A stretch of 64,000 nucleotides of DNA from contig NW_027192207.1 in assembly GCF_041956535.1 (NCBI RefSeq), positions 64,810 to 128,809 of the forward strand, read 5' to 3'. Shown here one piece after another: positions 1-64,000 of this stretch. Under the pieces are notes generated by a model. It saw only the letters and a program-made list of their open reading frames with translations, ran no database searches and was not told the DNA's origin. Position numbers and translations under genes: made by a program. This DNA is from Calcarisporiella thermophila CBS 279.70 (taxonomy: Eukaryota; Fungi; Calcarisporiellomycota). Numbering within the stretch: position 1 is the first letter of the stretch; every line of letters begins with the position of its first letter.

Positions 1-60
1 CAAATGGGTTATGTTGGAGGAATGGGGTAGGAGAGAGGGTTTGAGGATTAGGACACTTAC

Positions 61-321
61 CATGGCAAGGACTAACACAATGGAGAGGGCATTTGCCACC
101 TGTCTGAGAAGCACCTTGTACCACTTCACCCCACCTTGACCCTTGAGCTCATTATACCCATACTTCTCAAGGCGACGTTGGGCTTCTTCTGTTGAAAGTC
201 CATCTTCAAGGTTAACATTGAAGTTCTCGACGATTCTGTTTATATCCCAGGTGTGATAAGGAGTAGTTGGTTTGCTGTCTTTGACGGAAACTGCACTTTT
301 GTCTTGAGCTTTCCTATACAT
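61..321 (-). CDS. ENA1: P-type ATPase, ENA (type IID Na+/K+ efflux) family; first coding exon, gene continues off the left edge
   Basis: Manual translation MYRKAQDK...GLSTEEAQRRLEKYGYNELKGQGGVKWYKVLLRQVANALSIVLVLAM, followed by a GTAAGT donor at 60. This is the cation-ATPase N-terminal motif, and LLRQVANA is typical of ENA. Start codon tentative. Confidence 0.8.
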
Positions 322-1213
322 ACCACATGCAATGGAAAAAAAAAAAAAATTGAGAGAGAGAAAGTGGAGGAAAGATAGTTACTTTTTGGAGTTTAACTAT
401 GGCAAACAGCGTTAATATAAGAAAGCTGTAAAGTTTAATCAATTATTGACATTTTGGGTTGCGCCGCCGGAGTGGAAAGCCCTTCTTTGATAGAATTCTG
501 TTTCGAACCCACAACAAAAGACCGGCGGTGATTGGAGGAGGGCAACAGTGCCCCAGAAATAAGTGTTCGTTTTAGAATGGATTGTATCATGGGAGGACCT
601 CGCCATTTGTCCGCTCTGACATTACAATAAAATATAGAATTGTCGTAATAAGTGCAAAACGCTTCCTTCCCAAACCGCCTCCAAAATCAGAGCGCTTCTT
701 CCACTTCTTCAGTACCCACGTGGTCTGGAGCTTAGCGCCGTCACAAATGGGTGACATCGTCCCCGGCACTGACTTGGTGATGCTATGCAAAGCACGGCTG
801 GGTTGTTTGATTCTTGCCGTTGAATGGGCTCGTGGTACTGCAACTGCGGACCCGAACCGCCACCCTTCCATGCTCTCTAGACTGCACGCTTGACTTTAGC
901 CGAAGTAGTTACGGTTTGTTGTGAAACTTCTCACGTTTCTTTTTATAAGAAGCTTCCTTCCAAATAGAAATTTTGACCATTCCAGTCCGATTCAGATCGA
1001 TCCAGTAAGACCTCAATGCTGCTCTCACCTGTTTCCAAATAGAACTATCCGGATTTAAGCGGTGTTTTATATACCACTTGCTTATATTCATTTTTATATA
1101 GAAGGATAGGGCCCTGAGCTCTCCCCAATGCATTGTACCTAGTGGCAACCAGGAAGCAATGGTAGTTTGCAGTGATATATAAAAACAAAATGAGATATGC
1201 CGGTTTTTATTAT

Positions 1214-1777
1214 TTAAACTACAAGCTTTAATACTTCCTCGGTCGTCACAATCGTGGCAAATTCATCTTTCAAAATCGCTAGCTCCATCTCATGTAACGT
1301 GGTCGGGTCAAAGATTTCACCCGAGTCCCCTTCTCGAGCAAAAGTGGCACTCGCATCCGCAACTACATATGCTTTATACCCCTTATCTCCAGCCACCCTT
1401 GCAGTGGTTGAGACGCAGTGATTTGTCGTCAACCCCGTAATAACCAGCTCTTGGATATTTTGTGCACGCAGCCTTTCCTCGAGATCGGTCGTGAAGAATG
1501 CACAGTTGACGGTTTTCTTCAGCACGGGCTCGCCTTCTAGTGGTTTCACCTCATCCTTAAGTTCATGCCCTGGTTTAGAAGGATGCAAAGGGGATGCTAA
1601 ACGCGTAGAAGCATGCTGAATGTGAAAGATGGGATATTTTTTGGCTCGAAAATGCTCAAGGATACGAGATATTTGAGCCTCAGCTTGTGGATTGTTTCGC
1701 TCACCTCCCCAATAAACATGGTCGGTGAATCCTTTTTGGACGTCAATAATAATAAGTGCAATGTTGGGTGTAGTCAT
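1214..1777 (-). CDS. Isochorismatase-family cysteine hydrolase, copy 1 (187 aa, intronless)
   Basis: Asp-Lys-Cys triad motifs IIDVQ, KKTVN, GLTTNHCV. ATG at 1777 chosen by alignment with copy 2; the ORF-track upstream extension uses a non-ATG start. Confidence 0.92.
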   Translation of the reverse strand: MTTPNIALIIIDVQKGFTDHVYWGGERNNPQAEAQISRILEHFRAKKYPIFHIQHASTRLASPLHPSKPGHELKDEVKPLEGEPVLKKTVNCAFFTTDLEERLRAQNIQELVITGLTTNHCVSTTARVAGDKGYKAYVVADASATFAREGDSGEIFDPTTLHEMELAILKDEFATIVTTEEVLKLVV

Positions 1778-2715
1778 GTTTCTGGCTGGTATCTGGTGCA
1801 GAGTTGCTAATCTTTCACTTGGAGTGATGAGTGGAATACTAAATTTCGAAGCTGATTTCACCTTTGAATATATAGCATATGTTATCTTGTCTGCCTGCAA
1901 GCCTGGGTACCTTTTGACTAGAGAACTAAAAAGATTGAGTCATTCATAAACTACGTGTAATTTAACTGATTTGGGTGGAATTTAAGTCCCGCATACATGC
2001 TATCTATCAATGCAGTTATCTATTTTTCAAAAAGATAGCAAAACGGCTGCATCATTCTCGACTCTTGAAGGCTATATATAGTGATATTTCCTATCTGAGG
2101 GTCATATGTCTTAAGCTTCAACGTAAAACCCAACCGTAATATTACTCGAGTAGCATACTCAATTTGGATCAACTTTGCATCATAATTGCTACAATCGTAA
2201 TTAACCGTAGATTGATTTCTCAATTTGATGAGGGGTATATTATGAATGAAGTTCACTCTTAAGTTCAATTTGTTGTGGACTCCTGGTTTCTTTGATAAAT
2301 ATAATTCAATGCATTTTATATATTCGCCGTACCTCATTCAGGTACACAATCTACTGCACTTTTTCTGATGTTATAGTAGAACTATATGAAAGTTTTCTCA
2401 CGCTCTGGTTTTAACCAGAGGTGGAAATTTTTCCATTAAGAAATTTGCTCTTAATCAAACCAATTCGAGTCGAGCCTCCATGCTTTACTGTAGTTTTTAC
2501 CAGCTTTTGAAAGGAAATATCCAGATTTAAGCAATGTATTTTGCGCTAAATGCCTCTACACAATTCCAAATAAATTAATAAAAGGGAGATATTGAGCTTT
2601 TGCCACTGCATTTCCGACAACTTTGTACCTTAGGGTAATTGAGAAGCAATGGGTTCGAAGGGTAAAGGTAGAATACAGTTAAAATTAAGATAAAAGCTAC
2701 AACAATTTTCATTCA

Positions 2716-3279
2716 TTAAACAACGAAATTTAGCACTTCTTCGGTGGTCACGATCGTAGCAAACTCTCCATTTAAATTCGAAAGCTCCATCTCATGTACA
2801 GTCGTTGCATCGTATTTTTTGCCCGAGACACCCACCCGCGCAAATGTGGCAGTAGCATCCGAAACAAGATATACTTTGAATCCCAAATTGGCACCCATTC
2901 TTGTCGTGGTCGAGACGCAGTGATTTGTCGTTAAACCCGTTATAACCAGCTCTTGGATATTTTGAGCGCGTAATCTCTCCTCAAGATCGGTTGTGATAAA
3001 TGAGGAGTTGACTGTCTTCTTAAGGATGGGCTCTCCTTCCAGTGGTTTCACCTCATCCTTAAGCTCATGTCCAGGATTAGAAGGGTGCAATGGCGAGGAA
3101 GGGGTGGTCGAAGCGTGCTGAATATGGAAAACGGGATAGTTTTTGGCACGGAAATGCTCAAGGATGCGGGATATCTGACTTTCTGCCTGCGGATTGTTAC
3201 GTTCACCTCCCCAGTGAGCCTGCTCGTCGAAACCTTTTTGAACATCAATGATAATAAGTGCAATATTTGATGCAGACAT
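2716..3279 (-). CDS. Isochorismatase-family cysteine hydrolase, copy 2 (187 aa, intronless)
   Basis: Same motifs; hand alignment with copy 1 is gapless with 43 differences in 187 aa (about 77% identity). Confidence 0.93.
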   Translation of the reverse strand: MSASNIALIIIDVQKGFDEQAHWGGERNNPQAESQISRILEHFRAKNYPVFHIQHASTTPSSPLHPSNPGHELKDEVKPLEGEPILKKTVNSSFITTDLEERLRAQNIQELVITGLTTNHCVSTTTRMGANLGFKVYLVSDATATFARVGVSGKKYDATTVHEMELSNLNGEFATIVTTEEVLNFVV

Positions 3280-3814
3280 GGTTGAAGTTATAATCGTGTA
3301 TTGGCGAGATATAGGTTGTAGGGAAGTGAACTGTTGTATATGGAATGGAGCGTATTTTTTACTAGTTATATATGAAAGAAATTCATATTTTGATTATAAA
3401 TCAAACTCAACTGTGTCTGCCACTCATTATGAGTATCTTTTGGCGTGATTGGGTGAAAAATTTTAAGCTCTTTATTTTAAGCAAGTCGGAGTGACACTTT
3501 TGATCCTATTCAAGCTTTGGAGAAATTTTCAATCTATATTAAATGTGAACATCATATAAAGCTATAATATTTGTGATAAAACAATAAAGCAAATAGGTGA
3601 TCCCAGTATTCATTCGTTTTTGACATTATTTAGGGCTATTTTACTATTAAGAGCCACAAATCCTATCCAAGCTCCACAGAGTTAAAAGACAACATGCTTA
3701 GGAGAATAAATAAAAAGTATAATTGCTTGTGACCTGCCTGAATCAGGCTGTCTCGAAGTTAACTGCGGCTGATCGAATTCATTATTGTGGTGTGGCGCAA
3801 GATTTATATAACCT

Positions 3815-5580
3815 ATGCACTATTCGAGCTTCATTTTTATAAAGTTTGCCATGCTATTGTCGTGTTCTAAGAGCACGCTCATCTACCCCGTATTTCATCG
3901 TTTATCCTCACGACTCTCCCTTTATTCAACTCTAGCAGCTCTTTCTACCGACAATAATGCGGAGCCACGAAATCCGGGAGACTCAATGCGAGCGATCCGA
4001 CGTGAAGTGCGTAAGAAGGCAATAGAAGAAGACCGGCTCGAAGCGAATGATGGATTGAAAGTTGAGTACTGTTTTGAAAACAGTAGGTACAACTAAATTA
4101 GTTGCAAAAATCGCCCCTATATAATGTATTTTTATGTTCTTAAGGACTTCGAAAAATCAAGCCGTACAACTTCACCTTTGTCTCTTTTGCAAAGGTATTA
4201 GAGCGTAAAATTTAAAGTACCAGAGAATTCTCAAGCTTAGATATCACTTTCATAGGAACGCCATATTGGCCGTACACTTCCCGTCATCATGGAGCAGGAA
4301 TATCCTAATCGCTGTTCTATTGATGTTGTGGTAAGTTGCTAAGTTTCTTTTCTCGCTTTTGCAAATTCTGCGTATTGAATTAAGCTAAATTTTTTTCCAA
4401 GACAAAAGCCATTTTAGAAGGTAGAATAACAGTCAATAACCAAAAGATTAGTCCAGATTATAAATTAATGCATGGAGACCGTATAAAAACATTGCGAATT
4501 CACCGGTGTGCTTCTACCTCTTATTTTCACATATCATATAAGATGCTGATTTTGTATTTGCGTGCGACTCAGGCATGAACCTCCGGTTCCCGATACCACT
4601 ATAGAAGTATTGCATAATTCTGGCAGTGTCGCAGTGATTGATAAACCTCATGGGATACCTGTTAGTTTCGTTATCTGCTTCCATATCTTAGGAATGTCAT
4701 ACTAACCGGTGTTGGATAGGTCCACCCAAATGGATTATACACCTATAACTCAATGATGAGAATCTTGGAATTGTCGGGGAAAATTCCCACCAACATGCAT
4801 AGTAATTTTCTAAGTCTAATTAGTTTATTTGAATGAATGAGTCAATGACACTCTATTGCCTGCACTTTAGTACTAAACCGTCTCGATGGACCTGCATCAG
4901 GGATTATTATCCTTGCTGATGATGTTGCACAGCATCCAATGCAGCGCGCAATGTGTCGCCGTGAACTTTATAAGGAATATCTTGCAGTGGTGGATGGGAA
5001 ATTTCCCACCGAGTCGGTGGAGTGTACCGCCCCCATTTTAATGTTGAAACGGTTACCACTAGAGATTCGAATTGACCCCAATGGGAAACCAAGTCGTACA
5101 GTTTTCAGGAGAGTGCGCTATAACCCGGAGGATAATACCAGTCTGGTACAATGTGAGTTAATGTGATATTTAAATTTTCGTCTTTTATAATAATTAATAT
5201 TTTTTTTAGGCATATTACACACAGGCAGAACACACCAGATTCGTATTCATCTCGCCCATCTTCAATTCCCTATCACCAATGACAGGCTGTATAATCCCAA
5301 ATTTTCTGGCTCTCCCCAGGTCCCTCTCTTTCTTCTTCAACAACAGCGCCAACAGAAAAATCAATCCTCCCATATCGACAACCTCGCAAACCGCCTTGGA
5401 CCTCCTTCCCACTCAACCCTCTACACTCCAATATTCCCTGACAAGGATACTCCGTGTTTAGCATGTGAACAACCTCCTCCAGATCCAACGGTAGAGGACC
5501 TAACTATTTTCTTGAAGGCAGTACTATATCGCGGACAAAATTGGGAATACAAGGCAGAGTGGCCCCTCTGGGCTCTCTAA
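3815..5580 (+). CDS. RluA-family pseudouridine synthase (Rib2/Pus9/RPUSD-like), multi-exon
   Basis: Spliced exons give an S4-like ILEGRITVNN segment, HEPPV, VIDKPHGIPVHP, NRLD with the catalytic Asp, KEYLAVVDGKFP, TGRTHQIRIHL, and a C-terminal WPLWAL* ending TAA 5580. Confidence 0.85.
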
Positions 5581-6672
5581 TGCAACGATTGTTTATTTTT
5601 GTATTAGATGACTAATAAAAACTGTACAGAGTTTATATTTATATTGGCTAGCCTCTTTGTGTTCACTCAAAAATAGAAAACATTCTAATGCTATATTAGT
5701 CGCCGATGAAAGCTACTTGGTTGAATCGTGTTGGATGTAAGCACTAAAATGAAGGGCTTGGTTTAGGTTGCCAATTAAGATATTCGTGCTTTGCCAATTT
5801 CAATAATCACCACTATCTTTTCAGAATACTGCCTTTGGTTAATCCCAAATCATTGGTTTCGACAACTGTTACAAAAGGCCCTGATGAAAATTTAACTCTA
5901 GATATTGGAGTATGATTGGGGCTGAATCCTAGCTTTAATCTTATCAAAATTAACCAAAAATTGATTCCTTTATATTCAAGTAATAACCTCAAGTAACAAC
6001 TAAAAAAAATTGATGCTTCCGCAATTTTACATAATTGCCTATAAATGTTTATTTAAGAAATATCATCCACTTATGGTTTTTCGCTTAATTTTCCACTAAT
6101 AACAGCCTAAGTTATTTGGTCAATGCATAGCTAAGCCTGACACCTTGCTAACATTCGTTTTAAAATAACGCAATCTCTTTTAATTGATATTTCGTTAAGC
6201 AGTCCCTCAGATTCCGAGGGTATTTAGATTTAATGTCGTTTTGCCGACTAGAAACCTGGCTAAAGAATGCCGATGTGTAGCAAGCTTGTTAAATCTCGAA
6301 TGAAATCATAGTACCTTAATAGAAAAATATTGGCATTAGGATGGCCCTTTTGTAATAATATAGTGAAGGTTGGATTTAGAATAAAAATGTCATTATCACA
6401 AAATATTATAGATGTGATAGACCCACCATATTACTGAAGTACTCAGCTGAAAACTTTGCCTTTTTAAAGATAGAGATCCTGATATCTGAAAACACTCATA
6501 AGCCGTTTTGCATTTAGTAAGGAAAGTCCTTTGTTTGGGCCTGGCACATGCTAAATTAGCTGAGAATTGAGATTCAGACATAAAAATAAGTCACACTTCT
6601 CATACCTTGGCCACCTCCCTACACGGCTGTAATTGCTATTCCTTCTCTCCTACTTAGTGCTACAAGTACAAT

Positions 6673-7796
6673 ATGAGCTCTGTGAATAATCACAATAGCA
6701 CATCGGAGTCAGCGAAGATTAACGTTTACGCTGTTCAAGATCAATACAACTGGTTACACGTATCATCCATAGTATGTGCTGTTGCCATGATGGCAATAGT
6801 CGGTTATCTTCGGTGCAAGCAGCCTGCCATCACGAATACAATATCACTCAAACTTTCTCTCTGGATCGGACTTGTCGACGTATTATCTCGAGTAACGATT
6901 CATTTGCAATCTCCTCCGAGATGTGATGTTATAAACCCCTTGTTTTCTGACTTTGTAGGTAAATTTTTTGATCCGTGTTAATCCTTCTGTAATGAACATT
7001 ATCGTCAATTCTATACCTTGGTCTCCTCGCCTCTTCGCATACACGAGCTATTGTTTTACGATGTGGTTTGCTTTTCTTAGCACCACAATTGCATTCGATC
7101 TACACCTATCCTTTCTCTGCCTCCGCAAGAATTTAAAATCGATTCAGCGATTGTACTGTCCCGTTGCAACACTGGCCAGCTTTTCGCTAGCACTTCCCTT
7201 CCCTTTCGTCGGTGATATATATTGGGATACAGAAATTGTAAAAAAAAATATTCAGATGCTGGCGCTTCTCCTCGGAATATTGATGAAGCAATTACATTTT
7301 TTATTTGTAGGAAAATATTTACATATCTTTGGATCTCGCACCGGCCCTTGCGCTTGAAATTTTATGTTTTAATCTCTGGATGATATCCGCAATTTTGTAC
7401 TCTTTTACCATCATTATTTTAGTAATCTTTCATGTTTACAAATCCTTGCGCGTTATCCGCGAAAACGTCGGGTCTATGTCCACGGAGGTGCAAGACAGAG
7501 AGCGACGATTTACTTACTCAGTATTGCGTGTTCTTCTCTATCCCACCGTACTTGTTATATGCTGTCCGGCGAATATCATACTCGATTGGATTTTCTTTCT
7601 GAAGCAAGAGCAAACATCTTTGAGCATAGTAATAATGCGTGCCGATTCAATAACAACTGGATTGCAAGGGGTCCTAAATTTTCTAGTATTCCTTCTCAAC
7701 CCTGCTGTCGTAAGGGCCCTCTCGCGTTACAAGATTTTCAGTGTCTTGAGAAGCAACGCATCATCCGCTATCGACATAGAAGACCGACCACAATAA
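6673..7796 (+). CDS. 7-TM GPCR-like receptor (cAMP-receptor/Git3-like); exons 6673-6891, 6959-7237, 7311-7796
   Basis: Two phase-0 GT-AG introns join three ORF-track fragments. About seven hydrophobic segments, with RVLLYP (TM6) and GLQGVLNFLVFLLNP (TM7) motifs. Confidence 0.72.
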
Positions 7797-8376
7797 CTTG
7801 ATTGCGGGGGAGGAGTAACACGATGGATTGCAGCGAACCCCAAAATTGCATTAAAGGCAATGCTGCTAGTACCTGTTTTGTAAAAAGGCTATTGTAAAAT
7901 AGGGAAATTTCGGGTTAACGTTTACGGCATCATATTAAGGAATTGTGAAATATTTCTTTACTTCTGATATTCGATCAAAATTTCCTCAGATTTTCTTAAC
8001 TTTCCTTGATTTTTTATGTATTAACCTCTAGAAGTAGTTCGTTTTAACTAATAAAACCGTCTCATCATCATGAAGCATGGACTGCTGACATAGTCCACAT
8101 TCTATTTATTTTATTGTCCGATTATGTTCTTTAATTTCTTTTAAATAAATTTAGCGATTTGTTTTCTGATCTTTTCTCCTACTACTCTTTATTATTATTA
8201 TTATTTTATTATAGGATACCAAAAGTCGCTAAATATTTCTATAACGTATGGATTAATTTGGAAGTATTAAAATACAAAAAGTAAAGGGTTTTAGTAATAT
8301 CCGGCAGATCCAACAGCTACGTAAACAAAAAATAAAATACAATTCACAACGCTACCCATGCCTAACTATAGCTGCG

Positions 8377-8748
8377 TTACAAGTGTTTCGCACCTAGGCC
8401 ACAGCTCCCAAACCACCAAGATGCTGAGAAACACAAGCACATGCAGGGTGACACGCATATTTTCATCCGTTCGCGCGACACCTGGGTCCACCCGGTTTTA
8501 TTGTTGGGCAATGCCAACGCATGATACCACGCTACTATCAGATGCGCCGGAATCCACAGAATCACTGGCAGAATCCCGTATATGCGCCCTCGTTTCATGG
8601 CGAATCTAATCACCACGGCTGCTAGGCCAATACCTAATAAGCCGATAGAGACGCATTCCCATACTCCCATACGAGTCAAGAGCTGCGTCACATACGAGAA
8701 GGATGGATATCGAGAGACAGTGCAGAAGATTTATAGAGTAAGCACCAT
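8377..8748 (-). CDS. Hypothetical small membrane protein (about 102 aa); ATG exon 8746-8748, intron 8683-8745
   Basis: ATG|GT...CAG model gives an open frame with two hydrophobic segments and a Cys/Trp-rich tail; GC is higher than the flanks. No family recognised. Confidence 0.35.
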
Positions 8749-9014
8749 AATTCTACAGTTTATTCGGGTTGGTGGATGGGAGTTGGAAAGGGTGCTGAGG
8801 AGGGATGGGGGCCAAAAGAAGGAATGGAGTCAAGGAATTATATTTTATTTTCATCTTTGTATCCAAGAGAGTTTGTTTAAAGCCGGGTATTCCCTCCCAT
8901 TTTCTTGACAGTCTCCTGTGGGTTCCTTAACTAGCATTTTCGAATATTGAGTGATCCTGAAGATTAAGTTTATATTTATTGTCTATTAATACTCCCGCTA
9001 AACTGCGCCTCGAC

Positions 9015-9116
9015 CGCGATTGATTCAAATCGCGTTCCTCGCGTCAAAAATTTTTATTATATATATACTCTTTTGCAATCTCCCTTTATATATACCTAAA
9101 ATCAATTCTAACGCGT
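9015..9116. promoter_or_regulatory. Cluster of CGCG / ACGCGT (MCB- or E2F-like) elements upstream of the SAP-Bir1-helix gene
   Basis: CGCG at 9015, 9031 and 9040 and ACGCGT at 9111-9116, within about 100 bp of otherwise AT-rich DNA. Confidence 0.4.
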
Positions 9117-9218
9117 AATTAATCAAAGATTCGTTGGATTGCTTCTATTTATCGGATGTCGGACTCTAAGTCTTGAATTGGTCCTTTAATTTGAATCCAT
9201 TTACAAAGCAACTCAAAC

Positions 9219-11757
9219 ATGGCAGATTCCTCGGTATGTATTTTATTAGAATCGCACTGCTGTTTCCCTAACGTGTTCATTGCTTTTTTCTTTATAAAAG
9301 CAACTCATCAATGAGGTTATTCCTTTTATGCTTGCGACCCAACTTAAACAAGCCATTCGAATAATCAATGACAAGCTTGGGGCAAATATAAAACTCACAG
9401 GAAAAAAAGAATCGCTTATAATTCGCGTAGCGCAATACCTACAGGCGGTCAAAACTAATGAAGCGGAATTTGCACAATGCAGGGAAGCAATATTCCTGGT
9501 GTCTGATAGGGTATATCCTGACTAATTTTTCATTATTTAGCGAGTTTTATTGATGTTTTACTTTCTCTCGAATGAATAGGCAGAGTCAATTATAGATGAT
9601 ACGGCCTCTACAACAAGTAAGCGCTCAGCTCGGCTTCGCTCGCGAAAACAAGATACTGATACCGAGAGCATGAAAGATGAGGTGGGTAGAATTGTATCTT
9701 AGTGATATATTAATATGCACTTATGAATTGTGTTCCCAATAGACTGATTCAATAATGTCAGAATCAGTTGCGGGTGATATTTATTCAAGTAATAAACCTA
9801 CGACACGGGGTCGTGGGCGAAAAAATGCTAAAAAACAAACCGCGGTGGATGCAGAAAGTTTAATTGACGAGGTATAGAGTAGTCAATAAAGTGATTAGAC
9901 ACTATTTGATTATTTATTTTTGGTCGCTTATTTTCTAGACTGAATCGGTAATGACGGAGACCGCTATAGATGACAGTGCTTCAACCACAGGCCGAGCAAC
10001 CCGTGCGCGTTCGAGAAAAAAGGTCCCAGCGAAAAAAATGCAAGGAGTAGAGACTGAAAGTGTAGCCGATGAGGTTAGCGCCCTATTCTGCAGAAGGGTA
10101 GTTAAAGAAGAATGTTAACCCTATTGTTATTTCCATTGATACTCAGTATGAATCTCTTGTTGATGAGATCCCTCCTATTACGAAGAAGCGAGCCACTCGT
10201 TCTCGTGGGCGAAAACATCTGGATGATACCGAGAGTATTGCAGATGTACGTGATTGCCTTTATCCTAGAAATGTCTTTGTAGAGTTTTTATAATATGTAA
10301 CTCTCTTCCTTTCTTAGAATGAGTCTGTTGCCGATGAGGTGGCTTCAATATCTAACAAACGGACTACGCGAGCACGTGAGCGAAAGAATGCTTCAGCAGC
10401 AGAAAAATATGAGACTATGGACACTGATAGTGTTGACGAGGTATATACTCATAGCGTCGGAATAATGATCAAAAGTAGCTTTAGGTTAATTTTTATGTTA
10501 TTACCTTCAAGACCGCGTCGGTAATGACGACTGATATTACATCTGTACCAAATAAGCGTCCTCCAAGAACTCGAAAGCGAAGGCAGGAGGAAGAAGAAGT
10601 GAAACCAGATAATCCACCCGTTAATGAAATAGACGAGGTCAGTATTATTTCCCGGGATCTCTATGTATTTTTGTATAGTCCTAATTATTTTATATACTAT
10701 ATAAATAGATATGGGAAGAAGTCAAACCACTACGAAAAACACATGCCCGGACATACAAGGGACGTAAACGAGTTAAGAAGGACGAGGAGCTAGAATCAAT
10801 AGTGGAAGAGGTGTGGTATACTTATCATTTTTAAAACCAGCGCTTATTTAAACTTTTAAATCTGAATATTGGACACAGAGCGTAGCGGATGATGAATCAA
10901 TTGTCCCCCCGGAAGACGTCAAATCACCTAAACATCGTTCCCGCACAGGGCGTGCTGTTGCTACTGCAGAGCGGAGAGGAAAAACACGCGCAAAGAAGGC
11001 TCCATCATCTAAAAACGAATCTGCGACAGCAGAGGAGAAAGTCGATACAATAGAAGATGACCTGGTATCCGTTGCCGCGTCTGAGGATGTACAAAGTGTA
11101 GCGTCTGCTGCTAGTCGACCGCGGAGGGAGGGTCGAACAAGAAAAGAACGAGCACCGAAAATCGCTACGATAGCAGAGGAGTCAGAAACTCTGAAAGATG
11201 AAATAGAATCAATTGCACCATCGGAGAAGGATTTGCCAGTCACTGCCCCAGAGTCCGCAACTGGAAAAAGTAGGACAAATCGGGGAGGTGGCAGAGGTAA
11301 GAAGATAGCACAACCTAAAATCGCGGCTATTGCAGAAGAAGACCTGAACAGAACGGAGGAGGACAAAGAAGTCGAAGAAAGATTTAATCAAGTCGAAGTG
11401 AATGGGGTCAAGAAGGGTCAGTTAACACTTTCTGCGGGTGAAACACCCTTGAAACCATCGAAAACCACAACGCAAACAACAACGCCGCTCCCTTCTGCTC
11501 GTCTCGAGGAAAGATCACAGCAAAACAACGATGGGTACGATCCAAATCTCGCTAATTTCTCGCCCGAACTCGTGAGACTACCCATTCCCGTCGTGCTCTC
11601 TTCAGAGGAATCAAAACTGACTGTGGAGCAGTATTATCGCCAAAGATTGGAAAAACAAGTGGAGCGTTTGCGCGAGTTGGGAGACCAGATAGTGGTGCAT
11701 TTCAGAGAAGAGAGTGAAAAGCTCCGAAATGCAATCCTACAGATTCCCACGATTTAA
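9219..11757 (+). CDS. SAP-domain protein with exon-encoded repeats and a Bir1/Survivin-like C-terminal helix (about 635 aa, 10 exons)
   Basis: Exons 9219-9233, 9301-9498 (or 9510), 9580-9681, 9743-9871, 9939-10073, 10147-10245, 10318-10440, 10512-10637, 10709-10810, 10879-11757. All introns are GT-AG and phase 0 and the spliced frame is open. N-term QLKQAIRII...LTGKKESLIIRV; C-term LSSEESKLTVEQYYRQRLEKQVERLRELGDQIVVHFREESEKLRNAILQIPTI. Confidence 0.8.
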
Positions 11758-12009
11758 TTTAATATCAGTGCGATGGCTTTATTATCTTCTTACAAATACT
11801 CCATAATTGCAGTTCATATTTTATTATAGTCGATTTTCTTATACAGTATTGTGTATTCCTTCTTTCCACTTCTTTCCAAGTCTGTATCAATATCATGTAA
11901 TGTGCTGGTTTTACGCTGATTTTTTTGAATCATATTCAACAATCACTAAATTTGATAAAATCTCTATGATGCCAAATTGTATTTAGAGAAGGGTTATAAG
12001 TAAGATAAA

Positions 12010-12062
12010 CTAATTTTAAATATTCTAATAGTAAGATAAACTATTAGAATATTTAAAATTAG
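12010..12062. repeat. Perfect 23-bp inverted repeat with a 7-nt loop (AAGATAA)
   Basis: CTAATTTTAAATATTCTAATAGT (12010-12032) is the exact reverse complement of 12040-12062. Confidence 0.95.
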
Positions 12063-12111
12063 GCCGTGTGCGTGCCAATTTTTTTCAAAATTTTAGCTCT
12101 TGACACATTCA

Positions 12112-13383
12112 ATGTCCATTACACTTGGCCTCGAACGCATAGCAACCCTCTTGAAAGTGCTTGGGAATCCACACCTTCGCTTGCAGGTTATTCATGTTGC
12201 CGGCACCAATGGTAAGGGTTCAGTCTGCGCATACATTGATAATATCTTGCGGCGGGCTGGTTATCGAGTCGGCCGTTTCAATTCTCCGCACCTCCTCGAA
12301 GCACGCGATTCCATTCGTATTAATGGTGAGGCCCTTGATCGAGTCGCCTATCAAAATTTGCACGATGAGATAGCCGATGCATGCAGGCGTGCATCTCTCG
12401 ACGCAAGTCCCTTTGAGCGTTTGGCGGCAGCTGCGTTTGCTTGCTTCGAGCGCCGACAAGTAGAGGTTGCAGTAGTGGAAGTTGGAATGGGAGGAAGGCT
12501 AGACGCAACCAATGTCTTTCCTATGCCCTTACTAAGCGTTATCACTTCTATTGCCATGGATCACTCCGCATTTCTTGGTGGGACAATCTCTGCTATTGCG
12601 CGTGAGAAAGCAGGCATCATGCGACATAATGGGATCGTCGTCATTGCACCGCAGCGCGAAGAAAATGCAAGAATGGTGCTAGAAGAATGTGCAAGAGAAT
12701 TCGAGTGTCAAAAATATATGGTGCAGCCTGCAGTGTCTATAGGACGAGATGGATGGGCGGAAACAACTGTATTGGGAGGCAAGAAGCTTAGCTATCCTCT
12801 CACGCTACACGGAAAGTTTCAGCTGGAGAATACAGCTACGGCGGTAGTTGCCCTCGATTGCCTCCGTCGAACGCATGCATCCGTTTTCGGGCGAATAACC
12901 GATGAACATATCGTAGATGGATTACGAACAACGCGGTGGCCTGGCCGATTGGATTGGGTGTGTAGTGATAAATTCGGGAAAGTCCTCGTCGATGGAGCGC
13001 ATAACCCAGCTGCTGCAATGGCTCTGCGCGAGTTTGTGGACCAAGAGCTTGTGCGTATGGGTAAAAAGGGCGGAGTAAAATGGATCGTAGGAGCAACCCA
13101 AGGAAAGGATGTTAATGAACTATTACAGCTTCTTGTTCGTGAAGGGGATTCACTCTGCGCGGTTGGGTTTTCACAACCGGAGGGAATGCCCTGGATTCAG
13201 TGCGTAAGCCCAGAAGATATTACACGGTCAGCGCCAGCGGGATCACGGGTTAATTCAGCAGCGTCGCTCGAGGAAGCCCTTGCCACTGAAGCTAAGGAAG
13301 ATGATAGCATGCTTGTGCTCTGTGGCTCCCTCTATCTTGTTTCTGATTTTTATCGTCTTGTTGGTCTAGACAATCAATTATGA
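12112..13383 (+). CDS. FOL3: Dihydrofolate synthase / folylpolyglutamate synthase (FolC family), intronless
   Basis: HVAGTNGKGS P-loop, SPHL, VEVGMGGRLDATNV, WPGRL, DGAHNP, CGSLYLV; first ATG at 12112. Confidence 0.9.
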   Translation: MSITLGLERIATLLKVLGNPHLRLQVIHVAGTNGKGSVCAYIDNILRRAGYRVGRFNSPHLLEARDSIRINGEALDRVAYQNLHDEIADACRRASLDASPFERLAAAAFACFERRQVEVAVVEVGMGGRLDATNVFPMPLLSVITSIAMDHSAFLGGTISAIAREKAGIMRHNGIVVIAPQREENARMVLEECAREFECQKYMVQPAVSIGRDGWAETTVLGGKKLSYPLTLHGKFQLENTATAVVALDCLRRTHASVFGRITDEHIVDGLRTTRWPGRLDWVCSDKFGKVLVDGAHNPAAAMALREFVDQELVRMGKKGGVKWIVGATQGKDVNELLQLLVREGDSLCAVGFSQPEGMPWIQCVSPEDITRSAPAGSRVNSAASLEEALATEAKEDDSMLVLCGSLYLVSDFYRLVGLDNQL

Positions 13384-13467
13384 AGTTGCGTGCAATTGCA
13401 AGCATGTATATTTATTAAAAATACAGGATATATTAATATCAAGATGAATTGATGAGGATTGAGATGA

Positions 13468-13835
13468 TTAGCCCTTGAACTGTTGAAGAACTCTCTGGTA
13501 GTAAAAGAATCATATAAAATTAGCGCCTCTTTTAATACAACATACGAAGCTAAGTGTGCTTACATCGAGAGCAGTATTAATATGATTTGCTCTTATCACG
13601 TTCTCTTTAGACTGGGATGCATCTATGCTCGCCTCTGTTGCTAAGCGTTTCAGAAAAAGAACATAGTCAAGGTAGATCTATAATGGAGAAAGTAGATCAG
13701 AAAAAAAAATAACGCGAAATGTAAAAGATTTACGGTGTAAGCTACCATAACATCTGCATTTTTACTTAGCTGCGACTTTGGCTGATGAGCCTTTATGATT
13801 TTACGGAGAGTTGAACGTGGATAGAGTCGCGTCAT
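13468..13835 (-). CDS. Histone-fold kinetochore protein CENP-W/Wip1-like (76 aa); exons 13746-13835, 13564-13677, 13468-13494
   Basis: Spliced MTRLYPRSTLRKIIKAHQPKSQLSKNADVM-IYLDYVLFLKRLATEAS...IRANHINTALD-RVLQQFKG*, matching the CENP-W pattern (PR.TL++I+K, +YL+Y+LF++RL, VL..F+G). Confidence 0.85.
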
Positions 13836-14051
13836 TAAGGTATTATATTTTTGACCAGAAGCCCAGTTGCGAACGAATATCTGAATTTGTGACTGTAATA
13901 CATATGCACAAGATGGACAATTTTAGCTTCTTTGCCTTTTTTTTTAAACACATAATCTTTCGAGCTTCGAAGATCATCCACTTCATTCCTTCTCTTTATT
14001 TCAACTTATCGCTCTCGCTTTTGTAAACTGTAGTGCAATCTGCACTGAGTC

Positions 14052-17000
14052 ATGTCATCTCCACTTAATTCTGCTACAATTAACAGACAAGATACTGGAT
14101 CTCCTAAAGGCATTTTCGATATTTTTACTTTATTCACACTTAATATCAACTGACAAGTTCCCAAATAACAGACAGAATCGTGCTAACCCCCGAGGAAAAA
14201 CACGTATACGGTCAGCTATGGAAACATGCCGCTAAGGAAGGACGCAATCTTCTCTCAGGGCAAGATGCTGTTCCCTTCTTTTCTAAATCAGGTCTTTCGC
14301 AAGATATTTTAGGAGAAGTAAAATAGTGTTATCGAAATATGAACCTCTTTTTTCTTATGCTGATTATATTGGTTACCATGACAGATTTGGCAGCTCTCCG
14401 ATGCAGATGGTAAGGGCAGTTTGGATCCACAAGGGTTCAGCATTGCGCTTCGTCTGATTGGACACGCACAGAACAATCGGTTACCAAGTGCTGCTCTTAT
14501 ACATATAGGTATGTATTTAGTGCTCGCAATGTGATGTAGTGGAAATATGTAAAATGCTTTATCTTTTCAATTAGATGGCCCATTGCCCAAAATTGAAGGT
14601 GTAGCAATTACACCACTATCAACTCCTTTAGAAACTCGAATCGAAAGTCCCAAAACACGACCCATTGTTCAGATAGAACCGTTGTCCTCTATTTCACCCA
14701 AGGATCGTGCGAAGTATTTGGAGATGTTTGAGAAAACTAACCCGGTCAATGGCCTGCTTGATGGTAATTAAAGTGATGCTCTGTAATATTACTTTCGCAT
14801 TTACCCCCATAATCCTCGGTATTATAAATAGGTGAAAAAGCTAAAGGGATTTTTATGAAATCCAAGCTACCTCTTGAAACGCTTGCTCAGATTTGGAATC
14901 TCGCGGATGTGCGCAAATCCGGAAGCCTTAACCAAACCGAATTTATCATCGCAATGTATTTCATTTACCGTATCCTTGATGGCACTATCAAGACACTGCC
15001 CAGTCAACTCCCGCCCTCGATTTTGGCCTCAGCGCAAGGCTCTACACCTTCTTCTCCCACTGCGCCTGCGCCTCCCAATATCAACCGTCATTCAACGATG
15101 CCACTCCCTCAAGTTGTCCGCCACTCAACAGGGACTCCACCCAGTGCGACGCGCCACTTTTCCACTTACAGCCCACTACAGCGCCAGTTGACAGGGAGCC
15201 TATTCCCATCCTCTGCTTCAATTAACGCTAATTTGACCGACTTCGATAAACCAGAGTGGGATGTCACATCGGAGGAAAAGCAGAAATATGACAAACTCTT
15301 TGATAATATTGACACAGCAAAAAGCGGCTTTATTAGCGGTAAATGTCGTGGAATAGGTGACAGGTGGTTGGAATGGATTTATTAATTTATTTTAATAGGA
15401 AACGATGCGGTTAAGTTTTTCCTTAGTTCAAAACTCCCTGAGCACGTTCTTTATCGAATCTGGTAAAGCGGGTTTTTGAATACACATCACTGCAAACACT
15501 CACAATCATGTTAATTGAAATTTTTTCAGGGATTTGTCCGATATTAACAAGACTGGAAGACTGAGTCGCGAGGAATTTGCTGTTGCAATGCATTTAATAC
15601 ACAAAAAGTTAAGTGGTGTTGATCTACCTGAGAGCTTACCGCCTACTCTTGTTCCCCTATCCATGCGTCCATCTAAAGGTACATTGATCTATCTATTTCG
15701 AGCCCCAGCAGTAAAGAATGAAACTTATCTGGTAATTTAGAAATTCCAAAAATACCTGGTTTACCGCCTGTGCCCAGTTCACGGGCATCCATGTTTGGTC
15801 GATCAACTTCAATGCGACTTTCTCGCAGCGTATCGAGTAGTTCAGGTTCTCAGACTGATTTCTTCTCATCGTCAAACGAGGTTCCAAACTCTCAACCACA
15901 AGGTTTTTGCTTTGTATAGTGCAAATTAGAAGCATGCAAATAACTTATTATTATTGTAGTGCAAAACTCTGGCTCGCTACTTGACGACCCACCACTCCTC
16001 GGTGATTTTGAGATCAACACCAAGATCACGAATGCCAACTTGGAGATTCACAACATGCAGAATCAGCTTAACTCCATCAGCAATGCTGCGAGCGAGGCTA
16101 AGGGCAAACGTGCGAACCTCGAGAGAAATCTCAGCTTACTTGCATCGCAGAGAAATGACCTCTCTCTACGCTTATCTCAAGTACGAGCCCTTTACGATGC
16201 TGAAGTCAAGCTGATCCAAGAACTGGAGACCAATTTAAATGGGGAACAGCAATCTGTCCAGCAGCTTATGCAAGAGGTGTCAACGTCAGAGCAAGCATAT
16301 GCGGAGGCAATGGAGCAAAAAGAATCCTTGCTCACTAATCTGCAGAACGCACGAAATGAAATCGACCAGTTGAAACAACGCCTTAAGCGCGTAAACGAAG
16401 ATACAATAATTACACGAGAGGAAACGGAGCGATTGCGGCGAGAAGAAAGTCGCCAAGAAAAACTTGTTAACGTAATGCGAGGACAGTTATCAAGCGCAGA
16501 AGAGCAACTGGAGAAAGCCCAGGGCGTGTTAAAGGATGCTCGGGAACAGCAGATGAGGGCGCGGGAGGCAGAGATCGGGTCACCAATACATACCTCAGAC
16601 ACACTAAGAGAGAATCCATTTGCCAGCCAGAGTAATCATAGCTCTAACGGGGCTTGGAATAATCCTTTTGAAAGCGGGCCTGCAGAATCGCAATTTGCAT
16701 CTTTCCCTACCTATACAGGCAATAGCTCTGCTGGGAATATAGATACAGTTACCGAAAAGGCTGAAAATACCCATTCAAGACGTATCAGCCCACAGACAAC
16801 AGGAAGCTTCCACTCCACCTCTAGCCAGCTTCCACAATTCTCGGAAGTCATTGAGAATGATCCATTCGAGACAAAGAAGGAGGATGTTCAACAGTCTCCG
16901 GAAGTCTCCTCTTCACTATTGACTTCGTTCGGAAAAATGGACATGGTGGATACTCCAGACCACATTGAAGAAAAGGAATTCCAATTCAATACCTCTAAGC

Positions 17001-18409
17001 AACAAGTAAAAGATAAAGACGAGCAAGCGAAATTTGATGTAGACGATCCGTTCTCCCAGTTCGGAAAACAGCCTACCTCTTCTAAGGATTTTGATGATGC
17101 CTTTGACACTTTCCCCGCTCCATCGGAGTTTGCTGTGGAATTTCCAGAAGTCGGCTTCCCTTCAGCTAATGGCGGGAATGGGGATGCATTTGGATTTGAG
17201 GATAGCTTCACACCAGAGACGGGAAATGCAAAATTTGAGAATTCATTCTTTGAGGCTCAGCCCATCGGAGGCGTGAAATTTGAAACGCAAACCGAGGAAA
17301 GCATAGACGATAAGAATATTTCACTTGCTGAGACAACGGAGGCGGATAAAAATTTGGCTTCAAATGAAGAGTACGTTAGCATTGAAGATAAAGATATTCC
17401 CTCCGATATTGCGCAGGACTCGGCGCCTCTAGAGAACGCCAACGAGACAATTCCGATGGAAGATACTACTACGGCCACCATCGAGCCCCTCATCCCTGAG
17501 AATACTGTTAATCATGCAGTCACAGAAGCTACGCCGCCCCCTGCAGATGAGGCCCCGTGTGCTTCGAAGGACAAGTCCGATGAACAGGAGACTGAACAAC
17601 CACCACCTCCACTACCAGAAAACTCCAAACCTAGTCCTAGTTCTAGTGGAAACGAGGATACTCAGCCAATTGCATCTACTGAAGAGTCTGCAAAGCTTGA
17701 AAATCTACATCCCACAACTGAGTCGACTACTAATATTGAAGAAACAGCCAAGTCTGAGGAAGTGGCGGATGAACAATCTGTCGTTACAAGTGCAGCTGAG
17801 CAATCTAATGGGTCAGAGCCTAACAATACTCAGCACCCTACTTCTTCTTCCGACAAACAAGCTGAAACAATATCAACAGCCGGGAATGTGACCACCGCCT
17901 TTGACGACGAATTTGATGCAATGTTCAGAGATCTTCCGGCCGCTAAAACAGAAGCCTTCGATGCCGCTTTCGATGCGGGTTTCGATGTGGAATTTAACCC
18001 CACATTTGACACAGCATTTGATGTAGCTTTTCCTGCTGCTTCTGGCTTTACTGAAACCTCCACTAAGGATCTGGACACTGTGTTTGGAGCAGCCAATGGA
18101 AACACTGTCAATAGCAATTCCGTTGGGCCTGAAGCTGATTTTGGATTTGATGATTCTTTCAGCACCCCTTTTACGCAGCCTCCCAAACATGAAGAGCCTG
18201 CACATCCGCATCCGCAAGCGCAGGAGGAGCAACAACAAGAGCTACAGCAAGAGCAGAATCAAGAGAACAATAACAACGCTGAGGACGCGGACATTTTGAA
18301 AGAGCTGGTGGCAATGGGATTTTCTCGCGCCCAAGCTATCGAAGCCTTGGAGAAAAACAACTATGACCCTGTGAAAGCCACCAACTTTTTGTTAGATAAA
18401 AGCAATTGA
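14052..18409 (+). CDS. EDE1: Ede1/Eps15-like endocytic scaffold (3 EH domains, coiled coil, acidic FD-rich region, UBA)
   Basis: Three EH domains ([16 protein letters not shown]; [16 protein letters not shown]; [16 protein letters not shown]), a long coiled coil, NPF/DPF motifs and a C-terminal UBA ([15 protein letters not shown]). Confidence 0.92.
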
Positions 18410-18701
18410 GGTTCTTTTTTATAAATACTATTTACTTTTATTTTTAATACCGCTCTTTATTTCGTTGCCCCTTCCCCCTCTTCACAAATCAAATCCGATC
18501 TTTGCATGGAAATGCTTCTAAATATTTTTTGTTTTTAAATATTATCTGTACTATTTATCCTTCTTTATCCCTTTTTTTTCCCTGCTCCTCTAGCGATTAC
18601 ATTCATACAAATATAAATCGAGTTTATGTAATGATGTACCAGTCCCAAAAAAAACAAGAGGAAAAAAAATAAAACAAAAAAAAACAAAACAAAATGTTGT
18701 A

Positions 18702-20672
18702 TCAATTCAGCACCTTCTTTCCCACCACCTCATACTCCCACAGTGGCTCCATCGACTCGCCTACATACAACCGGTAAACAAATTTCGGGGGGGATATCTT
18801 TGTATCTATGTCGAAAACGGCATATTTTTGATTGCCCACTCTATGGTAGAGGAGCTTCTTTTCACCGTCTCGTTCATGGTAGGTATTAACTAGTGGGAAG
18901 TAGAACTGATTGATGGGGGAGGTGGAGAAGTCTATAAAGCCGTGGGGAAGTTGCGTAACACCCACCTCATGTCTATCCTGTAATCGGGAAAACACCCAGA
19001 GTTCGTTTAGTCTATAGCTAAAGGGGAGGAAAAATCACTCGTACTTACCCCTGATATAAAAAATACATTGGGTACATCCTTTAGTATATCAAATAGCTCT
19101 GCCCTCTCGGTCAAGTATCCTCCCCAGGTATCAGCATCCGCATCAGGCCCACGCCAATTTCTCGTCAGCGGGACACTGCTAACTACAAACTTGAAAGTCC
19201 GCGTGGAATTGACTCTCGCAACCCACTCCTTAAATACGCGTTTTTGCTCAGCCCCCAGCATTGTCTTTTGCGCATCATCGGGATCCCTCGAGGGAGAACG
19301 ATACCGTCTGGTATCAAGGAAAAAAAAGCCGATATCACCATAGGAATATTCAAAATACGCAACCCCGTCGTTTCGCGTAAGATTGGCGTTTGTTTCGCCT
19401 TGATATTCCCAGAATGCTTTCATCGCTGAAGGCATCGGGTCGTCGTCCTGGCTGCTCCAGTTGTTAAGAATCTCATGGTCGTCATAAACGTGGAGCGAAG
19501 GTACTCGTTTAAATATATTCTGGTAGTCAGGTGTGGCATATATTTGGCGATAGAGCATGCGGTAGTTTTCAACCCCAGAGCCAAAATAGAAGGGAGCATC
19601 TACATTGGATAAATAGACATTAATGCTTTTAACACACCTAAAATAAGTGGATTTGCATTTTACCAGCGTAAATGAAATCTCCCAGGAATACCAACAAATC
19701 CATCTGGTGCCTCGACATCCATCGGAATCCTGGGATGCCGTCCTCTCGCAACAGTCCTGGATACGGGAAATTTCTCTTAATGCACGACCCACTCCCGAAC
19801 CTCATCCTAGTTGGTGTGCCCTCCGCGGGAGGCGTCACAAATTGTAAGGGGGCCAACTTCTTTTCTAATTGGGGCTGAGCGGAATCTCCGACGCGTAAAA
19901 ATCTCCACTCGTAGCGAGTATTGGGCTGAAGCCCCTCGAGAGATACAGTCGCAGTAAAGTCGTGCTGAGGCTCAAGGTGAATTTCTGGGCCCTTTTTCCA
20001 GAAGAGGTCGCTATCTATGGCACGATATTCGATACGAAGCTGCTCTACCGAAGGCATGCGGACAAATACACGCGCCGAGTGCGCTGTAATCGCTCCCGTA
20101 CGCGTGAATGCTAGGTCCCGCGCCGCAAAGAAAAATCGATCACGAAAGGTAAAGTCTAGCAACATAAGCAGTATAATGAAATTGACTGCTGAGATTGTGC
20201 CGAATAAAATTTCCCAAATTCCCCGCTTTGAATGCTTTGTGTTATTCATAGTGGCATTTGTAGTGGCTGCTCCATTTGGAATATTGGCCGATTCATGCTT
20301 GACAGTACGGCGGCGAAGCTGCACTGATGTGGAGAGGGATGTAGCGGTTGTAAGCGCCATGCATACAATTCTATCCAGTTTGGTCGTCTTCCAAACGCGG
20401 TTCACGCAGTTTATGCGTTCCTGGACCTCAAATAGTCTCCACCATGAGATATAATAGAAGGCGAGGAGAATGAGGGCAGCATTTAGAATTGGACGACCAG
20501 GGAGCCTGAATAATAATAATAAATATGTTTGTAAGTAACCAACATTAAATGGCCTTAGAGCCTGTCAATGCTTTGACTCCTTGAAGATAAGATACCAGTT
20601 TAGAAAAAGATAAGCGAGGAGCCAATACAATGAGCATGCAACTAATAGGGTTTTTGTTCTAATATTCTCCAT
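18702..20672 (-). CDS. PhoD-family alkaline phosphatase/phosphodiesterase with N-terminal TM segments
   Basis: LGDFIYAD, YDDHE, LDTRRYRS, DTWGGY..ER and SGDRHE across 4 exons; exon 1 (20596-20672) MENIRTKTLLVACSLYWLLAYLFLNW. Confidence 0.85.
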
Positions 20673-20989
20673 TGAATTAGACACCGGGTAATAAAACTAT
20701 GCCTATATGCAAATACTCTGGGGATAAAAGGGAAAAAGTGTGGAGAAAAGAGGTATATATAGTACTTTTTTTGTTTATGAGTATTTTGCCGAGGGAAAAA
20801 AAGGAGACATTTCGATTTTTTTTTTGCAAAAAACCTATTTGTGACTGGGCCTACGCCTTTTTGGAATAAATTAATAGAATTAATGAGTTGCATACACATG
20901 CCCTCAACTATATACAAACTCAGTTTGCTAACTTCAGCCTTCAATATCACACTTTGAAATTCTAGATTGCAACGAAGTTTATCACAGAA

Positions 20990-22103
20990 ATGGGGCTATC
21001 ACCATTGGATCCAATACAATGTCAGTCAGAACATAATCCCTATCAGCTGTTTATCAGCATAATTATTGCATTTGGTCTGCTGATTTCATATCTCCCTCAG
21101 GTAACATTGCAATTTTTCATGACTTTTTTTCATAAACTAATACACATGAATACATAGCATTATCGGATCATCAAGAATAAAACATCAGAGGGAATAAGTG
21201 CCTGGTATCTGCTTTTAGGAGTCGTGTCAGCTACCGCGTGTATGTTCAACATGATTCTATTGCAATTTAATGTACTCCGATGTTGTAGTCAGCAGCCATT
21301 TGGGATGTGTTTTGAGAATATTCTTGGTATCTTGCAACTTATGATCCAGTGGGCAATGTTCACATTAATGTAAGCACAATGTATAAGAGTGAAGTATCTT
21401 TTTTTTTCACTACTAAACATATGCTCTTATAGATTCATCCTCTTCATGATCTATTTCCCTGAAAATCTAAAGCTCACACCTTATGTCCCTCAACTTCATT
21501 TCACTATTCCCCCAACAACACGCTCACTTGAATGGCGAATAGCATTGGGGGTTGCGGCAGCTTGTACTATTCATTTCATAATTACCGTGGTCATCAGCAT
21601 GTGGCTGGTGTTTGTATATGGGCCCCAGAGTAACGCGACTCAGATGTGGGCTGGATTCCTTGGAGTGTCGAGCATGTTTTTGGCCGCTCTTCAATATTTG
21701 CCCCAAATTTATAAAACCTGGCGAAGAAAGGTGCAGTAGTTGACACTTGAAATTCAATGTACTCAAAAACTTGACATCCTCCCCCCTTCCCTAATTTCAG
21801 GCTGTAGGAGCTCTCAGCATTCCCATGATGTGCATCCAGACACCCGGGGCGTTTCTCTTTGTCATATCCCTTTCGTTGCGACCAGGCGCAAATTGGACAA
21901 CTTGGATTACTTTTCTAATCACGGGTCTCCTACAAGGCGTGCTGCTAGTTCTCTGCATCACCTGGCATATCCGTGCCAAACGTCTTGGCATCGATGATAT
22001 CTATGGCGTAAAAGTGATTGAAATCGAGGGTAGCAGAGCAGACGATGAGGGAGTAGCAGATATTGAGGTCCCTGATGAGACAACTAGGTTGCTACAAGGC
22101 TAA
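20990..22103 (+). CDS. PQ-loop repeat membrane protein
   Basis: Two PQ loops, ISYLPQ-HYRIIKNKTSEGIS and LQYLPQIYKTWRRK-AVGALSIPMMCIQTPG; C-terminal dileucine-like ETTRLL. Confidence 0.85.
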
Positions 22104-22317
22104 CCGTTGTATTATATCTGATATATTTTTAATTTGAAATTTTTGTATGTTTCCGAATAATATATAACACTTCCTTTATCCAGGTTAAATAAAGAAGATA
22201 TATTTTGTATAGAAAAATGCTAAGCGTGTCGTCACAAGACTCAAATTATTCTATGATGAAAAAAAGACACTTTTTACATTCATAAAGATATAAAATGGTC
22301 TATGCAAAAATAAAAAA

Positions 22318-24951
22318 TTAGAGAGTTTTCAATTCCTTCAATCTATCCTGAATCGTTTCATATGTATCCGTGTCCTCCCAAGAAGTCTTGCTACGGCCAA
22401 GGAGAGTTTTCAGCGCCATTTGTGCTTGCCGTTTCCATTCTCCACACACGACTCGCTCCTCCCCATTCGCATTTTTCTCCGTTCTCTGCCCCAAGTTTTC
22501 ATACGCGTCTACCAGCTCTAGAGCGGCATGGGCAATATCTTTAAACACTTGCTCGTCCGTCTCAAGTTTTGGGTCATGTGCAATACATCGATATGCCTTT
22601 AAGTGGCCATCCAGAGCGCGAGACCATTCACCACGACCCATAAAGAATTTAGCATAAACTCGCCATATCGCCGCACTGGACGTGATCTTGGGGGTAATCA
22701 CCTCACGTAGGAGGCGGTCAACTCGGTTCGAGAGATAGGATGCCTCTCTCCCTGACGCATCAGATGTTCCACGCGTAACCGCATCTACAAGAATCCCCAG
22801 CACCTCAACATCTACCGCTTTGGACCCATCTTTTTCCCATCTCAATTCCATAAGTCTCTCCGTGGCTCTTATAACCTCGCCAAACTCTCCTACATCCACA
22901 CACGTATACAGATAGTTTTGCCAGATTCTCCAGTCGTCATAAGATTGCCTCAGCGCCTGCTGCAACGGGCGCACTGCATCCTGCTTTCTACCGGATTTTA
23001 GATAGATCGATGCCAAATTATTCCAAGCCTCTCCGTTGGTATGATCGAGCGAGACGCATCTTGTAAACGACTCGATGGCAGTCTCCCAGTCAGGAGTTGG
23101 AATCTGCATCGCTGCACAACCCATTACGAACCATGAAGATTCAATGAGAGGGTTGATTGCCAGTGCTAGCCGATAGCATTCAACCGACCGCTTAAACTCC
23201 TGTTGCTTAAAATAGTGCCCGCCAAGAGATCGCATTGCCCTCGCATACCGCTTTCCAGATATCTCCCAAGCTTTCTCATAATGCTCTGGATTCTTTTCAA
23301 GGTCGCCAAGCAAACAGTACAGTTTAGGAGAATCGGGCTCCACGCGCATACGCTCTTCTACCACTGCTTTGGCCTTTTCTGGTTTTTCAAGCATCACATG
23401 GCAAGCGACAATCTCATCCCACATCTCCAGCCGCTGGAATATCTCGAGTGCAGATTTCACAACCCCCAAAGACATAAATCGTTGCGCAAGTTCACCCTCC
23501 ATTTCCCACTTGGCAGGCAACAGTAGCTGGAAGAAAAATTGCACCCGCTCCTTAACTTTAGACTCCTCCAAGGGGATCTGGTCCACAAGTGCTTGTAGCT
23601 GCAGCGCACTCCGCTCGACTGTACGTGTTTTGTTGGCCTCAAGCCGAGAACGCAGAAGTAGAGCCATGGTGTGCACCATCCAGTTGTTAGGATTTTCAAG
23701 AACACGCACCACAAAGGGTATCATTTGCTCCATAGTAAGTCCATGGTGAGGATTGGTGTTTTTCACGTTAAGACAGTAAGCGAGAAGCAAGCACTGGTCG
23801 AATATCGCAAGCTTGGGCTGGTTTCCGGGATCGATGCGGTCGGAAAGCGAATTTTCATCTCCCTGCTTTTCATCCTCAGAGTTAAGAGATGGCTTGCTCT
23901 TAGTAAAGGCGATACGTTCAAGCAGAGTGTCATCATTGAGAGGTAGCGTATCGGGTAGCTTCTCTGCAGCACTTTTTCCATCATTCTTCCTCTCGCCTTG
24001 GCCATCGGACCGACTTTCTGCCAAGAGCACCAGCTGAGATACATCGAAGACCTGGAATTTGGTGCGTTTACCTAGAGCGCCAGACAATTCCCACTCCAGG
24101 CCGCTGTGCTTTTGCGCTTGGCGGAACCTCTCCACCGATGGCTCAGTTTGAGTGTACCATTGCAGCACGAGACCATACTCCAACTCCAATCGGGCCAGTA
24201 ACTCTGTTTTTATCTCTTCGCTCTCAAATGATCCCTTCGAGTCGATGTACTTTTGTGTATGATCCAATTGTAGTAACATATCGGCCTGGAGCGAAGCAGC
24301 ATGCTCCTCCAAAATCCGTTGTTGCAAGAAAATGCAACGATATCTCCACCAAGCCACTGTATGCACGTGTTTTAGTCTCTCCGTGCCTTCCGTCAATATG
24401 GCTTTAGCCAACAGCAGAAAGAGCGGCTTCGGAGTCAGGTGGTACACGTCTTCTCCATCTGCGCTCATGCTCTTCAGCGCGTGTTTATTGAGTTCATCCT
24501 TGCGAGAACGCACACATGCTGGGAGGAGTTCAATGGGGTCAATATCAAGCAATGGGCCCGTCCATCCAGTCTGAATGAAACTATAAAGCAACGCCAATCC
24601 TACCGCCAGCACTTTGTACTCGCGCTCAACTACGTTTTGTAGTTTCGAGGAGGATTCTGAATCCTTTTCTAACATTGGCTCCAAATAGTGAGCTAACCGA
24701 GTAGCGACATATTTGCCCACATCCAACGTTTTCTCCAACTCAGCAATTCCAAGACCTTCGGCATTTTCGTCAGTACCGAACAAGCTGCGAGCATCGCCAG
24801 ATAATAGCACTTGTTTGAAATCACCAGAGACGAGAGGAGAGAGAATATCGTGCAATAAGTCGTCTTTTTCGGGCCGTAATGTGCCAAGTATCAGGCGATG
24901 TTCAAGGTGCTCAAACTGAGCGAGAATTTCCTCGATAGGAGTCTTCGACAT
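22318..24951 (-). CDS. EMW1: TPR protein TTC27/Emw1-like, intronless
   Basis: FIQTGWTGP, LSGALGKRTKFQ, DDTLLE, LLRSRLE...RTVERSALQLQALVDQ and a TPR array. ATG 24951 preferred because the ORF-track start (25110) overlaps the divergent gene. Confidence 0.85.
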   Translation of the reverse strand: MSKTPIEEILAQFEHLEHRLILGTLRPEKDDLLHDILSPLVSGDFKQVLLSGDARSLFGTDENAEGLGIAELEKTLDVGKYVATRLAHYLEPMLEKDSESSSKLQNVVEREYKVLAVGLALLYSFIQTGWTGPLLDIDPIELLPACVRSRKDELNKHALKSMSADGEDVYHLTPKPLFLLLAKAILTEGTERLKHVHTVAWWRYRCIFLQQRILEEHAASLQADMLLQLDHTQKYIDSKGSFESEEIKTELLARLELEYGLVLQWYTQTEPSVERFRQAQKHSGLEWELSGALGKRTKFQVFDVSQLVLLAESRSDGQGERKNDGKSAAEKLPDTLPLNDDTLLERIAFTKSKPSLNSEDEKQGDENSLSDRIDPGNQPKLAIFDQCLLLAYCLNVKNTNPHHGLTMEQMIPFVVRVLENPNNWMVHTMALLLRSRLEANKTRTVERSALQLQALVDQIPLEESKVKERVQFFFQLLLPAKWEMEGELAQRFMSLGVVKSALEIFQRLEMWDEIVACHVMLEKPEKAKAVVEERMRVEPDSPKLYCLLGDLEKNPEHYEKAWEISGKRYARAMRSLGGHYFKQQEFKRSVECYRLALAINPLIESSWFVMGCAAMQIPTPDWETAIESFTRCVSLDHTNGEAWNNLASIYLKSGRKQDAVRPLQQALRQSYDDWRIWQNYLYTCVDVGEFGEVIRATERLMELRWEKDGSKAVDVEVLGILVDAVTRGTSDASGREASYLSNRVDRLLREVITPKITSSAAIWRVYAKFFMGRGEWSRALDGHLKAYRCIAHDPKLETDEQVFKDIAHAALELVDAYENLGQRTEKNANGEERVVCGEWKRQAQMALKTLLGRSKTSWEDTDTYETIQDRLKELKTL

Positions 24952-25086
24952 TCTCGCCGCTTCTCTTGATTGTTCGCAAGGGAGAAAAGTAAAAAACAGG
25001 GCGGGGTTTGATTTTCTTATATTTACCTGTGACTGCCCTTCGTCTTCTCTGCTATTCTTTTCATTAGAAATCAATGATTTGAAATC

Positions 25087-27830
25087 ATGTCTGAAAGTCT
25101 CCCCATCCATGAATACAAAGAGGACCTTATTGAAGCCATTAAAGAGTACAATCTCCTAGTGATAATCGGAGAAACAGGTAAAATTCAAATCCATTAGATC
25201 GGATTGCGGCGATGCTAATTATATGTTAGGATCGGGGAAGACGACTCAAATTCCACAGTATATACTTGACTCCATCCCAAATGTGAAGAGCATTGCAGTC
25301 ACACAACCAAGGTAGTTGGCTTCTATTGAGGAAATAAACGCTAATTTGAGTCATCTTACATATTTCGACTATAGGCGGATTGCAGCTATTACAGGTGCGT
25401 ACCCTTTGTGAAAACGATGGAGGGGTCTGGTGTACTATATATAATTACGACGAAATCTGCTCTCTATTTAGTTGCGCGCCGCGTGAGCGAAGAGAGACAC
25501 TGTCGTCTGGGTGATGAGGTTGGCTACGCTATTCGATTTGACGATTGCACCTCATCTGCCACCAAACTCAAGTATCTCACCGATGGTCTTTTGCTTCGCG
25601 AGGCTACTCTCGACCCATATCTTCGCGCTTATGACGTAATCATTGTCGATGAGGCACATGAGCGCACCGTCGAAACAGATGTTTTATTCGGATTGCTCAA
25701 ACAAACCCATCGCCTCCGGCCGGAGGTCAAGATATTGATCATGTCCGCGACTCTAAATGTCGACAAATTCTCGGATTTCTTTGAAACCTGTCCGGTGTTT
25801 AGTATCCCCGGGCGAACATACGACGTTACGGTCCGGCACCACCGAGACGCAAAGCTCTCGACCCTGCGCTCTAACTATACCGAAAAATGCGTAGAAATTG
25901 CGGCATTCATCCACAAGAACGAACCTCCCGGAGACGTGCTAGTTTTTCTCACTGGGCAACGCGAAATCGATCAAGCATGTAAAGAAATGCGTGAATTAGA
26001 GCGTCGCATGGACTACAAACGCGACGTGCGCTATTATCCGGAGGTTCAAGGCGTGACGATATACCCAATCCACTCGAGTCTCGAAACCTTTGAGCAAAAA
26101 GCAATATTCCAGGACTCGCCACGCGGTCTGAGAAAAATTGTGTTCGCCACCAACATTGCGCAGACCTCGGTCACTATTCCTGGAATCCGATATGTAGTTG
26201 ATTCAGGTTTTGTAAAACAAAAGACATATGATCCAAACACGGGAATGGACGCGTTGTTGGTAACGGAAATCAGTCAAGCGGCGGCCACCCAACGAGCTGG
26301 TCGTGCTGGAAGGTAATTTCCCTTGATCTTTAAGGCATCCTCTTGCATATGAGTACGATGTTTATGTTTACTTTTTGCTTCGAAAGAACTCAGGAAGGCA
26401 AAGCATACCGCCTGTATTCGCACGATGCATTCACACAACTTGAGCCTGAAACAATACCCGAAATCCAGCGCAGCTCTCTTCTCTCCACCACCCTTGCGCT
26501 CAAACGTATCGGCATCATAGACATACTGAATTTTGAATTCATCGATCCACCTGACCCCAACATGGTTCGCAATGCTCTCCGGCAATTGTACCTATTGGGG
26601 GCAATCGACGAGTTGGGAGAACTGACCCACCTGGGCAGGTGGATGAGTAATTTCCCCCTCTCCCCCTATCTCTCAAGATGCTTATGGGAGAGTAAGAAAT
26701 ATGGTTGCCTGCGGGAAATGCTCATCATAGTCGCGATGCTATCTTCCGAAGATGTTCTTATCACGCCTAGCAATGAGGAAAAACAAGCACAGGCTGCTGC
26801 TCGGCACCGTCGCTTCTGGGACGCGAGCGGCGATCACATAACTCTACTCCGAGTATACCGTGCATGGAAAAAAGTTGACTATGATCAACGATGGTGTCGA
26901 GAGAATTTTATGAGTGGGCGTGCATTAAATGCGGCAAGAAATGTGCGTAGTCAATTGGAAGCACTTCTGGATCGGTATCCGATTGAGGAAGAGAAGGAGA
27001 AAAAGGAACCAGCAGTGGGAGAGAAAGAAACAAGACGCAGTGAGGGGATGGAATATTCCGAAGTAGGTAAGGAGAGCGATGAGGATCAAAGTCGTAAGCG
27101 AGCCAAGCACGAAAGGCAAGACGCTAATACTCGAGAGAGCGACCTAAGGAGGCATGAGCGATCTTATGATCGAGGGCGAAAAAGTGAAAAAAGCTATGAA
27201 CGAGAGCGGGGATCGGATAAGGTCGATGCTGTAGCTATTATAAAATCGCTTCTCTCCGCCTTTTTCCCGCATCTTTCAAAACGGCATCCCAATCTTCCCA
27301 TTTTCTATAATTATGCACTCTCCTCCAACCTTTCCACATCCACGACCGACTCCTCATCTGCTCTCCTAGCATTAAATATTCACCCTCAATCGGCGCTGTC
27401 CTTGGATCTGGAGAAGGGGCGACTGAGCGATATCGAGTGGGTTGTGTACCATCAGGTAATGTACACCACGCGCGCGATAATGAAATTCGTGAGCCGGGTG
27501 CAGTTTGAATGGGTTGAAGAGGTCGGGGGTTTGGAGCGATGGAAAGGACTCAAGAACGCAGCCCTCTCCGGAGTCGAGCAGAAAGACAGGGAAGATAGAG
27601 AGAGGATTGCAAGAGTGATGCAGGCTGAGAAGGAGCGGAGGAAGATAGAAGAGGAGGAGAGGAGGGACCAGCGAGTGAAAGCGAAAGTTGAGGAGGAGAG
27701 ACGAATGCAAACGGCGGCCGTGGAAGATGAACAGCGTCAAAAGCGAGAAAAGGCCATTGAGGCAGCAAGGCAGCGCGCTTTGAGCCGGCGGAAAGAAGTG
27801 GAGGCGGTGTCGAAGAGGAAGAGAAAGTGA
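25087..27830 (+). CDS. DEAH-box RNA helicase, DHX40-like
   Basis: GETGSGKTTQ, TQPRRIAA, DEAHER, SAT, TNIAQTS, QRAGRAGR and HA2. It has a very short N-terminus and a charged C-terminus ending AIEAARQRALSRRK, like animal DHX40; orthology is inference. Confidence 0.85.
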
Positions 27831-28506
27831 GAAGCACTGCCTGTGGCTATGCATTCATGTAACTAATATTACTTTCAAATAAATAATTCTCGAGCGCTAT
27901 TGACCATTTTGGATTTTAATACTATTATTACAAACATGTGCAAAGTCTAGAAAGAAATGATGAGTTTGTGAGTGGGTTGAGTTCAGCAATATTGTTCAAA
28001 GGTGGGAGGGTGCAGTCATTGTGGATGACGAGCGATAAAGCCATTAGAAAAGGATAAATTAAAAAAAAAGGGAATGGGAAAGAGAATTTTAATGAAAATA
28101 TAATAAACAACAGTGGGTGGGGAGGGGGAGGAGAGGGGAGAGAGGAAAGGGGAAAGCAAAAGCATTAGAAACAAAAAATGTTATCAAGTGAAGAAAAATA
28201 AAAAAGTGACAAGGAGAAACAAATAAAGGCAATACTGGATAAAATAAATGAAATAGGGAAAATAAAAGCCAAATTGTATGTCTTGGATGTTAAGAGAGTA
28301 AAAAAAAAGGGGGGGAGGGGGGGTGGGGATGGGGATGGGGAGGGGAGAGTGGAGTGAATAGGGGGAGATAAAGTGAAATCAATTCAAAAAATAGAAAATA
28401 TAGAAAATGGTTGAATTCAAAGCTTCAAAGAGCACCAATTTACACAAATCGTTATATGAACATGTAACTACACTACGTACTAGAAATCATCGAGCATATA
28501 TATTCA

Positions 28507-30348
28507 TCAATCCTGCATCGAGTCTCCAAACTGGAATCCTCCCTGCGGTACAGCGACGTCCCGTTCGAACGCAAACGCGCCAGTTGTAGCATTCACTTGG
28601 GGAGCTATTCCCGTTTCTTCTTCGTCGTCTTCTCCGAAATACTTGTCAATGATATGGTATGCTTTCTTGTAGATCTACGGAGAGGAAAGGCGGTGGGCAG
28701 AGTTTAATCCGATGCATCTTTGAGTGACGTTTAAAGGAGACTTACCTCGACGTTATCATGTATCTGCAAATTGTGGATTTTCTCCATTCCTCCACACTCT
28801 TCCACAAATAAAGCATAGCGGTTGATCCCATCGGGATCAGTCGATCTATCGGACTCCCCCACTTTTAGAATATTCTCAAGCCCATCCAGAGCCACCTGTA
28901 TAATCCTATTATCCATGCTCGTCAAAATATCGCAGAGTGGTTTTATTGTGCCCTGGGAAACAAGGTAGCGGATTTGATCGGGCTTGTTGAGTCCCCCTGA
29001 AGTAGCATTGGATACGGCCCAGCATGCCTCCTTCTTCGTTTTGAAGTCTGCATGCTGCAAAAGCCCAATGAGCGGAGGAAAGATTCCGGATTCGATGACC
29101 GCTTGAATCTGCAATGTGTTGCCCGCAGTGATGTTCGAGATCGTCCAGCAAGCCTCTTTGCGGATTCCATCCTTTGGACTCATCAGCAAATGCAGCAATG
29201 CAGGCAAGGCCCCGCAGTTGATTACCACTTGGGTCTGGCTGTCATCGCCCGTCACAATATTTCCGACCGAACGCAATGCGGGAGTCTGAACTGCGGTTGA
29301 CGGATGCATCAGAAGCTCCACCAATCGACGCGTTACTCCACTCTCGATCACCGCCTGTATCTTCTCGTTGGGGCCGTCGCTCAAATACGAGATTGCCCAA
29401 CAAGCATCAATGAGCACCTCGTCATCATTAGAGTACAAGAGTTTAGCCAGCACCGGTAGGGCGGGCGATATGATAGCCCATTCCGGCTGAGGACTCTTGC
29501 CGCGGCAAAAGTTTGACAAGGTCCATGTAGCATTTCGAAGCATGGAAACCTTGGCAGGCTCACTCAGAATCTGTAAAAGCGAAGGCAGAGCTTTCTGGGA
29601 GAGAACAAAATCACGGTACTGCGCACTATCACCAGCTATATTTCCGAGGGCCCATACAGCCTTTGAGGAGGCATATAGTCAATCAAAGAGTAACATTAAA
29701 GCTAAGGATGCTATTAAAATATTTACCTGTTCGCGAACATCGGCAATTGGACTAGAAAGCAGCTCAACAAAAATGGGGACAGCTCCCGCTTCAATTACGT
29801 AGTGGGTCTGCTGGGACGAGCCGGAAGCGATGTTAGTCAAAGCCCACGCTGCTTCAAACTAAATTTTAATAATAATTTGCAGGCATTAGAGGGTAAAAAA
29901 ACTATGCCATAATGCAAGGTCGCTGAATTACCTGAAGCATGGGATGAGAGCTCTTCAAAAACTCGACAAATCTTGGCACAACCCCGCACTCGATCACCTC
30001 TTCAATAGGCGGATTTTTCTCCTTTGACAATAGTTTTCTAAAGCGTGTTGTTGCCTCCAGCTGCTTCTCCACAGAATCACTCGTGACGCCAGTGACCATT
30101 TCTGGCAACTGCTCTACCAACTGCTGCATCATGCCACCGCCGCCCATCAAGTCATCATCGCTATCGCCGGTAGATTCGGTAGTCGCAACAAGAAGATTTC
30201 GACGTTTTGCAAGCGACTCCTCACGCTTTTGCTTCCGTATCTCAACCGAAGCCTGCTCCCGGCGGCGGCGTATCTCGTCAGGGGCGAAGAGGCCTCGGGT
30301 CTTGTAATCGCGAGCGCGCCTTGGCTCGGAAGCCTGTGTGTTATCCAT
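28507..30348 (-). CDS. SRP1: Importin subunit alpha (karyopherin alpha)
   Basis: IBB domain (EIRRRRE...[15 protein letters not shown]), ARM repeats ([23 protein letters not shown]) and C-terminal VPQGGFQF. Confidence 0.96.
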
Positions 30349-31480
30349 GAGATAGAGCGAATAATCTAAAAGCGGTGAGGTGTGAAAATGGTGGACACAA
30401 TGGTTGGATTATCAGGGTGGTTTCTATGTGAATCGCTAGAGTGGAAAAAAAAAGTGGGAATACAATTTACACGTCAGCCCTAGGTTATATTAGGTTATAG
30501 GCTATTAACTGATACCTGAAGGGTATCCTGCCCGAAAAGGGAACAGTTATAAAGAACTAGGCCTCTCCACCCCCCACACTTAGTGAGATTGATTGGACAC
30601 GGTAACAATATTTGAAATGAGAGGGTGAAATGCGTACCTAGGCTCTTTTGTAAAATAGATTTCATTAAAATACGCTTTTCGACGCACGACAAGTTCTGCT
30701 GCCCAGACTTCTTACCCCCGGCATTTTGCCTCAACGAAGAAAGTGAATATGAATCTCTCGGTGGAGGAAAACCGGATTCTCTTTAATAAGTTTGGTGCTC
30801 ACGCCCATATACACATCCCTCGAGCTTATCAGCCATCCTCTCTCTAAAACCTACTGTTATAAGAGGACAGAAAGCCATTTTATTTATCATATTAATCTCT
30901 GAGCCTCCTCCCCCTCGCACAAAACATCTCATCTCCTTACACAGTGCCCTCTCACATATCCATCACTTCGCCCAAGCTGTTGAGTTAAAGAGAGAATACC
31001 AACTCAAGATAGTGAATACCGTAAAAAGAAAGTTTGGAGGGTGAAAAATAAAACGAAGAAACCCTTGCGATGTAGTCTAAAGCATCTGGGATAGCTTTGA
31101 TCTTAAGCATTTAGCCGCGTTGGCTGTATGGAAGAAAAAAAAAGGAAAAAACAGAATATAGGAAAATACAGAGTACGATGGGAATAGAGATTGCACGTAT
31201 CTCAGTAGAAAAAATTGGAGATGCAGTAGCATGCATAAGGGTTAAGTTTGATGAAACGTTTTGGAAGAGGGAAAGAGGCAAATGGCATCTAACATAGCTT
31301 GGGATAATGTTGTATTTTAAGCATGCTATAGCAAATTACAATACGAGCTTTTAATATTCGCTGGCTACGTACGTAGCGCTCCCACAGGTGTGAAGAATCT
31401 TTCGTCGGCATAAAAGAGAATCAGAAAAAGTGTGAGATAGAGTATAGCATGAGGATTGGGTTGGAGGCGTATTGGAACGA

Positions 31481-32434
31481 TCAGTCCAATTTCTCATCCT
31501 TCTCCTTGTTATCAATTCTTTCCTCCAGTTTAAACGCACTCACAATTGATTTCTGTGAGATTGAGAGCATAGTCGTTATATAAATGGGGCTGCCCAAAAA
31601 AGAAAATGCCGCATACACTTACCATTGTTCGATCCCATCCAAGCCGCTGCAGCGTGTCCCGTCCCAACTTCCTTCGTCCTTCATCGTCCACCACCCGCTC
31701 GGGTAGTCTCTTGATTTCTTTCCCCGACTGGAACATCACAAGAGTGGGGAGGTCGAATGAAGTGGGGTCTGTATTGATTTGCACACTCTCGGCAACGCCT
31801 GGATACTTTTCCACGTCTATCTTTCCAAACTTCACACTCTTTGTGTATTTCAGGGAAGTACGTGCAACTACGGGCTCAAAATTTCGGCATGCCGCATTCC
31901 ATGTTGCATACATTAGCACGATCCATTTTACATTCTCCTCCTCTACAGTTTCGAGTTTTTTGGGGGTAGAAATGCCCGCAAAATCTTCTCCTGTCAATTC
32001 AACCACGTTGGTTGGGCCTCTATAAGGTGGCTGTGGGATAATGGCAAAGACAAGGATGTATGCTAGGGCGAGAGAAAGCAGGATCCACCATCGGCCGTAC
32101 CAATAAAAGAGTGCAAGATTAATGACCTTAGCATATAGGAAAACGACACTGACGGCCTCCTCAGCACTAACGACACTTCGGAGTTTGAGAAGAAGCATCA
32201 AGGTAATGGGGATATAGATTTTGTATTCTCTCTCCTACATTGAAGGGCATTAGGGCAAGCATTCAACGAAACATGAAGGAATTAATAGAAACCACTTACA
32301 AAGCCTTCGGCCTCTGGGAGATAATGCTGTGAAAGAGGCGTATGCCGTAATAAAAACCATGCTGAGCTCAAGAGTAGATTGAGAATGTAATGCGGGTGGA
32401 GTAAGCGATACAGAATTTGGCTCAGAGGTTCCAT
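31481..32434 (-). CDS. Thioredoxin-related transmembrane protein, TMX2-like
   Basis: HPHYILNLLL N-terminus, TM segments, PPYRGP, thioredoxin fold with WNAAC (single Cys), FGKIDV, LPTLVMFQSGKEIKRLP; 4 exons. Confidence 0.8.
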
Positions 32435-32628
32435 GATTCTGTTTTATGCAAGAAAGAAAAAGGTAAAAAGGAGGGAAAACAATCTTAATTTGCAGTTAAA
32501 AGGAAAAAGGTGTGACGTTTTCTTACGTTCAAAACGCGTATATATGATTATAATATAATTTTTTTGTTCTCCATTCCATTGCATTGTCTTCCTACAGATT
32601 ATTTGTCACGAGTATATAGATTAACATA

Positions 32629-33827
32629 ATGTCCCAAAGCGAATCTTCGAACAAAAAACGGGCTGCTGAATCACCAGATACCACTGCAAAGAAACGCTCC
32701 AAAAATGCAACCTCTAATGGAAGCATACTTCCAAAAGAGACTATTCGCGACCCCTCACTTCCCAACAATAAATCTCTCCCCGACTCGCTCAATTTTCCAC
32801 CACCAACACCGGAAACTATTAAAATCGCATCATGGAACGTGGCAAGCCTCAATGCTGCGCTTAAGAAAGGCTTTTGGAAGTATGTGGATGCGGAAGATCC
32901 CGATATCTTGTGCTTGCAAGAAACGAAGGTGAATATGCCAATGAGACAAGCTTTCTACGAGCGCTACCGACACCAATGGTGGGCGATAGAACAAAAGAAA
33001 GGATATTGTACGTATTTCTACAATTTTTTTAACGATTCAGGTGTAAGTTTAACCTTTTTTTCCCTCCCTCCCACTCGAAAATCAACTTGGGATTTAGCTG
33101 GAACAGCCGTGTTCTCCAAACATAAGCCGCTCTCCTCCACCATTGGTATTCCCAATATTGAATCAAGTAGAGGACGCGTCATCACACTCGAGTTCAACAC
33201 ACTCTATCTCGTCGCATGCTATGTCCCCAATGCCGGGGAGGGGCTTAAGAATTTGGAGGCAAGAAAGAAATGGGATAACCAGCTGCTTGCTTATGTGAGG
33301 GAACTCGAAGAGAAAAAGCCCGTGGTATGGTGTGGAGATCTCAATGTTGCCCATTCTCCCTTAGACATTGCAAGGCCGCAGCAGAATAGAAACAAGTAAA
33401 TAGAATGAAATAGTGAAGTGTAGAGAGAAATGCTCATCCATGACCATTTGATCTCTCGTGATCGAATAGATCGGCGGGATTCTCCGACGAGGAGCGCGAG
33501 GGGTTTTGCCGCTTCCTTAGCGTGCCATTTGATCCTGCCGGTCCAATGCCCTCCAAAACGCTACCAGAAAAGGATGCGAGTCCCCCAATACCCGAGTCTC
33601 AACTCATGGTCGACACATATCGTCACCTCCACCCACAAGCTTCAGGCCATTACACCTATTTCTCCTACCGCTTCCGCTGTCGCGAAAAGGGGGTCGGCTG
33701 GAGGCTTGATTATTTTGTGGTGAGCAAATCCATCCTTGATAGGGTAGTTGCCAGTGAGATTCGGCACGACTGTTATGGAGCCAGTGATCACATTCCCATT
33801 ATTTTGGTGCTAAAAGGGGATATCTAG
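32629..33827 (+). CDS. Exonuclease III-family AP endonuclease, APE1-like (no Apn2 C-terminal extension)
   Basis: KIASWNV, LCLQETK, KKGYSGTA after removing intron 33008-33097, YVPNAG, CGDLNVAH, GWRLDYFVVS, ASDHIP. Confidence 0.92.
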
Positions 33828-33962
33828 ATGTTGGATGAATGGGCTATTTTATATGGAGTAGTAGATGATTCTAAATCAGTCTAGTGTATTGCATTTAGTT
33901 AATGATGGGTTTTCAAAGTGGAAATTCGCTCAAGTATTAAGGATAAATAAACAAAAGAGCCC

Positions 33963-36257
33963 CTATTGCTCCCTCCAAGCGCTAGGTTTTCTCCTCAGCC
34001 GTTCCTCAAGTTGAGCCTATCGAAACAGCACAAAGATTCAATCCATTTGGTCTCAATCAGTATTCTTTGTGGGTACTCTTTTACCTCGTACAGGCTACTA
34101 GGGCCCACGGGAGAGCCCGCACTTTCCCACCATCCTCTTCTGTGCCAGGAGACAATCTGTTTTGCGAGCTTGTCCGTGCTGCCAATAGCGAAGTTCTGTG
34201 CAGTAGGGGGCTGCTGAACAACAATTCCGCCCTGACAGCGAGAGTTCCAAACGAGAGAGTTTGCGCCGGCCCAACCATGCCCTATAATATTGATTTGAAG
34301 ATGGTTAAAGGCTGAAGAAGGAGGGCGGAGAGGAAAAACATTTTGGAGATAGAAATATGCTTCAGCTTTTGACTCATTTATCTCTCTCCTGAGTAGCGAA
34401 TCAAAAGCTGAGAGTTTGGACACGAGAGGGTGGAAATGAGAGGAAATGAGAGGAAATAAGAGGGAGGATAGACTCGAGAGAGCACCCATATCACAGAGAA
34501 AAAAAATTACCGGTTCCGCTGTCCTTTCTGTCTTGAATCACAAGCTTTCCCTCTATATTAATTCCATCATAGAGTTGTCCCGTGGACCATCGCATGTGTG
34601 GACCGACGTCACCACTTCCGGTTGCTGTGCACTTCAGTAGAACGTTGGGGCCTTGCACTCGGCCCATGAAGGCATAGCTATGGAAGGAGTAATCTGCATG
34701 GCACCGATCAAGAAGATTAAGCTGCCCATCAAAATGGAATGCCGATTGCCCCGAAAAAAGGGGAGGGTTTGAGAAGGAGGGGTAAAAGTGGTGGCATTTG
34801 GATATCGTGTTGTGCTTTGTACCGGCGTTGAGGCTGAGGAAGTTGTGGAAATAGGTGCTGGTGTAGAGAAAATGAAAGCAGAAAAAATAAATGACACAAC
34901 CATGAACGGAACCCTATATAAAGCCAGCCTACCTATTGACGTTGTGCATCCATGAATGCTCTACATGCTTAAACCGAGCTACATAATTAAAAAACATCTC
35001 GGGCGAGAACTTATAATCCCGGCCCCGGGGGATATCTTTGTAATCCGCCCTGGTCTTCCCCTTATTTGCTGGACACTCAAAAACGAGATCTTGGAGTCCG
35101 ATATGCCTTAAGCGCCGGTTCTCATACTTCACAACAAACCCACCGCCATATTCTTTGGAGATGGCCATGGTTAGAGGAGCGTCCAGGTGCAAATACTTGC
35201 CCTCAATACGCCGCACCACTCGATACGCAACAAAGTCCATTGGTTTCCACTGCTGAACATGCGGCTTCTTTGTCGGTAGCCTGTCCATTCCAATCGCCCT
35301 TATCCACTCATGATTGCCCGTCGTTACAACGAGAATGTCGTCGCCCTCTTTGAAATTCTTAGGGTGTTCTACCGGGATGGATTGACTTCCAACGGGGACA
35401 TAGTTTTTGGCGACACGGGTCCGTGTGCGGCGGAGAGGACGTTGCGACTGGCCCGAAATCTCGAATAGAAAATGATTTTTTGCCGGATCGACATTGGCGA
35501 TCACTTGCGTTCTTGCTTCGGGATCGCCCCGCAAGACAATGCCACTTGTTCTGATATAAAGACTATCCGACACACGGTATCTCCCACCCATAAGCATTAT
35601 TGCTCCGCGGTATCCATTCTCACCAAGGGGAAGCCGTGAGATAGAATCGATTGCGTCCTGTATACGGCGAGTGTCATCGCCATTATGAGCCGGATAAAGG
35701 CGTTTCACAACAGGTAGATTCGTGGGTATGCTCTGCTCACCATACTCGTAGCCGACGTAAGAAAAATCGGGGATACGATCTCCTTGCCTGGTGTAAGGCT
35801 CATAGATGAGTGTGCCATTAGGCGATGGATAGACAAGGCGACTTGTGTGAAGAGCTGGATTTGGCGGGTGGGCGGGCGGAGTGCCATCTAGTTCTTTATG
35901 CACTTGGAATGATGGAAATCGATGATTGCGATGTATGTCACTGTGCTTATATGAATTTAAGGATTGACTCCATATGCGGTGGAACGTGCTAAATAGCGCG
36001 TCCTGTACGCCTGTGAAGGCGTAGATCAGGACTACGACCACGAATAAGTATTTCGCCGCTGTTGAGTAGGACACCAACGTGAAGGATTTTGGATGGGTAA
36101 AAGAAGAAAGGAATAAGGAAGGAAAGATGTGGGGGAGAGGAAGGAAGGATGAAGTAATATAATCAATTCACGATTACAGAGATGTATTAAAAGAAAAATT
36201 ATGAATAGGTCGAAATTGCTCAAAGAGCAAGTTTATACCGATCGAGTGACTGCTCAT
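33963..36257 (-). CDS. Signal-anchored right-handed beta-helix (pectate-lyase-like fold) protein of bacterial type; 5 exons
   Basis: Exon 1 36239-36257 (MSSHSI) splices in phase to 36058. Motifs GDRIPDFSYVGY, DDTRRIQDAID, GYRGAIML, SGIVLRG, GQLNLL, GPNVL, GPHMRWSTGQLYD, GHGWAGANSLVWN, QPPTAQNFAIG, SLYEAQLEER; stop TAG at 33963. Confidence 0.75.
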
Positions 36258-36529
36258 CCAGAGTTTCCCACTTTCTCCGCATCTTTTTCCCTGTTCTCTA
36301 TATATAATTTTTTTTTCCTGTTCACTTCTCAAACTCACCTTCACCATTGTATATTCAGTATCATCTCTTCTATCTTTGATCTCTCTTGCATTGCTGATAT
36401 TATATCATTCCTTATCACCAGTTCTTTAACCACCAGTTCGCTCCATTAATCCTTCCTTATACTTGCCCTGCATCGAAAATTACACTAACCCCACCTTCGC
36501 TTTTTTTCCGCTAGCGCGATTCTCATTCA

Positions 36530-38620
36530 ATGAACGTTCCTTGGCTGAAAAGTATGGATGCCGGATGGCATTTCAGGCTATGATTGAACATGCTTCTTTG
36601 TTCTTTTATGATCGATGGGTGGCGTGCCTAACCTTTTATACTTGCAGAGAACAAAGAGGGAGGGCCCTCTACCCCTCCCGCCAATCCGCCATTCCCCAAT
36701 CAACCCGCTTCTAAACCTCGCAATGGCGTTCTTCTCATCCGAGTGATCGAGGGTCGCGAGCTTTCCGTTCCCCCAAGTGTTCAGGTACCACAGCCTCCAC
36801 CCGCCGCGCAGCAGCAAGCCATGATGCAGCAGGTGGGAGGTGGGGGAGGCAAGCGGGAGAGCTGGATTAGAAAGCAGTGTTGGTGGCTGCCATACTGCGT
36901 TGTCGAATTTGACAAGGCAAGTGATTAGCAATTGCGTAATCTGGGTGCTGCCGGTACTCATGCTTGCCGATGGTTTGTGTTGTGAATTAGAACGAAATTT
37001 TGATCAACCCGCTGGGCGGCGATATGCTTAATCCTATGTGGCAGTACCGAGCCAACTTGTATGTGCAGTGCATTTTTCATTTCTATAGAGTTCATTAAAT
37101 GATGCACAAAACCTCATCTATATTGCATTTGACCAACTTAGTGATGTATCACGTGAATCCGACGTTTCTATATCTGTGTACCTCCGCTCCCCCCCCGGCT
37201 CCCCCATCGGCGCCGACATCTTCATGGGGGCTGTCAAGCTCCACCCCTTGTTCGCTCAACAGAAGCTGCAGGACGAGTGGTACCCGCTACATGGCGGCAC
37301 GGGCCACATCCGGGTGCAGCTCTGCTACAGGCAGGATCCTACGGGCGAGCCGCTGACCATCGAGAGCTTTGATCTCCTGAAGGTGATCGGAAAGGGTAGC
37401 TTTGGCAAGGTAATGGCCTATGGCAAACCAGCCCACCAGGGAAGTACGCTGAAGCCGCCCCCTCTTCTCTCCTCCCCATTATCCAGGTGATGCAAGTGCG
37501 AAAGCGTGACACAAACCGCATCTATGCCATGAAAATCATTCGCAAGGCCCACATCGTCTCTCGCTCCGAGGTGACGCACACCCTTGCTGAACGCACCGTC
37601 CTCGCGCAAATCAACAACCCGTTCATCGTCCCCCTCAAATTCTCGTTCCAAAGCCCGGAGAAACTATACCTTGTCCTCGCCTTCATCAACGGGGGCGAAC
37701 TCTTTCACCACTTGCAAGCAGAGGGCCGGTTTTCGGAAGAGCGGGCCAGATTCTACGCGGCGGAGCTGCTGTGCGCTCTGGAGTGCTTGCACGTGTATAA
37801 CGTCATTTACCGGTAGGCCTGACCCCCCCCCCCATTTCCGCTGGCCTTGCCATCGTTGTTGCCGGCAAGGCGACCTTTATTTGTGCTCACGGCTTCTCGC
37901 CTGTATTTTTTCCCCCTTGGTTGGATGCATAGGGACTTGAAACCGGAGAACATCCTCATCGACTATAATGGGCACATTGCTCTCTGCGATTTTGGCCTGT
38001 GCAAGTTGAACATGGTTGAGAACGCCACCACCAACACCTTTTGTGGCACGCCAGAGTATCTTGCCCCCGAGCTCCTGCTTGGCCAGGGCTACACCAAGGT
38101 GGTCGATTGGTGGACCCTGGGCATCCTGCTCTACGAGATGCTGACGGGCCTACCGCCCTTCTACGACGAGAACACCAACGAGATGTATCGGAAAATCCTG
38201 CACGATGAGCTGGTGTTTCCGGACGAGGTGAACATGGAGGCGCGGGGCCTGCTCCAGGGGCTGTTGACCCGCGACCCCACGCAGCGGCTGGGCACCAACG
38301 GGGCCCACGACATCAAGCGGCACCCGTTCTTTGCCAGCATCGACTGGCGCAAGCTGATGGAGAAGAAGGTCCAGCCGCCGTTCAAGCCCTCCGTCCAGAA
38401 CCCCATGGACACGTCCAACTTCGACGACGAGTTCACCAACGAGCCCGCGTTCGATTCCGTGGCCGACGATAGCCATCTGAGCGAAACGGTGCAGGCCCAA
38501 TTCCAGGGCTTCACCTACAACCCTTCGGACGGCATGGGCGGCTCCTTGAGCGGCGTCAGCGTGGGGGGCGGCGCGGGAAGCGTGCTAGGGTCGGGGCGGC
38601 AGGTGGAGAGGTACATGTGA
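36530..38620 (+). CDS. YPK1: AGC Ser/Thr kinase Ypk1/Gad8 (C2-like domain plus kinase)
   Basis: [65 protein letters not shown] and hydrophobic motif FQGFTY; exon 1 MNVPWLK at 36530. Confidence 0.93.
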
Positions 38621-39191
38621 CGGGGGACGCTGATAAAGGATAAGCCGACAACACGGACACTCTGAGGCCAATAACAATCTCTTTCACGGATTTTTTTTAT
38701 TATATTATTCGAAGGATTTTTATTTTTTTTTTCCTAATAAAAACTCTACCTCCACCAGGAAATGAGATCATATTATGCACCCTTAAGAAAGAGAGGAAGG
38801 CGAGAAAAAAAAAAGCAAGAAGAAGGGGAGGGAGGGGGAGCCAATGCCGGGGACTATGCAGAGTGGAAAAGCTAAACTAATCTTACAAGCTTCCGCTGGA
38901 ATTTGCGAGAGAAGGGATGGAAAAACACACCTCACCAGCAATGCGAAAATGCGAGAGGTACCCAGGCGCCCCGGGTGAGGTCAGGTGTGATGGAATTAAA
39001 GGCCGAAGAAAATAAGAATCGTGGGGGAATTTGCGGATAGCGAAAAGGGCAGCCATTTTAATTTCGCGAACTTTTTTCATAGCTTCTTAGCAAGGAAACA
39101 GGCTCTGTATTCTACCCTTTCCCCTCTCCACCCCCCAAAAACCCTTCTGATTCCCTCCCCCTCCCCCACAGCAAACCGAGGAACCAAGATA

Positions 39192-39635
39192 ATGGAAGCA
39201 GGCACTGCACGGCATCGCGCTCCTCGCACCCTCAGCGCCCAATTCCCCTTATTCCCCACCCTCTCGCAGTTTCGCCGCCCGGAAGCAAGCCGAAGACATT
39301 CAACTCCATTCCATCCCCCAAAAGACGCAGACCCCCTCCCCACCCCATTAGCCGACAATAGAGCCACCGGCGTCGCCGCTCCCATAGGACTCTGCTGTAG
39401 CCGAAGCTCCAGTAGGAGTAGCGCGGACAGCAGTAGAAGCGGGGGCGGGCCCTGCCGCGGCTATCCTTGCGCATGTCTATCCCCCAACAGCTACGTCTCC
39501 TTTCCGAATCCAGATTCCTTCGATCCCCTCAAGCTCATAAGCAAGAATGGAGAGGAGAAGAAGATGGAGGATGGTGAGATGGAGATGGAAGGATATGAGG
39601 GCATGGTTGTCAATGGAGTCAAGCTCTCGTGCTGA
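39192..39635 (+). CDS. Hypothetical disordered protein (147 aa, intronless)
   Basis: ATG in AATGG context, GC-rich ORF flanked by pyrimidine-rich 5' and AT-rich 3' sequence; contains a YVSFP motif. No family recognised. Confidence 0.4.
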   Translation: MEAGTARHRAPRTLSAQFPLFPTLSQFRRPEASRRHSTPFHPPKDADPLPTPLADNRATGVAAPIGLCCSRSSSRSSADSSRSGGGPCRGYPCACLSPNSYVSFPNPDSFDPLKLISKNGEEKKMEDGEMEMEGYEGMVVNGVKLSC

Positions 39636-40357
39636 TCTGATCAATCCGGACTCTCTATGATCTTGGATACATGCGACTCTATTTATAGTGTATATCTATA
39701 GCATACCCTTAGCGTGTTCTCCCCTGTGTATACATTCATATCTATGTAGAAATAACAAAGTTTTTATCAAGTTTCGCAACTCTCTGCTCAAGAAAGCTGC
39801 CCATTCCCTCTCGTTTCAAATCCCATCTAAACTACCTCGCCAACCCTGCGAAGAAAAAGCGGTCTACGTCAAGAGATTCCCTTTAATACTAATAAACGAG
39901 ATGAGGAAACGTAAGAGAGGAGATTTCGAGAATAAGAAAAGAAGAATGCGAAGAGAAAGACAAAAAAAAAAAAAAAAAAAGAAAGAAAAAACATTAGGAG
40001 GATAAAGGCGAAAAGAAAAAAAAAATCAACATCTTAAAAACCAACTAAGGAAGAAAAAAAAAACAACATCAGAAAAAGAAAAAAGAAAAAGCAAATAAAA
40101 TAAACAAATCTATTATTATTTTCCATGCGATTTTTCATATTATTTGAAGAGATATTCTTCGACCCCGGTCGTAGAGGAGGGAGAGCGGGCGAAGGCGAAG
40201 TTAGGGAGGGCACGAAGCAGATCATGAAAAGGCAGAGAGAGGAGTCGAGGTGAGAGGAGAGGAGAGAAGAGGAGAGGGGGGAGGAGGAAATGAGGAGAGA
40301 GGAAGTTGAGGAAGCCACGCGGCTCCCATATAGAATAGAAATTAAGACGGAGTCCGT

Positions 40358-42281
40358 TTAGTTTCGCTGTGGTCCTCCAGGCCCATTCCCAATCAACACC
40401 TCGCTTCCTATTCGAGAGTCGACTTCCGGGGTTGAGGCGGGGAGGTTCAGCTGCTGTTCCCCCATCGACTCCACCAATAAGGGCGCTGTGGTGACTTCCT
40501 CCTTCCTCTCCACCTCTCCCCTGTCGACTCCTTCTCTCTCCAGCCCACCCTTCTCTACACTCTTTCTCTCCACCTCCTCCTCCCCCTTCGCCGCGAGCCC
40601 GCTCTCCTTCGGCTTTGCATCCGCATCTTTGTCGCCCCCCTCCTTCTCCCCCTCGTATGGCTTCCTTCCCAGCCCGATATACACGTTAGAGTAGGACCGA
40701 TATGTCTCAAACTCCTGGCAAATCTCGTTCAGCCATTTGCGACACTCATCCTCGGACACATCCAGCGAACGCTCCAGCCATTCCCGCTGTGCCATAATAA
40801 AAGCGACATAGTTGTCGCGAAGGAGCTCGCCAACGCGGCCACCCCATTCCCCGAGTGGGATGGAGAGATAGGATCTGGATGCTTCTGTGAAACCCTTTGC
40901 TTTTAGCGCCGTGTCGAGACGCCGGCAAATGAGGGGATCACAGCCTCGCGCTAGCAATGCATGCCGGTCTTTTGTTTGGTTGGGAGGAGGTGAAAGAAAC
41001 AGGACATGAGCTAGTGGCCATGCAAAAGAGAAAAAAAAACACTACTCACATCGCCCGTTCATGCTTTCCCCTTGTGCCGAACAACGAAAGATTTGCATGT
41101 CCATCTAAATTGCAAACAAAAGGATGCATTTAGTGCCTAGCTATTCACCCTCCCTCCTCCCCACCCATAGTGATTGGGCAGCTACCTCGACTAACTGAAC
41201 CCAGCCCCCCGGCTTGGTGACGCGGTATAGCTCGCCAACCACCTGTGGCCAGTGCTCGATCTTGTAGGAGAATAACATATTTCTCTAAAGTAACCCCCCC
41301 CCACCAGGTGCATACGATAAATGACTCTTCCAAAAATTTAAACAATGATGCATGCTTACGTGATGCACAAAATCAAACGAGGAGTCCTCGAATGGTAGCC
41401 CGTCCAAGATATTCGCGATGGAGAAGGTGCAGTTTGGCGGGATGGCCGCGTCTTCACGCAAGAGGTCGCAGATGTCAACTCCAACGAATTCAGAGTTCGA
41501 GTAATCGGCGGCCATTTCCTGTAATCAAACAAGGAGTGCATAGCGTTAGACCTTGGGGGGACGCGAATGCCTGCATAACAATGGCAGCTCTCTTACCATC
41601 AACCATGTCCCAGGCCCACAGCTATTGTCCACGAGGAGCGATGGGCAAAAAGCAAGTAATTATAATCCATTAACAATCCATGATGGACAGATGAGTGGAT
41701 TCCAATGGTTCACCCACCCTATGTCAAGAACACAGGCACCCTTGGTCAGCGTCTCTTGGACCGGAGCGATTGTGTTTCTTAAAAGGAATCAGAAATGGAC
41801 ATTGTCAATTCATCCATGAACATGGGCAGCGTGCTAGCAAAAAGGCAAAGCAAATCGCAAAGGCATTACCCATCGAACGCCCAGCGCAAAATATAGTGCT
41901 CCATCGTGAGACGATCCAGCTCCTCCATGTCGTTCGGCAAAAAATCTACGGCCATTCATCCACAATCAAATCTTCAATCCCAACTCTAACTCTAATCGAA
42001 AAAAAACACCTACATGGTATCCCCTGGACATCGGCATAACGCCTCCCCTCCAACCACTTGAAATTGCTGCGCATGGTCGAGGTGTACCGCGACCCGGTCG
42101 ATGCAAATGCCGTGCTCTGTGTTAGGGAGTGTCTTGACAGCTTGTGGTGTTCTGCACTCAGGGTCTGGCGATTATGGTGGGGGGGTGCAGAGGCAATCTC
42201 GTTGACATTGGGATGGGACGGCCGCCGCGAGGGGGTGCGGATGGTGATGCGAGAGGCGCGCTTCGATTTCACATTACCCAT
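40358..42281 (-). CDS. Class I SAM-dependent methyltransferase (LaeA/TAM-like) with an N-myristoylation motif
   Basis: MGNVKS start; GRRY..., LPNDMEELDRL..HYILR, VLDIG-CGPGTW, FVGVDI, GLPFEDSSFDFVH, RVTKPGGWVQ, IPLGEWGGRVGEL over about 7 exons. Confidence 0.87.
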
Positions 42282-43761
42282 TTCCAATTAATGATTATGA
42301 CATGAACAGGAGTTTTTTTTTATTATTATAGTTATACAGTTGGGAGGAGAGAACAAGAACGGAAAAAACCCTCGGATGGCAGTGAGGAGAGGGAAAAAGA
42401 GGGTTGACGTCAGACGGTGAATCCAGCAATAATCGGTGTCCTCGGGCCGTTCCAGTGAAAACGATGGCCCAACCGCAGGATTGACAGAAAGAATTCCAAA
42501 AACATGCTCAATGTGGGAGGATGCCACCTCCTAGTGACAGCCGTGCTCGGCGGTTTTGGCCGCTGTCTGGCCGCCCTCCTCCCTTCCGCCCTGCCTCCCC
42601 GCGCCCCCCCTCCTCCCCCATTACTTAATCCCCTCCCCGGCCCCCATTCGCCCTGTCCTTCCGCCCGCATTTAAGGTCTAAGGCCGGCCGATGCCGTTCC
42701 CACGGTCTTGGCATCGAGCTAAAGCACGGGAGAAAAAGAGTCAGGTCTCTTGCAAGCGAAGTCTCCGCCATTAGCGCTCCACGGGCCCTCCGCCACAGGC
42801 GAGAGGAACGGGCGGCCTAAACAGGGTCGCGCAGCTTCTCTGTATGCCATCCTCCTCCCCTCCCCCCCCTGCTGATATGCGGCTGTCCCCTTGCCTGCAG
42901 GAGAGTACAGGGAATGCATTCCCCTGGCGCTTGCGGCTCGCTGCAGCCGCCCTACTGTCGCGGACGGCGATGGCTGTTCGACAGGGTTGCACGGAGGAAG
43001 GGGATAGGCGCAAAGCACATATCCAAGGCACCGCTTGGATTTGCGGCCCAAATCGAGCAAGCGGGAGGGAGGGCGGACTCGAAAATGGGCCGGAAGGGGC
43101 CAAATGGAAGGAGCCGAGTATATGCAAGACAAATCGGCGATCAATTTCTGGAGCGGCAAGCGCACCAAGAGAAACCTCGCGTTTCCTCAAGAAGTTTCGG
43201 CCTGCATATCAAAACCCGGGCCCATCGCGGGCCCCGTCCGTCGAAGCTATGCAGCGAGCCATTGCATCCCCTAGGCATCCGCATCGATTTGTCGCGCCTC
43301 GTCGCCGCCGCCGCTCCCACCCAGCACGTTTGCGGGGCGCGAGCAATGTCGACGAATGCCGATGACTAAGAAGCTTCATTGCCAAGCCCCCCATTCACCA
43401 GTGAAACTTGAGGCGACGGTGCACGCCTGGCTCGATTACTTCAGCCGCCAGGCAACAGGGACAGAGGCACAAACCGCGTGAACCTTGCCGGGCAGGACGA
43501 ATGGGCGAGGGCCCAGCCGGACAAGGTTAACTGCTTGGTTGCCGGCCGAATTGCTTGTGCAAGGCGGCTGCAAAGTCTGCTTAAGATTCGGCTAATGGCA
43601 GGCTCGTGGGGGCGTTGGGACTCAGCGTGGGGGAACGGCCCAATGAAGAGCGCCACGGAGGGGCAGGAGCCAATTCGCGGTGGGGAGGGTTTGGGCAAGC
43701 TTTATTTTGGGCCAAGGAGGAGGGATGTGGCTTGACTAGGGCCCAGGTTTATTTCTCTTCT

Positions 43762-45185
43762 CTAGAGTACATAGAAAACAGTGGACATGTACACGAGATG
43801 TCCTCCTATCACCGTGCCCCGTATTGCGTGCAAAGCAAACGAATCGATCCAACCGGCGCTCTTCAGCGCCATTAATACGCTTGGCATTTTTCCAAATGCC
43901 TCCCACATTTCAGTGCGAGCATACCAATCCATGAACCAGGGTAAGGGCCAGAAAACTATGCTCATAGTCTACGCCCATCCCCCAATGCTTGCCACTGGCG
44001 AATGCCGCCAGTGGGATGGGATAACAAACGATTTGAAAATGTGCTCCAAAATGATGGCCACGCCCTGAAAAAGAAAGTAGCAGAGAACAAGGAAAGGGGT
44101 ATGCGCCTCTGGTCGCGCTAGCGAAATGTACTCATGATGAAGGCCGCTTAGGGTAAACACGGCGAGAACAGGGAGAATGGTCTCTAGAGATTTTGCCACC
44201 CTGGGCTTTGGAAAGCACTGGGTGACGCGAGTGCGCATCCAATACCGAACCAGATTCCATCCGAGTCCCAGATATCCCATTCGAAAACACTGATGCCATC
44301 GAGTCCCCCAAAACTCCCCGAGACTTGTAGCTATCCAAGGCATGCGAAATAGAATCGGAAATTGCTCCGTATCTATTCTCGCCCCATTAAACAAGATGCA
44401 TGCTAGAACTTCGATGATCTCTGATTCAATCATCGTTGAGACAGACAAGAAGAACAGAAATTTAAATTGGAAAAGGGCGAGGGGTAAGAGCCGGCGGCAA
44501 CAAGAGACTCATAGTCAGCGTAGGTTAGGCCATCGAAATCAAATCGAAGAGCATCTATAAGGTGACAATGACACAGCAGTCGCAGAGCAAGGGTGTGATA
44601 AGATCTTTCGTGTGAGCTGGCTTTGGCCTTTTGCTCGGCGCTCTGGTTGTGGCCATGCAGCTCTTGATTGTTTGGAGCTGTTTCTCGCTTGAACTTTCGA
44701 AAGAATGCTGGATTCTTATGAGCACGGTAGAGTGCAAGCAATTCGCTCTTTATATCTTGCCACGAATACACGACTGGCCGTTTCAGTAGAAGTGGCAAGA
44801 TGAAATACAAATCAAGGAAGCGGTAGAGTCGGATTATGCCATTGGAATGAAGCTGAATCTGTATCGCTGCAAATCGGACGGTTGGAACATGGAAAACACA
44901 TTAGCGAATGCAATGGGGTAAGTATCGGTTTTCTCTCAGCATACCAAGATCGTTAGAGCGAATCGACAAAGGCAATGCAAATTGCAGGAGAATGAGCCCG
45001 AGGCCGACCAGCTGCTTAAGCCGAGAGGATATCAAGTGGAGTGGGAGAAGAAGCAGCGTGAAGAGGGCGGCCACCACCACCCCATAGCTCACTACCAGCA
45101 CCAGGAAGTGGGTCTCTCGGGGCGAGGCTTTGAAGACTAGCTGGGTTTCTTCCGGAGAGATGGTAGATATCGACGGATAGACCAT
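43762..45185 (-). pseudogene. MBOAT (wax-synthase/Tri7-like) O-acyltransferase, disrupted copy
   Basis: Colinear with 46052-47488 but has a 1-nt deletion near 44484 (TAC-CCCTC vs TACTCCCTC) and a TGG>TAG nonsense codon at 43969-43971. Confidence 0.85.
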
Positions 45186-46051
45186 TGATTAGCTGGGGCA
45201 CTAGGCAGCGAGAAGAGCGTTCTAGACGCGTGGGTAGCCGCGCGTCTCGATCCCATCTAAATCGGATAGCGTATATGAGGTATGCACTATTGCGACACTG
45301 CATATATCAAAGCAGCTTCCAAATAAGAAAAAAAGACGTTTAGGCCACTATTAATATATCATAGAAAGGGGCTGAAATCTTGTTTAACAAACTAGTATTT
45401 TGAGATGAACAATCAGCAGTCAATGTTCCAGCTTGCAAGCTTAAGGCCCTGAAAACTCCCAGCTCAGCTATTGCTAGTTCGATGCATATAAGTGTTTAAC
45501 CTATTAAAGAACACGCCGAACCATGGACCCTGAAAAGATGTATGTCTTCTGGGTTACTGGCCTACGAGAAACCAGGACAAAATACCAGCTCAAGTCGAAG
45601 AAACGCATAACGCCCCAGCATGATCTAGGGAAGAGTTTTTATGTAAGCAGACAGGTTTTGGCCTACACAGTTGCCTTAGTCGGACTAAATGCACACAGAA
45701 GTGACCTACAAGTAGAATCGTTGTTACGAATCAATTATAATACTGGGTCCACGATCTTTTTTCGGAGTGGATGTAGCATTGTAGTTCTTTGAGGTCGTGG
45801 CTTTGAATGAGGGTGGGCTATTCCTAAGAAATTGCTATAATCAAACAATTTAGCGGCCATGAGTAGTTATGCCCAAAGGCTTTTAGAAATTGACATTACT
45901 CTTTTTTATCCAGGATCCAGAGGTGAATGAAAAAATATAGCTTCTAGAATGGTTCTTCTACTCTAACAGGAGATTTTCACTGCTCAAAAATGGAAAACAT
46001 TTAACAAGGATGAATTATTTGGCTGGTTAGATATGCAGTTTTTATACATTT

Positions 46052-47488
46052 CTAGACTGTATAGAAAACAATGGATGTGCACAGAAGATACCCTCCTATC
46101 ACTGTCCATCGTATTGATTGTAAAGTGAACGAATCAATCCAACCGGCGCTCTTCAGCGCAGTTAACACACTCGGCATCATTCCAAATGCCTCCCACAATT
46201 CAGTGCGAGCATACCAATCTATGAACCAGGGTAGGGATCCGAAAATGATGCCCATTGTCCACACCCATCCCCCAATGCTTGCCACCGGTGAACGCCGCCA
46301 GTGGGATGGAATAATAAACGATTTGAAAATGTGCTCCAAAATAATGGCCACGCCCTGAAAAAGAAAGAAGTAGAAAACAAGGAAAGGGGTATGCACCTCT
46401 GGTCGCGCTAGCGAAATGTACTCATGATGAAGGCCGCTTAGGGTAAACACAGCGAGAACAGGGAGGATGGTCTCTAGGGATTTTGCCACCCTAGACTTTG
46501 GGAACCGCTGGGTGACATGAGTGCGCATCCAATGCCGAACTGGATTCCATCCGAGTCCCAGATATCCCATTCGAAAACACTGATGCCATCGAGCCCCCCA
46601 AAACTCCCCAAGACTCGTGGCCAGCCATGGCGCACGAAATAGAATCGGAAATTGTTTCGTATCTATCTTTCCCCCATTAAATAGTATACATGCTAGGATT
46701 TCAATGATATCGGATTCAACCATCATCCCGGCAGAAAAGAAAAGCAGATATTTGAATTGAAAAAGTACGAGGGAGTAGGAGCCGGAGGCGACAAGAGACG
46801 CATAGTCAGCGTAGGTTAGGCCGTCGAAGTTGAATCGAAGGGAATCTATAATGAGACAATGAAAGAGCAGCCGCGGAACAAGGGCAAGCCAAGATCTCTC
46901 GCATGGGTTGGTCGTAGCTTTGGTCTCCTGCTCGGTATTCTGGTGGTGGCCGTGCTGTTCTTGATTATTCTCACTTGGCGCCGTTTCACGCTTGAGCCTC
47001 CGAAGGAAGGCCGGATTTTTATGCGCACGGTAGGGTGCAAGCAATTCGTTCTTTATGTCCTCCCACGGATACACAACCGGTCGCTTCAGTCGGAATGGCG
47101 AGATGAAATACAGATCAAGAAAGCGGTAGAGCAGCACGATTCCGTTGGAATTAAGCTGGGTGTGGATCGCTACAATTCGAATGGTTGGAACATGAAAAGC
47201 AGATTAGCTGACGAAATGGGGCAAGCATTGTTTTTCCCTCAGCTTACAAAGATTGCTGGAGCGAATCGATAAAGGCAATGCAAATTGCAGGAGAATGAGC
47301 CCGAGGCCGACCAGCTGCTTAAGCCGAGAGGATATCAAGTGGAGTGGGAGAAGAAGCAGCGTGAAGAGGGCGGCCACCACCACCCCATAGCTCACTACCA
47401 GCACCAGGAAGTGGGTCTCTCGGGGCGAGGCTTTGAAGACTAGCTGGGTTTCTTCCGGAGAGATGGTAGATATCGACGGATAGACCAT
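46052..47488 (-). CDS. MBOAT (wax-synthase/Tri7-like) membrane-bound O-acyltransferase, intact; 2 exons
   Basis: PWLATSLGEFWGARWHQCFR and VFTLSGLHHEY (catalytic His); phase-1 intron after 47248. Confidence 0.88.
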
Positions 47489-48292
47489 TAAATAGCTGGG
47501 GCACTAGGCAGCGAGAAGAGCGTTCTAAACGCGCGGGAAGATAAGCTCTAAGGTCACGGTCCTATATAGGGTGGATATTGCATATGTCTCGTGACGGAGG
47601 TATGAATTATGGCGACTCAGCAAAAATCAAAACAACTTGCGAAAAAAAAAATAACGTTTGATCAGTTATTAATATATCTTGGGAATGGATTTGAAGGCCT
47701 AGGATTTGGTAACATAGTCAGTTGAGAGCTCCCCTACTCGCATATCCTACCTAAAACATCACACGGTACCCCCTGCATAAAAAATAGCCTAAATGACATC
47801 AATCCGGTCACAATGCTAGTCACAGATCCAGGTGGTGGCTTGTAGTCCCCTAGTTAGATGGCAGGAGGATCCCGGTTACCAGGAAAATACCAAGGTAGTT
47901 ACATGTATATTGGAACACAGGCGCATTAGCATGAATACCTAGGATAAGATGGATTCATTCAGGGATGACTTTATCGAACTGGTTTATCACACAATCTTGG
48001 TACACGACACGTGGGAGGGTGGATGTCAGCATCGAGACTGGGGGTTAAGAGGGGACCAAGGATAGGCGTGTTGGATGGTCGATTAAGTGGAACGTTTAAA
48101 CAGAAAATCACCCCTCAATGTGTTCTATCACATTTTGTTCTTGTAAGAGTATATTTCCATTTGAAAACCACCTCGGCGATTTTAAATAAATCTTGGAGGC
48201 TTTTAAAAATCGGGAACAACTTCTCTCCATGTTCATAAGCCGACCCCGGGTGAATTGCCAAGTTCTATGTTTTTTATTCTACAATTAGGTTT

Positions 48293-49610
48293 CTATGCAT
48301 CAAGGGCACCCAAGTCCTCGGTGTCTTCATATTCTGGCGAGCATGTAAACACGTTGAAGTGGTGGTTGAGGTTCGAATGTGTATGAATGCGATAGAGGGT
48401 GCCCAAGGCCCCGGTGGGTGATTTTTTGGCATAAAAGACCCGACCGATACGAGAATGGACGAGCGCCATAGCACACCTACAAACACGTCAATTTAGTCTA
48501 CCAAATGCCAGGGGGGTTTCAATAAAGACTTGGCCAGACAAACTCACATCACGCATGGCTCGTGGGTTAAGAAGAGATCGAATCCAGTGCATAAATAGGC
48601 TTCTTTGGGGGTATCGCCCTCGAGCTCTTCCGAATCCAAAGATTTCCGTTTATGAGGCACGGCTTTACTCTCTCTTTCGAGTTTCGCAGCTTGGTCGATA
48701 CAATTGAGGGTAGCATGGTGAAGCGGGTGATGCGTGGACTGGCGAGTATCGCAAGTGCGGGAAAGAATGGTTTGGGATGCAGGGTCAACTAGCATGGCTG
48801 CTATAGGGTGCTACACGAAAAGTCCCCAGGTCGGATGGATAGATATTATACGGTTTGAAGCAGAGACTACTTACTTCTCCCCTCGATCTTGCTTCGTTTG
48901 CCAATTCGATGACGGCCCGAAGATGACTTTGTATTCTCTCAGTTTCAATGGAGTCAAACTTGACGTGTCTAAAGAAGAGGCAAACAAATAATCAACAGTC
49001 GCCCTGCTAATGCACATATGATCGGTCTAATACCTCTGAAGATTCTCTCGATATACGAGCGGCCATAGTGTTTTCCATGCCTCGAATTGCTGTCTTGTGA
49101 GAGGCCCATATTTGGATACAGCTTGCACTTGTGGTTCAAACACATCCTTCAGTCCGTTTTCGGCCGCAAGCTGGAGGATTTTGTCGCGAGATATGGAATC
49201 GGCACGGCAGAGCAATATGGTGAGGGTAAATTCTATTGAGAAATGGGAGATGGATGAGGGATGGGCGGGAAAAAAATAACAGGGACATAGCCCTACCGTC
49301 ATCATTAAGTTTGGTTTTTTGAATTTTTTTCAAGTGCTCTAGACCCGCTTGTGAAGGAAGATGTTTCTGTATGAATCTTGATAAAACAAAAAGGTTTATG
49401 CAATGACTAGCTCTATTCCATCATGTCCATGAGCTTACTTGATAGCATCACTAGTCCTTTTGGGTTCAATTTCAGAAACATAAACATTGACTAAACACAA
49501 AGAATGCACTTCAGTCTTTAGATTCTAGTACAGGCTAAAGCTCTTCATTTCTTACTAGTTTCAAGTTCTCTTAGTTCTTCATCGGAGAGAATTCTCTCAA
49601 TAGTCTGCAT
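48293..49610 (-). CDS. TAD3: tRNA adenosine-34 deaminase non-catalytic subunit Tad3/ADAT3
   Basis: [27 protein letters not shown] (catalytic Glu absent, as expected for Tad3), [32 protein letters not shown]. Confidence 0.9.
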
Positions 49611-49719
49611 TTCCCTCGGTTACGATATGGTAGAATTAAAAAAATAATAAATTAGAAGAGTGACTGCTAGAATTCTTGAACCAAAATCTAGTCCTTTGAG
49701 TTGACTTTTTTTTTCGCAG

Positions 49720-51573
49720 CATTGTACTCCAAACCGATCTGCACTCAAAGAGGGGATGTTACCAGCATCATCGACTATATATTTTCCAAGAGGTAATGGT
49801 TGTGATGAATTACATCTATCAAAAGAGTTTATGGATCGTTTTTTGAATCCAACGATGGTATCATTGATTCACGATCTACTTTAGATCTATTTGTTAGACT
49901 ACAAGCAGATCATAATGCGATTACGAAGCAAGGTGTGCTGTTTGGGGTAAAAGAATCAAACACACTTCATGTTCGGGTAAGCAGACTAAGCTTCTCCTAA
50001 TCACTTTCACCCTTAACTCATAATGTCTCTCACAGGGCTTCGTCCCGTACACATTGCACCAAGAATTAGTAGGATTACTTGGTAGCCTGTTAAATCGCGA
50101 GGGAATGACCGTAATCGGCTGGTTTTGTGTACCCTATTGGCATTTCTTCTATGTCTAGTGTGCGCATTGCATGGCTCATGTTGGATTTTCTTCACTGATT
50201 TGTTAGGCTCCCTGTCAGGATCTGCTCTCTCAGTTTAGTCCTGAGTACATTGCATCCTGTTATTTTGATACGATGCTTTCGGCGATGCTCAAGGTCATCA
50301 CTGGAAGCTATCTGCGGATGCATGCAGGTAGTTGCCGAATGAACCGTGATTCTCGGAAATTGTGATCTGAACCTGTTGATCTATTTTCACTCTTAGATTA
50401 TGACGTAAAAGAGTTGACCAGCCTTTTGCCCAAAGAGGCTGCCAATCTCCTTCGTGACTTGGCTGGAGTTGTGTTAAGTCGTAGTGATGATAGCCTTCGC
50501 ACTACTGTGCAAGGATTCTTTCCCAATATCACCGCAACTGATCTCCAGGACAAGCTGAACCAACTTAGCCGGGATGGATCGCTAGATGTGGTGGAGGAGA
50601 AAGTGCTTGGTGGACTGATGGAGGTATTGCTGGGGGCGGAACCTACTTCTACCGGTGCAGCCAATACCACCGATGTGCATACTGATGAGGACGCGGACGT
50701 TATAACCCCGCTACAGCACGGTCCACCGGAGAGCTCCTCACCATATCATGATCATAATGGGTGGTTAAGCACTGAGGCAATGAAGCTTGCGGAGGCCAAT
50801 ATCGCGCGACAAGCAAATGGGCAAAAAGTAGGTATCTCTGGAGATGCTACCTGTTGATCTATACTCATGCATTTTTTTTTTGCACTAATTAGCCCACCAC
50901 GTCGCTCTATCCCGCCAAAATAAACATTCTTTCGGGCCCTGCTTCGGAATACATAGCCCAGTCGGTTCATGGCGAGTCGGTTATGCGCTACTCCACTGAG
51001 TTCGACGAGCGTGACTTCCCCAGTGATCTCATCGCGATTCAACACGACGACCCCGCCCTCCGACAAGAGCGCATCCAATCCCGCCGAAAAGCAATAGAAG
51101 AGCACATCAACCACATCATCACAGAAACAATACCGGGCTATACGGAAGCATGTCGGGAGCATCAAACATTGTCTGCATGTCTTGAAGTGATTATGTCTCT
51201 CTCACCTGAGGAGTGGGTTGAGAAATTGAGCGAAAATAGTGCCGGAGATGGGGAGCGAACAATAGAGGAAAATGTTGCTGCGGAGATGGATGGGGAAATG
51301 GAAAGGGAGCAGATTGGAAACTATGCAATAAACAAGGATAGAGATATTGAGATGGCTCAGGCCGGTCCGTTGGCATCCTCTACGCAGACACCCACTTCAC
51401 CCACTGTATCATCCCCACCACCAGCTTCGCATTCACACCCGCATCCACCCTCTGCACCCCCTCTCCCTCCCATGCCACCGCAAACAGGGCCGTCCTCCGT
51501 CTCCACATCTCCCCCTGCGTCCGTACCCGTGTCGACAAGTACTCTCTCCTCTGGGAAAGAAGTCACCTCATGA
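49720..51573 (+). CDS. Hypothetical multi-exon protein with a Pro/Ser-rich C-terminus; 5' end unresolved
   Basis: Phase-consistent GT-AG splicing links ...LYIFQE-IYLLDYKQIIMRLRSK-GFVPYTLHQEL...-APCQDLL...-DYDVKELTSLL... to ORF-track fragments 50414 and 50983. No in-frame ATG was found for the first exon. Confidence 0.55.
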
Positions 51574-51860
51574 TCCGAAATAGCGCCCAACCATTCATAT
51601 CCGAAAATTGTTAATACTTTTTTTCTTTGCTTTCCCTCCAGTCTTCTCCCTTTCTTCTCCTCCTCCCCCTACGGGTCCGATATATCTGTTTATTTCATTG
51701 TTCTTTTATGCCTCCCCCTCCACCTCCACCCCATTTTAGCTATAATTGCCTGCTATCTTTTATCCTAATTTTGTTCCAGCTAGGGTGACGTAATCAATAT
51801 TAAAATCATTGTATTCGGTCGCTTGCCCATCTTTAATGCGTTTCTGATCATTGCCGTATT

Positions 51861-54800
51861 ATGGAGGCTACAAGCGAGGATCGCAAACGCCGGTTTTCGG
51901 ACGATCGCCAGCAGGCGATCGTACCTCCACCTTTGAAAAAGCGGTTCACATTGAGCTCGGCGCCGTCCACATTACCGGCTAGAGCCACCACCAATGGAGA
52001 GGTGTCCAAGCATGAAGATAATCAACTAGAGCAAGCTTTGGTTTGTGTTCAAAGCAGCGTCGCGATCAGGATCACACACTCACGCGTATGTTTATTTTTA
52101 CTCTAGAAATGGTTAGAATCAGCGCAGAAGGAAGATGTTTTGCAGCGGATGTATGCCGCCAGGCATGAGGCCGTTCTATACGAGAAACAGTTGGAGGACA
52201 CAGAGAGGGCACAGGAAGAAGCTGAGGGTGGGATCGGGGCAGTGCACATATACTGGGATCAAGTAATGCTCTTTTTTCTCTTTATTTGCGTTGATCGTGA
52301 CTCTAACTTTTCCAACCCTCTTCCTCTCCAATCTCGTAGCTACTAGATGATCTTCAAATGCTCGTGAGACGGGTTGCTAGCGATTCTCGCATCCTATCAC
52401 TTCTCCCAACGGACACAAAAATTACACCTGTGGGTGACGGTGTTGTGGCTCTGCTCGCTGGAATGCAAGTCGAGGATGCAAGTGTGTTGGAGGCTGTTCT
52501 CAAGAAAAAGGGCGAGAACACGAAACAATTAGCAAGCTGTCTACTGAACCTAATTGGGGAATGGATGGAGCAGCGAGAGAAGTGTTTGGAGGAGTTGAAG
52601 GAAGAGAGAAGTATGCACCTTTAAAACTTGAATGCCCCTCCCCACCTCTGTTATACAATTTTTGATCTCTATTTTACTCTACTTAGTCTCCCCAACAAAA
52701 GATGGCAAATTGTACCAGAAGCTGAAGGAGGAATATGACCACCTCAACACGCTGTATACTCGACACAAGGATGCACTGGACAATCTGAAAGCCAGGTGTG
52801 ATGAGTTGGCTCCCGAGGTAATTATAGCTAGCATCTATCGATTTATTTTCACTTCTCAATGCCTATACCTATGGATTTCGTATAGATCGATAAGCTGGAC
52901 GATCAGCTCAAAAATACCAAGGACCATGTTGTTCAAATTCTCGACGCGCTCACTGACGCGGATACGGAACTTTGTCGTGCCGAGAAACGCGTCGATCGTG
53001 CTCAGTTTGCAGCACTTAAAGCGCCAGTGGACCCCACCACTCCTGCGTCTTCAGCTTTAACTCCCGGTGCGACCACAGCAACGACCAACGCAATACAGAA
53101 GGAGGAGCCCGCCGATGATCCGATGAAGGTGGAGGAACCCTCTCCACTTCCCCCCGACAATCCTCCCTCTTTTGCCTCTGATCGCCTGCAAACTCTCGAC
53201 GCTCTTCTCTCTGAGCGCGTCGGCTTAAAACAGGAGTTGGACCGTTTGAGGATGCAGCTTGTTGCCACCCCTGAAGAACGCATTCGTGAGAGTGGCGTTT
53301 TTCGCAGCCTACAGGGTATGTATGACCGGATCCGATCTCGCGCAGAAGAGCTTAAAGAGAGAGTGTTGCGTGTGTTGAGGGAATGCGGAGAGATACAGAG
53401 GGAACGGCGGGAGTATTTAGGGGAAATGGAGTCGAAGAAAGGAGAAAGGGAGGAGGTGTTAGGAAACGAGTTAGCCAAGCTGGAGGCAACCGTTGCCGAG
53501 GTCAGGGAGGAGAGAAACGGGATACGATACCGGGTGGACGAGTGGAATACACGGGAAGAGGGAAAGCGGAACGATGTGGGGCGACTAAAAAAGATTATCA
53601 AGGAGCAAGAGGTAAATCGAGTCCTGTGCAGTAAGCATGTATAGGGTGGGAAGCTAATATGTTTGGTCATATTTTCCCTCGCGGCCTTCAGGAACGAATC
53701 AACTCGTTCGAGTTCCAAGTAAATCGGCTGAAAACAAAACTTGCCGCCGAGGCCGGAGACCGCCGTCTCTTTGAGTATTATTTAAGAGCAAAAGATCGAA
53801 TAGATGTGTTTGAAGAGAGAAAAAAGTATGTACACAGACTCTTTTTATAGGGATGGAGTCGCCCAATCTCACGTTTTTCTCCCTTCCCCCCCTCCCCTCC
53901 CCTCCCCTCACTTTTCTCTCAATTAGACAAGCGGAGTCGCGCTTTTCCGATTTAGACGCTGACATGAAAGACATGGCGCACGATGACCCAACCGAAGCCG
54001 AGGTTATCGCGACCGAGACAGCTGCTTTCCAACTCAGCCACAAAATAGAGCAATTCGAAGCCAAGCTACGCGAATACGAGGATATGTACGGGGTTCGCAG
54101 CGAGCAGGCGAGCGAGGGCGTGGACGGGCTTTTGAAGGCGGTACTGAAGGAGCGCGAGGAAAAGTTGAAGGAGCTAGAGGAGAGGGTCGAGGCGCAGAAG
54201 GTGATGGAGGGGCAGCTGGTGGGCGAGATCGAGAACATCGAGCGAGCATTCTCAGCGCTCGAGGAGGAGGCTAGGCAACAGCAGAAAGAACTGGACGAAC
54301 GGGACTCTCAGCAGGGCGCGCTGTTGACTGAAAAGGTCCGCTGCGAGCGAAAGTTCAACCTGTTGAACCGGCAACGAGACACGCTTGCGAACCTGAAGAT
54401 GGCCTTTGACCGCCAGAACATGAAGCAGTTGGAGGTGATTGGCCGTTTGCAGGAACGGGAGAAGAACTTGGCGGCACAGTTGGAGGCTGCGCGTAAGGAA
54501 ATCGCGGCCGGGGTGATGGCCCTGGAGATTGGGGCGGCCCGGTTGGACACGGGCGGAGAGAACGAGGAGCTGCAGCGCCAGCTCACGAGCAACGAGGCCA
54601 GGCTGGCCGAACTCTTTTCCCTTCTTGGCGAGAAGACGCACCAGCTGGAGGCGGAGGGGCATGCGAGGCGACGTGCGGAAGAGGAGGCGGCGGTGCTTAA
54701 ACTCAAAGTCGAGCGACTGCCGCTGGTTCTGGGCTCGGACGACGAGCTCGAGAAGCAGTGCCGCGAGTACCTGGAGTTGCTCCAATGCCCGGTGTGCAAG

Positions 54801-54959
54801 TCGGAGTTCAAGAGCCACCTGCTCTCGAGGTGCCTGCACACGTTCTGTCGGGGCTGTCTCGATGGCGCCTTGAGAAAAGGGGGGAGAGAGGCGTCCGGCC
54901 GGTGTCCAAAGTGCGATGCCGAGTTCTTGGAAAGGGATATAAAGCAATTTTATCTGTGA
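51861..54959 (+). CDS. BRE1: E3 ubiquitin ligase Bre1 (coiled coil plus C-terminal C3HC4 RING)
   Basis: N-terminal RKRR/PPLKKRF, long coiled coils, LVGEIENIERAF..LEE and RING CPVC...CLHTFCRGC...CPKC...DIKQFYL*. Confidence 0.88.
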
Positions 54960-55348
54960 GGCTTGTTAAAGGGATATGTTTCCTCTGTACAGTTTTTTTT
55001 TTCTCTTTTCTCTTTTGTTTGTTTCTTTATATTCGGTTATACCGCATATCCTCGTGTAGTAGCATCCATAATAACTCATGTCTTCTTTCTCACGAAGTCC
55101 CCCCCCCCCCCCGCGTGTTCAAACCCAAAGCTATGGGAAGGCCCTTCTCCCGCCATGTATCCTGGCGAATAGATTGCCCGTGTCTCAGTGCTGGGGGATC
55201 GGCATATTAAATGAAACCAGAATTCTTTCCCTCTTTTATTTTTTTCCTTTACTATATCCCCACTCTCTCTCTTTTAATCGCGCCTACTTCTGGCCAACTC
55301 TTGTCCATACGCTGCCCCATGGCCTCGTCCTCGAGGGCTTGACATAAG

Positions 55349-56206
55349 ATGACACTGCTCCCAACCCCCCCCATCTCGATACCCTCGTCTGCTTCCTCGT
55401 CAACCACCTCTATTTCTGGAAAGAAAAGAGCCTCTCCTCCAAAGACCCAGGCCAACCCTCGACCCCGCGGGAGCTTTCCGTCCCCTCAACACAAGCCTTC
55501 TCCCCTTCCGCCGCGAGTCAGGTCCTGCTCTCTCATCCAACCGGTTCAGCCGCCGAGACCTCGAGTCAACCTCTCGTCGGCCAGCCCCAATATTCCTAGA
55601 AAAACCACACATAGAAGGGGAAATAGCGTAGGGAATTTCCCAATCGATCTGTCCCATGTCAAACCAAAGGTCTGCTCATTCCGTCAAAAAGCAGAGGAGG
55701 TGACGGAGAGAGAAGCAAGGGAGAGGCGCAACACAATATCAGTTCCATTTTCGCAGAAATTAGACTGGCGATTTGTGCGCGCCAGAGTGGATACTCAGCG
55801 ATTTCCATCGAATGCTTCACCCACCTGCGAAGCACCCCAGTCCACGACGGCCTCCTCCTCAGCGAGCGCCAAGCAGGAAGGGCGGGCAAGAAGAACCTCA
55901 ACCCAACTCGCCGACTACTCGCACATTAAGCCGAAAGTGGATACACGATGGCATGGAGATTGCCCCCTTTCATCTTTTATGCCATCCGCCAAGAGAACGG
56001 AAGGGAGACGAGTGAGGCCGCAGAGCATGCTGGTAACCGGGAGCGCCAGCTCTGGTACCAACGCGAAGTCTCCCAATCCACATGTGAGGGCGCGCGTCAA
56101 TTCTGTCAGTAACGTGGAGCATCCATCCCATCAGGCCACAAAACGCGTGGGAAATAGACTGCGGGTGAATTCTACTAGTGTTGAGCCGGAGACTCTAAGA
56201 AAATAA
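55349..56206 (+). CDS. Basic Pro/Ser-rich protein with four tau/MAP2-like repeats (285 aa, intronless)
   Basis: Long ORF with internal repeats IDLSHVKPKVCS, LDWRFVRARVDT, ADYSHIKPKVDT and PHVRARVNSVSNVEH; AATAAA overlapping and following the stop. Confidence 0.65.
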   Translation: MTLLPTPPISIPSSASSSTTSISGKKRASPPKTQANPRPRGSFPSPQHKPSPLPPRVRSCSLIQPVQPPRPRVNLSSASPNIPRKTTHRRGNSVGNFPIDLSHVKPKVCSFRQKAEEVTEREARERRNTISVPFSQKLDWRFVRARVDTQRFPSNASPTCEAPQSTTASSSASAKQEGRARRTSTQLADYSHIKPKVDTRWHGDCPLSSFMPSAKRTEGRRVRPQSMLVTGSASSGTNAKSPNPHVRARVNSVSNVEHPSHQATKRVGNRLRVNSTSVEPETLRK

Positions 56207-56378
56207 ATCCCGCATTTTTTTGTATTAATCCGTCCAAACTCTCGTTATGAACATGAATAATAATAAAGCTTTATCAGCACAGAGTTTCCCTGGCCAAGCC
56301 ACCCGTCTCTTTAGCTTCTGCGGTGTTCTCTGCTACCTCCAAAAAAGAACAAACTCTCACTTTCCAGGAAAATAAAAA

Positions 56379-57334
56379 ATGGCAACCCGCTGGGGAGGAG
56401 CACCCAAGTGTCCTCGATGTCATCAGGCAGTATATCTGGCAGAGCAAGCCATTGGACCACAAGGTGTCTGGCATAAGAAATGTCTAACCTGCAAGGTATT
56501 CCCACGCGTTTTCACCGCTCTTCCTTCTTTTGTCATGTCCATAGCGCGTTAATAACACCCCCATTGGATGGTTGATGTTGCTATTCACTATCTAGGAGTG
56601 CGGAAGAAAATTAGACTCTACAATATTGACTGAACATCAAGGAGAGGTGTGTGATGTGGAGTTGCTATTTCCCCAAATTCGCTAATTTCTCTCCCGCTTC
56701 TCTATCCCTAGGCCTACTGCAATGCCTGCTATAAGCGCAATTGGGGCCCAAAGGGTTTTGGCTTCAACAATGGCGCGGCATTCCTTTCCACCACCTACGT
56801 AAAGGCCTCTCCTGACGATTCTTCTCCCGCCAGAGAGAGTGCCGGATCCGATGCCCAGTTTTCTTCAGCAACCCCTACTCCCACATCATCGGTAGCCGAA
56901 TCTCCCGTTACTTCTCCTGTGCGGCAGACGAGCTTATCCTCTCCCGTCAAGACGTCCTTTTTCTCGCGGCAGCCCGTTGCAGCAAGGAAATTGAATTTTG
57001 GATCCACAGGTGACATTTGCCCGTCCTGCGGGAAGGCAGTCTACGCCGCCGAATCGGTAATGTGTTTTAATATCTCTCACCGCTTCTCTCTTCGATTTGC
57101 GTGCTAACCCCCAAGCTCAATCCTAACGAATAGGTCCTGGGGGCAGGCGGCATTAAATATCATAAGCTCTGTCTCAAATGCTCCTCGTGTGGGCGAGTTG
57201 TTGATGCGACCACCATGGTGGATCGAGAAAACAAGACCATTTTCTGCAGAAGATGCTACAGTCGAGAGTATGGCCCCAAGGGGTACGGGTATGGAGGGGG
57301 AGCAGGATTTTTGTCTCCAGACGGAAGAGTATAA
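56379..57334 (+). CDS. Cysteine- and glycine-rich protein (CSRP/MLP-like, two LIM domains each followed by a Gly-rich motif); 4 exons
   Basis: MATRWGGAPKCPRCHQAVYLAEQ...WHKKCLTCK-ECGRKLDST...YCNACYKRNWGPKGFGF and CPSCGKAVYAAES...FCRRCYSREYGPKGYGYGGGAG; missed by the ORF track because of introns. Confidence 0.9.
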
Positions 57335-57611
57335 TGTTTAGATAGAGTAGGTGGGTTTTTGGTTATTATTTTTGTTTAATGTTGTATACTGAAGTTGCTC
57401 TCTTTAAGTTTTTTTCTTTCCTCTTTAAAGTGTGTGTAATATTCTTTTCAGTGTATAGATTATCTCCTTTTTTCTTTAAGTAGGGTTAATACTGAGAATG
57501 AGTATGCCGTGGAGTGAAAGAGATTTAGAATTTCTAAGTTTTAACAATTCGAAAATGTTAAAAGATTAGTAGTACAGATATACAATGAGGGTGCCAGTAC
57601 CATTTGACGGC

Positions 57612-57818
57612 CTACTCTGATACATGAGTGTGTTTACTCGGCGCGTCCGTGTTGGGCTGTGGACGCTGTTGTTGGGTATGCTGTTGGATCTCTAGCCGTC
57701 TACGCATTGACTCTCTGCGCGCCTCCTTCATCGAAGCGTTGACATAAATTCCCAAGAGAATGGCCATGGTGAAAGCGGCGATGGGGGCCGTGAGGGTCCG
57801 GGGATTGAACTGGGCCAT
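57612..57818 (-). CDS. Small single-pass membrane protein (68 aa), uncharacterised
   Basis: LTAPIAAFTMAILLGIYVNASMKEARR: one TM helix plus a basic tail; resembles small fungal proteins from memory (unverified). Confidence 0.6.
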   Translation of the reverse strand: MAQFNPRTLTAPIAAFTMAILLGIYVNASMKEARRESMRRRLEIQQHTQQQRPQPNTDAPSKHTHVSE

Positions 57819-57944
57819 CTCGGAAAAAGTGGGAACTGCAATAAAGCTGTAGGTCGAGATAGAGGGATGAAATGTGGCTTCGAATTGCTCTTTGCCTCGT
57901 ATCCCGTCCCAAATTGGTTATGATATAAGGGTTCAAGTTTTCAA

Positions 57945-58569
57945 ATGGGGAAAACGGCATTTGTGACGGTAGGATCAACGGGCTTCGATGACTTAGTCGC
58001 TAGCGTCTGCTCGCTCCCCGTTTTGAATGCTTTGACATCTCTAGGATTTGAACGCGTCATTGTGCAGTATGGCAGTAGCAAAATTGCATTCCGCGAAGTA
58101 CACCATTCTAGTATAAAACTAGAAGGGTTCGATTACAAGCCATCAGTGAGAGAGGAAATGGGCTCTGCGGACCTGGTCATTAGCCATGCCGGTAGATACT
58201 CTAAAAGATGCGCATTTTCAGATGTAATTCTTTGAGGGTACGACTTTGTCTTATAGGTTCCGGAAGCATCCTCGAGGCCCTCCGCCTTTCCAAGCCTTTA
58301 ATTGTCGTGATAAACTCCCGGTTGATGGATAATCATCAGGCTGAGTTGGCGCACGAAATGGAACGCGCGGGATATCTTGTCGCTACAGAGTGCGGGTATG
58401 TTTATCAGTGTTTCGAGGAGATTTACCCTTCTAACCAAAGCTGAGGATTTTTTTGTACAGCACGTTAGCAGAGACGATCCTATCACATAGACATACCTCA
58501 CTGACCCCCTTTCCCCCCCCTGAGCCGAGCCGATTTGCCACTCTCCTCGACCAAGTCATGGATGCATGA
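57945..58569 (+). CDS. ALG13: UDP-GlcNAc transferase catalytic subunit Alg13; 3 exons
   Basis: [44 protein letters not shown]; stop TGA at 58569. Confidence 0.93.
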
Positions 58570-58669
58570 GGCTTCACATATGTAGATGGGTACACTCATT
58601 TCTTTGTGTGTAGAATTAAATAGAGATAATATCATTTTATTCTTATTTCTCAAAAAAGCAAAACCTCCT

Positions 58670-59423
58670 TTATTTCTCCTCCTCCTTCTCCTCCTTCTGC
58701 ACCTTCTCCTTGCGTGCCCGCTTGAGGGTGATGAAGGCACTGCGTTCCTTCTCCTCGGCGGTGATGGCACGAGCCTCAGGACCAGCAGGTGACTGTTCAA
58801 TGGGGAGGACGGCACCCTTAAGCTGGGTAGCGTTGGCGAGCTCAGCGGCCTTTATAGAATAAACATGGAGTAAGCAAAGAGGAAAAAAAAAGAGCACAGA
58901 GAAGGAAAAGGGCAGGAAAGACTATTTACCTCGCTGTCACCCTTCTTGGGCTTGCCAGCCTTGCGAGGGAACACAATCAGCTTGCTCTTGTAGGCCTTAA
59001 GGCGCTCAACATTGAGCTGGAGGGATTCGAGAGAGCGGTTGCGGCGGCGGTGGTCAACGGCAATGCCGATGGAGCGGGCCTCCTTGCGGCGGATGCCAGC
59101 GGCCTAAAGCACGATGGGCGCATTAGATCATGATAGGGAGAGGATGCATCTAAGCGGGTACAAAATGAATGTTAACCTACCTTGAGCTCCTCAAGGGTGA
59201 ATCCACGGCCGGCACGGAGCTTCGTGTTGTAGCGCACAGTGGGGCAACGGACAGCGGGGCGGAGCAGACCGTCAACAGGGCGGGGAGCGATGCGCGCGGC
59301 CTTGTTGATGCGGGCAATGCGTCTTCTCTTCTTGCGGCCGGGCTGGTCGAACCAGGTCTTCACGCGGAGCTGCCAGTCCTTGTGAAAGTGACCGTTGGGG
59401 AGAACGTTGTTGTGCTTCACCAT
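58670..59423 (-). CDS. RPL13: 60S ribosomal protein eL13; 3 coding exons plus a probable 5'UTR intron
   Basis: [31 protein letters not shown]...[14 protein letters not shown]...VDHRRRNRS...SKLIVFPRK. Confidence 0.96.
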
Positions 59424-60101
59424 CGCGATTCAAGTAATACTAGAATGAAAGATCACATCAGTTGTCATTGCACATGGATTCTCAACATTCTTCCCCCCTC
59501 CCCCTTCTCTCCTCCTCCACAATAGCAAGAAGAAGGACCAAGGATCACTGTTCTCTCGTTCTGCACTTGCAGTGGATGGATAGATGGATGGATGGCTATG
59601 CTTACCTCGTTCAAAAGACTTTGGGGGGCCCTAACGATGTATGAAGAAAGAGAGGGAGCTCGATGAAAAGTAGTAGCACGTTTTCTTTTGTTACTCGAGA
59701 CCGGCTCCTCCATTGAGCAACGTCATCACCATTTTTTCCCGCTTGAAATGGCGAGTTGTATTTGGGATCCACCTAGGTCACAGATTGCTGACATCATCTC
59801 GCAATAATGCCTCAACCCCCCCTTCATTATAAGAGCTTCTTGCATTCCAGCTTCGACTTGATTTCCTTTTCAAAACAACCCACCTAGGAAAGATGTTTTG
59901 ACTCCCAGCGCACTGTTTACATTCCTCACGTCGCTATCATTACTATCTTCTCATATTTGGCCTCATTGGCGATCTTAATCCTTGATCTGTGTTATTAATT
60001 CCATCATCCCCACTCTTTCAATTCCTTATTTGGGAACCATTGCCGGCCTTTCCTGATAGAAGGGAAAGGTATCTCATAATTAGCTCTTTTACATTACGAA
60101 A

Positions 60102-61713
<1,612 letters not shown>

Positions 61714-62230
61714 ATTCTTGGTTCGCCCTGCATCTTCCTGTGGGGGACGCAACCCTTTCTGCGCGCCGAATTCCACGTGTCTCTTTCCTCACTTTTTTCT
61801 CATGTTTACTATGGATTTCAATATTCGTTTATGCTGCAAATATACAAGCATCTGTTTAGAAGGATAGAAAGAGATAGATAGATAGATAAAGAGACTCGAA
61901 AGGAAAGAAAGCCGTCTACGTTTTTTTTTTCTCAGTTGCACTGGATTCTCTTGCGTCACCCCTTCCAATCCGCGGCGGTCACGGAAGAGGGGATGGAGGC
62001 GGGGAGGCCGGATTAGATGCGACGATTCAGCTAGATAAGGGAGTCATTAAGTTATATTAAATTAACGTGTACATTAACGCAGAAGAGAAGAATGGGGGAA
62101 GGGTGAGGTAAAGGGGAGGAAATAGAAACACGTAACAAGTTGGGAGGAGGGATCGCTTTTTAGCCACTGCTCATCTAAGAGAGCGTGGCGGGGGGGGGGG
62201 GGGGAGGAGTGTGTGGAAGCAGGCGGGAGC

Positions 62231-63175
62231 CTATATGTACTGCTTCTCTACGAGCTGCAGGTAGTTGCTGGGGGCAATCCCGACGGTGCCGTCCGACTTG
62301 CGAGCACTCCACCACTTGCCCTGGATGCTCGAGATCTCCAGCACTTCTCCCTTTGCAAAACTGATCTCGTTGGGGTCGTCCGGGTTGGCCGAGTAGGAGT
62401 AGATGGCCTTGGCCCTGTGCTGATACTCCGCGTTGGGCGTGAGTAACACGGTATCGGTGGGGTTGCCCCCGGTTGCCACGGTATGCATGGACATGGGAGG
62501 GGAATGGAGGGCGGTGGCGCTCCCTCCCAGCGTGCTCCTGCCCAAGCTGTTGGCGACGAAGGGCGAAGCAGGCGGGGAGATGACGGTCTGGGAGGCGTGG
62601 GAGAGATGGGATGTGCGAGGGCGCGAATGGCGAGCCGGGTGAGACATGGGGACGGCATTGACGCGGTGCGCAATGTAGGATTCATCCTCGCTGCCAAACA
62701 CCAGAATCCACAGGAACTAATGGAGGAAGAGAATCCGAGTGAGCAGGATGGGCAGAGAGGCGAAGAGGAGGGGAAGACTGCGTTACCTGGACGAGGAGAA
62801 GCACGACGTTGCCGGCGAGCATGACGCTCCATGCCGCGGACGAGGAGTGCATTGCGGCCGAAGACACGGAGAGCATTGCCACGCTGTACACTAAAAATCC
62901 CATGACCTGGCGCGGCCATGTTAGCCCACAGAGAAGAAATGCCCAAGGTAAGCAATGCCAATACTCACTGCAAATCGGTAGGCCTGCAATTCGCCGGTTA
63001 TGATTCCGAAGATGATACCTGCTATTAGGAAGAGTTCGAAAAAGACCAGCCACCAATTAAGCCCATTTCCGATAGCGCATGTGGCCCCGAACAGGAGCAG
63101 GAAGCCGAGGGCGCTGGCACAAATGGTGATTAGGAGGAAGGGATTGCCGATGACTCGGCTGAAGTCGAAGTTCAT
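62231..63175 (-). CDS. SHO1: Osmosensor Sho1 (4 TM plus SH3)
   Basis: Four N-terminal hydrophobic helices over three exons, FGSED, and C-terminal SH3 [23 protein letters not shown]...[19 protein letters not shown]. Confidence 0.92.
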
Positions 63176-64000
63176 TATCTGTATTTGTGTATATCACTCT
63201 CTCTCTATGTAGATAGATGAAGGCGGGAGGGGCGCTAAGCGCAAGAGCGGGGGCGTGATGCGGAGGTGCTGGCAGGGGGAGCGGTGATGGTGAGCGGGAG
63301 CTAAGAGCGCTTGTTTCCGCGGCCGCCTCTTCTTCAGGGGAACGTTGACAGCTGAGAGGAGGAGTGGCCGAATCTTAAAGTGGAGTGGTTGGAGACCCGG
63401 TCCAAGCCCGAGAGTTCAGTCACATCCCCCCTTCCGAATACACACCCACTCATTAACAATATAAGGAACAGCGAAGACTTCATTGCGTCGAAGCCTGACC
63501 AATGGGGCGCGCGGGCCCTCGCGCGCCATTGGCCGGCTGGATCCATCCAGGTCTAACCTATCCAGTCCTATGGGCTGCGGGCGGTCATACCACTTGGAAT
63601 CGCTAATGCGTTCATCCTTGTGGAGCGATTAAGCCGCTCGGTCCAAGACCTCGTCCGCGCTTTTTGGCAGTATGGGTTCCAAGTTTGCGTCCGGCTTTCA
63701 TGTCACCTCGTGCTGCATCTGTGTTCGGGATGTTTGAGATCGTGCAACGCGCGGGTGCTTGGCCCAGCCCCAGCCAGAGACCGCAGGGGTCGCTCGGACT
63801 CGGCGGCGCCGCAGCCGACATTGGCATTGGCATCCGCATTGCCATTCGGCCCCCATCGGCATGCCGCTCCGGCTGGCCCGCTTGCGGTTCGGAGGGCCTG
63901 GCGAGAAATCCAACTGCGCTGGCCGATTTGAAGCGCCGACCAGCCTATTGCAAATCGGCGAGTGGATCAATTTCACGACACCACTCAGCTCCTGAGAAAA

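Follow-up and report, generated by a model that had tools for sequence, protein, structure and literature searches.

A gene of Calcarisporiella thermophila, located at 9219-11757 (+) of the window (the whole stretch of 64,000 nucleotides that was analysed), encodes a protein of 639 amino acids in which a Siz/PIAS-type SAP module at the N-terminus is joined to a Bir1/Survivin-type helix at the C-terminus. Judged from its sequence, this protein appears to be a real and apparently undescribed form of the Survivin family. Survivin is a subunit that assists in positioning Aurora B, a cell-division kinase, on chromosomes. Such a fusion had been proposed in the original prediction, and both domain identifications as well as their joining were supported. 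Inspection of splice sites gave a model of ten exons with no internal stops, and the features of the gene are as follows.

9030-9116 (+), three WCGCGW (MCB/E2F-like) motifs upstream of the start, at 9030, 9039 and 9111
9219-9233 (+), exon 1, five codons
9301-9510 (+), exon 2, amino acids 6-75, Siz/PIAS-type SAP module with four helices predicted
9580-9681 (+), exon 3
9743-9871 (+), exon 4
9939-10073 (+), exon 5
10147-10245 (+), exon 6
10318-10440 (+), exon 7
10512-10637 (+), exon 8
10709-10810 (+), exon 9
9580-10810 (+), exons 3-9 together, amino acids 76-347, seven symmetric phase-0 exons with one repeat each
10879-11757 (+), exon 10, charged linker followed by the Bir1-type helix
10879-11595 (+), first part of exon 10, amino acids 348-586, low-complexity charged linker with four S/T-P sites
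11596-11757 (+), Bir1/Survivin-type C-terminal helix (amino acids 587-639) and stop codon

All nine introns have GT-AG ends, are 61-73 nt long with 25-38% GC, and lie in phase 0. The model agrees at every residue with VTP21DRAFT_3255 of C. thermophila, the sole member of its own 90% cluster, and a search of the last 69 residues against 1.84 billion representatives gave one real match, which was again this protein. The N- and C-terminal peptides quoted in the original prediction are both contained in the product, which extends three residues beyond the quoted end. The predicted lack of BIR, SP-RING and PINIT domains was borne out, as the product has one Cys, no CxxC and no Pfam match for any of the three. 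About 0.18 WCGCGW motifs are expected per 205 nt, giving a Poisson P of about 8e-4 for a motif that was picked post hoc, and the cluster is possibly a cell-cycle promoter. The next gene downstream (12100-13383, +) is intronless and encodes a dihydrofolate synthetase of the FolC/Fol3 type with Mur ligase domains. It is followed, two genes downstream of the fusion, by a three-exon kinetochore gene for a CENP-W-like histone-fold protein (13450-13835, -; Pfam CENP-W, E 0.058 on the first frame). A gene upstream (6900-7796, +) is GPCR-like with seven transmembrane segments and weak Pfam matches.

Searches with the C-terminal helix as a single sequence found no relative besides VTP21DRAFT_3255 itself, and Pfam gave no match for the helix or the whole protein. 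Because direct searches gave no relatives, profiles were made from fungal Bir1 genes that had been chosen by their BIR sequence, with the helix ignored in the selection. They were gathered by scanning metagenomes for a BIR motif and by a protein search on the BIR region. Pezizomycotina, other ascomycetes, Taphrina, Rhizoctonia and Dimargaris are represented, and a Pfam BIR is present in those checked. The profiles consisted of the last 56-58 residues of the Bir1 proteins, the query always being excluded. Against them the 60-residue tail of the query scored 28.1, 28.3 and 35.8 bits, with at most 11.5 bits among 5000 shuffles and about 0 for the reversed tail. In the full protein the helix domain scored 28.7 bits at residues 586-637, compared with 17.0 for the best of 177,635 PDB sequences, and HHalign of the helix against Bir1 tails gave P=95.7% and E=1e-8 over 54 columns. 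These scores agree with the original identification of the C-terminus as a Bir1-type helix. Among 7428 six-frame stretches of the genome's own DNA that were examined, this tail was the only significant match of the helix profile (E 5e-8), and the next had E 3.8.

When single clades were left out of the profile, the query scored like the members left out for Dimargaris (33.6 bits, the members 35.5-36.9), for Taphrina (34.5 bits, the members 34.3) and for the yeast-like group. It did better than the Rhizoctonia members (29.7 bits, the members 14-17) and worse than those of Pezizomycotina (22.2 bits, the members 31.5-54.1). In its model (pLDDT 91) the tail has a 39-residue helix preceded by a short helix and a turn. 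Like that of fungal Bir1, it lies at the extreme C-terminus and follows a long charged linker. Some conserved columns deviate from the consensus, with a Cys changed to Gly and two Ala changed to Leu. Since the Survivin/BORI family is defined by this helix, which is conserved over about 47 residues (Komaki et al. 2022, PMC9680938), the protein belongs to the family at the level of sequence, the comparison being with fungal Bir1 tails and not with the published HMM.

The N-terminus was identified as a SAP module transitively, because the direct match is weak and the homologous exon of a Siz gene matches Pfam SAP. Exon 2 itself matched only SAP_new25 with E 0.12 and was absent from the PF02037 listing of the genome scan. 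Within the genome it has a single relative (E 4e-9), exon 2 of a Siz/PIAS gene on contig C19, with 27 of 69 residues identical (39%) and no gaps, and that exon matches Pfam SAP with E 1.8e-4, just under the curated cut-off. The profile match expected in the original prediction was thus weak when sought directly and supported when sought through the Siz exon, and by this homology the N-terminus is of the Siz/PIAS type. In the C19 gene (G000:C19, about 71.0-74.1 kb) the SAP exon lies upstream of PINIT fragments and an SP-RING, which identifies it as a Siz/PIAS SUMO ligase. Both genes begin with a five-codon exon followed by a phase-0 intron, and their second introns are placed within one base of each other (exon 2 of 210 nt in the query and 209 nt in the Siz/PIAS gene). 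The Siz/PIAS gene is one of two such SP-RING genes in tandem at about 66.5-74.1 kb of C19, the upstream of which has a far more divergent SAP-like exon. Neither exon 2 nor the Siz exon was linked to solved SAP domains by PDB sequence searches. The exon 2 model has four helices at low confidence (pLDDT 56), and fold searches with it did not retrieve solved SAP domains. Atlas feature neighbours of exon 2 included HeH/SAP entries at 0.80-0.83, which is below 0.9 and serves as a lead only.

The SAP domain of yeast Siz1 binds dsDNA, and the triple change G55A/K57A/L60A abolishes binding (PMC2518684). The query carries G39, K41 and L44 (9400-9417) in the same G-x-K-x-x-L spacing, which is a match of motif spacing and not of an alignment to Siz1. 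Identity between the query and Siz SAP exons is 0.55, 0.59 and 0.30 at the three codon positions, and 4 of 13 four-fold sites are identical. These values point to constraint on the protein sequence of the SAP exon relative to Siz. With third positions near saturation and first and second positions still similar, the duplication is old and the module has been retained as protein. Because SAP is standard in Siz/PIAS proteins and missing from the other Bir1 proteins examined, we infer that it was copied from the Siz to the Survivin gene and not in the reverse direction.

The region between the two domains is made up of the exon repeats and the linker of exon 10. Each of the seven repeats is 33-45 amino acids long, with an Arg/Lys-rich core flanked by acidic stretches and a disordered composition. 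They match each other by pairwise BLASTP with E values down to 2e-9 (without composition correction), and their similarity at the DNA level is nearly gone. A profile of the repeats matched neither Bir1 linkers nor exon 10. The linker is 39% charged. Readings of the repeats as SIM or AT-hook elements were rejected, since no proper motif supported them. As a conjecture, the repeats may contribute electrostatic contacts with DNA or nucleosomes.

The protein had been described as a paralog, implying a canonical Bir1 elsewhere, and this part of the original prediction is probably wrong. No BIR was found in the genome by Pfam PF00653, by four BIR protein queries or by a motif pattern, and none was found within the window. 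Given that no BIR-bearing Bir1 was found, the query is more likely to be the only Survivin than a paralog, and we consider it highly probable that VTP21DRAFT_3255 is the working and only Survivin of this fungus. The sole BIR-motif match in the genome was due to chance, as it does not match the BIR profile and is not preceded by a CxxC. Partners are encoded in the genome: INCENP with an IN-box and a plausible N-terminal helix (by eye), its N-terminus lying on the minus strand of G000:C36 at about 37.06-37.23 kb, Borealin with its N-helix (E 9e-11; G000:C13, about 517.2 kb), and a gene with a Bub1/Mad3 domain. A genome search for shugoshin, which was imperfect and from which no absence is claimed, did not find it, and one motif match proved not to be shugoshin.

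The phosphorylation mark H3T3ph is written by Haspin and read by BIR. Haspin was not found in the genome either by profile, where the best score was 20 bits and belonged to ordinary kinases, or by three motif patterns. Wherever the motif was readable, the candidates from the profile search were ordinary HRDxK/DFG kinases (12 of 13), and the matches to the Haspin motifs were unrelated proteins. The absence of Haspin would be notable in itself, and it is likely from these searches that BIR and Haspin are both gone from the C. thermophila genome.

In a published tree, C. thermophila is sister to the sampled Mucorales (PMC11393059 supplement). BIR-bearing Bir1 is present in both Dikarya and Zoopagomycota, so the BIR-less state is a derived one. 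A copy of Siz exons 1-2 would have replaced the ancestral BIR-coding 5' end of the gene, and Haspin, the writer of the mark, would have been lost. Searches by name gave no Mucoromycota Bir1 to compare it with, literature searches for Haspin or BIR in Mucoromycota were blank, and a paper on the Mucor centromere does not cover the chromosomal passenger complex (CPC). Database searches found no second protein with SAP and helix, which places the fusion in one species so far. In the annotation of two Dimargaris proteins (P0017 and P0018), a Ran GTPase is combined with two BIR domains and the tail of a Bir1. These are probably merged gene models, and they were used for BIR and tail only. A metagenome contig (L022:50-1195, -) encodes a compact Survivin of about 300 amino acids with two BIR domains and a short, divergent C-terminal helix.

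Four topologies of Survivin/BORI proteins have been described, namely BIR with helix in Fungi and Metazoa, FHA with helix in two domain orders, and helix only (PMC9680938). The combination of SAP with helix falls outside these four, as had been expected, and literature searches, incomplete in coverage, found no description of it. Like fungal Bir1, the query has the helix in register at the extreme C-terminus, a long, charged, low-complexity and disordered linker, and INCENP and Borealin encoded in the same genome. It differs from these proteins, which have two BIR domains, in its N-terminal SAP, in a linker containing seven one-repeat exons and in lacking BIR; without BIR it should not read H3T3ph. 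Plant BORI1/2 and the FHA Survivin-like proteins of stramenopiles and haptists also carry a lineage-specific accessory chromatin-binding domain on the helix, but their domains read a phospho-mark and joined a helix-only ancestor (PMC9680938), whereas the query apparently lost BIR and gained a DNA-binding fold from a resident gene. With the helix-only forms of Amoebozoa, Rhodophyta, Discoba, Cryptista as well as Metamonada it shares the missing phosphate-binding domain; those proteins are short and have no other domain, in contrast to a 639-residue protein with a SAP module found within Fungi. The N-terminal SAP, the five-codon first exon and the G-x-K-x-x-L motif are held in common with Siz/PIAS ligases as represented by the C19 gene and yeast Siz1, but the product lacks PINIT and SP-RING and is therefore not a Siz-type ligase.

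The best reading of these data, which we regard as on balance probable, would be a Survivin orthologue that lost the reading of H3T3ph and gained a Siz-derived SAP tether. The C-terminal helix would form a bundle with helices at the N-termini of INCENP and Borealin, and the SAP module, held on a flexible arm of about 500 residues with seven basic repeats, would bind dsDNA without need of a phospho-mark. This binding would strengthen the grip of the CPC on chromatin, so that the SAP tether would stand in for the one formed by BIR and H3T3ph. In the human CPC the BIR-H3T3ph tether works beside an anchor of Borealin on the nucleosome acidic patch, to which Borealin binds also when alone (PMC12420818). 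Because a Siz-type SAP binds ordinary DNA without sequence specificity, focusing at the centromere would require another input, for which Borealin bound to nucleosomes, Bub1/shugoshin, and INCENP positioned at the inner kinetochore are candidates. That SAP serves as the chromatin tether of Survivin has, in our estimation, somewhat better than an even chance, and the recruitment of Aurora B through direct binding of SAP to DNA, as originally proposed, is plausible. More tentatively, and with a little less than even confidence, the whole Haspin-H3T3ph-BIR route may have been dropped and the only CPC of this fungus may be tethered to chromatin by a DNA-binding SAP derived from a SUMO ligase. This would be a fifth Survivin topology and the first with an accessory domain other than a phospho-reader.

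The gene model could have merged a SAP-only gene, giving 79 amino acids if intron 2 is retained, with a separate downstream gene for the helix, as unspliced exon 2 runs into a stop at 9523-9525 and the splicing of VTP21DRAFT_3255 is based on sequence and public annotation. This is very improbable, since the annotation is identical and its pipeline takes transcriptomes when available, and since exon 10 has no in-frame Met and all gaps are of intron size with canonical ends, leaving no room for a promoter. For the latter reasons the simplest reading would be that exons 1-10 belong to one transcript, and even a downstream start would yield a BIR-less Survivin. Similarly, the helix is short, is only 15-25% identical to single Bir1 tails, and gave uninformative fold searches when modelled alone, so it might be an unrelated coiled coil resembling Bir1 by chance, in a SAP chromatin protein outside the CPC. 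The margin of 11.7 bits over the best of the PDB decoys, many of which are coiled coils, its correct terminal position, and a genome that has the partners yet no other Survivin candidate make this the least probable of the alternatives. A canonical BIR-bearing Bir1, along with Haspin, could also have been missed, in which case the query would be a paralog in an alternative CPC or a competitor for INCENP and Borealin. The assembly is 454-based with N gaps that could hide a gene, as could break-up by introns; the BIR and Haspin searches were run without a positive control genome, and the exon-by-exon search with its loose first look loses divergent targets, a Dimargaris tail query having missed this very helix. 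Still, conservation of BIR is strong, even partial domains scoring 50-61 bits, and all three kinds of BIR search were blank, whereas the same tool detected both exon pieces of the related and comparable zf-C3HC domain, which an intron interrupts. The assembly is 97.4% BUSCO-complete with just 1.7% missing (PMC11393059 supplement), and the oversight would have to affect two independent genes, so that this explanation is improbable, if less so than the previous two.

A weightier alternative accepts the protein as the sole Survivin and a CPC subunit but denies that SAP targets the complex to mitotic chromatin. SAP might then serve to retain the protein in the nucleus, to stabilise it or to make a protein contact, or might mainly have come with the promoter and start exon, and the protein would behave like a helix-only Survivin placed by Borealin and shugoshin. 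In budding yeast, Bir1 can lose its BIR region and is still tolerated. Several supergroups have helix-only Survivins, and in plants the binding of H3T3ph is accessory (PMC9680938). The unaided binding of Borealin to the acidic patch (PMC12420818) and the additional control of nuclear retention and protein level by the SAP of yeast Siz1 (PMC2518684) point the same way. Against it, the SAP exon is of old origin, is held under constraint as protein, retains the DNA-binding residues and occupies the position held by BIR or FHA in other lineages, and we consider this alternative unlikely, though clearly less so than the others. The reading of SAP as a chromatin tether is preferred.

According to published work, Survivin-type proteins acquired BIR or FHA, both of them phosphate-binding domains, on at least three occasions, which has been read as convergence on H3T3ph (PMC9680938). 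C. thermophila appears to have gone the opposite way, with BIR lost, Haspin apparently lost and a DNA-binding module fused instead. The case is a clear one of exon shuffling, having donor and recipient in one genome, and it indicates that searches based on BIR overlook a Survivin even inside Fungi. The pieces are small, could be swapped into yeast Bir1, and come from a thermophile already used in structural work (Hsp104). The fungus may thus provide a natural test of the minimal needs of the CPC for finding chromatin.
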